A stretch of 59,532 nt of DNA, filler included. It is 9 parts of 9 records of this genome, joined end to end, with 100 filler letters (N's around TTAATTAATTAA, not from the genome) between each part and the next. Parts side by side here need not be neighbours in the genome. Positions count along the whole stretch, not along the records: positions 38,730 to 47,848 come from SRR31147125_21644; 8 more parts are not named here. The stretch is one strand, 5' to 3'. Both the position numbers and the translations under genes were made by a program. The notes beneath the pieces were generated by a model. It did not search any database and was not told where the DNA came from. It saw only the letters and a list, made by a program, of their open reading frames with translations. This document shows, piece by piece, positions 1-59,532 of the stretch; position 1 is the first letter of the stretch, and each line of letters opens with the position of its first letter.

Positions 1-1
1 C

Positions 2-1884
2 AGCGACTGTTTAGGTATTAAAGGTCTGGCGCGCGAGATTGGCGTGCTCAACAACGCCGAAGTGACTGAGCCAAGCTGGCAAAATGCTGAAGTCACGCTT
101 GAAGAGCGTCCGGGGATTGAGCTGGCCTCTCCTGGGGCTTGTCCTCGCTATTTAGGCCGAATTATTCGTAATGTGGATGTTACTGCTCAATCTCCTCTCT
201 GGTTGGTTGAGAAGCTTCGCCGTTGTGGTGTGCGTAGTATCGATCCCGTTGTCGATGTCACTAACTATGTTCTACTTGAACTGGGTCATCCCATGCACGC
301 TTTCGATCTGGCCAAGATTGAAGGTGGCATTGTGGTGCGTCACGCCAAGCCGCAAGAGAAGCTAACCCTGCTTGATGGCAATGACGTCGAGCTACGTGAA
401 GATACCTTAGTGATTGCCGATCACCACAAGCCTTTAGCTCTGGCCGGTATCTTTGGTGGTTTAGAATCAGGAGTGACTGCAGAGACAAAAGACATTCTGT
501 TAGAGAGTGCGTTTTTCTCACCGGTAGAGATCGCTGGTAAGGCGCGTAGTTATGGCCTGCATACGGATGCATCGCATCGTTATGAGCGCGGAGTTGACTG
601 GCAATTGCAAGCTCAAGCAATGGAGCGGGCTACCGCACTCTGGTCGAAATTACTGGCGGCCAGGTTGGTCCAGTGGTTGAGGCTATAAGCGAAGCTCATT
701 TGCCTAAAGTGCCTGCTGTTAGCCTGCGCAAAGCAAAATTGGCTAAGGTGATTGGTATTGAGATTGCTGATGAGCAAGTCACTGAGATGTTGACTCGCCT
801 GGGCATGAATGTGACCGAAACAGCCGAAGGTTGGAGCGTGACAGTACCTTCTTATCGCTTCGATATCTCCATTGAGGAAGATCTAATCGAAGAGGTGGCT
901 CGCGTATACGGTTACAACAATATTCCAAATGTGCCACCTGTGGCCAAACTGGAGATGAACCGTCACCCTGAAGCGGCAGTGGTTGAGAGTGAGCTTAAGC
1001 ACACCTTAGTCGAGCGTGGTTATCAAGAAGCCATTACCTACAGTTTTGTTGACCCTAAAGTTCAGAAGCTGTTGTTCCCGAATGTCGCTGATCTAATTTT
1101 GCCACACCCTATCTCTGTCGATATGTCCGCAATGCGGGTTAGCCTGCTTCCTGGCTTGTTAACGACGGTGAAGTACAACCAGAATCGCCAGCAGCCACGG
1201 GTTCGTCTGTTTGAGTTGGGGCTGCGCTTTTTACCTCAAGGTGATAATGATGTCACTCAGCAGACCATGCTGTCGGGCGTGATCAGCGGCAGTCGCTTTG
1301 AAGAGCACTGGAGTGAAGGTGCTGGCCCTGTCGACTTTTACGACATCAAAGGTGATGTTGAGGCGCTGCTGGCTTCATTGGGCTGTGCTGAAGAATTCCG
1401 CTTTGTGGCTGAAGCTCACTCTGCACTGCACCCTGGCCAAACTGCTGCAATTTACCGAGGTGAAACTTTAGTTGGCTTTGTTGGTGCGGTCCATCCGAAG
1501 GCTTCGAAAAAGCTGGGCCTTAAAGGTAAGGTCTACGGATTTGAGCTTGAAATTGCTGCGCTGGGCGAGAAGTCTCTGCCTAAAGCTGCACCTGTTAGCA
1601 AGTTCCCAGCCAACCGCCGAGACTTCGCATTTGTTGTCGATGAAAGCCAAAATGCTCAAGATGTGCTCGAAGTCATTAAAAAAGTTGGCGGTAATCAAGT
1701 CGTTAGCATAAACTTGTTCGACGTGTACCAAGGTGATGGTGTCGCCGAGGGCAAAAAGAGTCTGGCAATTGCGATAACGGTCCAAGATTTGGAGCGGACA
1801 CTTGAAGAGAAAGAGATCACCGTCTTAACTGACAGTGTTATCGCAGCAGTGACATCCGAGTTTAACGCGACGTTGAGGGAGTGA
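2..1884 (+). CDS. pheT: Phenylalanine-tRNA ligase beta subunit (5'-truncated; 1-nt frameshift near 640)
   Basis: Motifs [67 protein letters not shown] and C-terminal SKFPANRRD...GKKSLA. Adding one T at about 640 joins ORFs 44-688 and 673-1884 ([19 protein letters not shown]). Followed by ihfA as usual. Confidence 0.97.
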
Positions 1885-1887
1885 TCT

Positions 1888-2183
1888 ATGGCGCTCACCA
1901 AAGCCGATATGGCTGAAATGTTATTCACAAAACTGGGCATCAATAAAAAAGCAGCAAAAGATACGGTTGAAATGTTCTTTGAAGAGATCCGCCAATCGCT
2001 GGAAGAGGGTGAACAGGTGAAGCTTTCCGGCTTCGGTAATTTTGATCTTAGGGTTAAGAATGAACGTCCAGGGCGTAATCCCAAGACAGGTGAAGATATT
2101 CCTATCTCCTCCCGTCGTGTGGTGACTTTCCGTCCGGGGCAGAAGTTAAAATCCGGGTTGAAAACGCCGAGCCGTTGGATTAA
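1888..2183 (+). CDS. ihfA: Integration host factor alpha subunit (probable 1-nt deletion near 2153; ORF as read runs to 2208)
   Basis: [10 protein letters not shown]...[41 protein letters not shown]. Restoring one C gives the canonical ending [10 protein letters not shown] with TAA at 2181-2183. Confidence 0.96.
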
Positions 2184-2190
2184 ACCAATC

Positions 2191-2226
2191 AGGCCGCAGA
2201 GTTGCTAAGCTCTGCGGCCTTTTTTT
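2191..2226 (+). terminator. Intrinsic terminator after ihfA
   Basis: Stem AGGCCGCAGAG / CTCTGCGGCCT followed by a T run. Confidence 0.9.
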
Positions 2227-2242
2227 CATCTGCGGGATTAGG

Positions 2243-3061
2243 CTAGGGCGCCTTCACCAGATGTGAAAGCGCATCGATAGCTTGCGTTGGCCAGCTATCT
2301 GGCACAACAAAATATTGCTGGTGCTGCTCTAACATTAGAGTGGCGTTTTGCAGTGGCGTCTCTTTTTCTAATCCTTTATCGGAGGCGTATTGCTCCCCCA
2401 ACCAAAACTGCTTAGGCTGAATCAGGCCGCTCCTACCACTCTGTTTCCAATCGGAAAAGGTGAGCCAATGGCGCGGTTGGTTTTGCTCAGGCTCAGGCCA
2501 AAAGATCTTTCCTTTTAAAATAATGCGCTGACGCTTAGGTGTGGCTATGCCAAGGTTTTGAAATAGCTTCTTGGCTTGGGGCGTTTGACTAAGTTGGATC
2601 TGGTGGCTGAGTAAGCGATGTTTTTTCAGCTGCCAGGCATCATTGAGATTGGGTCCAAGCCAGTGCCACTGCTGTTGCCACTCAAAGGCGAGATAGAATT
2701 TGCAGGCCAGCTCCCAATGCTCAAGGGTTTGGCTGCGCTGATCCTCCACCAGAAAATCCAAACTACCTAAGGTGCGTCCTTGTTCATTCAGTTGCAGATT
2801 GTGGGTGATGAGCCGGTAATGAGGGTGAGCTCTAATCGCCAGCAGCCAAAGCCATTCAAAATAGAGTCCCAACCGTTTGGGCACCATCAAATCCGGTTCA
2901 AGAACTAGCTCAACTCTGGTTTCTATCGCCTGCCATAAGTCTTGATACCAGAGCGCACTGGATTGGTAGCTCTCGTCAATGGTATCTAACTCTTTGGCGG
3001 TGATGGCAAATTCAAGATCAATCAAGATCTGTGCCTTAGTGATAGGAATGAGTTCGGCCAT
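2243..3061 (-). CDS. DUF1853 family protein (predicted PD-(D/E)XK-like nuclease fold)
   Basis: Motifs RLGLYFEWLW, TLGSLDFL, HWELACKFYL, WLGPN. Confidence 0.85.
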   Translation of the reverse strand: MAELIPITKAQILIDLEFAITAKELDTIDESYQSSALWYQDLWQAIETRVELVLEPDLMVPKRLGLYFEWLWLLAIRAHPHYRLITHNLQLNEQGRTLGSLDFLVEDQRSQTLEHWELACKFYLAFEWQQQWHWLGPNLNDAWQLKKHRLLSHQIQLSQTPQAKKLFQNLGIATPKRQRIILKGKIFWPEPEQNQPRHWLTFSDWKQSGRSGLIQPKQFWLGEQYASDKGLEKETPLQNATLMLEQHQQYFVVPDSWPTQAIDALSHLVKAP

Positions 3062-3183
3062 ACTGATTAACGATTGAACAATTGATTTGATACGAAACCA
3101 GTTTAATAAATTAAAAAAAGTGATTGCGATCTCATTTTTACTGGTCTAACCTGTTCCTTCAGACCTAACCAAGGAGACACAAG

Positions 3184-3402
3184 ATGTTCGCAGTTTATTC
3201 CCGCCTGGTGATCTATATTCGCCGTCTGTTTGCACTCTTTTTTGTGCTCTTTACCTGGCCTTGTGTGCTGATCCCAGCCGTTCGCGCCCGTTATGGTAGC
3301 TTGTTGCACCGCTTTTGGGTGAAAGAGGGCGACAAGCCTGTTTGGTTAATGGGGCTTGAAAAAGGAAATGGCCAGACGCCGGAAAGTTTCGATTTAGGTT
3401 GA
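3184..3402 (+). CDS. ybfA: YbfA / DUF2517 family small protein
   Basis: RR....RARYGSLLHRFW.K..DKPVWL resembles E. coli YbfA, which also lies beside ybgA-phrB. RBS AGGAG upstream. Confidence 0.8.
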   Translation: MFAVYSRLVIYIRRLFALFFVLFTWPCVLIPAVRARYGSLLHRFWVKEGDKPVWLMGLEKGNGQTPESFDLG

Positions 3403-3454
3403 TCTCATTTAGGCTTGGGGCAGTAACAAGTGGAAGACACTTTGGAGACTGCCC

Positions 3455-4438
3455 ATGACCTACTCAAAGCTCACCCACGCTAAGTTTGACCCAGAAAAGA
3501 TTCAGCTAGGGATCAGTGCCTGCCTGTTGGGCCACCCGGTCCGCTTTGATGGCGGCCACAAACGCTCCTCATTCGCTGATAAAGCCCTCAGAGAATACGT
3601 TGAATACTTGCCCATCTGTCCCGAGATGGCCATTGGCATGGGAGCACCCAGGCCTACAATTCGTCAGGTGGCGAAGGGGGATTTGATCTACATCCAAGGC
3701 TCTAATAATCCCGAGCTGGATGTCACCCATGCATTAAATGACTTCTCCAGCCAACAGGCACAATTGCTTGATGGGCTTAGTGGCTATATTGTCTGCGCCA
3801 AATCACCGACCTGTGGCATGGAGCGCGTCAAAGTCTATGACGAAAAGGGCGTCACTCAGCGTCACGACTCAGTGGGTGTGTTTACCCAAGCATTGATTGA
3901 AGCAAATCCATTGCTGCCGGTCGAAGAGAACGGCCGGCTTTGCGATCCTGTGTTAAAAGAGAATTTCGTCACCTGAGTCTTTGCCTATCACGAGTGGCAA
4001 TCTCTTGCTGCGAACGGCCTAACGGCTAAAGCCTTGCTCGAGTTTCACGCTCGTCATAAATACCTGTTGATGGCCCACTCGCCTAAAGCGTATGCTCGTT
4101 TAGGTCAGTTACTGGCAGATCTGGCTACGCCCAACTTAAATGAGGTGGGGCAAAACTATATCCAGCAGTTTATGCAAGCCTTGCAGAAAAGGGCGACTCG
4201 AAAAAGCCATACCAATGTGCTGCTTCACCTTCAGGGTTACTTTAAAAAATACATTAGCTCTGATGAAAGGCAGGCATTGGCGGCAACTATTCATCAATAC
4301 CGCCAGGGCATCTTACCTTTGCTCGCCCCTCTTACTTTAATCAAACACCTGTTGGTGAAGTTACCCAATGACTACTTAAGTCAGCAGAAGTACCTGAATC
4401 CACACCCTGAAGCACTGGCTTTAAGGAGCGTTTTGTAA
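3455..4438 (+). pseudogene. ybgA: YbgA family protein (DUF523/TudS-like plus DUF1722) with one in-frame TGA at 3974-3976
   Basis: GISACLLG..VRFDGGHK, CPEMAIG, KSPTCGMERV, then FHARHKYLLMAHS and HTNVLLHLQGYF. ORFs 3455-3976 and 4034-4438 are in the same frame. The TGA replaces the Arg expected in ENFVT(R)VFAY. Could be a base-call error. Confidence 0.85.
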
Positions 4439-5845
4439 GTGGGTTATAAAGGTGCTTTAGTTTGGCTTCGCCGGGATCTTCGGATTTTGGATAACCCGGC
4501 GCTTTATCACGCAGCAGAACAGTCAAACGCTGTATTGGCCGTTTACTTTCTCCCTCGTGAGCAGTGGCAACGCCATGGAATGGCCAAGGTTCAACAGGCG
4601 CTAATTCTTCGTCAGCTAGGTCAACTAGAAAAAGAGCTAGCAGACTACAACATCCAGCTTTTGGTTTTAGACGCTGGTGACTTCAAAGGTCAGATCACGG
4701 CGTTATCTAAACTCTGCGCAGAGTTACGGGTTGACGCCCTGTTTGCTAACAAAGAGCTTGAAGTGAACGAGCAGCTGCGTGATGGGGAGGTGCAAAAGCA
4801 GTTAAACATACCCACCCATTGGTTTGACGAGGCCTGTTATTTTCCGCCGGGCACTTTGTTAAACGGTAAGGGAGAGCCTTATAAGGTCTTTACTCCGTTC
4901 TCCAAAGGGTGGAAAGAGCACCTGTTTGAACAAGGTCCCAGTTGCTTGGGCAAGCCAAAAGTGGTGCAAGCTTGGCCACAATCCAAGTTACCTTCCTCCG
5001 TTGACCTAAAGGTAGAAGCAGCCCCTGGTATAAGCCAATCCTATGAGGTGGGTACCGAACGGTTATTGTATTTATTAAGGTCCTTTGCCGCAGATAAGTT
5101 GTCGGGCTACAAAAACAACCGCGACTTTCCCGCTATCGACGGAACTTCACAACTCTCGCCCTATTTGGCCACAGGCGCTATATCCATTCGTCAGTGTGTG
5201 GCTAGACTCTGGGCTGAATGTGAGCAGCAGGGCTTTCATGAGGGGGCCATGACCTGGCTCAATGAGTTGATCTGGCGAGACTTTTACAAGCATGTCATGG
5301 TGGCTTGGCCCCAGGTGCAAAAAGGGCGTTGCTTCAATCCAGATTATGAAAAGCTGAACTGGCAAAACCGAGAGGACTGGTTTTTAGCCTGGTGTGAAGG
5401 GAATACCGGCTACCCCATTATTGACGCCGCCATGCGCCAACTGAATCAGACCGGTTGGATGCACAACCGGTTACGAATGATAGTGGCCTCTTTTTTAACC
5501 AAAGATCTGCTGATTGATTGGCGCTGGGGCGAGCGCTATTTCATCTCAAAGCTTATCGATGGCGATCTGGCGGCGAATAACGGTGGCTGGCAATGGGCCG
5601 CATCCACAGGAACAGACGCTGCGCCCTATTTTCGTATCTTTAATCCCACCACTCAGTCTCAGCGGTTTGATCCAAAAGGCGATTTTATTCGTAACTATAT
5701 ACCAGAGCTGGCTTTAGTTAATGCAAAGCAGATTCACCTGCCCGGTGATGGCAAGCGTTACAATAAAGCCATCGTAGATCACAAGGTACAGAGGCAGCAG
5801 GCGCTGGACCTCTACCAGCAAGCACGGAGAGAAAGTGGAAACTGA
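4439..5845 (+). CDS. phrB: Deoxyribodipyrimidine photolyase (class I CPD photolyase)
   Basis: WLRRDLR..DNPAL, TSQLSPYL, WLNELIWRDFY, TGYPIIDAAMRQL..TGWMHNRLRMIVASFL, NNGGWQW, PYFRIFNP. Confidence 0.96.
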   Translation: MGYKGALVWLRRDLRILDNPALYHAAEQSNAVLAVYFLPREQWQRHGMAKVQQALILRQLGQLEKELADYNIQLLVLDAGDFKGQITALSKLCAELRVDALFANKELEVNEQLRDGEVQKQLNIPTHWFDEACYFPPGTLLNGKGEPYKVFTPFSKGWKEHLFEQGPSCLGKPKVVQAWPQSKLPSSVDLKVEAAPGISQSYEVGTERLLYLLRSFAADKLSGYKNNRDFPAIDGTSQLSPYLATGAISIRQCVARLWAECEQQGFHEGAMTWLNELIWRDFYKHVMVAWPQVQKGRCFNPDYEKLNWQNREDWFLAWCEGNTGYPIIDAAMRQLNQTGWMHNRLRMIVASFLTKDLLIDWRWGERYFISKLIDGDLAANNGGWQWAASTGTDAAPYFRIFNPTTQSQRFDPKGDFIRNYIPELALVNAKQIHLPGDGKRYNKAIVDHKVQRQQALDLYQQARRESGN

Positions 5846-6266
5846 TTGGCTCAAAGGCTTTAAAGCCATGTACCAGACCCTTAACGCCGATAACCTGGGG
5901 CTATTGGCCAACTGGTACCATGCAGATGTCTGCTTTACCGATCCTTTACATCAAGTTAAGGGGATTCATGCCTTGGAGCGTTATTTCGCCGGAATGTATG
6001 CCAATGTGACCGCCATTGAGTTTCACTATCAATGGCAAATTGAGCAAGGCGAAGAGGTTGTGCTCGGCTGGACCATGTGTTTTTCTCATCCAAAGTTAAA
6101 TGGTGGCAAATCCGTCGAAGTCGATGGTGTTAGCCGTTTGCAGATCTGTGAAGCCAAGGTGCTTAGTCACAGGGACTACTTTGACGCCGGTGCCATGCTG
6201 TACGAGCAGATCCCCCTGTTCGGCACTTTGGTTAAAGCTGTGAAAAAAAGAGCGGCAGGTGAGTAA
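5835..6266 (+). CDS. Nuclear transport factor 2 / SnoaL-like protein
   Basis: F.DP, W.M.FSHPKL..G, HRDYFDAG.MLYEQIP. Overlaps the phrB stop. Confidence 0.88.
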   Translation: METDWLKGFKAMYQTLNADNLGLLANWYHADVCFTDPLHQVKGIHALERYFAGMYANVTAIEFHYQWQIEQGEEVVLGWTMCFSHPKLNGGKSVEVDGVSRLQICEAKVLSHRDYFDAGAMLYEQIPLFGTLVKAVKKRAAGE

Positions 6267-7012
6267 TGGGCGTTCTCTTTATTACAGGTGCCACTTCAGG
6301 CATAGGGCTACAGTTGGCGCAGGATCATCAAAAGGCTGGCTGGCAGGTCATCGCCTGCGGTCGCAACCAGGCAAAGCTTGCTGAACTGAATGCGTTAGGG
6401 ATGCAGACTCTCTGTTTTGATGTAACCAACCCTGAGTCACTGGAGCAAGCGCTGGAGCAGGGAGATATTACCCAGGTCGATCGCCTTATTCTAAATGCCG
6501 GGATCTGTGAGTATGTTGAGCAGGGAGAGGTGACGGGCGAGTTGGTGGAGCGCACTTTTAATGTCAACCTGATTGCGCCAGTGAAGCTGCTGGAGCATTT
6601 ATTGCCGTTGCTGATATGCTCCAATCGGCCTGAGGTTGCTTTTATCTCCAGTGCTTCTGTCTATCTCCCTTTTGTGCGGGCTGAAGCCTATGGCGCTTCT
6701 AAAGCAGCGCTTCGCTACTTAAGCCAGGTGCTCCATAACAGCCTAAAGCCAAAAGGGGTTCACGTTGCCACAGTGATTTTAGGTTTTATCGACACCCCGT
6801 TAACTCAAAAAAATGATTTTGCCATGCCGGGCCTGGCAAGCGTTGAAGGTTCCAGTGAAGCCATTATCAAAGGCCTGGCAAAGCAGAAAGCACAAATCTC
6901 ATACCCTAAACTATTTTGTGGGGTGCTAAGTCTGCTTGAAAAGTTGCCCCTCTCTTTTAAACTCAAGTTAGCCGCCCGTATGGTTAAAGCTAACACCAAG
7001 GAAAGTGTATGA
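6266..7012 (+). CDS. Short-chain dehydrogenase/reductase
   Basis: ITGATSGIG, LNAG and catalytic YGASK. Confidence 0.92.
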   Translation: MGVLFITGATSGIGLQLAQDHQKAGWQVIACGRNQAKLAELNALGMQTLCFDVTNPESLEQALEQGDITQVDRLILNAGICEYVEQGEVTGELVERTFNVNLIAPVKLLEHLLPLLICSNRPEVAFISSASVYLPFVRAEAYGASKAALRYLSQVLHNSLKPKGVHVATVILGFIDTPLTQKNDFAMPGLASVEGSSEAIIKGLAKQKAQISYPKLFCGVLSLLEKLPLSFKLKLAARMVKANTKESV

Positions 7013-8259
7013 AAATTGCTGTGATAGGAAGTGGGATCTCAGGTTTGGTGGCCAGTTATCTGTTAAAAGATGATCATGAGATCACCCTGTTTGAGAAAAA
7101 CGACTATTTAGGTGGCCACACGGCAACCAAGCAACTATCAGGCGAGCATCAGGGCAGGGCCATAGACACAGGGTTTATCGTCTTTAACGACAGGACCTAC
7201 CCAAATTTCATCAAGTTTCTTGATAAGCTCGATGTGCGCTATCAAAAGGCCCAGATGAGTTACAGCGTCAGCAACTCTGGCAATGGGCTGGAGTACAATG
7301 GCCACACATTGGCGAGCCTGTTTGCTGATAAAAAGAACCTTTTTAACTTCAAGTTCTATCGCCTGCTGTCCGACATACTTAGGTTTAACAAACAGGCCAA
7401 AGCGGCGTTTGAACAGGGCGATATTGATCCTAAGCAGACACTCGGCGAATTTTTACAACTCCATGGCTACAACGACTACTTTAAGGTCAATTACCTGATG
7501 TCCATGGGGGCCGCTATCTGGTCCTCCTCGATTCGCGAGATGGAGCAGTTTCCGCTGCTCTTTTTCATCCGATTTTTCGTCAATCATGGCCTGCTTAATG
7601 TCCAGGAAAGGCCTCAGTGGTATGTGATTCAGGGCGGCTCTCACTACTATGTGCACGCTTGGCGCAGTCAATGTTTTGGTCAGGTTGAGCTGGAATCTGC
7701 CGCTCAAAAGGTATTGCGTGGTGCCGATGGTGTCACTGTGGTTACTGAGCGTGGTGAGCTTAAATTTGATCGTGTCATCTTTGCCTGTCACTCCGACGAG
7801 GCGTTAGCACTTCTTGGCGATGGTGCCACCAATGCAGAGCACGAGATCTTAGGTGGTATTCCATTTCAGCCTAATGAAGTAGTGCTCCACACGGACACAT
7901 CCCGGCTACCCAAACACAAAGGAGCTTGGGCCGCCTGGAACTACATGCTCGATGACAGTGAAGCTAAACTGGCAACCCTTACCTACAACATGAACATTTT
8001 GCAGGGCCTTGACTGTAAAACCACCTATTGCGTTAGCCTTAACCAGAGCGACAAAATTGACCCAAGCAAAGTGCTGGGCCGGTTTCACTATGATCACCCT
8101 GTCTTTAATTTGCAAAGTTTTCAGGCACAACAGCGTAAGCCTGAGATCCAGGGGGAGCAGCTAAGCTACTTTTGTGGTGCTTACTGGTATAACGGCTTTC
8201 ACGAAGATGGCGTCCGCTCTGCGCTGGATGTGGTTAAAGCCATTGGCGGTAAAGGTTTG
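7009..8259 (+). CDS. FAD-dependent oxidoreductase (amine-oxidase-like; RSP1091/UfaD-like family), reaching the contig end
   Basis: IAVIGSGISG, LGGHT, IDTGFIVFNDRTYPNF, AIWS, WAAWNY, GAYWYNGFHEDG. Confidence 0.9.
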
Positions 8260-8359
8260 NNNNNNNNNNNNNNNNNNNNNNNNNNNNNNNNNNNNNNNNN
8301 NNNTTAATTAATTAANNNNNNNNNNNNNNNNNNNNNNNNNNNNNNNNNNNNNNNNNNNN
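8260..8359. other. Artificial contig spacer N44-TTAATTAATTAA-N44; identical copies at 13588-13687, 20449-20548, 26371-26470, 32411-32510, 38630-38729, 47849-47948, 53734-53833
   Basis: Eight identical 100-nt blocks with stops in all six frames. Base composition and gene content change abruptly across each. Confidence 0.99.
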
Positions 8360-8648
8360 CGAAAAAGATCTTTCCATAAACTTATCCACGAATCCACTCT
8401 AATAAGAGCATTCTTTAAATAACTTTTCCAAAAATATTTTATCATTCACATATAATCGAGATTAAAATCATCTTTAGAGGTGGCTCTTGATATACAATTG
8501 CATTAATTGTATTGATTACAAGATAATCCCAAAAAGTGACTATCGTCCTGTGATTTAGGGACTATTATCCATATTAAGTAATGTCTAATATTGCTATATT
8601 ATTTTTAGGAAATTGAATGAGTATTTATAATTTAAAGGAGGAAAGAAA

Positions 8649-11600
8649 ATGAGATTGAAGCGATTTATATCTTTTGTAATGGTATGTATTATGATTTTTG
8701 CAAGTATACCAATCAGTATGGCGTCTACTAAAAGCGAGGCACATGTAGATGTTGAGAAACTTTTTAAAGATGTCGAAGTTGGTGAAATGAAAATCAAGAA
8801 AAATAATGGTCAACTTGATAAAAACGTGGCTTTTTATTTCAGTAATGAGAACAGTAATACATTTATTACTGATAAAGGCGAGATTGTCTATGATTTTTAT
8901 AATATTTATGAAATAGACGATGAAGAAACTCAGGAGAAAATTAAGAAAAAGAAAGGTTCAGTAATATCAGAGAAGCTTAATGGTGCAAATATTAGTACTA
9001 TTACAGCTTTAAACGTTGAAACTACTAATGTTAACTTCTTTTATGGAAAAGAGCAAAGTGAATGGATATATGGGTTAGAGGAAACAAATCATATTGCATT
9101 TGGTGAAGTATATGAAAACATACAACTTGATTTTAGGGTTAATGGAGAAACTTTAGAGAAGATCTTTACTGTTTCTCCTGGCGGAAGCCCAGATGATATT
9201 GAGTTTCAAATAAAAGGTTCTGATGAAATTTATGTTGATGAAAATGGGAACTTGGTGATCTTAGATGGTGAGGAACAAGTATCATTTTCCAAACCATATG
9301 CTTATCAGATTATTGAAGGTAAAGAAGTTGAGATCAATGCTTCATATTCTCTTAAAGATAAGAAGTATGGATACTCTATAGGGAAATACAATAACGAATA
9401 TCCATTGATTATTGATCCAGTGGCCATATCATCATATTTTGGTTCTGGTAGTTATAACAATGTTGTTTCAGAAGATATTGCAACTGATTCACAAGGAAAT
9501 ATTTATGTTACTGGTTATACAGATAATCCCAATTACCCAACTACAACAGGTGTGTATGATGAAACCTATAATGATGATAAAGATATTTTTGTATCAAAAT
9601 TCACACCAGACATGGCAACATTGATTGCATCAACATTTATTGGTGGTACTTCAAATAAAGATGATATAGCTTATGATATTGAGATAGTCAATGGAAATGA
9701 AGTCTTATTAACAGGTCAAACGGAAAGTTCTGATTTCCCAGTGACAACAGGAGCCTATGATGAAACTCTCAATGGAGCATTTGACATATTCCTATTAAAG
9801 CTTGATGATGACTTAACTACAATTAATGTATCAACTTTCTATGGTGGACCAGCATATGACTATGCATATTCGATGGTTGTTCATGAGAATGAAATTTACG
9901 TAGCAGGTGCTGCAGGTTTTGGTATTCCTATGCCAGCTAATGCTTATCAAAATTCTAATCCATCAGGAACAGACGCATTAATAGTAAAGTTTGATATGAA
10001 TTTATCTAATGTATTGGCTGCCACTTATATTGGAGATAGTTACACGAGTTCAATGGCTTATGATATTGAACTAAATAGAGCCAACGATATTTATATAACT
10101 GGATATAGTGCTTCGAGAGGTTATCCAACCACAGCATATGCATATGATGACACTCATGGTGGATCATCTCTTGGAGATGTTATAGTTAGTAAGCTAGACA
10201 ATGGACTAACAACGATGTTGGCTTCTACATTTATTGGAGACAGTGGCAATGACTATGGTCATTCAATTGATATCACCTCAGATGGTACCGTTTATGTAGT
10301 TGGCGAAACAACTTCCGCAGCTTTCCCAATCACTCAAGGAGCTTATCAAACAAGTTTTGGAACAAACACGTCTGGATTTATCAGCAAGTTATCTGGAGAC
10401 CTTTCTAGACTAGAGAAAGGCACTTTTTTAAGTGGCAGTAATTCCATAAAAGTATATGAAATTCAAATCGATTCTGCTGGCTATATAAATATTGCAGGTA
10501 GAGTTGATGCAACTGATTTTGAAGTAACTCAAGACGCATTCGATTCCACCCCACTTTACTCTGGAGAAGCATTTTTTACAAGGATGGATAGTGACTTAAC
10601 AACTTTTCTTGAATCTACTTATCTAGGTGGAAATGGCAAAGAAGAGTGCTTTGGTATGTATATGGACGAAAGTGAAAACATATTTTTGACTGGCTATAGT
10701 AGAGCTTTAGATTTCCCGACAACATCAGGAGTGTACTCTACATCTGGTCCTGGTGGATATGTCGTAAAGATTGAAAGACCTCTAATAGGTTCAGGTGCTG
10801 TTCCATATATGGTTGCTAATGGACCAAAAGAATTAAAAGGGCAAGAATCTGGTGAAGTAGTAAAGAATCTAGGAGCTTATAAAACGGATTTTGATTTAAT
10901 AACAGTATTTGGTGCTATTCCACTTACTTTCAATATTGAACACCATTCTTTGATACTTGAATCAGGGTACTTGGGTAACGGATGGCAGCATAATTATTTA
11001 ATGGAGATTGAAAGTGAAAGTGAGAGTGGTGCTACACTTAAACTAAATGATAATGAAATTGTAGAGTTCCAAAAGGATTCAACTGGAAAAATCACAGGTA
11101 TTCAAGAAGAATACTTTGGAGTAGAGTTCATTGATAATGGTGATGGAACTTTTACAATTAAAACACGAGATAATGATAAATATCACTTTACGTCAGATTA
11201 TCTTTTAAGTTCATTTGAGAACAAGCATGGACAATCAGTCAATATCTCTAGAGATGCAAACAATCGTGTGGAGTATATAACAGACCAAATTACCGGTAAG
11301 TATCTAAAGCTTTCATATGATACTAACAACCGCATTTCGACCATTTCTGATAATTCTGCCACTAGAACAATAACGTTAGCATATGATGTAGATAATAATT
11401 TGACGATGATAACTGATTTGAATGGTGAGGAATGGAGATTTGACTACTCAAGCGATAATAAGATTACAAAGTTAAGAGATCCAGAACTGTCCCAGGTCTA
11501 TGAAATAACTTATGATTCAGATGGTTTAGTTTCAACAATAGATGATGGAAGATCAGATAATCTACTTAGAACGTTCACTTATGATTTAGATACGTATCCA

Positions 11601-13587
11601 GGAGATATCTTTGTTACAGAAACTAATAGAGTTGGGGATAGTACAAAATCGCTCTATTCAGCAAATGGAATGCTTCTACAAGAGATTGACGAGAAGGACT
11701 ATATTACCTCTTATATATATAATGAATACTCGCAGAAAATAGGTATGGTAGATGCAAGAGGAAATGATAGACATTACACATACTATTCTGATGGAAGTCT
11801 AGAAAAAATTGAGGAACCATCAATAGGTTCCGGCACAAAAGAAACCATATTTGGTTATACTGATGGTGACTTAACTTTAATTACTGATGATAAAGGGAAT
11901 CAAACTGTTTATAATTATTCAAATGATGGTAAACACAATCTGCTTAGTGAAACTAATGCAGAAGGTCATGTGACATCATACACTTACAATACTGACTCTC
12001 AAGTGGCTACTATGACAACGCCAATGGGAAGCATGTCAGAATACACTTATCTGAATGGAATGCTTGATGTACTTTCAGTAGATGGTGACGAAACGAGTTA
12101 TCAATATTATGATACGGGTCTTGTTTTAAAAGTGATTGATCCAAGGCTTAATGAGACCACATACACATATGATAATCGTGGAGCAGTTTTAACAGAGAAG
12201 AATGATTTGTTAGAGTCAATTACCAACACTTACTATAGTAATGGCTTGCTTCATACAATCACTGACAGAAACAATAATACTACAACCTATGATTATGATG
12301 GTAATGGGAATTTAACGAAGGTCAATAATAGTAAAAATGAAAATATCTTCAGTACTTATGATGGAGAAGATAGGTTACTAACTGTCAAGAATGAGAATTA
12401 TAACCCAATAGTTTACACATATGATGAACGGGGTCTAGTGGTTTCAAAACAAGATCAAAACGGTAATACCTTAGATTTTGAATATGATGAACTAGGTAAT
12501 TTAATTAAAGAGTTTGATGCATATGATAATTGGATTAAAACTTATGAATATGACGAGAGAAATAATGTTCATAAAATCAAGGATGCATATCAAGTAGAAA
12601 CTATTATGGAATATGATGATTTGGATTTGATGACTTCAATGACAGATCGTGAAAATAATATGTATCAGTATGCATATAATGATATTGGTGATTTAGAAAT
12701 AGTAACAGATCCAGCATTGAGTACGAGTTCCCAAATACTTGATATTCCAAACAAGACGTTTACTCAAACAGATAATAATGGCAATCAAATGATTCTTGAT
12801 TATAATGCCAAGGCACAAGTTGTTAAAAGAAAATTCACAACGACAGACTACATTCAATATGACTACAACTCAGTTGGTTTATTGTCTTCCATGACAAATG
12901 CAAGAAACAATCAATTTGCCTATGATTATGATTCTTTAAATAGACTTTCCACAGAACAACTAGGGTCTGAAATAACAACATATGGTTACGACGATAACAG
13001 TAATCTAGAGACAATTACAAATAGTCAGGGAACTATTACAAGGGTTTATGATGAACTAAATAGAGTTACGAGTTTTACAGATGTAAATAGCAATACAATT
13101 GGGTTCACCTATGATGATAGAGGCAACGTTGAGACTATAACCTATCCAGGAAACAAAGTAGTCACATACACTTATGATCAAGGGAACCGATTAACATCAG
13201 TAAAAGATTGGAACAATGACACTACATCGTATGAGTATTATGACACTAATCAATTAAAGAAAATCACTAGACCTAATGGTACGGCTGTAACTTACACTTA
13301 TGACCTTAATGGCTATTTGGAGACTCAAGTGGATGAAGATGTTGGTGGAACAGATATTTACAATGTTTCTTTATCTCAAAATTATGAAGGCCATGTAGAA
13401 TCAGAGACGTATGCAGATTATACAACAACAAATACCCTTGATGTTTTATATCAGTTAGATCAATCTGTTGAGAAAGACAGTCAGCAAGTAACACTTAATG
13501 ATTTTGATTATGCATATGATGATGGTGGCAATGTTGAAAGTATCGTAGAAAACACTCAAAGCAACTTGATAACATATACCTCAGACA
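8649..13587 (+). CDS. Secreted SBBP beta-propeller repeat plus DUF6531/RHS (YD-repeat) protein, 3'-truncated
   Basis: Signal peptide. N-terminal domain ending PLIIDP. Repeats of D..GNIYVTG.T....FPTT.GAYD....G..D.F. GAIPLTF...GYLGNGWQHNY, then many T.Y.YD..G.L repeats. RBS AAGGAGG. Confidence 0.9.
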
Positions 13588-13689
13588 NNNNNNNNNNNNN
13601 NNNNNNNNNNNNNNNNNNNNNNNNNNNNNNNTTAATTAATTAANNNNNNNNNNNNNNNNNNNNNNNNNNNNNNNNNNNNNNNNNNNNTT

Positions 13690-16338
13690 GCTTTCACATG
13701 GAGCTACACCACGCAGTCTGTCACCAAGGAACTGGTTGCGATTCGTAAAGGACTCTGGGGTGCTGGTCCATTATCATGGTTAAAAGACAAGTATGCACCA
13801 GACATGAAGCAGATTGATCGTTTGACTCTTCTTGAAGAAGACAACAAAGACACTGGATTTGATGAGCGAGATCAGTACATTCTGCCTGTCGGTAACTTGC
13901 AGGAAATTTTAAAGATTGCCGGTGTTATGCTTTTGGCAGAACTCGTCGGTGAAGCGCACGCAGCGGAATCGGTAGATTTCCTTGTTCAGACGATGGACAG
14001 CTTGTCGCATATTGTATCAGGTCGATTTACTTCACCATATTTCCTTGCGGATCAGGATGGAATCGGTACGGAGGCTTATGCCGACGATCATGATGAATCC
14101 TTCAAAATCGATCTTGGCAAGGGTGAGGCTCATGTTGGCGAAGACGAAGTAACATGGTGGTGTATTATTCCACGAGAAACCGAGCAATACAAACAGCCTT
14201 TCCCGACAACATTGTATTCTCACGGTTATTCGGCCAACCGCTTTGAGGCTATTGGTTTTGCAAGCCTTATGGCAAGATACGGAATAGCTACCTGCGGTAT
14301 CGACTCTGTTGGTCATGGTTTGGTTATCCCACCAAACTTCTCCGAAGATCCGATGGTCATTATGCTGCTCGAACAACTCAAAGTAAAACCGACAATCGAT
14401 AGCATCTCAACAGGACGCGCCAGAGATATGAATAACGACGGTGTACCTGATTCCGGTGGTGATTTCTGGACTGCTGACACTTTCCATACTCGTGATGTTG
14501 TTCGCCAGTCTGTTATCGATACAATCCAGTTTGCCAGAATTCTAAGATCATATGATGGCGAGAAAAAATGGAAAGCGGGAGTATTCGAGGATAACGACAA
14601 GTACTTCAACGGAGCTAAAAAACCTGAAATCGCTGGCGATTTTGATGCTGATGGAAAACCCGATGTAGGTGGCCCGAATCAGGACTACTACCCGTGGGGT
14701 CAATCTCTTGGTGGTTTCATTTCCGCTTTGCTTGCTGCTGTCGATCCAGCTATGGTTGCTACTGCTCCTGTTTCAGGTGCAGCCGGTTTGATTGATGTTG
14801 GACTTAGAAGTATTCAGGACGGTGTTATGCAGGCAGTCTTCCTTCCATTTATGGGCCCGATTCTGATGGCTCAGCCTGTGGATGGATCTGACCAGCTTTC
14901 ATTTACATTCCTCATTTCCGACAACACAAGATGGTGGGGACAAAATGATGGTGCCCACGAGCAATTCATGAGAGATTTTGCCAGAACCAAAGATGGCGTC
15001 AAGGTTGAGGTGGGTGATGAGATTCATATAACGAATCTTAACACTAAAGACGATCATCCTGAAACCGAGGATAGCTGGCATTGTACGCTTAAAAAGGATT
15101 TGACTTGCCGCACCGGATTTTCTGCCGATGCTCTTGATGCTCTTGAAAAACGTCACACGATCTTCAAGAAAAAAGACGAGTGGTACTTCAGAGGAGTGAA
15201 AGAAATTATCGCTCCAAGAGAAGGCAAGGTAAAATTCTGGGAACCAACTGAAGAGCAGCTTGCAGATATGACGGATGAACAACGCCGCTTGCATAATCTG
15301 CGTTCGGAAATGGTTTGGATCGATGATGCAACAAAAGTTGGTGATCAACTGAAAATAGAAATCAAAAGCCCCGATGGAACAGTCAAGGATACAATCGAAA
15401 CATGGGGACAAAATACAGAAACTGTCGAAGGCGCGCCATTTGCTCCGGGATTCTTCCAGGGATTTTTCTTTAAACCTGGTGACAAGCTTGTCGCTCCGGC
15501 AGCAGGATTTGGTAAACAGCGTCAAACTCCGGAATTCAGACGCCTGATGTCCATTTCTGCAATGATCGTTGAGCCGGCTGATCCGGTCGCTTACTCAAGA
15601 TTGATGTTCGAGCGACCGGTTGACTTTAGTGAAATTCCCGAAGACAAAGAACTCTATGAGTTCCGTAAAAACAGAGACAAAGACTGGACGCCGCATGTTA
15701 ATGCTCTTATCATCCCGACCGGCGGTGATATGAATGTTCCGATAGCTGTCGAGATCAATATGGCTCGTGCCGCAAACATTCTTGAACTTTACAAAGCTCG
15801 TCCTGAGTGGGATGGAATGTTCTGCAATGGCAAAAGCTATTCGGAAAACGATCTTTTAATTTATTCCAAAACAATTGAAGCAGTCGAACATCTGAAATAC
15901 TTCAACAATTCCTGTTTCAATGAGCCACGCGAAATCAACTTCGATATCGACAATCTTGATCGCGGACTTGATGAATTCAACGCTCCGTCACCGAAAGACA
16001 TTCCACTACGAGCAACAGTCGAGAGTCGTCCATTCGAGCCGAGCGAAAGCACACAAGACAGACGACCGAAGTTTGTTAAAGATGGCGACGATGGCGATGG
16101 ACATTACACAAGTCCGCACGGAATTTCGGCGATGCGCATTCCGTTTATTACGATGGAAGGTTCGCATGGTTTCGTAGTTCCTTCGCCATACAAACAGTAT
16201 GACATCGACCAGCACATGATTAATATGGTGGGTCGCTACTTCCACACAAGAGGAAAAGAACTCTGGGATCACAAATGTCTGGCCGATTCAACTTGTTCAT
16301 TCTTCCAGAAAGACATGTACGTAACGCCGTACAAATAA
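13690..16338 (+). CDS. Large alpha/beta-hydrolase (extracellular lipase-like), 5'-truncated
   Basis: Frame is open from the contig start. HGY, IDSVGHG, GRARD.NNDG..DSGGDF..TRD..RQS, nucleophile elbow GQSLGG, later D..VP and HGF as candidate acid and His. Confidence 0.7.
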   Translation, partial: AFTWSYTTQSVTKELVAIRKGLWGAGPLSWLKDKYAPDMKQIDRLTLLEEDNKDTGFDERDQYILPVGNLQEILKIAGVMLLAELVGEAHAAESVDFLVQTMDSLSHIVSGRFTSPYFLADQDGIGTEAYADDHDESFKIDLGKGEAHVGEDEVTWWCIIPRETEQYKQPFPTTLYSHGYSANRFEAIGFASLMARYGIATCGIDSVGHGLVIPPNFSEDPMVIMLLEQLKVKPTIDSISTGRARDMNNDGVPDSGGDFWTADTFHTRDVVRQSVIDTIQFARILRSYDGEKKWKAGVFEDNDKYFNGAKKPEIAGDFDADGKPDVGGPNQDYYPWGQSLGGFISALLAAVDPAMVATAPVSGAAGLIDVGLRSIQDGVMQAVFLPFMGPILMAQPVDGSDQLSFTFLISDNTRWWGQNDGAHEQFMRDFARTKDGVKVEVGDEIHITNLNTKDDHPETEDSWHCTLKKDLTCRTGFSADALDALEKRHTIFKKKDEWYFRGVKEIIAPREGKVKFWEPTEEQLADMTDEQRRLHNLRSEMVWIDDATKVGDQLKIEIKSPDGTVKDTIETWGQNTETVEGAPFAPGFFQGFFFKPGDKLVAPAAGFGKQRQTPEFRRLMSISAMIVEPADPVAYSRLMFERPVDFSEIPEDKELYEFRKNRDKDWTPHVNALIIPTGGDMNVPIAVEINMARAANILELYKARPEWDGMFCNGKSYSENDLLIYSKTIEAVEHLKYFNNSCFNEPREINFDIDNLDRGLDEFNAPSPKDIPLRATVESRPFEPSESTQDRRPKFVKDGDDGDGHYTSPHGISAMRIPFITMEGSHGFVVPSPYKQYDIDQHMINMVGRYFHTRGKELWDHKCLADSTCSFFQKDMYVTPYK

Positions 16339-16361
16339 TAGCGAACATATTCTTGATATAC

Positions 16362-16392
16362 AAAAGCACCTCAGAAGCGGGGTGCTTTTTTT
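16362..16392 (+). terminator. Intrinsic terminator
   Basis: AAAAGCACCTC-agaagc-GGGGTGCTTTTTTT. Confidence 0.85.
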
Positions 16393-16646
16393 GTTACTAC
16401 AATTAAAAAAAGATTAAGAATTTGTTGAAATACAGTAACAAATAAAACATGATTTTATATAATTTGCTTTTCAATATCTAAAATATGTTTTATATTTTTA
16501 GAGTTACATATAAAAAATAAAACTCATCATGGAATTTGTTCATAATTGATTTTCAAACAAGTGCATTATTTCTCGTACAAAGTGCGACTAAAATCAATGG
16601 CAAAACTGGCGTATATTCGGCAATCATGCAAATTATTATATAAAAT

Positions 16647-17354
16647 TTGAGGTGTGAAATGAACGAAAAAGATTTCATCATAATAATGTCAATAATTGGT
16701 TTGCCTGCCATTTTTTATTTTTCGGCAGTTGCATATTTAGGCACTAATCACTTCAAGGCAAAGATGGCTGGAAAGCATTACAACATTGCAGTTTTTGAAA
16801 GAACATTTGTGTTATCGAAACGTGCAGTTATTCGCGGTATTGCATTGTTGAGCGGTTATTTATGGATAGACTTGTTTGCGCCATCCTCACTTGCGTTTGC
16901 TGTCCAATGGTTGATCGCGTTGATGTGGGGACTTGCAAAGTTTAAAGAAACTAGCGATGAGGAAATGAGGGCTATTAGCGATAATTCAATAGCTCAACTT
17001 TCCAACATGCAGACACAGATAGCTAACATTAAACAGCATTTGGGGATACTTGGTCAAAAGGTTGCTACTGAGCAGGCTGCGATCCAGCACCACCAAAGTG
17101 TTAGGCACAAGCTGGAGCTTGAAATCGCTAAAAATAAGACACTGGCGAACATGTGGACAAAACTTAGCGAGTTAGAACGACAAGGAGTGGCTGAATTATG
17201 CTCTGATGTAGTACCCAAAGAAACAAAAAGCAGGTTTTGGCTGGGTTTGGCCTTTGGGGGTGTTCTAAGCTTACTTGCTACAGCGGTGTATGACATATGG
17301 GTTTCACCCGAAAAACAAACGATAGTAAAATGGATTGGACAATTTTGGGAATAA
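16647..17354 (+). CDS. Hypothetical membrane protein with central coiled coil (likely ATG at 16659)
   Basis: 235-aa ORF with N-terminal hydrophobic segments, Q/K-rich heptads and a C-terminal TM segment. GAGGTG RBS before ATG 16659. Confidence 0.6.
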   Translation: MRCEMNEKDFIIIMSIIGLPAIFYFSAVAYLGTNHFKAKMAGKHYNIAVFERTFVLSKRAVIRGIALLSGYLWIDLFAPSSLAFAVQWLIALMWGLAKFKETSDEEMRAISDNSIAQLSNMQTQIANIKQHLGILGQKVATEQAAIQHHQSVRHKLELEIAKNKTLANMWTKLSELERQGVAELCSDVVPKETKSRFWLGLAFGGVLSLLATAVYDIWVSPEKQTIVKWIGQFWE

Positions 17355-17412
17355 CTGCGCAGCACAACCCAATACACAAAACGAGCTATAAATTAAAAAG
17401 AACATTTTCCTC

Positions 17413-17456
17413 TTGACAACTTTAGTCTATTTCGGTATTCTGAGTCCGAATTCAGA
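17413..17456 (+). promoter_or_regulatory. Sigma70 promoter of the Rrf2 gene overlapped by a palindromic operator
   Basis: TTGACA (17413-18), N17, TATTCT (17436-41). TTCGG-N10-CCGAA at 17431-17450 overlaps the -10 box. Confidence 0.7.
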
Positions 17457-17489
17457 AAACAACTTCTGGATTCGGGATTTGGAGACGAA

Positions 17490-17930
17490 ATGAAAAGTAT
17501 CTTAAGTCTTTCAGAAGCAAGCAATCTCGCAATTCACGCTCTGGCATACATGGCCACTCTTGGAGCCAGCACTCCTGTATCTGCTATTAAAATTGCTAAA
17601 GATATCAATGTCTCCGATTCGCATTTGTCCAAAGTACTAAACAAGCTGGCAAAAGATGGATTTATTAGTTCAATAAGGGGCGCGAAGGGCGGATTCTTTT
17701 TCGAGAATGACCCGAAAGAGATTTCATTGCTGGAGATTATTGTTGCCGTCGATGGACCTTTACCTGAAGTAGGCTGTTTACTCGATCAGCCGGTTTGTGG
17801 TTCACCGGCTTGCAAGCTGCAGGGTTTGATGCAGCGAACTACCGAATTTGTCGTTAAAGAGCTAAGTGATGTAAAGCTGAAAGACTTTGTGATTACCCCC
17901 GCTGAAGCTGCGAAACAATTGATGGTTTAG
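17490..17930 (+). CDS. Rrf2 family transcriptional regulator (putative Fe-S binding)
   Basis: LAIHAL, HLSKVL..L.K.G...S.RG.KGGF, ISLLEII.AVDG, and C-x5-C-x4-C in the C-terminal part. Confidence 0.93.
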   Translation: MKSILSLSEASNLAIHALAYMATLGASTPVSAIKIAKDINVSDSHLSKVLNKLAKDGFISSIRGAKGGFFFENDPKEISLLEIIVAVDGPLPEVGCLLDQPVCGSPACKLQGLMQRTTEFVVKELSDVKLKDFVITPAEAAKQLMV

Positions 17931-18020
17931 AAAAATGAATATTTTTGAAGGAAATATATATTTGAGATTAAATCGGAAAACGGATTCCGAATACCGAAAA
18001 AGAGTTGGAGATCTTTTTTT

Positions 18021-18103
18021 TGTCATCCTGAACTCGATTCAGGATCTTCTTACATTTTCCCGGAAGAATAGATTCAAGATTCTGAATCAAGTTCAGAATG
18101 ACA
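18021..18103. repeat. REP-like composite palindromic element (GTCAT...ATGAC type)
   Basis: TGTCATCCTGAACTCGATTCAGGATCT and its imperfect inverse AGATTCTGAATCAAGTTCAGAATGACA. Each arm is itself a hairpin. Confidence 0.8.
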
Positions 18104-18165
18104 GCAATCGCACCCATTTTAAAAGTTTTGTAATTTCAGTAATTTAACGAGAGAAGGAGACTAGA

Positions 18166-19767
18166 ATGTTTTGTTATCAATGTGAACAGACAGCCAAGGG
18201 AACAGGATGTACAGTATCCGGTGTATGCGGCAAAAAACCGGAAGTGGCAGCTTTGCAGGATCTTCTGATTGCTTCTGCTAAAAGTATTTCTCAATATGCT
18301 CACAGAGCAGGAACGAGAAATGAAAAGGTCGATGAATTTGTGATTAAAGCTCTCTTCTCGACCATCACAAACGTAAATTTCGATCCGGCACGATTGCAAG
18401 AACTTCTAAATGAAGCAGATGAAGTTAAAGCTCTGGCGAAAAGTATGTGTGATGATACATTCGATGCAACGATCAACCTCAATCTTGGTGGCAGTCTTGA
18501 TGATCTCATCACTTTGGGTGAATCGCAGGCAATTTCACTTCGCACAGATACAGAAGGTGTGGATGTAACGAGCCTTAAGGAATTGATAACATACGGACTT
18601 AAAGGTATGGCAGCTTATCTCGATCACGCCAGAATTCTCGGAGTTTCCGATGATGGCGTATATGCTTTCATGCATGAAGCATTGAATTTTCTAACAGAAG
18701 ATCATACTGCCGAAGAGCTAACCGGAATGGCACTTAAAGCCGGTGAAGTAAACATCAAAGTTATGGAAATGCTCGATGGGGCGAATACGGGAACTTATGG
18801 TCATCCCGAACCGACTCAGGTTCGAGTTACAGGCGTCAAAGGCAAATGTATTCTGGTCTCAGGTCATGATTTGAAAGACCTCGAAGAATTGCTCATTCAA
18901 ACCGAAGGCAAAGGAATCAACGTTTACACTCATGGCGAAATGCTTCCCTGTAACGCCTATCCGGGACTGAAAAAATACAAACATCTGATTGGCAATTATG
19001 GAAACGCCTGGCAGCTCCAGAAAGAAGAATTCGAGGCTTTCCCCGGTGCGATTCTTATGACGACAAACTGCATCCAGAAACCTCGTGACACTTATCAAGC
19101 TCGTATCTTTACAACCGATCTCGTAGCATGGCCGGGAGTTACACACATCGATGGCTATGATTTTTCTCCAGTTATCGAAGCCGCACTGGAAGCTCCGGGA
19201 TTCAGTGAAGACGAAGAAGATAAGTCTATCACTATCGGATTTGCCAGAAACGCTGTTTTGGGAGTCGCTGACAAAGTAATCGAGGCTGTAAAAGGTGGAA
19301 ATATCAAGCACTTTTTCCTCATCGCCGGTTGTGATGGAGCTAAACCCGGACGCAATTACTACACAGAATTTGCAGAGGCAGTTCCTGAGGATTGTGTAAT
19401 TCTTACGCTCGCCTGTGGTAAATATCGTTTCAATAAACTTGAATTCGGTGATATTGGCGGTATTCCGAGGTTGCTTGATGTTGGTCAATGTAACGATGCT
19501 TATTCGGCGGTGCAAATCGCAGTTGCTTTGGCAAATGCCTTTGATACAGACGTAAACGGATTGCCGCTATCGTTTGTAATTAGTTGGTACGAGCAAAAAG
19601 CAGTAGCTATTCTGCTTTCACTGCTTCATCTCGGTATCAAAGATATTCGACTTGGACCAACTCTGCCAGCATTCGTATCACCGGCAGTTCTTGATGTGTT
19701 GGTGAAAAACTTTAACATTATGCCCAGCTCCAATGTCGAAGATGACTTGAAAGCCTGTTTGGCATAG
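18166..19767 (+). CDS. hcp: Hybrid cluster protein (hydroxylamine reductase)
   Basis: MFCYQCEQT...GCT..GVCGK, ILVSGHDL, YTHGEMLP, MTTNC, GCDG, LACGKYRF, GQCNDAY, SWYEQKA. Confidence 0.97.
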   Translation: MFCYQCEQTAKGTGCTVSGVCGKKPEVAALQDLLIASAKSISQYAHRAGTRNEKVDEFVIKALFSTITNVNFDPARLQELLNEADEVKALAKSMCDDTFDATINLNLGGSLDDLITLGESQAISLRTDTEGVDVTSLKELITYGLKGMAAYLDHARILGVSDDGVYAFMHEALNFLTEDHTAEELTGMALKAGEVNIKVMEMLDGANTGTYGHPEPTQVRVTGVKGKCILVSGHDLKDLEELLIQTEGKGINVYTHGEMLPCNAYPGLKKYKHLIGNYGNAWQLQKEEFEAFPGAILMTTNCIQKPRDTYQARIFTTDLVAWPGVTHIDGYDFSPVIEAALEAPGFSEDEEDKSITIGFARNAVLGVADKVIEAVKGGNIKHFFLIAGCDGAKPGRNYYTEFAEAVPEDCVILTLACGKYRFNKLEFGDIGGIPRLLDVGQCNDAYSAVQIAVALANAFDTDVNGLPLSFVISWYEQKAVAILLSLLHLGIKDIRLGPTLPAFVSPAVLDVLVKNFNIMPSSNVEDDLKACLA

Positions 19768-19823
19768 TTTTTAAAAGGTCGGGATTTATGCCCGGCCTGA
19801 ATTAAGTTTAAAGGAGTGATAAA

Positions 19824-20093
19824 ATGTCGGTTTGCCCTGGACAAGATTTAAGAAAGTTGAGATCCGAGTTTTATCGTTGTCCTAATTGTGGAAGCGAAGT
19901 AGAAATTTTCTCGGATGAATACAAAAGACGTTGCCAGAATTGCGGAACCAAAGTCGAAAAAGACGCTGTGCCGAATTGCGCATCATGGTGCGCTGCTGCA
20001 AAAGATTGTCTTGGCAAGGAACGCTACGAGGAATTCCTGAAACAATCGGAAGATGCTGAAAAAGAAGAAAAAGGAGAATCGAATGCCGGTTAG
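19824..20093 (+). CDS. Small Cys-rich zinc-ribbon-like protein
   Basis: CPGQD....[13 protein letters not shown]....CQNCG......[18 protein letters not shown]. Confidence 0.8.
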
Positions 20094-20448
20094 AAAAATT
20101 ATCAAAATCGACGAGGAAAAATGTACTGGCTGTGGTCAATGTGTAATTGATTGTGCTGAAGGAGCCTTGGAAATCATTGATGGAAAAGCCAAGGTTATCA
20201 GAGATTCTTTGTGCGACGGTCTTGGGGCTTGCATTGGAAATTGTCCTGAAGATGCTCTCGAAATTATCGAGCGCGAAGCGGATGAATTCGATGAAGAAGA
20301 AGTTGAAAAACATCTCGCAAAACCAAAAGATGCTCCGGCTGCAACGATGGAGTGCGGTTGTCCATCGAGCATGGTTAGGACTTTCAATCCGGCTAATTTA
20401 TCCACGACAAATGAAAATCCGGCACAAATTGGCCAGGCTTCCGAATTG
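20083..20448 (+). CDS. 4Fe-4S ferredoxin-like protein of the hcp cluster, 3'-truncated
   Basis: [24 protein letters not shown] and [21 protein letters not shown] before ATG 20083. Confidence 0.88.
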
Positions 20449-20548
20449 NNNNNNNNNNNNNNNNNNNNNNNNNNNNNNNNNNNNNNNNNNNNTTAATTAA
20501 TTAANNNNNNNNNNNNNNNNNNNNNNNNNNNNNNNNNNNNNNNNNNNN

Positions 20549-20829
20549 TTTTTTGCGTGCCGTGCAAACAGGCGGATTATTAATATGACAACGCCTATCA
20601 GCGCAATTACGCTGAACAAAAAGGACAGCGGAATGAGTCCGAACGGCTCCACCACCGCCCCATTTGCCGCGACGTGACTGCCGATGGCATTGTAAGCAAT
20701 TACACAGCCCAGGGCGGCAAGTGCGGAAATGACAATCAACCCTATCAAAAAGGTATTCTTTTTTTGACGTTTCTCTTTCGTATTTGTTACGGACATCGGT
20801 TTTTTATCCAAGCGAACCTCTCCCATCAT
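20549..20829 (-). CDS. DUF3955-like small membrane protein (start uncertain; runs to contig edge)
   Basis: Two TM helices flanking GSHV.ANG.VVEPFGLIP. Confidence 0.7.
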
Positions 20830-20918
20830 ATTTTAATACATCCGGACCTTTACCATAGCGCCGGATATTAAGCCGCATGCGCGTGCTGATTTTTAAGTTA
20901 ACGGATTCGGATGACACC

Positions 20919-22391
20919 TTACAGCAAAAGCAGGTTATACAGCACCTGCGCCATTTGCGCGCGGGTACTGCTGCCCAACGGGTCAAGCTCGCCGCCGCTG
21001 CCGGAAATAACACCGGCCTTAACCAGCATATCGGCGGCCTCTTCGGCATAGTCGGCTATCAGCTCCGCATCGCTGAATATCGACAGGGAGCCCGCGCCGT
21101 CCGCTTCCGGCCATTCTCCCAGCACGTTCAGCGCGCGGTATACGAGCGTAAACATATCCTGCCGCGAAATCTGTGTTTCCGGTGCGTACAAATTATTGCC
21201 GATGCCGTTTGTAAGCCCCAGCCGCTTCGCTGCCGAGAGATAACCCGTATAATACGTATCACCCGCGTCGTCAAAGTTATCCGTACTGTACGCGTCGGCT
21301 TCGAGTCCGTAAGCCCGCATCAGCATGACAACAAACTGGCCCCGTGTCAGCGTGGCGTCCGGGCTGAACAGATTGTTCCCGGTGCCGGTCGTAATCTCAC
21401 GCGCCGCGCAGAAGGTTACCGCGTGATAATACCAGTCTGACCCGACGACATCATTAAACGTCACCTTATGGTAGCCGATGCCGTAAACAGAGAAGTGGTT
21501 TACAGGGAATTCCACTGTCTGGGTCAGTGCGTGGTACCGTCCGCGGATGGGCTGGAGCGTACCGGACGCGTCGATATAATAGGCGACAATAGCGTCTTCA
21601 TCCTCACCGTAACGGATAGTATACGGCATACTGACGACGACTGCGCCGCCCAGCTCAGTTATCCGCGTTGCCCCCACCGTCAGCGCAAAGTCAAAGACAG
21701 GACGGCTGCCGATCACGAGCCCCGCTTCTTCGGATAATGCTGTACCGTCCACCGCCCGGACCGTCAGGCTGATATCGCCCGGATCGGCGGTGTTGGCAAT
21801 ATGGTCAATCGCCGCCGCGCTGAAACGGATGACGCAGCTATTCATATCCACAACGGCCGGTTCATCACTGGCCTGCGAAAAATCTTCAAACGATTCCCGG
21901 CTGATCTCGGCTTTTATTTCGCCGTTTGTCTCCACGGTCCCTGTGGCAAAGTTGCCGCTGTTGTCCGAGATGACGACCGTACTGTTGTCGTCGTCGGACC
22001 CGGAATCCGGTTTCGTGTTGGGAGGCGGCGGCGGATAATACGGAACAACCGTGAAGACAGCGCTTGCCACGGTGCCGCCGTAGCCCGCCGTGATGTTGAA
22101 GCTGCCCGGCAGTACGTCAGGAACGATCCAGATGTTCGTATAATCCCCTGCGGCATCACAGCACGCGGCGCTAAAGTAAATGATATTTCCGCCTGCGTCC
22201 ACCGCTTTGATGCTGACCCATTGGCCGGGGTCCGCCGTACCGCTGATGGTCACGCTGCCGCCGGCATATCCCGACGACATACTCAGATTAACCGTCACCG
22301 TCCCCGCGGCCAGTGCCGGCACACTCAGAAGGCCGAGCAGCAGCAGGGCAACCATACCCTTTGTCATTAATCTATTGAAGCTTTTCATCAT
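20919..22391 (-). CDS. Secreted S-layer homology (SLH) domain protein
   Basis: Signal peptide, a roughly 90-aa beta-rich N-domain, Pro/Asp linker, middle domain ending HFSVYGIGY, and three SLH repeats (FSPDATLTRGQF, YAPETQISRQDM, DPLGSSTRAQMAQ). Confidence 0.92.
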   Translation of the reverse strand: MMKSFNRLMTKGMVALLLLGLLSVPALAAGTVTVNLSMSSGYAGGSVTISGTADPGQWVSIKAVDAGGNIIYFSAACCDAAGDYTNIWIVPDVLPGSFNITAGYGGTVASAVFTVVPYYPPPPPNTKPDSGSDDDNSTVVISDNSGNFATGTVETNGEIKAEISRESFEDFSQASDEPAVVDMNSCVIRFSAAAIDHIANTADPGDISLTVRAVDGTALSEEAGLVIGSRPVFDFALTVGATRITELGGAVVVSMPYTIRYGEDEDAIVAYYIDASGTLQPIRGRYHALTQTVEFPVNHFSVYGIGYHKVTFNDVVGSDWYYHAVTFCAAREITTGTGNNLFSPDATLTRGQFVVMLMRAYGLEADAYSTDNFDDAGDTYYTGYLSAAKRLGLTNGIGNNLYAPETQISRQDMFTLVYRALNVLGEWPEADGAGSLSIFSDAELIADYAEEAADMLVKAGVISGSGGELDPLGSSTRAQMAQVLYNLLLL

Positions 22392-22400
22392 ACCGCACCT

Positions 22401-24629
22401 CTATAAAATGTTTGGATTGCCGGACCCGCCGTTTGTCAGTCCGTCCACTATATAGACCCTCACCACGTCGCCCGGCTGCACGTTAAAGCCTGCGCCGATA
22501 TGGCTGACGGATTCAAAATCCGCCTTAACAAAGCTCATACCAATTTGCGCACCGCCTCTCAGGTGTACGAAAACAGCCGTTTCTTCCCCACCGTGGCCCA
22601 GGACCGCGCTGACATTAGCAGAGAAATATGTAAAGCCCGATATGCCGGTATTTACCGTCATGGTCGGAATCAGGCTGTCGGCTAGCCCCGCCGTGTACGC
22701 CGCGTCCGCTGCCGGCGTTACGAGATACGCACCGTTTCCGCTGGCTGTACGCACATGGATAATAATGTTCTTCGTCACGGTCAGCGTCGAGCCGGCTCTG
22801 GCGTCCGACAGCGTGACAGCTACGGTAACATTGCCGCTTATCGTCGGCGTGCCGGACACGACGCCCGTATCGGCGTCAATACTCAGCCCGCCGGGCAGGC
22901 CCGTGGCGCTCCAGGAAAGCGTACCCTGGGTATTGACAGGCGTCAGCGTAAACTGCTGATATTTATTGCCGATCATCGAAAAGCTGTTTTCCGAAATCCC
23001 GATCAGCTCGACGGACACGCTTGCCGTTACATCCTGATTATCCAGCGTTGCGGTAATCGTGTCTGTCCCAGCCGATGCCGGCGCTGTGTAGACTGCCGCT
23101 GCGCTGCCGGCGCTGACGGTCACACTGCTCGGAGTGACAGATCCGTTTGTTACGCCAAAGCTCACATTGCCGCCGCTGAAAACGCTTTGTACGGCTTCGC
23201 CCATGTTGTTTTCCGCCAAACTGACCGTTACGCCCGTGGTCGTGTTTACGGAGACCGTGTCGTTTGAAACAGCTATGCCAAACATCAGCCATTTGCTGAC
23301 GGTCATATTCGTATCATCCGGGCCCGGCCCGCTGTTTGTGCCCCACCAGTTGTTGTCGGCGCTGCCGGCCGCGGCAAGCAGCTGCGCGCCGCTGCCGTCG
23401 CTGCCATCTGACCCGCCGCCTTTTCCGTCACCGCCGCTGCCGGCCATGTTGCCGAGTATTCTGTTTCCGGCCATGCTTGCGGCACTAACGCAGTATGCGC
23501 CGCCACCGGAGCCGCCGGAGCCGCCGTTGGTGCTGTTATTGTTGCCGTCGCCGCCGTCGCCGCCATCACCGGAGTTGTTGTCTGAAATGGCGCTGCCTGT
23601 GACACTAAGCGCACCGGTGCAGTAAACGCCGCCGCCTTTTCCGCCGCTGCCGCCGTTACCGGGAGATACAGCAGACTCGGCATGTTGGCCGTTGCCCGCA
23701 TCGTTGTTATGAATTGTGCTGTTCGTGACGGTCAGAGAATCGGCGCAGAAAATACCGCCGCCAGCGCCGCCGTTGCCGCTGTTTCCGTGTTCATTGTTGC
23801 CGCCGCCGCCCGAATGATTTCCGGAAACAGTACTGTCCGTCATAATCATTGGGCCTGTGCAGTAAACGCCGCCGCCTTTTCCGCCGTCGCCGCCGTTGTG
23901 TGTATTGTTCGTATATCCGTTACCGCCGCCGCCTGCATTGTTGCCGGAAATGGTGCTACCCGTGACGGTCAGCGAACCGGCGCAGTAGATTCCGCCGCCG
24001 TTGCCACCGTTGCCGCCGTCGCCTCCCAGGCCGCCGCCGGCTGTCGCATCCCCGCCGTCGCCGCCGGCTCCGGCCGCGCAACCGGAAACAGTGCAGTTTG
24101 TGACAGTCAGCGAGCCGGCGCAGTAGATTCCACCGCCAGACTCGCCGTTATATCCATCAAAATTGGGAGCTGGGTTTTGCACGACGCCATCGCCGGTTGC
24201 CCCATCGGGTGCTTTCCCGTTTTGGATGGTGAGATTTTCGACAGTCACATTGCTGCCGGAGCCTGTGATATTGATGACGCGGTCCGTACCGCCGCCGTCG
24301 ATGATCGTACTTGCCGCCGACGCGCCTATAAGGCTCATGCTTTGCGTGATCGTGAGGTTTTCCGTGTATGTACCGGCAGCGATATAAATTGCCGGGTCCG
24401 TTGCGCTTTGCCCCTGGACATACGCGATTGCTCCGCCGATGGTTTTAAACGGCGCGCCGGCATTATCGCCGGTTGTATCATCGCCGGTTGCCTGGTTCAC
24501 GTAAACCTCCAGATCATAGGCCGCCGCCAGCGCCGGCGGTGATATAACCGGCAGCAGTGCCAGCATAAAGCATACCGCCATAAAGCTGCCGAGCAGCCTG
24601 ACGACCGTTTTTCTTCCCATTTTTCTCAC
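22401..24629 (-). CDS. Secreted Gly-rich beta-helix surface protein with Ig-like domains and a shared C-terminal domain
   Basis: Signal peptide. YVNQATGDD...PFKTI..A...AGTY.E beta-helix cap. Repeated GG.GG.GGG(I/V)YC...L.V....I..N units, NNWWG, Ig-like domain, WSATGLPGGLSID..TG..SGTP (He_PIG). Confidence 0.85.
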   Translation of the reverse strand: MRKMGRKTVVRLLGSFMAVCFMLALLPVISPPALAAAYDLEVYVNQATGDDTTGDNAGAPFKTIGGAIAYVQGQSATDPAIYIAAGTYTENLTITQSMSLIGASAASTIIDGGGTDRVINITGSGSNVTVENLTIQNGKAPDGATGDGVVQNPAPNFDGYNGESGGGIYCAGSLTVTNCTVSGCAAGAGGDGGDATAGGGLGGDGGNGGNGGGIYCAGSLTVTGSTISGNNAGGGGNGYTNNTHNGGDGGKGGGVYCTGPMIMTDSTVSGNHSGGGGNNEHGNSGNGGAGGGIFCADSLTVTNSTIHNNDAGNGQHAESAVSPGNGGSGGKGGGVYCTGALSVTGSAISDNNSGDGGDGGDGNNNSTNGGSGGSGGGAYCVSAASMAGNRILGNMAGSGGDGKGGGSDGSDGSGAQLLAAAGSADNNWWGTNSGPGPDDTNMTVSKWLMFGIAVSNDTVSVNTTTGVTVSLAENNMGEAVQSVFSGGNVSFGVTNGSVTPSSVTVSAGSAAAVYTAPASAGTDTITATLDNQDVTASVSVELIGISENSFSMIGNKYQQFTLTPVNTQGTLSWSATGLPGGLSIDADTGVVSGTPTISGNVTVAVTLSDARAGSTLTVTKNIIIHVRTASGNGAYLVTPAADAAYTAGLADSLIPTMTVNTGISGFTYFSANVSAVLGHGGEETAVFVHLRGGAQIGMSFVKADFESVSHIGAGFNVQPGDVVRVYIVDGLTNGGSGNPNIL

Positions 24630-24659
24630 CTTATAAATACCTCCGAATTTGTTCGAATT

Positions 24660-26370
24660 TTATAAAATGCTTGGATTGCCCGCCGCGCTATTTGTCAGCG
24701 CGTCCACAATATAGACCCTGATTACATCGCCCGGCTGTACGTCGAACGCCGCGCCCGCGGCGCCGACAGTATCATAATCGGCTTCACTGAAGCTGAAGCC
24801 GAGCTGCTTACCGCCCCGCGTATGGACAAACACGCAGACCTCCGTCCCGGCGTGGTTCGTCACCGGCGTAATATATACTCTGAAATACGTATAACCGGAT
24901 ACGCCGTCACTCACCGTCAGCGTCGGGATGCCGTCGGCGGTATAGCTGCCCGTATACGCCGGGTCCCCGTCGGAAACAATCGTGTACGTGCCGCCGCCGC
25001 AGCCCAGCTGGATGACAAGCGTGTAGGTTTCCGTTCCCGTCACCGCGTTTGTGTCGGTGGCGGTAATCGTCACCGTGTACGTCCCCTCGTCGCCGCTCGC
25101 GGGCGTCCCAGACAGCACGCCCGTCGCGCTGTCCAGCGACAGATTATTCGAAGACGGAAGCCCTGTGGCGTTCCATGTAAACGACCCGTCGCCGCCTGTG
25201 GACGACATCGTCACGCTGTACGCGCCCCCGATGATCCCCACGGGGAGCTTCGCGTTCGTAATCGTCACCGCCGCCTGCCGCGTCACTTCGATGGTGTACG
25301 TCTTTGTCGTGACGCCGTCGCTGCCCGTGACGAGGACAGTGAGCGTATTGACGCCCACCGTCAGGTCCACAGCCGTCGACGCGTCCTGTCCGTTGACAGT
25401 GACTGTCGCTCCGCTGTCCGCCGCCGTCGGCGTCACCGTCAGGTCGGTAACAGAATGGGCGACGGTCGCCGTATAGGCGTATGTCGTCCGATTGAATGCC
25501 GGAGACAGTACGCCGTCGGACAGCGTCAGGCCGGTGAGCGTCGCGTCGCTGTTGCCGCGGTTAATGGTCACGGTATATGTTTTCGTTGTGGCGTCCTGGG
25601 CGATGACCATGAGCGTCACCGTATTGTCGCCCGGGGAGAGCGGGATCGCTGCCGTGCCGCCCTGCGTTAAAATCGCCCCGTCCAGCAGCATAACCGCCTT
25701 GGCGTCGGACGCCGAAGCTTTAAGGTCCACGGATGCGACGGTACTGCCGACGGTGACGTAATAATCAGTCATCGCCGCGCTGAAATTAAGCGTCCCTTCG
25801 GTAAGCGTGAGACTTCCAAGGTCGGCATCGCTCACCGTGCCGTTGACGGAGAGGACGTAAGAATTCTGCACCGCGCCGTCCTGTGACGTGACAACAACAG
25901 GGATCAGGTTTTTCCCGTTTTCAAGGCTGACGGTCCTTTTCGTTCCACTATCGGTGTCAATGCCGTTTATCGTCAGCGACGCGCCGGGATCCTCCGTGAC
26001 TGCTGTGACGCCGATGCTGTTAATCCCGGAAGCATCGACGCTGTACACCACCGTGTCCACGTCAAAAGGCTGATTTAAAGCGCCCGTGTCTACAGACAGG
26101 CTTTGCAGCTTGGCCGGCGCAGCCGTCGTAAAGTTATGGCTCGTATCCGGCATGGTCTCGCCGTAGGAATTCTTAAAGCCGGAAATGCTGATGGTATAAG
26201 ATTGGTTATACGATAAACCGGAATAAGGGACCGTGTAGGTTTTGCCGTAGTTTGACCAGCTGCCGCCGGCGAGTGCATTGCCGTCCAGAGAAACGGTTCC
26301 GGCCGCGGACGTGTCCATCGTATCAATAAAGGTGGCAACAATATTGCCGCTGGTCGGCGCGCCGCTCCCC
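24660..26370 (-). CDS. Cadherin-like beta-sandwich / Ig repeat surface protein with the shared C-terminal domain, 5'-truncated
   Basis: Three units like L..L.L..G.L...F......Y...V......L..G.N...V.V...DG..TKTY, then He_PIG (WNATGLP...LSLD..TGVLSGTP). Confidence 0.85.
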
Positions 26371-26470
26371 NNNNNNNNNNNNNNNNNNNNNNNNNNNNNN
26401 NNNNNNNNNNNNNNTTAATTAATTAANNNNNNNNNNNNNNNNNNNNNNNNNNNNNNNNNNNNNNNNNNNN

Positions 26471-26836
26471 GTTACTGGGTTTTCGGACAGACTGACCAAA
26501 GAAGTAATAAGAAGCAGAATAGATAGTAAGGAATGGGATTATTATAAGGTTATATATGCTGATGAAATTTGCGGCGGTATAGGAGTAAAGAAAGTTTCGA
26601 AGAAATGCAATTACTTGGTTATTATTTATATTGATCCCGAATACCAAAACAGAAAAATCGCTCAAAAGGCAATAGATTTAGTCCATAATAAGTATCCAAT
26701 CGAAACAAAATGGACACTAGATTTTCCAGCTAATTTGAGTGCGAACAAGAAATGCTATGAAAATATGGGATATAAAGATACAGGGAAGAGAGAGGTAATA
26801 AATGATAAGCTGACGCTTGCTTATTATGAAAGATAA
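26471..26836 (+). CDS. GNAT family acetyltransferase, 5'-truncated
   Basis: Frame open from the contig start. IYIDPEYQNRKIA, WTLD.P....N..CYE.MGY. Confidence 0.8.
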   Translation, partial: VTGFSDRLTKEVIRSRIDSKEWDYYKVIYADEICGGIGVKKVSKKCNYLVIIYIDPEYQNRKIAQKAIDLVHNKYPIETKWTLDFPANLSANKKCYENMGYKDTGKREVINDKLTLAYYER

Positions 26837-26852
26837 GTTGATAGAATTATCC

Positions 26853-26883
26853 AAGCATGAGGAGTAATCCTTGTGCTTTTTTT
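26853..26883 (+). terminator. Intrinsic terminator
   Basis: AAGCATGAGGA-gtaa-TCCTTGTGCTT followed by a T run. Confidence 0.85.
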
Positions 26884-26912
26884 AACAATTTAAAACCAAA
26901 AACTATAACCTG

Positions 26913-26957
26913 TTGACAGAACAATGTTCTCTTGATAACATAAGAAAACATTGTTCT
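26913..26957 (+). promoter_or_regulatory. SigA promoter with two palindromic operators (probably TetR)
   Basis: TTGACA-N17-TAACAT. AGAACA-A-TGTTCT (26918-30) and AAAACA-T-TGTTCT (26945-57). Confidence 0.7.
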
Positions 26958-26973
26958 TTAAGGAGATTAGTAT

Positions 26974-27954
26974 ATGAAAACAGTAAAAGTAGCGATGATA
27001 CAATTAAATAATTATTATGAAGATCAAATGCTTGGATATAAGGAAGCGACTACGTTAATTGAAAGTGCCTGTTTACAAGGAATTGATATGGCGATATTAC
27101 CAGAACTATCTGGATGTGGATATATTCCAAATAAATCCATTTGGAACTATGCAGAGCCAACAGATGGATATACATCAAAATGGGCGTGCGAACTGTCTTC
27201 TAAGTTAGGTATATACATAGGAGCTGGATTTATTGAAATGGATGGTGAAGATTTTTTCAACTCATATATATTGAGTAATCCAAAAGGAGAAGTAAGTGGC
27301 ATTATTCGTAAAGAAGATGCGGAATCATATTGCTTTAAAAGGGATGAAGGCAGTTTGTATATTGATACGGATATTGGAAGAATAGGGGTAGGGATTTGTA
27401 TTGATAACCACTATACAGAAAGACTATACAGAATGAAAAGTGCTGATATAGATTTTATGATGATGCCCCATGCAAGCCCATCACCGAATAAAGATAGTAG
27501 TGGAATTTCTGAAAAGGATTTTAAAATCTTTAAGGAACAACCATATACTATTGCTTCTGCGTATTCAAATTATCTGCGTGTTCCATCAATATACGTAAAT
27601 GCAGTGGGAGGCTTTCCTAAGTTTTCTGGTGGATTTGCAGTAAAGAGTTTTGATAAAAACTTTTGTTTGATGGGTGGCTCTTTAGCTACAGATTCGGATG
27701 GAGAATTGGTCAGTAAAATGGATAACAGCCAAGGATATAAAATAGCTAAGATTTCATTAGAAAAGAGTCTAAAGCAATCAAAAAAACCAAAAGTATATCA
27801 CAAGAAATGGCTTCATGAGGGCAGTGCGCTATATCGATATTTAATGATACCTAGGTTGATTAAAAAGGGTATAAAGAGCTATAATAAAGAGCGCTTAATA
27901 TTCATGAAAACATTTTTAAAGGAGCACAAAAACAATGGTACGAAAGAATCCTAA
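26974..27954 (+). CDS. Carbon-nitrogen hydrolase (nitrilase superfamily amidase)
   Basis: Catalytic E-K-C in LPELS, IRKED and GICIDN. Confidence 0.9.
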   Translation: MKTVKVAMIQLNNYYEDQMLGYKEATTLIESACLQGIDMAILPELSGCGYIPNKSIWNYAEPTDGYTSKWACELSSKLGIYIGAGFIEMDGEDFFNSYILSNPKGEVSGIIRKEDAESYCFKRDEGSLYIDTDIGRIGVGICIDNHYTERLYRMKSADIDFMMMPHASPSPNKDSSGISEKDFKIFKEQPYTIASAYSNYLRVPSIYVNAVGGFPKFSGGFAVKSFDKNFCLMGGSLATDSDGELVSKMDNSQGYKIAKISLEKSLKQSKKPKVYHKKWLHEGSALYRYLMIPRLIKKGIKSYNKERLIFMKTFLKEHKNNGTKES

Positions 27955-28516
27955 AGATAGAGAAAAAGAATTGGTAGATATAGCATTTAGGCAATTTTTA
28001 AATAGCGGCTATGAAAAAACTTCTATTCGATCTATCGTTGGCGAAGCAAATGGTAAAATAGGCATGTTTTATAATTATTTTTCTTCTAAGGAGGAGATTT
28101 TTGAAGTAGCGTTAGAAAGATATAATCAAGAATATATTCATAAAGTAAATAACTTGATAAAAGACCAAACGGATTTATCTTTTTTAAAAATGCTGGATAT
28201 TATATTGTCAAGCCTAGAAAACTCATTAAATGAATACAGAGATATTAATCAAGGCTTTACGGATTCGAGAATTTTAGTAGTGATTCATAATCGTACTCTT
28301 AAATCACTAAAACCCATCTTTAATGAGTTGATTTTAGAATATATAAATAAGGGAGAAATTCCTTCTACAGAGAAAGACATAGAGTTACTATTGGACTTTA
28401 TGCTCTTTGGCATTAGCGGTGTTATTCATAATAAAAGCGACGTAACTTTAGAAGCGAAGAAAAAAGTCATAATAAATTTAGTGTGCAAAGTGTTGGATAT
28501 TTCATCGCCAACCTAA
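27935..28516 (+). CDS. TetR/AcrR family transcriptional regulator
   Basis: F...GYEKTSIRSI........G.FY.YF.SKEEIF. Confidence 0.93.
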   Translation: MVRKNPKDREKELVDIAFRQFLNSGYEKTSIRSIVGEANGKIGMFYNYFSSKEEIFEVALERYNQEYIHKVNNLIKDQTDLSFLKMLDIILSSLENSLNEYRDINQGFTDSRILVVIHNRTLKSLKPIFNELILEYINKGEIPSTEKDIELLLDFMLFGISGVIHNKSDVTLEAKKKVIINLVCKVLDISSPT

Positions 28517-28538
28517 AAACTGAGTAAAGTAAAACAAT

Positions 28539-28563
28539 GCATCTAATACTAGGTGCTTTTTTT
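28539..28563 (+). terminator. Intrinsic terminator
   Basis: GCATCTA-atac-TAGGTGC followed by T7. Confidence 0.7.
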
Positions 28564-28709
28564 GTGGAAAGATAAGTTTTAAATAAAAAAGTAAAAAAAA
28601 GATAGTATATTAAGAAAATCGTAAGAATTCTGAAAGAGGATTTTAAAGAAATTAACTGTAATTTTTATTACTATTAAATCGATAAAATTATAATTAATTG
28701 GAGGATTTA

Positions 28710-30575
28710 ATGAAGAAGATTTTTAAGAAAATAATTCAGGCTTTGGTATTGCTTATTGTATTGATAGTTGCGGTATTCTGTATCGCAGGTTTAATACCGC
28801 AAAAAAAGATTACGACGCCAGCAGGACTTAATCAATACTCATCCACATATGTAGAGATGAAAGACGGGACGAAAATTGCTGTTCGAGTAGCATTGCCATA
28901 TGATTTAGAGGTAGATGAGAAAGTACCGGTAATTTTGGAAACAACACGATATGGTACAAAAAATATGTATGCATTTGCTTTAAATGCATTAATAAATTTA
29001 GGAATAGGGAAAGAAAGAGAATCGATTTTTTTTGAGAAAGTGCTAAATAACCACTATGCCTTGGTTCGTGTGGATGCAAGAGGTTCTGGTGCGTCTTTTG
29101 GAAACAGAGAGATGGAGTGGTCGAAAGAAGAAATTGATGATATGGATCAAATAATAACTTGGATTACAAAGCAAACTTGGTCGAATGGCAAAGTTGGTGC
29201 ATACGGCGTTTCATACAGCGGTAATACGGCAGAGCTTGCAATGGTTTCGAATAATAAAGCGTTAAAGGCGGCAGCACTATTGTATCCAGACTTTAACCCG
29301 ATTAAGCAAAGTGCGTTTCCTGGTGGTATTCTAAATGCTTTTTTAATGGAAAAATGGTCAGAAAGCAATAAAGCTATGGATGAAAATGAAACAAATATCC
29401 TTAATGCTGGAACTGCACCTGTTGATGAAGACAAGAGTGGAGATATGCTGAAACAGGCATTAGAAGAAAGAGACAACATAGATATTTACCAAGCGATTAA
29501 AGATGTGACGTATTTTGATGAAGCAATTGCAGATGGATATACGCTGGAATCGTTATGCCCGTACACCTATAAAGATGAGATTGAGCAGTCTGGTGTTCCA
29601 ATATATGTCCGCGTTGGATGGCATGATTCAGCAACGGTAAATGGTGCGCTTGAACGGTATTTAACTTACAGTAATCCACAAGAACTAGTGATAGGGCCTT
29701 GGAGTCACGGCGGATATTACTTCTTTGATCCTTTTGAAGATGCAGATGTATCCGATGAAGAGCTATTTGCTCAGCGTGACGAATTGGAGACAATACAGGC
29801 TGAGGAATTGATGGTGTTTTTTGATCGTTATTTAAAGTCAGAAGATGTGTCAATAGCCCAAAATGAAATCAGATATTATACGTTGAATGAAGGAGAATGG
29901 AAGACGTCGAAGGAATGGCCTATTGATGATTTTGATAGTGTTCCAATATATTTTGATAGCAATAATTGCTTAAGTTTTGATGAACCTGTTAACCAAGATG
30001 GACAAGATAATTATAATGTGGATTACTCGGCAACAACGGGTAGTAGTAACAGATGGCATACTAATATTGGTGGAGGAGCAATTGGCTATTCTAATAGAGC
30101 TTATGAGGATGATAAATTGCTTACCTATACAAGTGATCCGTTAAGAAATGATATTGAAATTACAGGGGTACCAATTGTTAACTTGAATATTGCTACGAAC
30201 ATAGGTGACAGTGCGGTTTACGTTTATCTAGAAGATGTTGCGCCTGATGGAACAGTAACTTATTTAACCGAAGGACAACTGAGATTAATACACCATCAAC
30301 AAACGCAAGATGAACTAGGATACACCTCTATTGGTGTAAAGCGATCGTTTAAAACAAATGATGGAAAACAAGTGATTCCTAACGAAAATATCAGTATAAG
30401 TATTGAGATGTATGCGATTTCTGTAAAGATGGAAGCGGGACACAGTATTCGTGTTGCAATTGCAGGACATGATGCGGCAAACTTTGAAAAATTGTCAGAT
30501 GATGAGATTATCTTTACGATACAAAGGAACAGTGTGGATTCTTCTTTTATTGAATTGCCAATGAAAGAAAAATAA
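28710..30575 (+). CDS. CocE/NonD family serine hydrolase, N-terminally membrane-anchored
   Basis: MKDGTKIA, TRY, DARGSGASFG, WSNGKVGAYGVSYSG, GWHD, IGPWSH. RBS GGAGG. Confidence 0.93.
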   Translation: MKKIFKKIIQALVLLIVLIVAVFCIAGLIPQKKITTPAGLNQYSSTYVEMKDGTKIAVRVALPYDLEVDEKVPVILETTRYGTKNMYAFALNALINLGIGKERESIFFEKVLNNHYALVRVDARGSGASFGNREMEWSKEEIDDMDQIITWITKQTWSNGKVGAYGVSYSGNTAELAMVSNNKALKAAALLYPDFNPIKQSAFPGGILNAFLMEKWSESNKAMDENETNILNAGTAPVDEDKSGDMLKQALEERDNIDIYQAIKDVTYFDEAIADGYTLESLCPYTYKDEIEQSGVPIYVRVGWHDSATVNGALERYLTYSNPQELVIGPWSHGGYYFFDPFEDADVSDEELFAQRDELETIQAEELMVFFDRYLKSEDVSIAQNEIRYYTLNEGEWKTSKEWPIDDFDSVPIYFDSNNCLSFDEPVNQDGQDNYNVDYSATTGSSNRWHTNIGGGAIGYSNRAYEDDKLLTYTSDPLRNDIEITGVPIVNLNIATNIGDSAVYVYLEDVAPDGTVTYLTEGQLRLIHHQQTQDELGYTSIGVKRSFKTNDGKQVIPNENISISIEMYAISVKMEAGHSIRVAIAGHDAANFEKLSDDEIIFTIQRNSVDSSFIELPMKEK

Positions 30576-30613
30576 TTGTATAATGATCATATATCGTTTT
30601 GAAAGGCTGAAAT

Positions 30614-31317
30614 ATGAAAAACAATATCCTAATCATTGATGATGATGAAAGCATTATTGATATAATAGAAATATACTTAACAAATGAAGGGTACAAGGTA
30701 TATACTGCAACAAGTGGTGAAGCAGGGTTAAATATATTGCTTGAGCAAAGCATGGATCTTGTAGTTCTGGATATTATGATGTCTGGAATCGATGGTTTAA
30801 AAGTATGTAAAGAAATTCGGAAAGATAATAATATCCCGATTATATTTTTAAGTGCGAAATCTGAAGATATCGATAAAATTTTGGGGCTTGGTATTGGAGC
30901 AGATGATTATATGACCAAGCCATTTAACCCAATGGAGCTAATCGCGCGAGTTAAATCGAATTTGAGAAGATACCTGCACTATAAACAACCTGAAAGTAAA
31001 GAAGAATATGAAAGTATAGTTGCCGTAAAGGGAATTAGAATTAACAAACACAATCGCCTAGTTAAGAAATTGGGAGAAGTGATAGATTTGACACCGACTG
31101 AATATGACATATTGCTTTTGCTTGCGGAGAATAAAGGGAAAGTTCTAAGTTCGGAGGAAGTTTTTGAACATGTTTGGAAGGAAAATATCTTGAATCCAAT
31201 AACACAATTATGGTGCATATATGGCGCTTAAGAGAAAAAATAGAGGATAATCCAAAGCAACCAAAGATTATTGAAACAGTATGGGGGGTGGGATATAAAA
31301 TTGAAAAAGAAGATTAA
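30614..31317 (+). CDS. OmpR-family response regulator (1-nt frameshift near 31183)
   Basis: Receiver domain IDDD, LDIMM, LSAK, GADDY.TKPF. Adding one A restores [39 protein letters not shown] with TAA at 31315-17. Confidence 0.93.
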
Positions 31318-32353
31318 ATGGAAGTTAGTTGGTGTTGTGCTTTCTAGCACAGGGCTTGCAAGTGTTTGTATGTTTTTGCTATGCCTTGTTATGGTCTATG
31401 CGTCAAGATATTACTTATTCGCAGTTTTCTTTAACCAGCATCTTTTGTTGTTTATTCTTGCTTTTCTGGTGCTTTTTATTGTGTTTTCTATCATGTTTTT
31501 TATGTTGTTGATAAAGAAGCATATTATTTATCTTGAAAATATTTCGGATTCACTCAATAGGATGGATTATGAGAACTTAGATATCAACATACCTATAAAA
31601 GCGGAAGACGAAATTGGACAGATTGCACAAACAATTAACTGTATGTCAAATAGATTGAAGAAATCGTTTGAGGACAAGAGACGACTTGAACAAGTAAAGA
31701 GTGATTTAATAACAAATATTTCACATGACTTGCGTACACCTTTAACATCAATCATAGGTTATTTAGGGTTAATTAAAGAAAAAAATATAGAAGATAAAAG
31801 TATAAACCAGTATGTGGAAAATGCCTTTAATAAATCGCATGATTTAAAAACGTTGATTGATGAGCTTTTTGAATATACAAAGTTGCAGAATTACGGTTTT
31901 ATAATTAACAAAAAGAGAGTGAATCTAGGAGAATTGATTGAACAAACAGTAATGGGGTTCCTGCCTATGTTTGATCAAGTGGAAATGAAATATAAACTAG
32001 ACTTACCAGATGAGAAACTTATGGTTAATGTTGATCCAATTCTGATGTCTAGAGTATTCAGTAATTTGATAAGCAATGCGCTTGCATATGGAAAAGAAGG
32101 AAAAAGCATAAATATTATTATAAGAAAAGAAAATCAAAACGCCGTAATTCGATTTGTCAACTACGGGAATCCTATACCAAGTGAAGATTTGCCAAATATT
32201 TTTGATAGGTATCGTAAAGGTAATACCAGTGGAAGTTCGGGTCTTGGTTTGGCAATTGTTAAGCGTATTATAGATATTCATGACAACAGTATAGATGTCA
32301 AAAGCGATTCGAATAAAACAGAGTTTACTATAATAACTAAGCTTAGCGTATAG
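31301..32353 (+). CDS. HAMP-domain sensor histidine kinase (intramembrane-sensing type)
   Basis: Two adjacent TM helices, DEIGQIA, H-box [13 protein letters not shown]-box NLISNA, G-box [12 protein letters not shown] start overlaps the regulator 3' end. Confidence 0.93.
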
Positions 32354-32625
32354 AAACTAATAACAACCTAAAACAGAATAAAATCATAAAACAAACTGAG
32401 ACTGCGCCTANNNNNNNNNNNNNNNNNNNNNNNNNNNNNNNNNNNNNNNNNNNNTTAATTAATTAANNNNNNNNNNNNNNNNNNNNNNNNNNNNNNNNNN
32501 NNNNNNNNNNAAAAAGTAATGGAATAATTTATACCTTATGTTCTTTATATACACTAGGAGTCATGTGGATTTTTTAGCAGAAATGCATATTGTTATTTTA
32601 TTCCAGGTTTTATATGGAGGCAATT

Positions 32626-33288
32626 ATGAGAAATAGAAATTGGCTGTCCATGTTTCTTATTTTTCTCTTTATTTTTGCCATTTATCCTGTTCAAGCACAA
32701 CAGGTTGCCGAGAGTATCGATCTCGATGAAAAGGTAAGAGCATTTCTTCAGGATCATAAGAAAAAGTGGCGGGATATGAATGTGCCTGAAACTGATGGTA
32801 AAGTTTTGTATGAACTTATTATCAGCAATAATTACAAGAATGCCCTGGAAGTGGGTACTTCTACCGGTCGTTCGACCATCTGGATAGCCTGGGCACTCAG
32901 TAAAACAGGAGGTAAACTGATTACCATAGAACTGCATGAAGGTCGATATGAATTGGCAAAAAAGAATGTTGCAGAAGCCGGCCTCAGTAACGTTGTTGAA
33001 TTTAGACTGGCTGACGCGCATGAACTGGTTCCAAAACTGGAAGGCCCTTTTGATTTTGTTTTTGTGGATGCGGATAAAACCTGGTACACAAAATACCTGC
33101 AGTATCTCCTGCCTAAATTAAATGAGGGTGGATGCTTTACCGCACATAATGTTTTAAATTCCGGGATGTACGGGATTAAAGATTTTCTGGCATATGTGGA
33201 AAATCTACCCGAGCTGGAAACAACCATAAACCGGCAAAGTCGATCCGGAATATCAATTAGCTATAAAAAATCTGAAAATATCAAATGA
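32626..33288 (+). CDS. Class I SAM-dependent O-methyltransferase with N-terminal signal peptide
   Basis: ALEVGTSTG, LITIE, GPFDFVFVDADK. Hydrophobic leader ending VQA. Confidence 0.88.
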   Translation: MRNRNWLSMFLIFLFIFAIYPVQAQQVAESIDLDEKVRAFLQDHKKKWRDMNVPETDGKVLYELIISNNYKNALEVGTSTGRSTIWIAWALSKTGGKLITIELHEGRYELAKKNVAEAGLSNVVEFRLADAHELVPKLEGPFDFVFVDADKTWYTKYLQYLLPKLNEGGCFTAHNVLNSGMYGIKDFLAYVENLPELETTINRQSRSGISISYKKSENIK

Positions 33289-33381
33289 ATATAATGTCTG
33301 GTGAAATGGAATTGTTAAAATTGGGATATGTCTGTTTTTAACCGTGAGAGAGCTTGCCAGAGCAACACCAAAGATAATTTT

Positions 33382-33483
33382 ACAATAATAATAAGCTGTA
33401 ATCATAAAAAACAATAAAAAAGTATTGTAAAATAGGAAAACAATATTAAATTATTGTTGTGTAATTAGCAAAAATATTATTGT
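33382..33483. promoter_or_regulatory. Array of ACAATA-N6-TATTGT palindromes with 29-bp period
   Basis: Copies start at 33382 (degenerate right half), 33411 and 33440. A fourth half-site TATTGT lies at 33478-83, just before the SatD RBS. Confidence 0.7.
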
Positions 33484-33502
33484 AAAAAGAGGGGATATTG
33501 AG

Positions 33503-34159
33503 TTGAAGACAAACCATTATTTTGTTTTGATTCTTGATATTGTCGAGTCATCAAAATTACGGGACAGAGGAAAACTCACGGAAATGCTGAATGCTGCCAT
33601 AGTTGAGGCAAATAAAAAGTATTCAAAGGAATTGTGGGCACCCTTTGAGATAACCAAAGGGGACGAAGTGGCAGCCGTGCTTTTATCTATTAATCAGTTG
33701 TTTGACATGATTACACTGTTTAGTGATGCCATTTACCCTATAGAGTTTCGATCCGCACTTGTTTACGGCAAACTCAGTGCCGGATTGGAAACGAAAAGAA
33801 GTACTATAATAGATGGGCCTGCTTTTTACCTTGTGAATGAGAAAATGATCCAGCTAAAGAAAACTCAAAAAACGTTTTCCTTTAACAGTGGATTGAATGA
33901 CCTGGATGAGGCGACTGAGGCATTGATGAATTTAATCTTGTGGCGATGGAAGAGTTTTAGTTCACTGCAGCGGGATATTATTCGTAATTATCAGCAGGAA
34001 AAAAATCAGGTAAAAGTAGCCACCTTGCTGCGGAAAAAACAACAACAGATTCAGCAAACACTTAAATCCTGTAAGTGGGAGATCCTGGATAATGCTGAAA
34101 AAGCTGTGAAACATTTATTTCAGATCATCGAAAACAGAATTTTGGTCGAGGGGGATTAG
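33503..34159 (+). CDS. SatD family protein (cyclase-like palm domain plus C-terminal HTH-like segment)
   Basis: DIVESS, KGDE, DGPAF, and C-terminal QRDII....NQVKVA..L...QQ.I...L. Confidence 0.85.
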   Translation: MKTNHYFVLILDIVESSKLRDRGKLTEMLNAAIVEANKKYSKELWAPFEITKGDEVAAVLLSINQLFDMITLFSDAIYPIEFRSALVYGKLSAGLETKRSTIIDGPAFYLVNEKMIQLKKTQKTFSFNSGLNDLDEATEALMNLILWRWKSFSSLQRDIIRNYQQEKNQVKVATLLRKKQQQIQQTLKSCKWEILDNAEKAVKHLFQIIENRILVEGD

Positions 34160-34533
34160 ATGATTGGTTTTTTTTGACATTATTTATTCTCATTTGTGGT
34201 TATGCTGGCGGTTTTTATTTAGGTAGTGTATTACTGCGTCGAATTTTAAGATTTGTTGATCCGGAGATTGTAACAAAACCTTTTTACAGGGCCGGACTGG
34301 ATTTTCATGACATTGGTCTTTGGATCGGTTTATGTGAGCATTTTATGATCGTGACATTTGTAATCATGAATGAATATACAGCCATTGGGCTGATCTTTGC
34401 AGCGAAAAGCCTTGTTCGAACCGAACTTATACGTAAAAATCCTTCTTATTATCTGTTGGGAACGTTGCTGAGCGTCTCTTTTGCTATTTTGTTTGGCTTG
34501 CTTACGCAAATAGCACTCTGTAAGCTAACGTAA
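34160..34533 (+). CDS. DUF3307-like membrane protein (likely ATG 34160 with a T-run deletion; ORF track starts at 34174)
   Basis: G.WIG.CE......F.....YTAIG.IFAAKS..R.......YYL.GTLLS, the conserved C-terminal motif of membrane proteins that follow SatD genes. Confidence 0.7.
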
Positions 34534-34747
34534 AAGGAGGAGGGGCTCTATTCAAGAGCGTAACAGGAATCATGTGATCCGCAACAATTACGGAAGTCTT
34601 TGTACTCAATTTATGTTCTTATAAATGTCTGGCTTTGTGTATCCTGAACAGCTATGGGGATCAAAATAGAGTAATCCGAAATCAGTGATTTTTTGCAATG
34701 CGAGATTTCACGGATCTGTACTTAATAACGGATGTGGAGGAAAAGGC

Positions 34748-35581
34748 ATGCATCACATTTTTATCGTATCGGATAGCACGGGCAGAACAGCTGAACTGAT
34801 GTTACAGGCTGCCCTCACTCAGTTCAGAGATGAACCCATTAAAATTGAACGTCGAACGGATATGCGGACTGAAAAACAAATATTACAGGTCGTTCAGGAA
34901 GCGGATCGTGCACGGGGTTTCATTGTACATACTCTGGTGTCAGATGATTTACGAGATCTTATGTTACGAATGGGACGGCTTCAAAATGTGGAAACAGTGG
35001 ATTTGATAGGTCCTATATTACAGCAGCTTTCACAGCAATTTTTAAATTCGCCTTTAAAAGAACCCGGTCTTTTTCGCCATTTAAATGAGGCGTATTTTCG
35101 CCGAATTGAGTCGATGGAATTTGCCTTTCATCATGATGATGGCCAGCGTACGCATGAGCTGGACAAAGCGGAAATCGTTCTTGTTGGCGTTTCCCGTACA
35201 TTCAAAACACCTCTCAGTATTTATATGGCATTCAAAGGATGGTTTGTTGCAAATGTTCCAATCGTGTTAGATATTGAACCGCCTTCCGTGTTGTACGAGT
35301 TGCCTCCGGAAAATGTTTTTTGTCTGGTTACGGATCCTGGAAGATTGGCTGTTTTAAGGCGTGTAAGACAGGAACATTTCGGCGGCGCGACTGGAAAATA
35401 TGCAGATCCTGATTATGTGTCCCATGAAATAAAATACGCATTAAAAATATTTCACAGACAACCCAAATGGAGACGGATTGATGTGACAAATAAGCCTATT
35501 GAGGAAATCGCCTCGGAAGTTTTAGACTATGTTGCAAAATCTGATTTATCGAATCATATTTTAAAAAAAGAGAATAAATAA
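34748..35581 (+). CDS. Kinase/pyrophosphorylase (PEP synthase / PPDK regulatory protein, DUF299)
   Basis: IFIVSDSTGRTAE, YFRRIESMEF...HDDG, VLVGVSRT.KTPLS.Y.A, ANVP, IDVT.KPIEE.A. Confidence 0.93.
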   Translation: MHHIFIVSDSTGRTAELMLQAALTQFRDEPIKIERRTDMRTEKQILQVVQEADRARGFIVHTLVSDDLRDLMLRMGRLQNVETVDLIGPILQQLSQQFLNSPLKEPGLFRHLNEAYFRRIESMEFAFHHDDGQRTHELDKAEIVLVGVSRTFKTPLSIYMAFKGWFVANVPIVLDIEPPSVLYELPPENVFCLVTDPGRLAVLRRVRQEHFGGATGKYADPDYVSHEIKYALKIFHRQPKWRRIDVTNKPIEEIASEVLDYVAKSDLSNHILKKENK

Positions 35582-35591
35582 GGATTTTTAA

Positions 35592-36293
35592 ATGAATTTA
35601 AATGAATTGCTTTCTCTGACAAAACTCGGTAATCTTTTTCAAATAATTGCTCTGGTTTTTATTGTTCTTGCTATTATGCTACTCTCGTCTAAAATATTTA
35701 TAGATAAAAAAATAAATACCTTAAGGGATATGCTTTATCATAATAAAGATGTCGAGAACAGACAGCTCATAGCGAGTCTTGAATCGAGGATCGCCATACA
35801 GGCTGAAAAACTCGAGGAGCAACGATTATTATTGGAAGATATACCAGAAAATCAGACTCAAAGGACGGTGGGTAAAAGCGATATCAATAAAAATATACCA
35901 GAGATTCAGGCTCGAGTTATCCCTGAGCATGTTTTTGAAGAATTGAAACAGCGCTTAAGTCAATTTGATAGCGATTCTGTGGAAATTATCTGTGTCAGGG
36001 ACGATCACGAATCCTTTGCGCTGGCAAGTCAATTAAAAACAATATTTAAATCTGCCGGCTGGATTGTGGATGGGGTACATCAATCTGTCTTTACCCATGA
36101 TAAAGGCGGCCTGGTATTTATTATTAAAGATGTGACTGAAAAACCCAGGGTCATGGATTTGCTCGCTTTTTTAATTCTCTTGACATCAATTCTGTTGGTG
36201 GGATTAATAAAAACCAAAAAGGGGGATTACATGTTATTGTCGGCGCTAATAAACCCTGAACCATGCGTCGGTGTCTTTGGGATCACCTTTTAA
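35592..36293 (+). CDS. Hypothetical membrane-anchored protein (3' end probably distorted by homopolymer errors)
   Basis: N-terminal TM, coiled coil, then ES..LA.QL..IF..AGW.V domain. Alternative frames near 36170-36259 give a more plausible ending (...HVIVGANKP). Confidence 0.6.
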   Translation: MNLNELLSLTKLGNLFQIIALVFIVLAIMLLSSKIFIDKKINTLRDMLYHNKDVENRQLIASLESRIAIQAEKLEEQRLLLEDIPENQTQRTVGKSDINKNIPEIQARVIPEHVFEELKQRLSQFDSDSVEIICVRDDHESFALASQLKTIFKSAGWIVDGVHQSVFTHDKGGLVFIIKDVTEKPRVMDLLAFLILLTSILLVGLIKTKKGDYMLLSALINPEPCVGVFGITF

Positions 36294-36611
36294 TTTATTT
36301 TGCCTGTTTGCGTATAAAGCTTAATTACGTTAATATATTTCAATAATGTTATATTACCTGCCTCTCTATAACCACATTTTGGATCTTTAAATTGTTTGCA
36401 ATATCCCCGAGATTCTGGTTTTATGTTCTTGCCTGTTTTGAAAATAATCAAGCGTGTCACCTTTACTGCCAAAATGACAGTTTGGTATTTATGGTATGAC
36501 ATAATGACGCACTGTGTATTGGGCTACCTGATTGATGTTTAGATTGGCGTATTTAATTTAAAGATAATAATAACATGATATTATGTGGTCAAAAGATTGG
36601 AACTGTTGTTT

Positions 36612-36627
36612 TGGCACGCAGTTTGAT
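36612..36627 (+). promoter_or_regulatory. Sigma54-like promoter of hsp20
   Basis: TGGCAC-N5-TTGA(T). The -12 element is GA rather than the canonical GC. Confidence 0.45.
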
Positions 36628-36700
36628 ACTGTATAAAGTGAAAAACAGTTAAAAACTAAAATAAAAAAAATGTGTTTTTTTAATATTTCGGAGGTTTATT

Positions 36701-37132
36701 ATGTGGCTCGTAAAAAGGAATTATGGTTTTGATGATTATCCACGACTCGTAAACAGATTTTTCAATGAATTGAATGAAAACTGGCCTTATCCCGAAGATG
36801 ATTCTGTTGCATGGACACCCAGAATGGATGTAAAGGAGACAGATAAAGGCTACGAAATCCATGCTGATTTGCCTGGATTGGATAAAAAGGATATTTCTGT
36901 TTCGCTAAACGATAATGTCCTGACCATCAAAGGTGAAAGAAAACATGAGAAAAAAGAAGACTCTCAACAACATTTTCATCTTGAGAGGGCGTATGGTCAG
37001 TTCAGCAGATCTTTTACTTTGCCAGAAAAAGTGAATGAAAAGGACATCAAAGCACATTATAAAGATGGGGTTCTTTTCGTCTCGCTTGTAAAAGCTGAAG
37101 AAGCAAAGCCTAAAGAAATCGAAATTAGTTAA
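36701..37132 (+). CDS. Hsp20 / alpha-crystallin small heat shock protein
   Basis: W.P.MDVKET, ADLPG, LTIKGERK, ER.YG.F.RSFTLP, A.YKDGVL. Confidence 0.96.
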   Translation: MWLVKRNYGFDDYPRLVNRFFNELNENWPYPEDDSVAWTPRMDVKETDKGYEIHADLPGLDKKDISVSLNDNVLTIKGERKHEKKEDSQQHFHLERAYGQFSRSFTLPEKVNEKDIKAHYKDGVLFVSLVKAEEAKPKEIEIS

Positions 37133-37142
37133 TTTTTTCATC

Positions 37143-37169
37143 AGCCCCCTCACGATGAGGGGGCTTTTT
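37143..37169 (+). terminator. Intrinsic terminator after hsp20
   Basis: AGCCCCCTCA-cga-TGAGGGGGCT-TTTT. Confidence 0.9.
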
Positions 37170-37342
37170 ATTGACAATGGGGCTGATCTTTTGTAATATA
37201 TGTAATAGAGAAATGTGACTATTTATGTCACGACTGCGTCATTAATTGGTGTTTAAATGTTGCTTTTCTGAAAATACTATCATAAAAGCCCACCTGTTTT
37301 TGCCAAATTGAAACACGAACTTTTTCATATCTGGATATTTCT

Positions 37343-38593
37343 GTGAAAAAATTAAAACAAACATTTTATATTCTGTTATTTTTGGTTGGAACCACTTTTT
37401 CCCAATCAGACACACTAAGGATTGCCAGCTATAATCTGCTAAAATTTCCTGATACAAATTATGAATCACGGTTGCCTCATCTTAAAAAGGTGGTCCAGGC
37501 AATCAATCCTGACATTTTTGTTGTACAGGAGATTGTTTTCAGACAAGCAATCGGCATCATCTTAAATGATGTTTTGAGTTACACTGGTAGACCTATGTTT
37601 GCAGCGGTGCCTTTTGTCGATGGTCCGGATACGGATAATGCCTTGTTTTATCGGCAGGATAAATTCGACTTTGTGAAAAGTGAACAAATTTCAACTGATT
37701 TGCGGGATATCAGTGAATTCACTTTACGATATATAGGTTCTGCCGTGTCACCTGAGATAAAGGTCTATTCCGCACACCTGAAAGCGAGCTCCGGAAGCAC
37801 TAATGAACAAAAGCGTCTAAAAGAAACGACTATTTTGAGACAACGATTAAATGATTTGCCATTTAATAGTCCATTTTTTGTCGTTGGTGATATGAATTTG
37901 TATTCAAGCAGTGAACCTGCTTTTCAGATGCTTACAGGTAGTCAGCAGGATAATGACGGACGCTGTTTTGATCCCATCAATCAGATTGGCAACTGGCATG
38001 AGAATTCATCCTATTCCCGCTATCATACTCAGTCGACAAGGACGACTACATTTGGTGATGGATCCAGTGGCGGATTGGATGATCGATTTGATTTTATTTT
38101 TATTTCAGAGGCATTGCAGGATTCATCTGCCTTTAGATATCTTTCAGGATCGTACACGGCTTTTGGAAATGATGGACTTCATTTTAATTATAATGTAAAT
38201 GATGCGAGAAACAAGGCTGTCCCGGATAGTATCGCAGATGCACTATATTATGCGTCGGATCATTTGCCGGTTTATCTTGATTTTGTTTATTCATCCCCGA
38301 CCAGGGTGTCCTTACCAAATAAGGGCGATTTTTATAATGATTTAATGCCAAATTATCCAAATCCATTTAACGCGCAAACGAGTATTCGGTTTTCCATTGC
38401 AAAGCAAAGTGATGTAACTCTAAAAATATTTAATTATCTGGGAAAAGAGGTTGCCACATTGGTTCAGGATCAGTTGACTGCTGGTGCGTATCAGGTTATT
38501 TGGAATGCAGAACATGTTTCCAGCGGAATTTATTTTTGCCGGTTGGAGGCGTCTGATTTCATGAAAACCCAACGCCTTATTTTGTTAAAATAA
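37343..38593 (+). CDS. Secreted endonuclease/exonuclease/phosphatase (EEP) protein with T9SS-type C-terminal sorting domain
   Basis: SYNLL, VQEI, HLKA, GDMN, DRFDFI, SDHLPV. C-terminal NYPNPFN..T.I.F...SSGIYFCRL. Confidence 0.9.
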   Translation: MKKLKQTFYILLFLVGTTFSQSDTLRIASYNLLKFPDTNYESRLPHLKKVVQAINPDIFVVQEIVFRQAIGIILNDVLSYTGRPMFAAVPFVDGPDTDNALFYRQDKFDFVKSEQISTDLRDISEFTLRYIGSAVSPEIKVYSAHLKASSGSTNEQKRLKETTILRQRLNDLPFNSPFFVVGDMNLYSSSEPAFQMLTGSQQDNDGRCFDPINQIGNWHENSSYSRYHTQSTRTTTFGDGSSGGLDDRFDFIFISEALQDSSAFRYLSGSYTAFGNDGLHFNYNVNDARNKAVPDSIADALYYASDHLPVYLDFVYSSPTRVSLPNKGDFYNDLMPNYPNPFNAQTSIRFSIAKQSDVTLKIFNYLGKEVATLVQDQLTAGAYQVIWNAEHVSSGIYFCRLEASDFMKTQRLILLK

Positions 38594-38786
38594 TCGAGTG
38601 TGGTAAAATTGATTATAAATAAAAAACCCNNNNNNNNNNNNNNNNNNNNNNNNNNNNNNNNNNNNNNNNNNNNTTAATTAATTAANNNNNNNNNNNNNNN
38701 NNNNNNNNNNNNNNNNNNNNNNNNNNNNNGACACCTTAAACTTGAAGCAACAGTAGTTATGACTCTCAAGTTTGGGTAATCTCGGG

Positions 38787-39956
38787 TCAAAAAAAGTATT
38801 TACACATTTTGCCCTCATAATTCTCGACGGCCGCGTATCCTTCGTCAACGGATTTCAAATAATCCGGCGTTACGGGGATTTTCCCGTGTCCTCCGGGAAG
38901 ATCGATCACATAATGGGGAATGGCCATTCCTGAAATGTGTCCCCGCATGGCTTTGATGATTTCAAGCCCCTTCGCCAGAGGCAGCCGAAAATGTGCGGTC
39001 CCTGTGACGGCGTCGGGGTGGTGCAGATAGTAAGGCCGAATCCGGATTCGCAGCAACCCCCGCATCAATTGTGTCATCACCTCCGGTGTGTCGTTGATTC
39101 CCCTTAACAGCACACTCTGGCATCCCAGCGGGATCCCCGCGTCTGCAAGCCTTGCACAAGCGCTTGCGGCATCATCCGTGAGCTCCATGGGATGATTGAA
39201 GTGGGTGTTGATATAAATGGGGTGATACTGCTTTAGCACCGAGACCAAATTCTCCGTAATTCGTGAAGGAAGGGTACAAATCGCCCGAGTATGGATCCGG
39301 AGGGTCTGAACATGATCAATGGCCCGGATTCGGGTTAAAATTCGGTCAATCATTTCCGTATCGAGAAGCAAAGGATCCCCTCCGGACAAAATGACGTCAA
39401 ATATCTCTTTATGCTCAGAGATATATGTGATTCCCTTTTCAATGATTTCCGGTAGCTTCGAATGGATGTATGACTTTGGCTCGGCTTCTTTAGATGATGT
39501 GAAAAAAAGGGTCGTTTCCATTCCCACTTTACGCTTTCGCATACAGTGTCGGCAATAGACCGCACATCGGTTGGAGACCAGAAAAATAACACGATCGGGA
39601 TAGCGATGAATAATGGACGGCACCGGAGACTGCGGCTCTTCACAAAGCGGATCCGGCACATTGACATCATCGTCGTCATCATGACGCTCTTCAGCATCCG
39701 GAATAGCCTGTTTCCAGATGGGATCTCCAATGGATTGAATCAATCCGATATAATACGGCGAGATCTGCATGGGGTATTTCTTCGTCGTACGTTGGATGGT
39801 ATTCAATAACTTCTCGGTCGGCTTTGCCGCCACTTTGGACGCACATGAGTCCGGTACAAGTATCCCTTTGTTTTGAAGATAAGTGATCAGTTCAGAAGGC
39901 GTTTTAATGCTCTTCTGAAGTTGCTCTTGCCAGGACATCGTGTCAAGGGGATTCAT
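38787..39956 (-). CDS. KamA family radical SAM protein (lysine 2,3-aminomutase-like; start uncertain)
   Basis: HRYPDRV, CAVYCRHCMRKR, ILSGGDPL, HFNHP.E, QSVLLRGIND, RPYYL, RGHISG.A.P.YVIDLPGG.GK.P. Confidence 0.92.
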   Translation of the reverse strand: MNPLDTMSWQEQLQKSIKTPSELITYLQNKGILVPDSCASKVAAKPTEKLLNTIQRTTKKYPMQISPYYIGLIQSIGDPIWKQAIPDAEERHDDDDDVNVPDPLCEEPQSPVPSIIHRYPDRVIFLVSNRCAVYCRHCMRKRKVGMETTLFFTSSKEAEPKSYIHSKLPEIIEKGITYISEHKEIFDVILSGGDPLLLDTEMIDRILTRIRAIDHVQTLRIHTRAICTLPSRITENLVSVLKQYHPIYINTHFNHPMELTDDAASACARLADAGIPLGCQSVLLRGINDTPEVMTQLMRGLLRIRIRPYYLHHPDAVTGTAHFRLPLAKGLEIIKAMRGHISGMAIPHYVIDLPGGHGKIPVTPDYLKSVDEGYAAVENYEGKMCKYFF

Positions 39957-40272
39957 GATGATGCTATTGCGCTCCATTGAAAATTGATCTGGTTCTTCCA
40001 CGGTTTACAGGGGCTCCTTAACCTATTTATCGGCGAAAGCCAAGGGCAATTTAGCTTGAGCACCCTGCTTGAATGTTCCAGATTCAGCTTTACAATTTTC
40101 TCTGATATTGATAATTTACTTCGCTTTGAATTTGATTCAATCTCTGTTTGGGGGGATCGAAATAAAGGGCTTGTCGTCATACCGGAAGAGTGGGTAACGG
40201 CTAGAGTGCTTTTAATTTTTTCCGCGGCTGTCGGTTTGACCGGGATGTCGTATTTTTTGAGGGAGATCATCA

Positions 40273-41640
40273 TTGGACTGGATTAGTCTATTAAAATCCA
40301 CCATACGTCTGGGGCATGTGTATGAGCTTGCCAGAACGCCGGGATCGGAGAGCACCTCCGTGGGCGAGGAACTACGGCTTGCAAACGCCAGCGGCCTCTT
40401 TTACATGGCCACCTGTCGCCTTCTGGAATACCTTCAAAAACGGGACATGGAAACCCCCATGGGGTTTCACTCCATCACGCCGTTTCACGATGAGTTGATC
40501 AAGGAGTTTCCCCGATTTTCCCTGGCAGATGTCAAATTTCTGGTCAATTTCCTGGCAACAGAGATCGAACTCAAGTTTCCGGGTGATTCCCGTGCAGTCA
40601 AAGCGGAAACGCCGCTTTTGGAAAAGACCCGGGCCGGGTATCGGGTCCGGCTGTCGGCCAACGGTCGAACTGTGGTCAACCTTTCCTATAATATTGAAGA
40701 GATTCTGTATGCCGAACAGAGCGCCAGGAAGCTGATTCGAGCCATAGAAATTTCCGATTTCAAAGGATTCGAGGCGCTTTCCGAAAAGCTGGTGCATGAG
40801 CTATTCACAAAATCCTACGAGATTCGAATTCTGATGGAGACCGCCGGACGGGAGCATCTGCGCCGGGAATATGAAAAGAATCACGAGTTTTACAACGAAA
40901 CCTTGGAGAAGGTTCGGCTCACCATCCAGGAACTCCATGACACCCTCAGGGAGGAAAAAACCATCCGGAAGATCGAAACCTTTATGGAGGAGAACGAGTC
41001 CGACAGCTATCTTGTCTACTCCCTCAATGCCAAGCTGAGTCGAATCAACGAAGCCTTGCTTGGGTTTCAGACCAACCTTTCGGAATTGCTTAAATCCCTG
41101 CTGCTTCATACTGAGGAGTTTGTCTCCAGCGTGAACTTCATAGGACTTGCCTCCCGGATTGTTCAAAGGGGAATCTCCGATGCAAAGATCGCATCGATTT
41201 TGGATCTCAATGGGATCTGGCGCCCCACCAACGCCGTTGCCAACCCAACGGATATCTATAAACCCATCGAGCTTCCTTCGCGAACATCGGATGAAGGCTC
41301 CCTCACCTTTGATATGCAGGAAGGGGAGGTGGTGGTGACACGCCTCAATCGGTTCCTCAACGAAAATAGAGAAATGATCGTGGAGCGACTGGACAAAGAA
41401 AAACAGATCCCTCTGTCGGAGATCATGCAGGATGACAGCTTTGCGGTGGACGACCTGGAGGAGCTCACGGCCCTGGTGGGGCTCTTTATCAACCCTCAGC
41501 CCTTGGATATTGCCATGGTCATCACCATCGACTCCCAAAAGCTCTCAACGTTCAACTCCGGTCAATGGCATGTCCGGTTCAATGATCTGGTGCTCCAGCG
41601 GGCACCGGAACAGATGCCGCTATTCAATGAAGAAAAATAA
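40273..41640 (+). CDS. Hypothetical protein; candidate kleisin (MukF/MksF/JetA-like)
   Basis: 455 aa with an N-terminal segment ending in a wing-like YRVRLSANG, a long helical middle and a short C-terminal domain. First gene of the SMC operon. Assignment is positional and structural inference. Confidence 0.55.
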   Translation: MDWISLLKSTIRLGHVYELARTPGSESTSVGEELRLANASGLFYMATCRLLEYLQKRDMETPMGFHSITPFHDELIKEFPRFSLADVKFLVNFLATEIELKFPGDSRAVKAETPLLEKTRAGYRVRLSANGRTVVNLSYNIEEILYAEQSARKLIRAIEISDFKGFEALSEKLVHELFTKSYEIRILMETAGREHLRREYEKNHEFYNETLEKVRLTIQELHDTLREEKTIRKIETFMEENESDSYLVYSLNAKLSRINEALLGFQTNLSELLKSLLLHTEEFVSSVNFIGLASRIVQRGISDAKIASILDLNGIWRPTNAVANPTDIYKPIELPSRTSDEGSLTFDMQEGEVVVTRLNRFLNENREMIVERLDKEKQIPLSEIMQDDSFAVDDLEELTALVGLFINPQPLDIAMVITIDSQKLSTFNSGQWHVRFNDLVLQRAPEQMPLFNEEK

Positions 41641-41701
41641 AATTTTTATGATTTGTTGTGGCAAAAGGGTTTGCCATGACCGTTATATGTAAGGATACTA
41701 T

Positions 41702-42826
41702 TTGGTGATGTTTGAAGATCCCCAGATTCTCGGTAAATTGTATGGATACCTGATCACCCACCGGATTTTAAGAACCCGAGTGGGCGAGAATGAAAAATTT
41801 TACCCTGAAGAGAAAGAGCTTGCCCAGGCGTATAAATCCCTGGACAAGCACTCCAAAATTGCGTTTGAAGAGTTTTTGACCGGCTCCGGCTTCAAGCTGA
41901 TCCGGTATGATGCCTTTTCATATCCCGGACTTCCCCAGGGAAGCACTTGCTATGTACTCATCCGAAACAGCATGGAGCATGTTCCCCAATGGCTGAAACC
42001 GTCCAACATCTACGACACGGTCATTGCCAGAAAGGGCCATAAAAGCAATACTCAGCGGGTGTTGCGTCTCTGGTTTTTTATCATCTGGCTCAACATGCTG
42101 GCCCTTCTTTACAAAGGGAATCGTCCCCTTTCCGCCGTGAGTGAAGCCGGTAAGATGAGCTTTACCGACGATCTTCTGATCAAGCAGATCACCGATTTCA
42201 TCGAGCTTGAAATCCGCCAGAAGAGTGATGCAGATGCCTACGATCAGTTCATCCGGGAAGTGCTGCTGGCAGACAATCCAAGGGATTTGAGACGACGGGT
42301 CACAGGGTTTCTGGAGTTCATGATTCGGATTTCCTACTTGAGTCGCTACACCTTTGAAGGGCAGATTGTCTATACCCAAACTTTGGTGATGGCATCGGAA
42401 GTGGCATCCAATTACTCGGATTGCTTTGCCTATCTGGTGAACGAATATGACGAAGAGGTCATGCCGCCACCGGAAGAGGGGAGCGAGGTGGATAACGATT
42501 CGGATGCCGCCGATCCGGACACCTCCCAAATCAAGCAAATACTAAAGGAGCGGTACTTTGACGGGTATACCCCGGATAGTGAAAGTGATCGAAATTCAGC
42601 CCCCCTTGATTCCGTGTCAGAAGATGGTGGGGATATTTCTACAACCGAATCCGGATCCCAAGGCCGGAATCCTCAAGATAATGAAATAGGGATGAGCAAT
42701 CAAGGGAAAGGGACAACAGGTCAAGAAAAATCAGAAGAGAAAGCTGAAAAAAGCATCCAGCAATCCCTTTTTTCAGATGCGGACAATGCAGGGACGGGGG
42801 GCAGACAGTTCCGAGAAGTCAGATAG
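41702..42826 (+). CDS. Hypothetical protein; candidate KITE subunit (MukE/MksE/JetB-like) with acidic disordered tail
   Basis: About 250-aa folded part containing a hydrophobic helix (WFFIIWLNMLALLY), plus about 120 aa of low-complexity tail. Lies between the kleisin-like and SMC-like genes. Confidence 0.5.
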   Translation: MVMFEDPQILGKLYGYLITHRILRTRVGENEKFYPEEKELAQAYKSLDKHSKIAFEEFLTGSGFKLIRYDAFSYPGLPQGSTCYVLIRNSMEHVPQWLKPSNIYDTVIARKGHKSNTQRVLRLWFFIIWLNMLALLYKGNRPLSAVSEAGKMSFTDDLLIKQITDFIELEIRQKSDADAYDQFIREVLLADNPRDLRRRVTGFLEFMIRISYLSRYTFEGQIVYTQTLVMASEVASNYSDCFAYLVNEYDEEVMPPPEEGSEVDNDSDAADPDTSQIKQILKERYFDGYTPDSESDRNSAPLDSVSEDGGDISTTESGSQGRNPQDNEIGMSNQGKGTTGQEKSEEKAEKSIQQSLFSDADNAGTGGRQFREVR

Positions 42827-42911
42827 AGACGTCAATTTGAGCCGTGCCGATCGTTCAGACAATGGTGACAGCGCGGCTGAGAAAGATGGAAAAGGGGAGG
42901 CGTTGTAAGTC

Positions 42912-45900
42912 ATGTCGTTGATCAATCGAATCGAGCTCAGTAACTTTCTGGTGGGAACCTCCAAAACCGCCAATTATCGGCATGCCGTGTTTGACTTTGA
43001 AGGAAAATCCACTGCAGTGGTCATGGGAAACGGCGGGGGAAAGACCACCATCAACAATGCCCTCATCGGCATGATGTCCAGAAATACCTCCATGATCGGG
43101 AAGACGCGAGCGCTGATGGCCATTCCCGGCCCCGGATCGGTCTATTCCCATGTTCGCATCGAGTTATTAAAGCCCGACGACGAGAGCGGCAATCAGAAAG
43201 CTCTTCCCGGAATGACATCCATGCTTACCGGAGAGACCTGGGTGTTCGGCATCTGCGGGTATGCCGGTGATAACGGTATGCTCTACTACTACTATTATCC
43301 CGGTGTATTGGAAGATACTGCTGTGGTCAAAGGGGCATTGACGGGAAGCGGAAACGGGAAAAGTGCCCTTGCCGACAAAAATAACGAGACCGGCACAAGT
43401 GAGAGGGATGGGATCCCTTCGGCCATGACCGGCGCAAAGCCGGGTAGGGCGATCACGCTTATCAGTAACGCCGGATTCCGGGAGAAGATCAAAGCGATCC
43501 CAAAAGCCAGAATCGGACGCCCCATCCCACGGGACGAGTGGCTCCAGGCCATGCACGAGCACATCTCTCCCCAGCAGGTGGAGCAGCACCGCCATTTTCA
43601 TTCCGCAGGTGGGGGGGACAAATCCGCAGACCTTTACAAAACCAGCCGGGTGCCCCATGAGGCATTCCATCAAACCTTTTTTTACGAGCATATCGCTCCC
43701 CAGCTCACCATGGGGTCGGCCCTGGATTTGCGGGAAGCGACCCACATCGGCGGAGATGACTTTGGTCACGGCGACTACTTTCTGGATGAGAAGATTCTGG
43801 ATATCTCCCTCAGTATCATCAACACCCAGATCCAAGCTCAAAATAAGAAAACGGAACTGAACAAGCAGGAAAACGCCATCGACCTTCTCAACACCCTGGC
43901 ACGGGTGGTGGAAGATATCAACGGATCCCTTGATTCCAGGGAAGAGATGCAGCAGGCCATTGAATCCACTGCCGCGCTCATGAAATATCTGGTGATTGAC
44001 CATCCTCTGCCGGGACTTCCCGCCATGGTGGAATCCGGAGTGGAGATGGTGGACGCTCTGGTCGAGGAAATTGTGATCGTTCCCAACATGAAGCCGGTCT
44101 TCATGATCCGGGACAAAGGCCTTGCCGTTCTCACCAACCAGGTGGTGAAACGGATTAACGAGCATGCCCAGCGGTCCGGTATTCAAGGCGCTCAGCCCAC
44201 CCAGATGTTGACGCTCATCACCGACATGGACGGAATCAAAGAGGTAAAGCGGGGCAAGAATAAAAAATATCCAGGTAAGCTCTACTCTCTGGACAATGGC
44301 TTATCCCTTCTGGATCGCGCCTCCATGAAGTTTCTCAGCGGACACGAGGATGAGTCTGAAGAGTTCCGGGAGTCGTTGAAAAACGCCCTTTCCAGGGCCT
44401 TTGACCATTTTGAATCCCGAATGGACACCAGTCCTTTGCGAAAATCCCTGAAACGGATCGGCCGTCAGCTCAGCCAAGTCTCCGTCTCCCTTGAGCACCT
44501 TGAAGGGGAAAAGCGCAGGGACGAAGCCAGAAAGATGGATATCGAGAGCAATCTGGCCACCTTCCGATCGGATCAGCGATGTTTCCAGGAGATGGAAGAC
44601 TCCAATCTGTTCACCCCGGTGGAGCTGGAGCATCCCGGTTCCTGCAAAGGCAATCTGAAAAAAGATCAGGAAACCCTGCAGAAGGAGTACTCCGACTGCG
44701 TCAGCCGGGAAGCCATGCACCGGGCCGTGTTTGAAAAATATACCCGCTTTAAAGAGGCGTCTCCCCATGCAGCGCCGGTGGATGCCCTGACGCGTATTGA
44801 AAAGGAGGAAGAGACCCTCAAAGCGACAAAAGAGCGTCTAAAAGAGCAACTTATCGCGGTTCGCCAAAAGATGGGCGACACCCAAAAGAGCATCACCTCT
44901 CTCCATGAGCGTATTGACTCGGACAGAAAAGCGCTGGACCGGCTGGAGCCGCAATATCGGATTCACCAAAAGTTCCAGGAAGAGAGACCCGGAGAAAAGC
45001 CGGAGGAGATCCTGGAATCCATCATGGCTGAGGAAAAGGCGCTTCTATTTGATATGGAGGATTGCAAAAAATCGCTTAAAATCCTCAAGTTTAAGCGGAT
45101 TGCCCTGGAGAAAAACATCAAGAAGCAGACCCGGGAGTATGATGCCGTCCACCGGAAGCATCAATTCATGGCTGATTTCCATTCCGCCTATGAAGAGATG
45201 AGGGCCGTTTTTCCGGATGAAGAAATAGCCGGTATGGAGGATCGGGTCCGGGGGGAGCGGGCTGCCCTTGAAAGCAGGCTGAAGTCCATCGCCAACGAGA
45301 TCGGCAGGGTGGAAAAACGGGTGGCACAGGAAATTCGATTTCGGGATGAGGTCTCACCATTGCCGCCCCAGGAGTGGATGGAGTCCATTCAAAATGAGAG
45401 GGAAACCCTCTACGGCCATCGAAGCAGGCTCACCCGGCGCCTGGAATCCCTGAAGACGGAACTGGGCATCTTGAAAGATCGCAACGTGGCTCCGGGCGAG
45501 GTGTACCGCGATGCATTCGAGCGGGTTCCCAACCATATGAAGTGCACGTCTCTTTATCTTTTTCTCACCGGCCTCTTTGAGTCGGAAATGGGTAAAAAAG
45601 GGGATACCGCTCAAACTGCGGCTCTCCAAAAAGAGGAAGCCAATCCGTATCAGGACGACCAATCAGAAAACAGACAACCGTGTGATGAGGTCTCAACTGC
45701 TGACAGATCAAGCGATGGGAGTGATACCGTTGCATTGGAACGCTATCTATCGCTTTTCTCTTCATTTCTATTTGCTCCGGTGGTGACCACCGCCGAGGAT
45801 GCCGCCACATTGCTGACGGCGTTCGGCAGCACGGACGATGCCGAAGAGGCATTGCCGGTGCCGGTTTTTCTGGAAAATGAGCTGAGCGCCTTTATTGAAT

Positions 45901-47848
45901 CCCATCCGGTGGATCAGCTGACGGTTTGCGATGACACCCAGGTGATCTCCCACCTGTTTGCGGGCCGGAAAAATGAGTTGATCGAGTGTATTCTGGATCC
46001 CCAGGCCATCGAGCGTCAGCGGGAAGCCATTCGGGCCAAATCGGCGGTGGCTGAAGAAGAGCTGAAGCGAATTCAAACCCGGCTCAAAGAAATTGCGCCG
46101 GACAGCGCGCCCATGACCCTGGCCCTTCGCGCCGTTGAATCCATCGAGACCAAGGCGGCAGAGCGCTTGGAAGCCGCCAAAATAGAGAAAACAGAGCGGA
46201 TGGAGGCGCAGGCCGATTTTCTGGAGAAATATCCGGAATCCCGCTACACCCTGTTCCGGGAGGCCGAGCAGTTCGTCAAAAAAGGGGGAATTGAAACCTG
46301 GACCTCCCTTCAAGCTTCCGTCACCACCCTTGAAACAACCCTGGAAAATCTTGGAAAAGAAGAGCGTTCTCTGGAGGATCAAACCGCTAAAACCGAAGAG
46401 GAACATAAAAAGGCAAAACGTCTCTTTTACGACCATAAGAACCGTCATGAGCTGCAAAAGTCCGAATTGATCCGCCTCATCGATTTTTACAAATCCGGTG
46501 ATCTCGATATCTACGAAAAACGTGTCGAAACCGTTCGCTTCAACACCATGGAGCTGGAAGAGTTTGAAGCGGAGCAGGATCGGGACACCGAGGCCGAGGC
46601 AAGGCTCACCCGTGAAAAAGAGCTGGCCGATGAGCGCTATACCGAAAGCATGACAACCAATGTTCCCCAAAAGCAGGCGCTCAAAGAGATGATCCTATTT
46701 GTGGAGAGCGACGATTTCGGTTTCATGAAGGATGCGGCATCCAGGATCGAAAAGATCCGGGAGCGAATCGACATCATCAATCAAAAGCTCAATTTCAGGA
46801 TGGATGAGGCCCAGCGGTTTGTGGATCACCTGGCCATGAGCGAGTCGGGAGAGCGGGAGCGGATCGACGAGATCAACCGTCATCTTCAAGAGACCTTGGC
46901 GCGCATGGAAGCGCTCAGCGAGAAAAAGCGGAAACTGACGGATCAGCAGACCGATTTCAGTATTGCCTCTCCCCAGTATGATCGGATTTTGTGCCAGATC
47001 GTATCCCACTTCATGACCCCAAATATTCAGTACAAGAAAAAACTCCCCAAAGGATTTGACTTTCCCGGTCCGGTGGCGGCAAAAATCAATCGGCTCTACT
47101 CGTTGGGGAACGGTTCCGGGGCAAAGGAGCTGCCCCGGCAGGACAGTGTAGAAAATACAAATGGTGTCGGCGGTATCGATGGCGCGGATGGTACAACCGG
47201 AGAATCAGGTGCACTCGGCGCACATAACGGTACCGGAAGCGGAAACATCGAATCCATGCACGCTCCCCTTAAAGAGAAAACGTACATCAGTTATACTGCC
47301 GGCGGCACCGTCACCCAGGATATTGTGTCGGATGTTGATGCCTTGAACGACTACTTCGACAATGCCGGGATCAGTTCCTTTGCCGACAAGATCAAGGCCA
47401 TGACCAAAAAATTCAATCCCATCGAAGACTCTATCGGGAGACGTTGGAAAAGGGATTGGAGGATCCCGACATTCCGTTTAAACATTATGAAAAAGAGCAT
47501 CTGCAGGAAACCTTGTCCCGCCCTGAATTTCTGTTGGAGATCCGTAAAACCTACATGGAGATCTACGAACGGGAAAAGGCAAACTACGAACGGGTGGCTG
47601 AAACCGAAGAGGCCCTTCGAACCGGACTTGCCAAAGATTTGACCCGTCTCACCGACAAGGCCCATGACAACTTCATTATCTTAAAAAAGATCCTCAAAAA
47701 CTATCGAAACGCCAGCGGTGCCTCCTTTGACGTGAAAGTGGCCATTGCCGGGCGGGATAATATTCGGGATGCCATCGAAGGGCTCATCGGCACCATCAAG
47801 ACCAAGCACGAGCTCTATATCGAAAAGGATCATGAGCTGATCGAAAAA
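42912..47848 (+). CDS. SMC-like ATPase (MukB/MksB/JetC-like), frameshift near 47426, 3'-truncated
   Basis: N-terminal INRIELSNF and Walker A GNGGGKTT. Very long coiled coils around a central globular segment (LFAPVV...PVPVF). Continues into ORF 47444 onward after adding one A. Walker B lies beyond the contig. Confidence 0.85.
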
Positions 47849-47948
47849 NNNNNNNNNNNNNNNNNNNNNNNNNNNNNNNNNNNNNNNNNNNNTTAATTAA
47901 TTAANNNNNNNNNNNNNNNNNNNNNNNNNNNNNNNNNNNNNNNNNNNN

Positions 47949-48520
47949 AAAAAAACTCTCCCGAATACTGCGTCTTCATTCCTTCTGCATGCCAAAACAT
48001 CTCAAAAGCATTTAAAGCTCTAAAAAATCTTGAGGCACCATATCCTACATGAAATGCAATCTGCTTTTCAATTTTAACATTCCATCTCATATCTCCTGCA
48101 TCACACATATATTCAGGGTGCTCTTTTATATCTTGCTCATCTATTTTAACTTCACCAGTCATATGATTCTCTGTCAGCGTACATTTATCCACTTTCAAGT
48201 CAAGTTTGTCTTTTGCAACCTGCAGGGTATCAATTGGATAAAATCCGTGAATCTGTTTTGCATCTTTTCCCCATGCACCGGCCTTTACCATAACATATGA
48301 CGGTCTTTTTTTTACCGCTTTGTTTTGCGGCAATTGACCAAATACTGGTTTGGCTTCACCAAGTAAAGGGTTTATTACAAAGTATTCAATAAAAAAAGAT
48401 TTTTCTTGTCCATCTTGTTTGCTGTAACCAGTAAACGAATGCCACCACCAGTCATAACCCTTTTTCTTCAAAAGGTCCTTTAAGCATATAATTGTTTCTA
48501 GATGCATCTGATTTATTCAT
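47949..48520 (-). CDS. Tocopherol-cyclase-like family protein (frameshift near 48475, 3'-truncated)
   Basis: MNKSDASRNNYMLKGP then GYDWWWHSFTG, FFIEYF.INP, PSY.MVKAG.WG, FEMFWHAEGMKT. Confidence 0.75.
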
Positions 48521-48637
48521 AATTGTCTCTTCTTTTTTAAAAAATAGTAAACTTAACTTTTAAATTAACATTCAATGTTTGAAATATAATGATACTAATA
48601 TTATAATACAATTAAATAGCGTTTTAAAGGATATATA

Positions 48638-49407
48638 ATGAAGAATATTGACTACAATAGAAATATACTAAAGGGCATTGAATTAAAGAAAACTACAAAC
48701 GAACTGCAAGCTGCTAAAGCGCATCTGCATAGCGAACTATCTATAGGTTTTATTTCTAGCGGGTCTTCAACTGTCACTAGTAAAAAATCAAAGCTTAGAT
48801 TTCATGGTGGAGATGGCCTTTTAATCCCTCCTTATTATACTCATATGTGTATTCCTGATGATGCAGATAATTGGCTTGTAGCGATGATGTATATTGATGA
48901 TGAGATTTTTGAAGATAAAGGTTTTGATTTTGGCGTTATGCGCAAATTAACACAAAAAGAATTATCAGATTTTAAAGCAATATTGAATTTGATAGAGGAT
49001 AATAATCTTGGATTCGAACTGGAAAATAGCATAACAGATTTAGTCATTTCGTTGGCTTGCTTTGATGATAGTAAAGGTATAAAAGATGAAGATGATGCCG
49101 TTCTTTCTGTTTATAACTATATCAAAAAAAACTTCCTAAAAAACATATCATTAGAAGAATTACAAGCGGACTTTTTTTAAATAAGTATTCTTTAATTAGA
49201 AATTTTAAACTAAGATATAACACAACGCCAAGTGCTTTTCAGCTGCAACTAAAAACAGACTATAGTAAAAAGCTTTTAGCACAAGGCTTGTCTCTTTCCT
49301 ACGTTTGTAACGCTGCTGGTTTTTATGACCAAGCACATTTTTCTAAAGAATTTAAAAAATCACACAGTGTAACGCCAGCCGAGTACCAAAGCCATATTAA
49401 TATCTAG
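48638..49407 (+). CDS. AraC family transcriptional regulator (frameshift in T run near 49172-49178)
   Basis: Cupin H.H.E...H.C. Next frame gives NKYSLIRNFK...TP...GFYDQAHFSKEFKK...VTP.EY with TAG at 49405-07. Confidence 0.9.
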
Positions 49408-49468
49408 TCAATATCGTACAATACAGCCATATTTATTCGTCATATAATCCATATATCGGAGGTTGTAT

Positions 49469-50353
49469 ATGGATAAATTTAAATTAGTTTTTGTCATGTT
49501 TTTATGGGGAAGCATAGGCGTCTTTACAAGATATATAAGCATAGAACCCATTTTATTATCCTTTTTAAGGTCAATAATAGCATTACCCGTTATATATATT
49601 TTTTTTAAGATTGAAAACAAGAAGCCTTTATCAAAGGTTATTAGCTTTAAAGGTGCTTTGCCTTTTATTATGAGTGGTGTACTTTTGGCTTTTGGGTGGC
49701 TCTTTTTATTTTTGGCATATGAAAAAACAAGTATTTCAATTTCGGTCTTGGTTTATAACCTTGCCCCCATTTATGTTCTTTTACTTGCACCGACAGTATT
49801 AAAAGAAAAGCTTTCTATCCTACAAATAGCGTGTATTTTATTTGCTTTTATTGGTCTTGGGTTAATAGTAAGCGGAGCTTTAAACGAAAGTGATTTTAGT
49901 ATTAGTGGTTTAATGTGCGCTCTTTGTTCGGGTATTATTTATGCTAGCATCATTCTGCTCAATAGAAAAACAAAAAGCACTTATAGCACAACAACCATTA
50001 TATTAATACAGTTAATATCCTCAAGTATAATATTGTTTCCTTTTGCTATTTTGGGTAAAAATATCGACATAGCCCAGTTTAACATAACGACAATTGCTTT
50101 AATAATAATTCTTGGAATAATTCACACAGGGCTTGCATACCATATGTATTTTTCTGTTTACAAGACACTACCTGCTTCATCAATAGCTACTATAGGCTAT
50201 TTAGAACCTGTTTTTGGTATATTATTAAGTGCCCTTCTTTTAAATGAGATTATGCAAGTAAATCAAATAGTAGGTGGTTTTTTGATTCTTATATCTACTT
50301 ATATTGCAGAAAGATATAAGGTTAAAAATATAAATCCAGTTAGATCACAATAG
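49469..50353 (+). CDS. DMT/EamA family transporter
   Basis: About 10 TM helices. LWGS, YNLAPI...LKEK, GIIHTG.AY, YLEPV. Confidence 0.92.
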   Translation: MDKFKLVFVMFLWGSIGVFTRYISIEPILLSFLRSIIALPVIYIFFKIENKKPLSKVISFKGALPFIMSGVLLAFGWLFLFLAYEKTSISISVLVYNLAPIYVLLLAPTVLKEKLSILQIACILFAFIGLGLIVSGALNESDFSISGLMCALCSGIIYASIILLNRKTKSTYSTTTIILIQLISSSIILFPFAILGKNIDIAQFNITTIALIIILGIIHTGLAYHMYFSVYKTLPASSIATIGYLEPVFGILLSALLLNEIMQVNQIVGGFLILISTYIAERYKVKNINPVRSQ

Positions 50354-50599
50354 ATCTTATAAATACAATTGGATGTTATACTAATAAACTATCATAAACT
50401 AAAATTATAAAGCGAAACTAAAAACGCACAACATTTAAAAGTACACAAACTTTATATAAGTCTGTGTGCTTTTTGCTTTTTGTTGCATTGCTATCATTAT
50501 TATCCTTAATCTATGCTTTTCTAACTGTTCATTTATCGTGTTTGTATTTATACTATAAAAATAGTATAATTATAAAGCAAAATTATTGGAGGAAACACT

Positions 50600-51874
50600 A
50601 TGTTGGACAAACATATTTATGATAAATACAAGTTTTTATTAAAGTCAGAACTAAAGCCAGCCCTTGGCTGTACTGAGCCTATTGCTATAGCTTTTGCAGC
50701 AGCAAAGGCAAAAGAGGTTTTAGGAGATTTTCCTGATAGTATTACTGTAGAGTGTTCTGGAAATATTATCAAGAATGTAAAGGGTGTAATTGTTCCAACC
50801 ACTGGCGATTTACGCGGAGTAGAAACTAGCGCAATACTTGGTGTTGTTGGCGGAAACGCTTCAAAAGAACTTCAAGTTTTATCTGATATTGAACATGAAC
50901 ACGTTGAAAGAACACGAGAACTTTTAGAAGATGATATTTGTAATGTGGTGCTAAAAAAAGATGTTCCTGGGCTATATATAAATGTAATTCTCAAAAAAAA
51001 TGGTAAAAAAGCCTGTGTTGAAATTGTGGATACGCACCTAAATATCGTTAAAATAACAAAAGATAATGAAGTTTTGTTCATTAAAGATTACGAGGGCAAA
51101 TCAGATGCTACTCTTACAAAACATGATTTTAACGTTGATAACATCTATGAATTTGCGAACATTGTTGACCTTTGTGATGTTCAGGATATCATTCAAAAGC
51201 AAATAGAATTAAACACCAAAATTGCTGATGAAGGTATGGCAAAAAGTTACGGCGTAAATGTAGGAAAAGTGCTTAAAAACAGAAGCGATGATATTAGGAC
51301 TATTGCAAAAGCATACACAGCTGCTGGATCTGATGCCAGAATGGCAGGATGCACTATGCCAGTTATTATTAATGCTGGAAGCGGAAATCAAGGTATGACT
51401 GTTTCGATTCCTGTTATAAAGTATGCACAGCATATTGGCGTTTCTCATGAAAAGCTTATTAGGGCTCTGGTACTATCAAACCTTTTAGCACTATATCAAA
51501 AATCTGGCATAGGTAAGCTTTCTGCTTATTGTGGTGCTGTTAGCGCGGCTTGTGGTGCGGCTGCTGGTATAACGTATCTTTACGGACTTCCGCTGGATAC
51601 TATTAAGATGACAATAAAAAATGTACTTGGCAATGTTTCTGGGATAGTGTGTGATGGTGCAAAATCATCATGTGCGGCTAAGGTAGCTTCTTCTGTTGAT
51701 GCCGCAATTATGGGTCACGAAATGGCTATGAGCGATCAGGTTTTTTCTAGCGGAGAAGGTTTAAACCTTGAAGATGTTGATAAGACTATCGAAAATGTAT
51801 CTAAGCTTGCGAAAATTGGTATGAAAGAAACAGATGTTGAAATACTTGAACTGATGATAGAAAATAAAGATTGA
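50600..51874 (+). CDS. L-cysteine desulfidase / serine dehydratase alpha family (UPF0597, YhaM/CdsB-like)
   Basis: PALGCTEPIAIA, SGNIIKN, GSDARMAG, GSGNQG, LSAYCG, GIVCDGAK.SCA.K. Confidence 0.92.
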   Translation: MLDKHIYDKYKFLLKSELKPALGCTEPIAIAFAAAKAKEVLGDFPDSITVECSGNIIKNVKGVIVPTTGDLRGVETSAILGVVGGNASKELQVLSDIEHEHVERTRELLEDDICNVVLKKDVPGLYINVILKKNGKKACVEIVDTHLNIVKITKDNEVLFIKDYEGKSDATLTKHDFNVDNIYEFANIVDLCDVQDIIQKQIELNTKIADEGMAKSYGVNVGKVLKNRSDDIRTIAKAYTAAGSDARMAGCTMPVIINAGSGNQGMTVSIPVIKYAQHIGVSHEKLIRALVLSNLLALYQKSGIGKLSAYCGAVSAACGAAAGITYLYGLPLDTIKMTIKNVLGNVSGIVCDGAKSSCAAKVASSVDAAIMGHEMAMSDQVFSSGEGLNLEDVDKTIENVSKLAKIGMKETDVEILELMIENKD

Positions 51875-51891
51875 GCAAATCGTAGCTAATA

Positions 51892-51943
51892 TTGACTTAA
51901 CTAAGAATATCAGTTATGTTTTAGTGGATGATAAAAAATCATC
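51892..51943 (+). promoter_or_regulatory. SigA promoter and palindromic operator upstream of malic enzyme
   Basis: TTGACT-N17-TATGTT followed by perfect GATGAT-N5-ATCATC (51927-51943). Confidence 0.5.
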
Positions 51944-51964
51944 AAAGCATGTTAAAAAACGGCT

Positions 51965-53173
51965 TTGAGTGAAATAAATTTAATGAGGTATGGGACAATA
52001 GATTATAGAAAAGTTAGCTTAGAAAAGCACGGAGAATGGAAAGGTAAAGTTGAGGTTATCTCACGAGTTGAAGCAAAAGACAAGGAAAGCTTATCACTAG
52101 CGTACACCCCTGGTGTTGCCGAGCCATGCCTTGCTATAGAAAAGGATATTCAAAAATCGTACGAACTTACAAGAAGATGGAATATGGTAACGGTTGTTTC
52201 TGATGGAAGCGCAGTACTTGGGCTTGGAAATATAGGCCCAGAAGCGAGCATGCCTGTTATGGAAGGAAAGTGTGTACTCTTTAAAGAATTTGCTGACGTT
52301 GATGCTTTTCCTCTTTGTGTTCAGTCTCAAGATGTTGATACAATTGTGGAAACAGTTTATCAGATTTCTGGAAGTTTTGGCGGAATAAACTTGGAAGATA
52401 TTGCAGCTCCTAGATGCTTTGAAATTGAAGCTAAACTTAAGGAAAAATGTGATATACCAATTTTCCATGATGACCAACACGGTACTGCTGTTGTTACTAC
52501 TGCTGCAATGATCAACGCTATGAAACTTACACAAAGAAAACTAGAAGACCAAGAGGTTGTTATTGCTGGAGCTGGTGCAGCTGGTGTTGCTTGTACAAAG
52601 CTTTTAATGAGCATGGGCTTGCGAAACGTAATTTTATGCGATAGTAAAGGTGCTATATATGAAGGAAGACCAGAGGGTATGAATCCTTTTAAGGATGAGA
52701 TGGCTAAGGTTTCGAACAGAGAGATGAAAAAAGGCAGTCTTGCGGATGTTGTTAAAAATGCCGATATATTCATCGGTGTTTCTGCACCTGGGATTGTAAC
52801 TGAAGAGATGGTTAAAACTATGAACCCAGACCCAATCATCTTTGCTATGAGTAACCCAACACCAGAAATCATGCCAGATTTAGCACTAAAGGCTGGTGCT
52901 TCTGTTGTAGGAACTGGTCGTTCCGATTTTGATAACCAAATCAACAATGTTTTGGCTTTTCCAGGAATATTCCGAGGCGTATTTGATGTAAGAGCAAGCG
53001 ACATAAACGAAGAGATGAAGATTGCAGCCGCTTATGCCATTGCAGATTTGGTAGCCGATTCTGAATTGAAACCAGAATACGTTATACCAAAAGCTTTTGA
53101 TGACCGTGTTGCTCCAGCTGTTGCAAAAGCTGTTTCTAAGGCTGCTAGAGAAACTGGAGTTTCTAGAATATAA
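51965..53173 (+). CDS. NAD(P)-dependent malic enzyme (start uncertain)
   Basis: LSLAYTPGVA, DGSAVLGLGNIGP, VMEGK, GGINLEDI, FHDDQHGTA, GAGAAG, TGRSDF.NQINNVLAFPG. Confidence 0.95.
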   Translation: MSEINLMRYGTIDYRKVSLEKHGEWKGKVEVISRVEAKDKESLSLAYTPGVAEPCLAIEKDIQKSYELTRRWNMVTVVSDGSAVLGLGNIGPEASMPVMEGKCVLFKEFADVDAFPLCVQSQDVDTIVETVYQISGSFGGINLEDIAAPRCFEIEAKLKEKCDIPIFHDDQHGTAVVTTAAMINAMKLTQRKLEDQEVVIAGAGAAGVACTKLLMSMGLRNVILCDSKGAIYEGRPEGMNPFKDEMAKVSNREMKKGSLADVVKNADIFIGVSAPGIVTEEMVKTMNPDPIIFAMSNPTPEIMPDLALKAGASVVGTGRSDFDNQINNVLAFPGIFRGVFDVRASDINEEMKIAAAYAIADLVADSELKPEYVIPKAFDDRVAPAVAKAVSKAARETGVSRI

Positions 53174-53195
53174 ATATTTGTACACATATTATATT

Positions 53196-53221
53196 AGAGC
53201 CGAATTGTATCGGCTCTTTTT
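53196..53221 (+). terminator. Intrinsic terminator
   Basis: AGAGCCGA-attgta-TCGGCTCT-TTTT. Confidence 0.85.
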
Positions 53222-53248
53222 ATGGACAAAATGAAAGGCATAACACTG

Positions 53249-53733
53249 ATGAAAAAACTAGTATCTAGTGAAGAGATTAAAAACCTATTTTTTGATGGAA
53301 TGACTGTTATGATAGGCGGATTTGTCTTTTTGCGGCAACCCGTTAAAACTTATCGATTTAATCTTTGAAAGCAAGGTAAAAGATATTACCGTTATATGTA
53401 GTGACACAGGAAAATTCAACCAAGGCATAGGAAAACTTATTCATGCAAAACAGGTTACAAAGCTGTATACCTCACATATTGGGCTAAATGCCGAAACAGG
53501 CCAGCAATACTCTAACGGAGAGCTCGACTTAGAGCTTTGTCCGCAAGGTTCTTTAGCAGAAAGAGTACGGTCTGGAGGGTACGGTCTTGGCGGTGTTTTA
53601 ACAAAAACAGGACTTGGAACTTTAGCACAGCAAGGTAAGCAGGTTATAAATGCAAACGGCGAAGATTACATCTTAGAAACTGCTCTTAGGGCCGATATCT
53701 CTCTCATTTTTGCAAGTACAGTCGATGACTTTG
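53249..53733 (+). CDS. 3-oxoacid CoA-transferase subunit A (frameshift near 53325, 3'-truncated)
   Basis: DGMTVMIGGF then CGNP, SHIG.N.E, PQGSLAER.R.GG.GLGG.LT.TG.GT. Confidence 0.9.
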
Positions 53734-53833
53734 NNNNNNNNNNNNNNNNNNNNNNNNNNNNNNNNNNNNNNNNNNNNTTAATTAATTAANNNNNNNNNNN
53801 NNNNNNNNNNNNNNNNNNNNNNNNNNNNNNNNN

Positions 53834-53860
53834 TGCTTCGTCGTTCCTCCTCGCAATGAC
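53834..53860. repeat. Partial REP-like repeat (right arm) at the contig edge
   Basis: TGCTTCGTCGTTCCTCCTCGCAATGAC matches the arm at 54230-54258 in the same orientation. Confidence 0.8.
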
Positions 53861-53870
53861 GAATTTGCAT

Positions 53871-54164
53871 TTATTCTATTTTATCAGTTAAATCCTTCCA
53901 GTCAGGATTTTGCACATTGATTAAATCAATCTTTTTCTTCCTTGAACCACCTTTAATTTGTTTCTCTCTAATAATAGCTTCTTCTATTGAATGAAAAACT
54001 TCAAAATAGACGAGCTTATCAACATTGTACTTTTTAGTAAAACTAGTTTGATAAATTTTATTCTTGTGCTCATACATTCTTTTTATCAAATCAGAAGTAA
54101 CACCTGTATAAAGAACAGTATGATTCTTATTTGTCAGAATGTATGTTGCACCGCCTTTCCCCAT
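53871..54164 (-). CDS. Small GIY-YIG nuclease family protein (97 aa)
   Basis: TYILTN....VLYTGVTSDL.KR..EHK.....FTKKYNV.KLVYFE......AI.REKQIK...R.KK..LI...NP.W.DL. ATG at 54164. Confidence 0.93.
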   Translation of the reverse strand: MGKGGATYILTNKNHTVLYTGVTSDLIKRMYEHKNKIYQTSFTKKYNVDKLVYFEVFHSIEEAIIREKQIKGGSRKKKIDLINVQNPDWKDLTDKIE

Positions 54165-54186
54165 TTTTATAATTGTCGTACTGACA

Positions 54187-54258
54187 GTCATTACGAATAT
54201 AGCGAAGCAGTCTTTTCTCTGTTGCAGATTGCTTCGGTCGTACCTTCCTCGCAATGAC
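54187..54258. repeat. REP-like composite palindromic element (GTCAT...ATGAC type)
   Basis: GTCATTACGA..CGAAGCAGTCT, spacer, AGATTGCTTCG..TCGCAATGAC form imperfect inverted arms. Confidence 0.8.
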
Positions 54259-54261
54259 GAT

Positions 54262-55011
54262 TTATTTCAATAGTTTCATTTCAAACTCACCTCGAATACC
54301 AATCTGATCTTCACAAATCATTACAGCAGCAATTATTTCACCATGGTTCTCGGTTCTTTTAAGCACCTTTTCAACATCGCCCGGCTTTTTAATCAGATTG
54401 CCAAATCCTGTTGCGAAACCATCAGCCAAAGCAGTTTCCTTACAAACAATCATAACAGCATCAGCCTTTCCAAAACTTCGCGATGGACCAACTGTACCAG
54501 CTGAAGTACATACCCCGCAAGGTGTTTTTATAGGATCTATTTCCAATCCTACCATCCCCGACAAAGGCGACTCTCCTGCAAAAATACTCATAACCAGAGG
54601 ATTTTTAACTTTCAGAAAAATATCACCACCGTTCTCAATAACCAATTCGTTAATCGAAAAGTTCTCTAAAAGTGATTGTCCGATTGTTTCACTAAAAATA
54701 CCAGCCACAGTTGCCATAGGACCAACTCCTGATTTATCAGCTGCCATTGCCATTTGTTTTGCCAGCTCAGGAGCATTATCCTTAACTGGACAAGGCTTTA
54801 GGCTTTTCTTAAAAAACGAATCGTTAGCTACATAAGTTTCCAATTCATCCCGAATCAATTTTAGCTTTTCCAATGCAAAATCAGCCATTTCTTTTTTGTA
54901 AGAAGTGGGATCAATACCAATCCACAAATCCGAATCTTTGTAAGTAATTACAAATGATTCAAATCGTTCTTTTGAGAAGCTGCTTCGATATGTTCGTGGT
55001 TCAAATATCAT
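54262..55011 (-). CDS. UPF0280 / ApbE-like protein (MA1715-like sulfur-assimilation factor)
   Basis: EPRTYR, VGPMATVAG, IENGGDI, IFAG.SPLS, GVCTSAGTVGPS.SFGKADA. Confidence 0.9.
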   Translation of the reverse strand: MIFEPRTYRSSFSKERFESFVITYKDSDLWIGIDPTSYKKEMADFALEKLKLIRDELETYVANDSFFKKSLKPCPVKDNAPELAKQMAMAADKSGVGPMATVAGIFSETIGQSLLENFSINELVIENGGDIFLKVKNPLVMSIFAGESPLSGMVGLEIDPIKTPCGVCTSAGTVGPSRSFGKADAVMIVCKETALADGFATGFGNLIKKPGDVEKVLKRTENHGEIIAAVMICEDQIGIRGEFEMKLLK

Positions 55012-55422
55012 TATCCCCTAAAATCAATTTCAAATAAGTTTAACGGACAAGCCGGCACACACAATTCGCAAACAATACATTTTTCCGGATTGAATGAAAG
55101 TTCCCAGTTAGTATCCATAGTTAAAGCTCCAGAAAAACAAACAGCGGTACAGTTCCCGCAGTTAATGCATTTCTCCTGATTCCAATGAATCTTTTTTGTT
55201 TAACGGTTCACAGCTCACATGGTTTTCTTCCAACCAGGCTATTCCTTTTTTCAGGTTATCAGCTGTTCCCTGAAGCTCAAGAACCAAACTTCCGGTTTTC
55301 CCGGGACGAACTTCTGCTTTCAATATATTTATACGGATATCGTAATCTTTTACCAAATGGTAACTCAATGGTTTATCACCACTTTGAGCAGGAAACTTTA
55401 AGATATATCTTTTCTTTTTCAT
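55011..55422 (-). CDS. NIL-domain 2x[4Fe-4S] ferredoxin (MA1822-like; one extra A near 55195)
   Basis: NIL domain (YHLVKDYDIRINILKA). Removing one base continues with CINCGNCTAVC and CIVCELCVPACP. Its TAA overlaps the next ATG. Confidence 0.9.
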
Positions 55423-56579
55423 GATTCACCTCCAACCTCTTTTAGTCCGTTTAGGCTTGTATTTGATGGAAACATTTTCACAGGTTCTTGCAATTCAAAC
55501 TCACCTTTTTGAACTTGCGCTTTTAATAAATCAGCAATTTTACGTGCTTTTGCCAAACTGGCAACAGGAGCTGTTCTTACTTTTTTTCCGTTTACCTTAA
55601 TTGAACCAGAACGAAGTTGTTCATAATTCACCTTCCCAAGAGCAGGAGTTCCTTCGCTACCGTAATCCAGAACAGTCGTTTCAATTTGTTCATTTCGAAT
55701 AGAAAGACGGTGAGCCATATCTTCATCCAGAACAGGAATTGGAATTCCAATTCCAACAAATAAGCTTGTACCGTATTTTTCGTAATAAGCAGCTTGCAGA
55801 TACTCAGATGTCATTCGTTTTAAATCGCCAATCACAGCAATTGTTGCAGCATTGCTCATGGGTACACCATGCTCATTCTTTGGTTTGCTGGTGTTAAACT
55901 GAGTTCCTGGCCAACTTACATAACCTTCTGTTCCTCCTAAAAAGATTCGAGTTCCTAAGCCAATCGTCCGAAATTCAGGATCATTCAAAAGTGGGCTTAA
56001 CTCTCCGGCTGTAGAATAAGTCGCATTCCGCAAATTCGGAAGTAAAGACCCCATGTAGGTGTATTTAATTTTCTCAGTTGTATTAACAGCCACATTGTAA
56101 TTTTGATATGCATTTCGTGGATTAAACAGGAACAGCTCATTCACTGTTTCCTTGCTAATTTTGGTTTTAATATGCTTTCTTGGATAACAGTCTGTTCCTT
56201 TTCCCCATGCTTCCAGCTCTAACTCTTTTCCTTCAACCAAATCCTGAATAACATGAGCCCCTCCATACTTCGGATTATCTGGATTACAGGCTGTTGCCCC
56301 AACATAAGTATCAACAGCGGCCAAGCCTTCATAAACAGGTACTCCATTCAAGCGAATTTTTTCCATTCGAATAGGTGGATCTGCATGACCAAAATTGATA
56401 AACGCACCACTGGAACACATTGCACCAAAAGTAGCAGTTGTTACCACATCAACTTTTTTTACAATTTCAGCAGGCGAAAGCTCTTTGCTCATAGCCGAAA
56501 CCTCTTCGGCGGTTAGCACAATAGCTTTTCCTTTCCTTATTTTCTCGTTAATTTCTTCGTATGATTTTTTAATAGCCAT
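55419..56579 (-). CDS. DUF39 homocysteine biosynthesis protein (L-aspartate semialdehyde sulfurtransferase, MA1821/MJ0100-like, no CBS domains)
   Basis: EINEKIRKGKA.VLTAEE, VDVVTTATFGAMCSSGA, YGGAHVI, GTDCYPR, NPRNAYQNY, GELSPLLNDP, GIGIPIPVLDE. Confidence 0.92.
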   Translation of the reverse strand: MAIKKSYEEINEKIRKGKAIVLTAEEVSAMSKELSPAEIVKKVDVVTTATFGAMCSSGAFINFGHADPPIRMEKIRLNGVPVYEGLAAVDTYVGATACNPDNPKYGGAHVIQDLVEGKELELEAWGKGTDCYPRKHIKTKISKETVNELFLFNPRNAYQNYNVAVNTTEKIKYTYMGSLLPNLRNATYSTAGELSPLLNDPEFRTIGLGTRIFLGGTEGYVSWPGTQFNTSKPKNEHGVPMSNAATIAVIGDLKRMTSEYLQAAYYEKYGTSLFVGIGIPIPVLDEDMAHRLSIRNEQIETTVLDYGSEGTPALGKVNYEQLRSGSIKVNGKKVRTAPVASLAKARKIADLLKAQVQKGEFELQEPVKMFPSNTSLNGLKEVGGES

Positions 56580-56675
56580 CTTTTTGATTTTTCTTTTTAA
56601 AACGAAACACAACTTCTCCACCCCCGCAAACGAGGCAACTTATATCTTCTTGATATGAATGAAAATACGCGCAAG

Positions 56676-56753
56676 TCAGCGCATACAACTATTTGAAAAG
56701 TGCATCTGGCTAAGCCTGAAAAGTAGCAAGGATGTTTTTTTAACGTGCGTCAT
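56676..56753 (-). CDS. Candidate 25-aa leader peptide MTHVKKTSLLLFRLSQMHFSNSCMR
   Basis: ATG 13 nt after the riboswitch P1 in an A-rich context with A at -3. The final Cys-Met-Arg-stop codons overlap a hairpin followed by T4. Confidence 0.45.
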   Translation of the reverse strand: MTHVKKTSLLLFRLSQMHFSNSCMR

Positions 56754-56766
56754 GCTTTTGGTTTTA

Positions 56767-56868
56767 ATTATAATTCCGTTTCCGGCCGGGTCTTGGCACC
56801 TTTTCAATCAAATGATTAATGGTTGCCAGGGTTTCTCAGAGCCCGATCTCTCCGCCCTTCGTTATAAT
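56767..56868 (-). ncRNA. SAM-I family (S-box) riboswitch
   Basis: Minus strand reads ATTATAA-cgaagggcGGAGAGAtcgggctctgagaaaccctGGCAACC...AAGGTGCCAA..ccggccggaaacgg-aa-TTATAAT. P1 ATTATAA/TTATAAT pairs and the conserved GCAACC/GGTGC P3 is present. Lies upstream of a homocysteine operon. Confidence 0.88.
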
Positions 56869-56907
56869 CAAAAACCCCAATAGGTGGGATCATTTGATAA
56901 TCTGCTG

Positions 56908-56939
56908 CAAAGATAATGTCAAAAGTAATAATTATCAAA
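56908..56939 (-). promoter_or_regulatory. Bacteroidetes primary-sigma promoter driving the riboswitch leader
   Basis: Minus strand TTTG-N20-TATCTTTG matches the -33/-7 consensus TTTG / TAnnTTTG. Confidence 0.8.
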
Positions 56940-57047
56940 TAATACCCGAGCTAAGCTTCTAAAATTGCAATTCGTTACTTTTCATTGACAGGTATTGGAA
57001 AATATTGAGAGTTAAAAATGTATATTTAAGAACAAAAAAGTAATAGT

Positions 57048-57821
57048 ATGAATATTAATAAAACAACAGTTATACAAGTCATTTCAATCTGTATAATAGG
57101 TATTCTTTGTATAAATTGTAAAACAACAAAACAAACAAGTAATGAAGGTTTTGTGGAAATATTTAATGGGAAAACATTAGATGGCTGGGAAGGCGATTCG
57201 GTATATTGGCGGGTTGAAAACGAAAATCTGGTTGGTGAAGTAACCCCCGAAACCATTCTAAAAAGAAATACATTTATCATTTGGCGCGGTGGCATTCCTG
57301 GCGATTTTGAATTGAAACTTGAATATCGGGTGAGTTCAAAAGGAAACAGTGGAATCAACTATAGAAGTGAAGAAGTTGAAGGCTTAAAGTATGCGCTCAG
57401 AGGCTATCAATGTGATATTGATGGAGCCAATCGATACACTGGTCAAAACTACGAGGAACGTGGGCGCACAACACTCGCTTATCATGGACAAATTACCGTT
57501 TTAGATCAACTACCTGATTCTCTTTCAGACAAACCGATTAAAGAATTGGTAGAAAAAAATGCCTGGTCAAAAGCAAAGATTACGGGATCGATTGGAGAAA
57601 TTGAGGATTTAAATTCAACAATTTTAAACGAAGATTGGAACAGTGTGCATATTATAGCAAAAGGAAACCGCTTACAACACTTCATAAATGGAACATTAAT
57701 GAGCGATGTTACCGATAACGATTCAAAAAACAGAAAAATGAAAGGTTTAATCGGTGTTCAGGTACATGTTGGCCCTCCTATGAAAATAGAATATCGTAAT
57801 ATCCGTTTAAAACAAGATTGA
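57048..57821 (+). CDS. DUF1080 (3-keto-disaccharide hydrolase-like) probable lipoprotein
   Basis: IFNGKTLDGW, DFELKLEYR...GNSGI.YRS, GYQ.DI, WN...I...GN...H.ING, G.IG.Q.H, YRNIR.K. Confidence 0.9.
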   Translation: MNINKTTVIQVISICIIGILCINCKTTKQTSNEGFVEIFNGKTLDGWEGDSVYWRVENENLVGEVTPETILKRNTFIIWRGGIPGDFELKLEYRVSSKGNSGINYRSEEVEGLKYALRGYQCDIDGANRYTGQNYEERGRTTLAYHGQITVLDQLPDSLSDKPIKELVEKNAWSKAKITGSIGEIEDLNSTILNEDWNSVHIIAKGNRLQHFINGTLMSDVTDNDSKNRKMKGLIGVQVHVGPPMKIEYRNIRLKQD

Positions 57822-57932
57822 AATATTAAAGCCATTCCTTTTTTGAGATTAATACCTGACTTGATCCAATAGAAAGACAATTCAACTCGATTCTTCTAAT
57901 TTTTCTACCTTTGCATAAATTTTTGAATACCG

Positions 57933-59408
57933 ATGAAAAATAAGCTGCAGATTTACAATACATTAAGTAGAAAGAAAGAAATTTTCACACCTATACATCC
58001 CGGGAAAGTGGGTCTTTATGTTTGCGGACCAACTGTCTATGGGAAAGCACACTTAGGACATGCACGTCCTGCTGTTACCTTTGATTTGCTATTTCGTTAT
58101 TTGCAACATTTAAGTTTTAAAGTTCGCTATGTGCGAAACATTACCGATGTTGGCCATTTGGCAAATGATGCAGATGAAGGAGAAGATAAAATTGCAAAAA
58201 AGGCACGTTTGGATGAATTAGAACCCATGGAAGTGGTTCAGATATACACCAACGATTACCATAAAAACATGCAGAAGCTGAATGTGCTTCCTCCTAGCAT
58301 TGAACCTCGGGCTACAGGTCACATTCTGGAACAAATTGAAGTTATTGAAAAGATTCTGGCAACCGGCTACGCCTACGAAAGTAAAGGTTCAGTTTATTTC
58401 GATGTAGAAAAATACGCAAAAGATCATCCGTACGGAGAATTATCGGGTCGTAAGATTGAAGACCTTCAGTGCAACACCAGAGAACTGGATGGACAGGGAG
58501 AAAAACGCTCACCTCTTGATTTTGCGATTTGGAAAAAAGCAGCACCTGAACACATTATGCGTTGGCATTCCAAATGGAGTGATGGTTTCCCTGGCTGGCA
58601 TCTTGAATGTACTGCTATGGGATCAAAATATTTGGGAGAAACCTTCGATATTCATGGCGGCGGTATGGACTTAACTTTTCCACATCACGAAGCAGAAATT
58701 GCTCAGTCCAAAGCGGCTTTTGGTCATGCTGCAGTTCGCTACTGGATGCATAATAACATGATTACCCTGAATGGTCAAAAAATGGGCAAGTCGCTAGGTA
58801 ATGCCATTTCATTGGATGATTTTTTTGATGGAAGTCATCCACTTTTAGATAAGGCTTATTCAGCAATGACTATTCGCTTTTTCATGCTAACTGCTCATTA
58901 TCGTAGCACACTTGATTTCTCGAACGAAACTCTGCAAGCCGCAGAAAAAGGCATGGAGCGTTTATTAAAAGCTGTTGATACACTTGAATCGCTTCAGCCC
59001 AAAGATCAATCAAGCATCAATGTTGCTGAGCTAAAAGAGAAATGCTATGCTGCTATGAACGATGATTTAAATAGCCCTGTAGCAATTGCGCATCTTTTTG
59101 ATGGAGTAAAAATGATCAACTCCATTGCTGACGGAAAAGCAACTGTTTCGGAAGAAGATTTGACCGAGTTGAAGAAGCTTTATTCAACCTTTGTTTTTGA
59201 ACTTTTTGGATTGCAGAAACAAGAAAGTGGAAGCTCTGAAAGTTCTTCTGCATTTGAAGGTGCTATTGATTTATTGCTACAACTTCGTATGGATGCCAAA
59301 GCCAATAAAGATTGGGGTACTGCTGATAAAATCCGAGATGAACTGGCAAAACTCGGCTTTGAAGTAAAAGACACCAAAGATGGCTTTGACTGGGAATTGA
59401 AAAAATAA
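57933..59408 (+). CDS. cysS: Cysteine-tRNA ligase
   Basis: [12 protein letters not shown]-like HLGH, NITDVGH, PGWHLEC, DIHGGG.DL.FPHHE.E.AQ, KMGKS. Preceded by a TACCTTTG -7 box at 57906. Confidence 0.98.
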
Positions 59409-59532
59409 TAAGCTTTTTATCACCCAGTTTTATTTCAATGCCTTTTCCTATTTATGGGTCAGACTCTAAAACAACAGGGTTGTGATACTGATTGAATCTG
59501 GGTTCATGCGCCGCACGGTGCTAGTCTTATCT

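Follow-up and report, generated by a model that had tools for sequence, protein, structure and literature searches.

The names SatD and SatE reportedly derive from the sat operon of Streptococcus mutans (work said to be that of Kremer et al. in 2001), and a full-text search of the literature found no study of SatD activity or biochemistry, the matches being genome annotations and papers that cite the 2001 work. Nucleotide enzymes built on a palm domain hold their metal ligands in strand 1 and in the hairpin between strands 2 and 3. Transmembrane (TM) effectors of the CBASS and Pycsar systems carry a nucleotide-sensing domain. The palm of the regulator MabR has a degenerate A site (HGTWL), which is judged to be non-catalytic. 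Here, we analyzed a satD gene and an adjoining membrane-protein gene from a 59.5-kb stretch of DNA (hereafter the window). On balance, we consider the locus to be a satD-satE-type cassette, made up of an operator array, a transcription factor with a palm domain and an HTH, and a membrane-protein gene under its control, with the palm probably forming a dimer that holds a Mg-nucleotide.

A reading of the sequence alone had placed a SatD protein and an adjoining multi-TM protein at 33503..34533, and both ORFs are indeed present there, on the same strand and separated by 14 bp (Table 1). The start of the membrane-protein gene is either the ATG at 34160 or the TTG at 34174, since it is set by the length of a poly-T tract. 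This tract has 8 T in the window, and a second assembly, made from the run that the window probably comes from, has 9 T; the membrane partner would comprise 124 aa from the ATG if the tract holds 9 T and comprises 119 aa as the window reads. Based on Pfam, the pair is neighbored in the window by an O-methyltransferase and a kinase of the PEP-synthase-regulator type. From a reading of the ORFs, the surroundings also include genes for a small heat-shock protein and for a two-component pair.

Table 1. Features of the satD locus, with positions counted along the window.
Feature	Position	Strand	Description
Candidate operator copy 1	33382..33399		ACAATAATAATAAGCTGT; 1 mismatch to ACAAY-N8-RTTGT; 29 bp before copy 2
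Candidate operator copy 2	33410..33429		20-bp palindrome AACAATAAAAAAGTATTGTA; exact core 33411-33428
Candidate operator copy 3	33439..33458		20-bp palindrome AACAATATTAAATTATTGTT; exact core 33440-33457
Extra right half-site	33475..33487		TATTATTGTAAAA; inverted partner of 33378-33390; no full palindrome
satD	33503..34159	+	218 aa; SatD family PF16264; TTG start behind GAGGGG
Palm domain of SatD (residues 1-130)	33503..33892	+	D12, S16, R22, G53-D54-E55, R83, D104-G105
Helical C-terminal domain of SatD (residues 132-217)	33896..34153	+	Sigma-70 region-4-like HTH
Likely recognition helix of the SatD HTH			About residues 178-190
Poly-T tract	34168..34175	+	8 T in the window
Membrane partner gene	34174..34533	+	119 aa; TTG start

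The product of the first ORF matched the Pfam SatD family (62.2 bits where the cut-off is 29; E 6.9e-17; residues 6–195), as did 133 of 134 aligned relatives. This family is large, comprising 2,595 cluster representatives (50% identity clusters; profile search, E ≤0.001), and nearly all of the best 150 of these 2,595 profile matches were 205–235 aa long. Its distribution is patchy: SatD was found in 55 out of 167 genomes of one phylum, with several matches in some of them, and also in a haloarchaeon.

An alignment of the window protein with 21 relatives (42%–56% identity to it) was used for AlphaFold2 modeling of SatD (pLDDT 94.7, pTM 0.89). In the model, the N-terminal 130 residues form a beta-alpha-beta-beta-alpha-beta unit, which is followed by five helices. 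The sequence-only reading had drawn attention to D(IVESS) and GDE motifs spaced like the two metal-binding aspartates of class III cyclase, GGDEF, and mCpol palms. Both motifs are present, as L-I-L-D12-I-V-E-S-S and K-G53-D54-E55-V, and are conserved family-wide. Assigned by secondary structure and motif, D12 lies within strand 1 (residues 5–13), and G53-D54-E55 forms the turn between strand 2 (44–50) and strand 3 (56–60). The claimed spacing also held, with 42 residues between D12 and D54, compared with 44 in 13 class III cyclase domains (D15–D59) and 41–43 in 22 GGDEF domains.

A structure search of SatD against cyclase folds, which had been put forward as a check on these claims, recovered a palm fold by two methods. 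Foldseek against the PDB returned 44 matches at E ≤0.001, with class III adenylyl cyclases on top (best match 5mbg, E 3.7e-5). These included GTP cyclohydrolase III, the cyclase Ma1120 (5d15; rmsd 3.4 over 127 columns, target-based TM 0.55), and a C-terminal fragment of MabR/Rv2242, a regulator that joins a GGDEF-like domain to an HTH (9f80; E 8.4e-4, 224 columns). In an all-against-all structural search, independent of Foldseek, each of the 50 matches listed was a palm of a cyclase, GGDEF, Cas10/Cmr2 or GTP cyclohydrolase III protein (Z 9.4 to 7.1; best match rmsd 2.4 over 110 residues). Although Z scores of up to 9.4 fall in the middling range of the tool's own scale, we accepted the palm assignment because all listed matches belong to one superfamily.

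Sequence comparisons gave fainter links to known palm enzymes. A search of PDB sequences with the SatD family profile found no solved cyclase and returned a single chance row (E 0.97). Profile-profile comparison (hhalign) detected no similarity to the 13 class III cyclase domains (probability 0.3%). Comparison with the 22 GGDEF domains gave a probability of 27.7% (E 6.4e-4) over 77 columns, the first 42 residues being left unaligned. This alignment set K-G-D-E-V on G-G-D-E-F and paired the conserved helix that comes after it with the A-D-x-A-M-Y-x-A-K helix. GGDEF and Guanylate_cyc were both absent from the 25 Pfam families with the most matches in the set of 134 SatD members, and the base-specifying and transition-state residues (Asn/Arg pair) were looked for in SatD and not located. 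SatD is hence placed in the palm superfamily because of its fold and motif geometry, with weak sequence support. These profile comparisons bring it closer to GGDEF/Cas10 than to class III cyclases, but it belongs to neither Pfam family.

Residue conservation was assessed in the window SatD and 134 diverse family representatives, whose median identity to the window protein was 27%. In this 135-protein alignment, D12 and S16 were each kept in 133 proteins, R83 in 130, G53 in 134, D54 in 133, E55 in 125, D104 in 119, and G105 in all 135. Likewise, the SatD proteins of the 46 loci compared here have G-D-E and G105 in every case and D12 in 45, the exception being a protein whose N-terminus is unaligned. 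Two subfamilies have V/I or S/A in place of R83. The D12 and G-D-E residues are not there by chance, as they are near-invariant at such low median identity, and we take the conservation of the two carboxylates in archaea as well as bacteria to reflect a probable metal-nucleotide site.

Two family representatives (413 and 424 aa) are tandem SatD-SatD proteins and offer a clue to how such a site might be built. The first copy keeps D12, S16, R22, G-D-E, R83, and K119 and has lost D104, while the second has lost the strand-1 motif, R83, and K119, has a disrupted hairpin, and keeps D104-G-x-A-F-x-x-A. Complementary decay of this kind is the pattern of class III cyclase C1/C2 pseudo-heterodimers. 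By analogy, the decay seen in these two proteins fits a composite site across a head-to-tail SatD dimer. The seven longest of the best 150 profile matches comprised two tandem SatD proteins, one SatD-TPR protein, and others with unassigned extensions; no fusion of SatD to a membrane protein was found among these seven.

Behind the palm, the HTH-like tail noticed from the sequence proved to be real. Pfam Sigma70_r4 was matched by 81 of the 134 SatD members (best E 7.4e-8), and other HTH families were also matched by many of them; the window SatD itself has a weak NCBIfam sigma-70 match (residues 151–191, E 0.1). SatD combines an HTH domain with a candidate operator at its locus, as a transcription factor of the sigma-70 region 4/LuxR-like HTH type would. 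The operator array in front of satD, another element of the earlier reading, is likewise real. In the window, ACAAY-N8-RTTGT occurs in 29 bp steps at 33382 (with 1 mismatch), 33411, and 33440. Exact copies occur nowhere in the window except at the last two of these places, both before satD; by itself this is unremarkable, as 9 out of 100 shuffles reached two matches. Allowing ≤1 mismatch, the element was found upstream of satD in 14 out of 16 loci, GC-rich genomes included, mostly with a spacing of 29 bp. At the same stringency, the satD upstream regions (4,160 bp in all) gave 35 matches vs 29 in 178,408 bp elsewhere (~52-fold). No sigma-70-type promoter was found upstream of satD on the + strand.

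In 30 more distant loci (L017-L046), the window-type pattern was present upstream of satD in only two, each time with 1 mismatch. These loci have palindromes of their own (e.g., GTTATCA-N6-TGATAAC, ATAGCC-N6-GGCTAT, GTCAACC-N6-GGTTGAC, and GTAAGG-N8-CCTTAC), in two to four copies 28–30 bp apart. Because the window-type pattern is missing from distant loci, we used a sequence-blind detector that requires 6-nt arms, a spacer of 4–8 nt, and two like copies 27–32 bp apart. Phased palindrome pairs were thereby detected beside satD or the membrane-protein gene in 30 of the 46 loci, and under this strict detector the other 16 gave no pair. Overall, 51 matches fell in 24,570 bp beside satD or the membrane-protein gene vs 7 in 209,504 bp elsewhere. 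The latter seven lie 586–701 bp past the satD start, which places them at the 3' end of this gene (~630–650 bp) or close to it, in loci where the partner is absent or the interval was drawn tightly.

The placement of the array follows the layout of the two genes. Where satD and the membrane-protein gene are separated by at least ~60 bp, the array lies inside the gap (23 loci), and where they abut, as in the window, it precedes satD. The haloarchaeal SatD/DUF3307 pair of Halorientalis is preceded by four palindromes arranged as two pairs, the members of each being 29 bp apart. Moreover, the arm sequence differs by subfamily and tracks the predicted SatD recognition helix; for example, helix x-Q-Q-Q-I/V-Q goes with ACAAT, and helix P-L-S-N-V-S-R-T goes with GTTATCA. 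This co-variation is only suggestive, as kin share both features. Across four genomes, exact sites genome-wide numbered 8 vs 11 for the control, 3 vs 9, 20 vs 24, and 9 vs 7. The SatD regulon thus appears to be local, since exact sites were at or below the control in three of the genomes and about equal to it in the fourth.

The pairing of SatD with a membrane protein, also part of the sequence-only reading, is conserved. The partner is encoded directly downstream of satD in 14 out of 15 loci taken from named genomes across many phyla and in 25 out of 30 loci of one phylum; for one locus without it (L006), none was found elsewhere in that incomplete genome. The model of the window partner (pLDDT 89.6) consists almost entirely of long helices (residues 2–28, 47–64, and 90–118) joined by loops of about 20 residues. 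Its relatives are 49%–72% identical to the window protein, and the invariant charged residues of the partner include E55, K78, and R82. The window partner had no match in Pfam, NCBIfam or PADLOC, a Foldseek search of its model against the PDB found nothing at E ≤0.001, and a search of the ESM Atlas returned unnamed clusters only. Prediction of a complex between SatD and the partner, run without controls, scored 0.00 and is uninformative either way.

Comparison with longer partners suggests what this protein is. In one phylum, partners occur in short forms (~120–137 aa) and long forms (~250 aa), and the window partner matches the C-terminal half (approximately residues 130–250) of the long, SatE-like ones, which have five to seven helices. 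Of nine long forms tested, three have DUF3307 (PF11750) as their N-terminal half with a score over the cut-off and a fourth falls short of it, while none of six short forms has the domain. Neither the window partner (E ≤1) nor any of 36 relatives (E ≤10) matched DUF3307. In Halorientalis, RefSeq annotates a gene for a "SatD family protein" that is followed by an overlapping one for a "DUF3307 domain-containing protein." From these matches, the window pair is, in our assessment, a satD-satE module whose partner has apparently been cut down to a C-terminal part that lies outside any Pfam model.

In the cassette reading that we favor, SatD would be a one-component transcription factor whose sigma-70 region-4-like HTH binds the 18–20 bp palindromes, and the spacing of ~29 bp would put the SatD sites roughly on one face of the DNA. 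SatD bound to the array would control the adjoining membrane-protein gene and, because the two genes abut, would also control itself in the window. We lean toward repression, as the room before the regulated gene is taken up by the array. The N-terminal palm, a predicted member of the GGDEF/class III cyclase/Cas10 superfamily with metal-binding acidic residues, would most likely form a head-to-tail dimer, in which D12, G-D-E, and R83 of one subunit face D104-G-x-A-F of the other and hold a Mg2+-nucleotide. The chances that this nucleotide is turned over (by cyclase or nucleotidyl transfer chemistry) rather than only bound seem to us about even; with either, occupancy of the nucleotide site would influence operator affinity. 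The membrane protein may be an output only or may also serve as a signal input that feeds back on SatD. A more ambitious version, possible but rather doubtful, would unite an active palm enzyme and a repressor in one protein, a one-component nucleotide-signaling system found in bacteria and archaea alike, with operator-phased dimers coupling synthesis to occupancy and the SatE-type protein acting as output and as sensor or conduit. Dimers lined up on one DNA face could then assemble or break head-to-tail palm pairs.

The sequence-only reading had instead taken SatD to be a second-messenger synthase and the membrane protein to be its effector, i.e., a CBASS- or Pycsar-like pair for anti-phage defense or abortive infection. 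A palm fold with conserved catalytic-type acidic residues would suit such a pair, as would the Pycsar-type uridylate cyclase 8jsz among the structural matches (Z 7.9) and the self-contained, patchily distributed cassette (the 55 of 167 genomes above) with its variable neighbors. However, neither SatD nor its partner matched any PADLOC model at E ≤1, and the partner, at ~120 aa of membrane helices with short loops and without a soluble domain, leaves no room for the sensor that CBASS and Pycsar effectors carry, so the proposed synthase-effector layout found no support. The enrichment in defense islands that had been suggested as a check was not seen either: 74 of 85 neighboring proteins from 16 loci had no PADLOC match, and no complete system was present. 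The other 11 were mostly shared-domain matches of a generic kind (UvrD-type and DEAD helicases, AAA, methyltransferases, a kinase, and radical SAM), although, going by their similarity, an IetA-like protein in L001 (2e-19) and an MkoA-like protein in L011 (1e-49) could be real defense proteins. Based on Pfam, the neighbors of satD are variable and mostly housekeeping. No SatD relatives were confirmed in viral contigs and none were found in phage records, and only two records in a plasmid collection carried one, of which one is a 2.1-Mb replicon. A role in defense or abortive infection is further disfavored by the higher conservation of the partner (mean column identity 61% vs 53% for SatD), which is unexpected for a membrane-disrupting effector, and by SatD carrying an HTH, with arrays that point to it as regulator of the partner gene. 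We consider this pairing of synthase and effector improbable.

Little weight also falls on a toxin-antitoxin-like module or stress kill-switch, in which SatD would be a mere repressor of a small toxic membrane protein and its palm would be devoid of nucleotide chemistry. Multi-copy operators before a small membrane-protein gene would provide the tight local control expected of such a module, its patchy distribution and multiple matches per genome would be in keeping with it, and regulators with non-catalytic palm-like domains exist (e.g., MabR with its HGTWL A site). Yet bacterial and archaeal SatD proteins keep D12 and G-D-E at ~27% identity, which is hard to explain without a metal or nucleotide site. 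The partner, moreover, shows high conservation between phyla, and in many relatives it makes up the C-terminal half of SatE-like proteins of ~250 aa, unlike small toxins. More remote still, in our estimate, is a scheme in which the palindromes act in RNA, as hairpins or attenuators, or bind another host factor, while the SatD HTH has its targets elsewhere. The array would be transcribed in the 23 loci where it lies between two co-directional genes if these are co-transcribed, and adjacent arms are able to pair with each other (spacer-7 palindromes). All copies at a locus have one arm sequence and a fixed 28–30 bp phase, however, as a protein site needs and a hairpin does not, and where the genes abut the array occupies promoter space upstream of satD. 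In addition, different recognition helices of SatD go with different arm sequences, and SatD is the only DNA-binding protein that is constant at these loci.

If SatD is a palm-HTH regulator of its partner gene, as we favor, the large SatD family gains a concrete anatomy, in which a palm with metal-binding residues is fused to an HTH and phased operators stand before a membrane-protein gene. An active palm would make SatD a nucleotide-signaling enzyme wired directly to DNA, and a palm that only binds would make the SatD proteins a new family of nucleotide-sensing regulators. In both cases, the operator rule would predict the binding sites of many uncharacterized regulators.

Among known systems, CBASS and Pycsar have a single likeness to this locus, i.e., the gene for a nucleotide-cyclase-like protein beside a gene for a membrane protein, whereas the SatD pair has no PADLOC match, sensor domain or defense-island context, and SatD has an HTH and would control the partner gene. 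GGDEF diguanylate cyclases (PF00990) have a palm fold in common with SatD (DgcZ, Z 8.5; PleD, Z 7.5), along with an Asp in strand 1 and a G-D-E hairpin. Unlike them, SatD has no match to the Pfam family, does not keep the first Gly of GGDEF, and has its palm fused to an HTH instead of to sensor domains; guanine-binding and I-site residues of GGDEF cyclases were not identified in it. Class III cyclases (PF00211), including those of the Pycsar type, were the best Foldseek matches of SatD (E 3.7e-5 to 1e-3), and the way in which the two copies of tandem SatD-SatD proteins have lost complementary residues is similar to the logic of their C1/C2 pseudo-heterodimers. In contrast, SatD has no profile similarity to class III cyclases, and their Asn/Arg pair and base-specifying residues were not located in it.

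Regulators of the PucR/CdaR type, such as MabR, resemble SatD in having a palm-like domain followed by a helical HTH, and 9f80 matches the whole SatD model. SatD, like MabR, would be a regulator with a palm able to accept an effector. SatD differs in keeping G-D-E and the strand-1 Asp, in being half the size, in lacking a globin domain, in its sigma-r4-like HTH, and in being accompanied by a constant membrane partner and by operators in phased arrays. A further close system is the satD-satE pair of the S. mutans sat operon (PF16264 and PF11750), with which the window shares a first ORF belonging to Pfam SatD and a downstream partner, although the window partner is without the DUF3307 half and without any Pfam match. 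Palm nucleotide enzymes and palm-plus-HTH regulators are thus known kinds, and the phased operators are a new and general cis-regulatory signature.

The start of the membrane gene that follows satD (window positions 34157-34176) is decided by the length of a T tract. With the eight T residues of the window, the ATG at 34160, directly 3' of the satD TAG codon, is out of frame, and the gene starts at TTG 34174 to encode 119 aa. One contig, at depth 34, from a second assembly of the likely source run has nine T residues, and the extra T brings ATG 34160 into frame and lengthens the membrane protein to 124 aa, in agreement with the 120-124 aa found in most relatives. The nine-T assembly is not independent of the window, as both come from the same sample.

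In some related satD loci from other genomes (L004, L007 and L005), further exact operator copies follow the membrane gene, again with a spacing of 29 bp, such that the cassette has arrays on both flanks. These downstream arrays might serve looping or control of the next gene. In the likely source run and in one marine-sediment run, short contigs also matched the operator region alone (window 33377-33514; 35-45 bases with 4-9 differences, divergent beyond), and similar arrays seem to be carried by other loci or organisms in those two samples.

Further operator copies and the gene facing satD in related loci (positions within each locus)
Feature	Locus	Position	Strand	Placement
Further exact operator copies	L004	3928-3974		just 3' of membrane gene
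Further exact operator copies	L007	1359-1405		just 3' of membrane gene
Further exact operator copy	L005	1528-1545		just 3' of membrane gene
DUF1631-GGDEF-EAL protein	L006	6655-10488	-	convergent on satD

Among the more distant loci, satD in L017-L027 directly abuts the 3' end of the preceding gene, whose product, judged by eye from its ..EFERAAELRDEIDRL.. motif, appears to end like UvrB. There, no separate intergenic region precedes satD, and the operator array lies 3' of the gene. Exceptions to the pairing include L026, where the post-satD array stands before a lipoprotein-like ORF; L018, where the ORF after satD is a different one, containing three hydrophobic segments; and L030, where satD has an internal stop and adjoins an integrase-like ORF. 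L006 (a Pseudomonadales MAG) is the sole close relative without the partner, which was not found elsewhere in this incomplete genome.

Elsewhere in the window, an upstream response-regulator gene (30614-31317) apparently lies in two ORFs that overlap (30614-31231 and 31174-31317), of which the second looks to bear the end of a winged-helix domain; the split is possibly a frameshift or assembly error. The final segment of ORF 37343-38593 looks, from its motif, like a putative type IX secretion sorting domain, which hints at the kind of organism behind the window.

The SatD-family representatives P0214 and P0170, acidic proteins that look haloarchaeal by composition, carry long C-terminal extensions (with TPR repeats in P0214 and an unassigned sequence in P0170), and their architectures exceed the standard SatD length of about 215 aa.

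Follow-up and report, generated by a model that had tools for sequence, protein, structure and literature searches.

A cassette of three co-oriented genes at the end of one contig probably encodes a nuclease-less JetABC-type complex of a divergent Wadjet lineage, JetD having been lost in the Desulfamplus-type clade to which the window belongs. Genes 1, 2 and 3 would specify a candidate kleisin, a KITE subunit and an SMC-like ATPase, respectively, and would have been kept under purifying selection after the loss. From the loss of JetD together with the selection on the three genes we infer that the SMC-kleisin-KITE ring is most likely still assembled, that it would bind or entrap DNA, with whatever motor activity it may have, and that it could not cut.

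The window, i.e. the whole stretch of 59,532 nucleotides analysed here, consists of nine contigs with N44-TTAATTAATTAA-N44 spacers between them, and the locus lies on the contig at 38730-47848. Three ORFs run in the same direction on the + strand: 40273-41640 (455 aa), 41702-42826 (374 aa) and a third from 42912, the start of which reads MSLINRIELSNF. The features are:

38787..40001, - strand: KamA-family radical SAM aminomutase (TIGR00238, 280.7 bits, cut-off 199.2), a neighbour outside the system
40069..40096, + strand: sigma-70-like promoter match, TTGAAT-16-TACAAT, between kamA and gene 1, from a consensus scan only
40273..41640, + strand: gene 1 (455 aa), for a JetA/MukF-like subunit that is a candidate kleisin by its first position in the cassette and weak profile similarity
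41702..42439, + strand: gene 2 core, spanning residues 1-246, predicted to fold as a KITE subunit made of two winged-helix domains
42440..42826, + strand: gene 2 tail (residues 247-374), an acidic extension of low complexity and predicted disorder, mostly with pLDDT <50
42912..47405, + strand: gene 3 codons 1-1498, putative SMC-like ABC ATPase, by head motifs and JetC profile similarity
43026-43049, + strand: gene 3 Walker A motif GNGGGKTT, residues 39-46, in the N-terminal head
43608-43628, + strand: gene 3 GGGDKSA block, in the N-terminal head
45756-46001, + strand: gene 3 conserved middle block, from FSSFLFAPV (45756-45782) to ECILDP (45984-46001)
47406..47411, + strand: A-run with an apparent frameshift, one base missing in this assembly by comparison with L001-L003 and a Logan contig
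47408..47848, + strand: gene 3 continuation, 147 codons in a shifted frame, open to the contig end, aligning to the relative P0001
47849..47948, no strand: artificial contig spacer N44-TTAATTAATTAA-N44 at the contig end

The original prediction had placed a divergent kamA upstream, and a KamA-family radical SAM gene is indeed located there on the opposite strand. Its product does not reach the equivalog cut-off of the lysine, glutamate or arginine enzyme, and this neighbour is shared with the related locus L001 only (62% identity). The promoter match is weak, because five promoter-like sites occur in the intergenic region where 2.3 are expected. For gene 2 an ATG at 41708 is a likelier start than position 41702.

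The sizes given before for the first two genes, 455 and 374 aa, were borne out, whereas the third, supposed to exceed 1640 codons, is not open as printed. After some 67 codons out of frame it meets a stop at 47642, for a length of 1576 aa. The A-run at 47406-47411 is one base short compared with the related loci L001, L002 and L003; the true frame is picked up again at 47408 and has no stop up to 47848, giving 1498 + 147 codons or roughly 1646 residues. A Logan contig of sequencing run X1 (9842 bases, depth ~102), which is an independent assembly and reaches 713 bases further than the window's contig, agrees with the window over 46600-47848 except for one additional A behind 47405, by which the frame is restored. 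Among the runs listed as containing the stretch there was no RNA data set. Since X1 is probably the source sample of the window, this contig does not count as independent biology. The stop at 47642 is the product of a one-base gap in the A-run. Gene 3 ends at 47848 because its contig ends there, not the window. It is 69% identical to the full-length relative P0001 (1808 aa), to which the continuation aligns just ahead of the C-terminal head, and about 165 C-terminal residues with the signature, Walker B and the H-loop are absent from the window's gene 3. Even truncated in this way it exceeds E. coli MukB (1486 aa) in length, as had been stated.

Comparison of the window with L001 points to purifying selection on all three genes, with dN/dS values of 0.04, 0.21 and 0.16 for genes 1, 2 and 3, respectively, at a dS of 1.1-1.3, and a dS >1 is near saturation. 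Such values argue against a functionless remnant that has been eroding since the loss of JetD, a reading which we regard as improbable. It would fit not only this loss and the rarity of the cassette in the phylum sample, but also signs of erosion in the wider branch, where gene 1 is absent from L003 and its genome as well as from L012, and genes 1 and 2 are absent from L009. Frame breaks at A-runs could be counted in its favour, too, both in L002, where gene 3 is split, and in the window as deposited. However, the break in the window is absent from the Logan contig, and uninterrupted gene 3 sequences of 1808-1905 aa exist in L001 and L003 (both genome MAGs), P0001 and P0002. Furthermore, the window's gene 3 has an undamaged Walker A, and members of the clade have an undamaged signature, Walker B Asp and H-loop. 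That the cassette is at present en route to decay is likewise unlikely.

Of the three products, that of gene 2 is predicted to be a KITE protein. A structural comparison with MukE and JetB had been proposed as a check, and the predicted model passed it with a tandem winged-helix KITE fold. Over its whole length it matches JetB, Nse1/3 and MukE best, with E. coli and P. aeruginosa JetB among the top matches, and all whole-length matches are KITE proteins of SMC complexes. The Atlas model of the gene 2 orthologue P0030 adjoins the DUF4194/MksE clusters (TM 0.61 and 0.58, normalised to the target). At the level of profiles, hhalign gave 6% to JetB and 1.7% to E. coli MukE, and no Pfam, NCBIfam or PADLOC model matched. 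The tail is rich in acidic and small or polar residues (residues 251-374: D+E 23%, S/T/G/N/Q/P 47%) and occurs in the Desulfamplus-type clade; other family members measure ~262-308 aa.

On weak evidence, gene 1 may code for the kleisin. It is the first gene of the cassette in 26 of 31 loci, two of the five misses being cut by contig ends, and its family comprises 187 cluster representatives at 50% identity (E<=1e-3). Residues 330-455 align to the JetA C-terminal region (hhalign 69.7%, E 4e-5, 40 columns). The N-terminal and middle sub-profiles found nothing in JetA, the whole profile reached a probability of 0.4-3.4% against JetA and 0.2% against E. coli MukF, and no model of Pfam, NCBIfam or PADLOC matched. 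Language-model features (Atlas) of the orthologue in L002 adjoin the clusters of TIGR02677 (0.93), which we take to be type II JetA, and of MukF (0.92).

Gene 3 is predicted to encode an ATPase with a head of the ABC/SMC type. The SMC head start with GNGGGKTT that had been described is present at residues 39-46, and the N-terminal head aligns to type I JetC (hhalign 93%, E 3.4e-7, 64 columns). A C-terminal head lobe, on which the reading as an SMC complex had been made to depend, lies outside the window and is complete in full-length relatives of 1503-1905 aa, in which the signature SxG[QE] and the H-loop His were found. The C-lobe of the family aligns to JetC at 39% (hhalign), with SxGQK on SGGQKE and IDGLFS on IDEAFG. 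With the whole gene 3 profile, the alignment to type I JetC covers the Walker A region alone. SMC_N gave a weak match in eight of 19 family members (best E 0.0081), gene 3 itself matched no Pfam or NCBIfam model, and among the PADLOC JetA-C models, which otherwise left genes 1-3 unrecognised, the sole match was JetC3 on the coiled coil (E 1e-4). The coiled coils of the long helical arms were judged only by a composition map, which is too crude to rely on. As for the hinge-like segment proposed in the middle, a conserved, non-repetitive block was found there, but no homology to the JetC or MukB hinge showed up (3.5% and <1% by hhalign, respectively). The 58% hhalign match of gene 3 to MukB was attributed to coiled coil and was lost in the hinge-only test.

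One may ask whether these genes belong to an SMC-kleisin complex at all. Gene 3 might instead encode a coiled-coil ABC ATPase, Rad50/SbcC-like or otherwise, that works with two unrelated winged-helix DNA binders, with JetD recruited independently in relatives. Its similarity to JetC does not extend beyond the ATPase motifs, the middle block gave no hinge match, and head-only profiles searched against solved structures gave marginal matches to generic ABC P-loops and Rad50 (E 0.2-0.8); the profiles of gene 1, gene 2 and full-length gene 3 gave helical or coiled-coil noise alone. We nevertheless consider this very improbable, in view of the structural matches of gene 2, all of them to KITE proteins, of an order and sizes which equal JetABCD gene for gene, and of gene 1 with its C-terminal similarity to JetA and features near the JetA2 and MukF clusters.

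The kleisin-KITE-SMC order had been put forward from sizes and arrangement, both of which match MukF-E-B and JetA-B-C. The g1-g2-g3 cassette was found at 31 loci in Thermodesulfobacteriota, Campylobacterota and alpha-, beta- and gamma-proteobacteria. In 25 out of these 31, a JetD (Toprim) homologue is located directly downstream of gene 3. The Toprim Glu (ENP) and the DxD are invariant in this JetD family; four of five tested members score above the Pfam JetD_C cut-off, five of five match PADLOC JetD1 (best E 8.4e-18), and the single match among PDB sequences is MksG 8b7f (E 0.0094). Since JetD follows the cassette in so many loci, the family is, as far as sequences and gene order tell, Wadjet kin, forming a deeply divergent and unlabelled branch. 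The claim that no described Wadjet type matches genes 1-3 also holds (Pfam, NCBIfam and PADLOC null; hhalign to type I near null). In public records the three cassette proteins are hypothetical and JetD alone is labelled; on plasmid pMSMB43, too, RefSeq annotates the JetD gene alone, as a JetD-domain protein.

By its context in the wider lineage the cassette acts like a mobile piece of defence cargo. Ten of 31 loci have a WYL-regulator cluster (two members were scanned, both WYL), genes for TnsB-like, TniB and TniQ proteins lie near the cassette in five loci (representatives scanned), and one copy resides on a 305-kb conjugative plasmid, adjoining an ISL3 transposase. A plasmid search with Idiomarina gene 1 returned one plasmid, in three records. 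The plasmid search with Comamonas gene 1 returned none, and the search of a phage collection gave no match.

The window belongs to a Desulfamplus-like clade of seven tree rows (support 100), sister to JetD-bearing loci. JetD was found in none of three genomes of this clade, neither by Pfam JetD_C nor by the family JetD profile, which matched in three of three control genomes. In L001-L003 gene 3 is followed by an unrelated gene that runs towards it, JetD is missing from the locus, and the three Desulfamplus loci do not share the same flanks. Nor does any of the eight remaining contigs of the window, ~50 kb of genome, match the JetD profile. An effector located past the end of the contig, which the original prediction allowed for, is therefore unlikely. 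A complete four-gene Wadjet nuclease system with JetD past that end, restricting small circular plasmids by extrusion and cleavage, is a very improbable reading: the position of JetD in most family loci and the unseen DNA downstream of the break within gene 3 would speak for it, but JetD is absent both at the locus and genome-wide in the clade, and the window's gene 1 is 91% identical to that of the JetD-less L001. One carrier is Desulfamplus magnetovallimortis, an isolate according to its record.

Walker B reads Asp-Gly in 34 of 34, 28 of 28 and 40 of 40 family sequences with a C-terminal head (41 examined) in three overlapping sets; these are relatives of gene 3, as the position in the window's own gene lies beyond the contig end. 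JetC, MukB and Smc have the catalytic Asp-Glu at this place; in canonical JetC D1051-E1052 is invariant, and the profile alignment sets the Gly of the family on that Glu. Mutation of the Walker B glutamate is a standard means of stalling SMC motors. Because the family is without this glutamate, motor activity of the usual form is doubtful and loop extrusion is uncertain. An Asp-Gly Walker B predicts ATP binding, head engagement and slow hydrolysis, or else a catalytic residue recruited from elsewhere, for which the invariant Asp of the GGGDKSA block would be a candidate, although this is a guess.

We also considered the condensins of the host lineage. Smc, ScpA and ScpB were undetected in three Desulfamplus genomes (G001-G003), and MksE was undetected in G001 and G002. 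In the GTDB family, a search in which nine first-look candidates were scored per genome found Smc in none of 61 genomes; with the same setting it was found in 53 of 61 genomes of the order. A general replacement of Smc by the cassette was rejected, as only two of the 61 Smc-less genomes carry the system. These two, together with a single positive among 301 genomes of a phylum sample, the centre genome itself, the presence of both Smc and cassette in G162, and the differing flanks, disfavour a housekeeping role. In keeping with the view that the complex is not of the Smc-ScpAB type, genes 1-3 have no match to the models for Smc (TIGR02168), ScpA and ScpB. A 1831-aa ORF of G001 with weak Smc coiled-coil matches was dismissed as an SMC candidate: it belongs to a glycosyltransferase and ABC-exporter operon and no head motifs were found in it. 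The search with PF06470 (SMC hinge) was discarded, having missed the Smc of G127 that TIGR02168 found, and AAA_29 is too unspecific for genome searches. The type I JetC profile matched in none of four genomes, in a search without control, and a genome search with TIGR02677 was uninformative (0/201 Pseudomonadota, none in the controls either).

For a nuclease-less JetABC-type complex several functions can be envisaged. It could serve as a nuclease-free organiser of the host chromosome or of a large replicon, a MukBEF/MksBEF-like domestication, which we propose tentatively, giving it somewhat less than an even chance. A nuclease-independent brake on foreign circular DNA is a more doubtful assignment, and cooperation with an unlinked nuclease has a slight chance at best. 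A bolder synthesis, rather unlikely as a whole, would make the family a fourth, unlabelled Wadjet lineage with Walker B Glu replaced by Gly throughout and a different ATPase cycle; JetD would have been shed in Desulfamplus, in a host without detectable Smc-ScpAB, as a second, independent and still recent domestication of a plasmid-restriction SMC as an organiser of host DNA.

That MukBEF/MksBEF arose from Wadjet once the nuclease was lost is a published proposal, and the JetD-less clade beside JetD-bearing sisters, under purifying selection, is the kind of intermediate which such an origin by domestication predicts (10.1101/2025.03.10.642339). The nuclease loss seen here may illustrate how such DNA-clamping machines turn to other uses, and the Desulfamplus magnetovallimortis isolate could make the domestication idea testable. 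The Wadjet literature searched covers work on types I-III alone; 'type IV Wadjet' and variants of this term were absent from it, and 'Wadjet-like' refers to other subjects, judged by titles and the beginnings of abstracts. Finders which need JetA, JetB and JetC models would miss the whole lineage, with its 187 gene 1 cluster representatives. Furthermore, an Asp-Gly family in which the nuclease is still linked in most members raises the question whether DNA sensing coupled to cleavage depends on rapid hydrolysis, or a catalytic residue has changed its place.

Among known systems, the likeness of gene 2 to Nse1-Nse3 of Smc5/6 is one of fold only (10% identity) and carries no information on kinship. 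With MukBEF/MksBEF the locus shares the three-gene kleisin-KITE-SMC order, gene 1 being the candidate kleisin, and, in the window's clade, the lack of a nuclease. In contrast to these, genes 1-3 have no sequence-level match to MukF, MukE, MukB or MksE, and the cassette is rare and patchy, not lineage-wide, with JetD-bearing nearest relatives.

Wadjet type II, represented by JetABCD-II of Neobacillus vireti, combines a long SMC subunit with a KITE gene enlarged to 388 aa (10.1101/2025.03.10.642339). The window's cassette resembles it in both respects, and the features of the gene 1 orthologue adjoin the TIGR02677 cluster. However, gene 2 owes its greater length to a disordered acidic tail and not to a second KITE lobe, nvJetB is a weak match to gene 2 (Foldseek E 0.17), and the family JetD matches best with PADLOC JetD1, not JetD2.

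From Wadjet type I (JetABCD, also named MksBEFG or EptABCD) the family differs in that the DUF3375, DUF4194/MksE, AAA_29 and SbcC_Walker_B models fail on genes 1-3, whereas JetA, JetB and JetC models do recognise canonical Wadjet loci. Its ATPase has 1500-1900 aa compared to ~1125-1190 in JetC, its Walker B is Asp-Gly instead of Asp-Glu, and the window's clade is without JetD. The likeness to type I lies in several features: most relatives have the same four-gene order and sizes (~455, 265, 1530 and 370 aa), their JetD is homologous, with Toprim Glu and DxD intact, gene 2 has a predicted JetB-like KITE fold, gene 3 aligns to JetC over the ATPase motifs, and the relatives occur in mobile or defence-type contexts.

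The cassette is carried by a contig of 9,119 bases (38730-47848, GC 0.51) with four genes, one of nine contigs that make up the window and are joined by N44-TTAATTAATTAA-N44 spacers (8260-8359, 13588-13687, 20449-20548, 26371-26470, 32411-32510, 38630-38729, 47849-47948 and 53734-53833). The GC content of these contigs lies anywhere between 0.33 and 0.58. For a single genome bin this spread is wide, and it makes a mixed origin a question. The four genes are:

38787-40001, minus strand: KamA-family radical SAM gene
40273-41640, plus strand: gene 1 (g1, candidate kleisin), 455 aa
41702-42826, plus strand: gene 2 (g2, KITE subunit), 374 aa; comparison with the orthologues favours the ATG at 41708
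42912 to the contig end, plus strand: gene 3 (g3, SMC-like ABC ATPase), first residues MSLINRIELSNF; GNGGGKTT is residues 39-46

The KamA-family aminomutase adjoins the cassette only in the window and in L001, a related Desulfamplus locus. Its score falls short of the equivalog cut-offs of the lysine, glutamate and arginine 2,3-aminomutases and of EpmB.

The three co-oriented genes of the original prediction are real, with two corrections: g3 is cut by the end of its contig and not by the end of the window, and its printed reading frame is broken by an assembly frameshift. In the deposited sequence the g3 frame ends at 47642. The A-run at 47406-47411 is one base shorter than in three related loci, and a second frame is open from 47408 up to the contig end. 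A Logan contig of sequencing run X1 (depth about 102) spans 46600-47848 and runs on for 713 bases past 47848. Over the shared stretch it differs solely in having one more A behind 47405, and this base repairs the frame. Since X1 is probably the same sample as the window, we take the frameshift to be either a slip of the assembly or a minor variant. The visible part of g3 comes to about 1,646 residues, and the length of full-length relatives is 1,503-1,905; roughly 165 residues beyond the contig end would hold the signature motif, Walker B and H-loop. The g3 of Desulfamplus magnetovallimortis is split at an A7 run (L002, about 12095-12112) into ORFs of 703 and 1126 aa; this is the type of site at which the window's frame breaks, and it could reflect sequencing error or slippage-prone tracts.

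Comparison of the window's g1-g3 with Pfam, NCBIfam and PADLOC gave nothing except a coiled-coil match to PADLOC JetC3 at E 1e-4. Searching relatives singly against Pfam (19 g3, 95 g1 and 26 g2 members) added only a weak SMC_N match in g3 (8 of 19, best E 0.0081), and profiles of the cassette proteins against all PDB sequences returned helical noise only. The public names of family members are all 'hypothetical' or 'uncharacterized' (four named among nine members read). At E<=1e-3 the g1 family alone counts 187 cluster representatives (50% identity) among 1.84 billion.

Scanning a single genome of each species turned up 31 related loci, a lower bound as just one peptide pattern was used. They come from Desulfamplus, other Thermodesulfobacteriota, a Sulfurimonadaceae MAG and alpha-, beta- and gamma-proteobacteria, and by clustering and profile searches the order g1-g2-g3 is constant across them. 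In 25 of the 31 loci a co-oriented fourth gene of about 360-390 aa follows directly after g3 and encodes a homologue of JetD, the Toprim nuclease of Wadjet, which supports the predicted Wadjet kinship. Idiomarina piscisalsi and Comamonas nitrativorans are among the carriers of all four genes. Four of five fourth genes tested score above the cut-off of Pfam JetD_C, and all five match PADLOC JetD1 (E down to 8.4e-18). The family's JetD is invariant at the Toprim Glu (ENP) and at DxD, and its sole PDB sequence match is MksG (E 0.0094).

In 10 of the 31 loci a cluster of proteins of about 270-300 aa is found close to the cassette, and both members scanned are WYL regulators. TnsB-like, TniB and TniQ genes lie near it in five loci, judged from scanned representatives. 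Furthermore, one copy, with all four genes, resides on a 305-kb conjugative plasmid of Burkholderia humptydooensis (L068, NZ_CP013381.1 159272-178612), in the order WYL, three hypothetical genes, 'Wadjet ... JetD domain-containing protein' and ISL3 transposase; RefSeq labels JetD only. Such contexts are characteristic of Wadjet-type mobile defence cargo, whose A, B and C subunits are too diverged for labels. Type I Wadjet is reported to leave circles larger than roughly 100 kb alone (10.1101/2022.10.04.510915), and against this a Wadjet-type system on so large a plasmid deserves mention. The neighbouring modules are:

L011 44-1599, L015 7155-11144, L021 1725-4806, L025 3760-7770, L029 14461-18283: Tn7-like or Tn5053-like transposition genes (TnsB-like with Mu-transposase C-terminal domain, TniB, TniQ)
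L008 3035-7788, L010 3027-7788, L029 19137-23152: Metallophos phosphoesterase (about 420 aa) and AAA_27/SMC_N ATPase (about 1160 aa)

As if the four-gene cassette were transposon cargo, the transposition genes adjoin it in L025 and L029 and lie no more than a few kb away in L011, L015 and L021. In L008 and L010 the Metallophos and AAA_27/SMC_N pair is immediately upstream of the cassette; in L029 it comes a few kb past the Tn7-like genes. The pair is SbcCD-like and may be a further module of defence.

The AlphaFold2 model of g2 (26-sequence alignment) has a confident core at residues 4-246 (10-residue block means of 71-95 pLDDT), predicted as two helix-strand units of the winged-helix type, and residues 247-374 are mostly disordered. 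Foldseek against the PDB returned no match at E<=1e-3 (best E 3.1e-3), yet ranks 1-24 are MukE, JetB, Nse1/Nse3 or MAGE entries throughout, with subunit identity assigned from entry titles and chain lengths. The margin is modest, yet all matches spanning both domains are KITE proteins, so that the predicted fold supports the KITE identity proposed for g2. The Atlas model of an orthologue (P0030) also neighbours DUF4194/MksE clusters. In the window's clade the length of g2 is due to an acidic low-complexity tail, whereas in type II Wadjet, as described in a preprint (10.1101/2025.03.10.642339), it is due to a second KITE lobe.

For g1, profile matches to PDB sequences are weak and helical-bundle-like at residues 172-290 and marginal at 348-398 (wHTH regulator NmtR, E 1.1). 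Language-model neighbours of the L002 orthologue are TIGR02677 (0.93) and MukF (0.92). Together with the fixed place in the cassette and a C-terminal alignment to JetA, these weak matches give a lead to g1 as a candidate kleisin.

Wherever g3 relatives have the C-terminal head, Walker B reads hhhhD-G-[LIM]-F-S. Asp-Gly was counted in three overlapping sets: 34/34, 28/28 (D and G invariant) and, in a set of 41, 40/40 of those that have the C-terminal head. Canonical JetC, in contrast, has an invariant D-E. The g3 family conserves Walker A, the Ser and Gly of the signature motif and the His of the H-loop; it therefore retains the requirements for ATP binding and head engagement but is without the usual catalytic base. 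The Asp-Gly is found in JetD-bearing members, too. The GGGDKSA block (window 43608-43628) has a near-invariant Asp at the place where motif order would put a Q-loop; that this Asp stands in for the missing catalytic Glu is a guess.

In a g3 tree of 36 sequences (quick IQ-TREE, LG+G4, midpoint-rooted only) the window, P0001-P0003 and the three Desulfamplus loci L001-L003 form one clade (7 rows, support 100), and its sister consists of JetD-bearing loci of Desulfocapsaceae and Sulfurimonadaceae (11 rows, support 100). The original prediction had placed any effector past the contig end. This is not supported by L001-L003, where the gene after g3 is convergent and unrelated, with flanks differing among the three, and where JetD was not found genome-wide by Pfam or by the family's own JetD profile, which detected JetD in three of three control genomes. 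A JetD gene is thus probably absent after the window's g3. L009, L012 and L024 are also without JetD. With JetD in every other major branch of the midpoint-rooted tree, the absence is most economically read as a loss.

Between the window and L001, dN/dS is 0.04 for g1, 0.21 for g2 and 0.16 for g3, at dS 1.1-1.3. Such low values indicate that the genes were kept by selection, provided that JetD was lost before these two split, as suggested by the tree. Against maintenance there are signs of erosion: g1 is missing from L003 and from its whole genome, L012 lacks g1, L009 lacks g1 and g2, and the g3 of L002 is split. At the expected place of g1 in the MAG locus L003 (660-1300), about 520 bases are non-coding, with short palindromic and direct repeats and no g1 remnant; a reversed ATPase gene adjoins this stretch.

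Canonical Smc, ScpA and ScpB were undetected in the three Desulfamplus genomes and in Desulfopila (G004), and all three were found in Idiomarina (G127). MksE was not found in the Desulfamplus genomes G001 and G002. Counts around G001, the genome of L001, whose GTDB family includes G001 and G191-G248, are as follows.

Occurrence of families in genomes (for Smc, 9 first-look candidates were scored per genome)
Smc (TIGR02168), order of G001: 53/61
Smc (TIGR02168), GTDB family of G001: 0/61
g1 family, GTDB family of G001: 2/61
MksE, GTDB family of G001: 16/61
g2 family, phylum sample of G001: 1/301, the centre genome itself

The GTDB family as a whole seems to be without Smc-ScpAB. The absence of Smc from the host family is a fact separate from the cassette, and it leaves room for a chromosomal role in Desulfamplus. 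One genome, G162, carries both Smc and the cassette system. Solely through coiled-coil likeness to Smc, an operon in G001 (L067 1476-11385, G001:C2) was also picked up, encoding a 1235-aa multi-glycosyltransferase, coiled-coil proteins of 237 and 1831 aa and, after these, two ABC exporters.

Canonical type I JetABCD reference loci were taken from the class of G004, where JetD_C occurs in 24 of 121 genomes; Pfam confirmed L052 as canonical (DUF3375; DUF4194/MksE; AAA_29 with SbcC_Walker_B; DUF3322 with JetD_C).

Profile comparison with canonical JetABC (hhalign probability)
g1 and JetA, whole profile: 0.4% (3.4% with 95-sequence profile)
g2 and JetB, whole profile: 6%
g3 and JetC, whole profile: 72%, Walker A only
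g3 N-head and JetC: 93%, E 3.4e-7, 64 columns
g3 C-head and JetC: 39%, E 3e-4
g1 C-terminus and JetA C-terminus: 69.7%, E 4e-5, 40 columns
g2 C-half and JetB: 16.6%

The two head alignments support the ATPase-head part of the predicted divergent SMC complex; in the C-head, SxGQK falls onto SGGQKE and IDGLFSxLSD onto IDEAFGRGSDES. The g3 hinge region gave no significant hhalign match to the JetC or MukB hinge, and g1 against MukF and g2 against MukE reached 0.2% and 1.7%. A 58% match of g3 to MukB was attributed to the coiled coil.

The 2025 preprint on type II states three Wadjet types and proposes a route from Wadjet to MukBEF/MksBEF by nuclease loss (10.1101/2025.03.10.642339); in the literature searched we found no paper naming a fourth type. 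The window system belongs neither to a described Wadjet type nor to MukBEF/MksBEF. We class it as an offshoot, without the nuclease and with a Walker B that has no glutamate, of a Wadjet lineage that carries no label.
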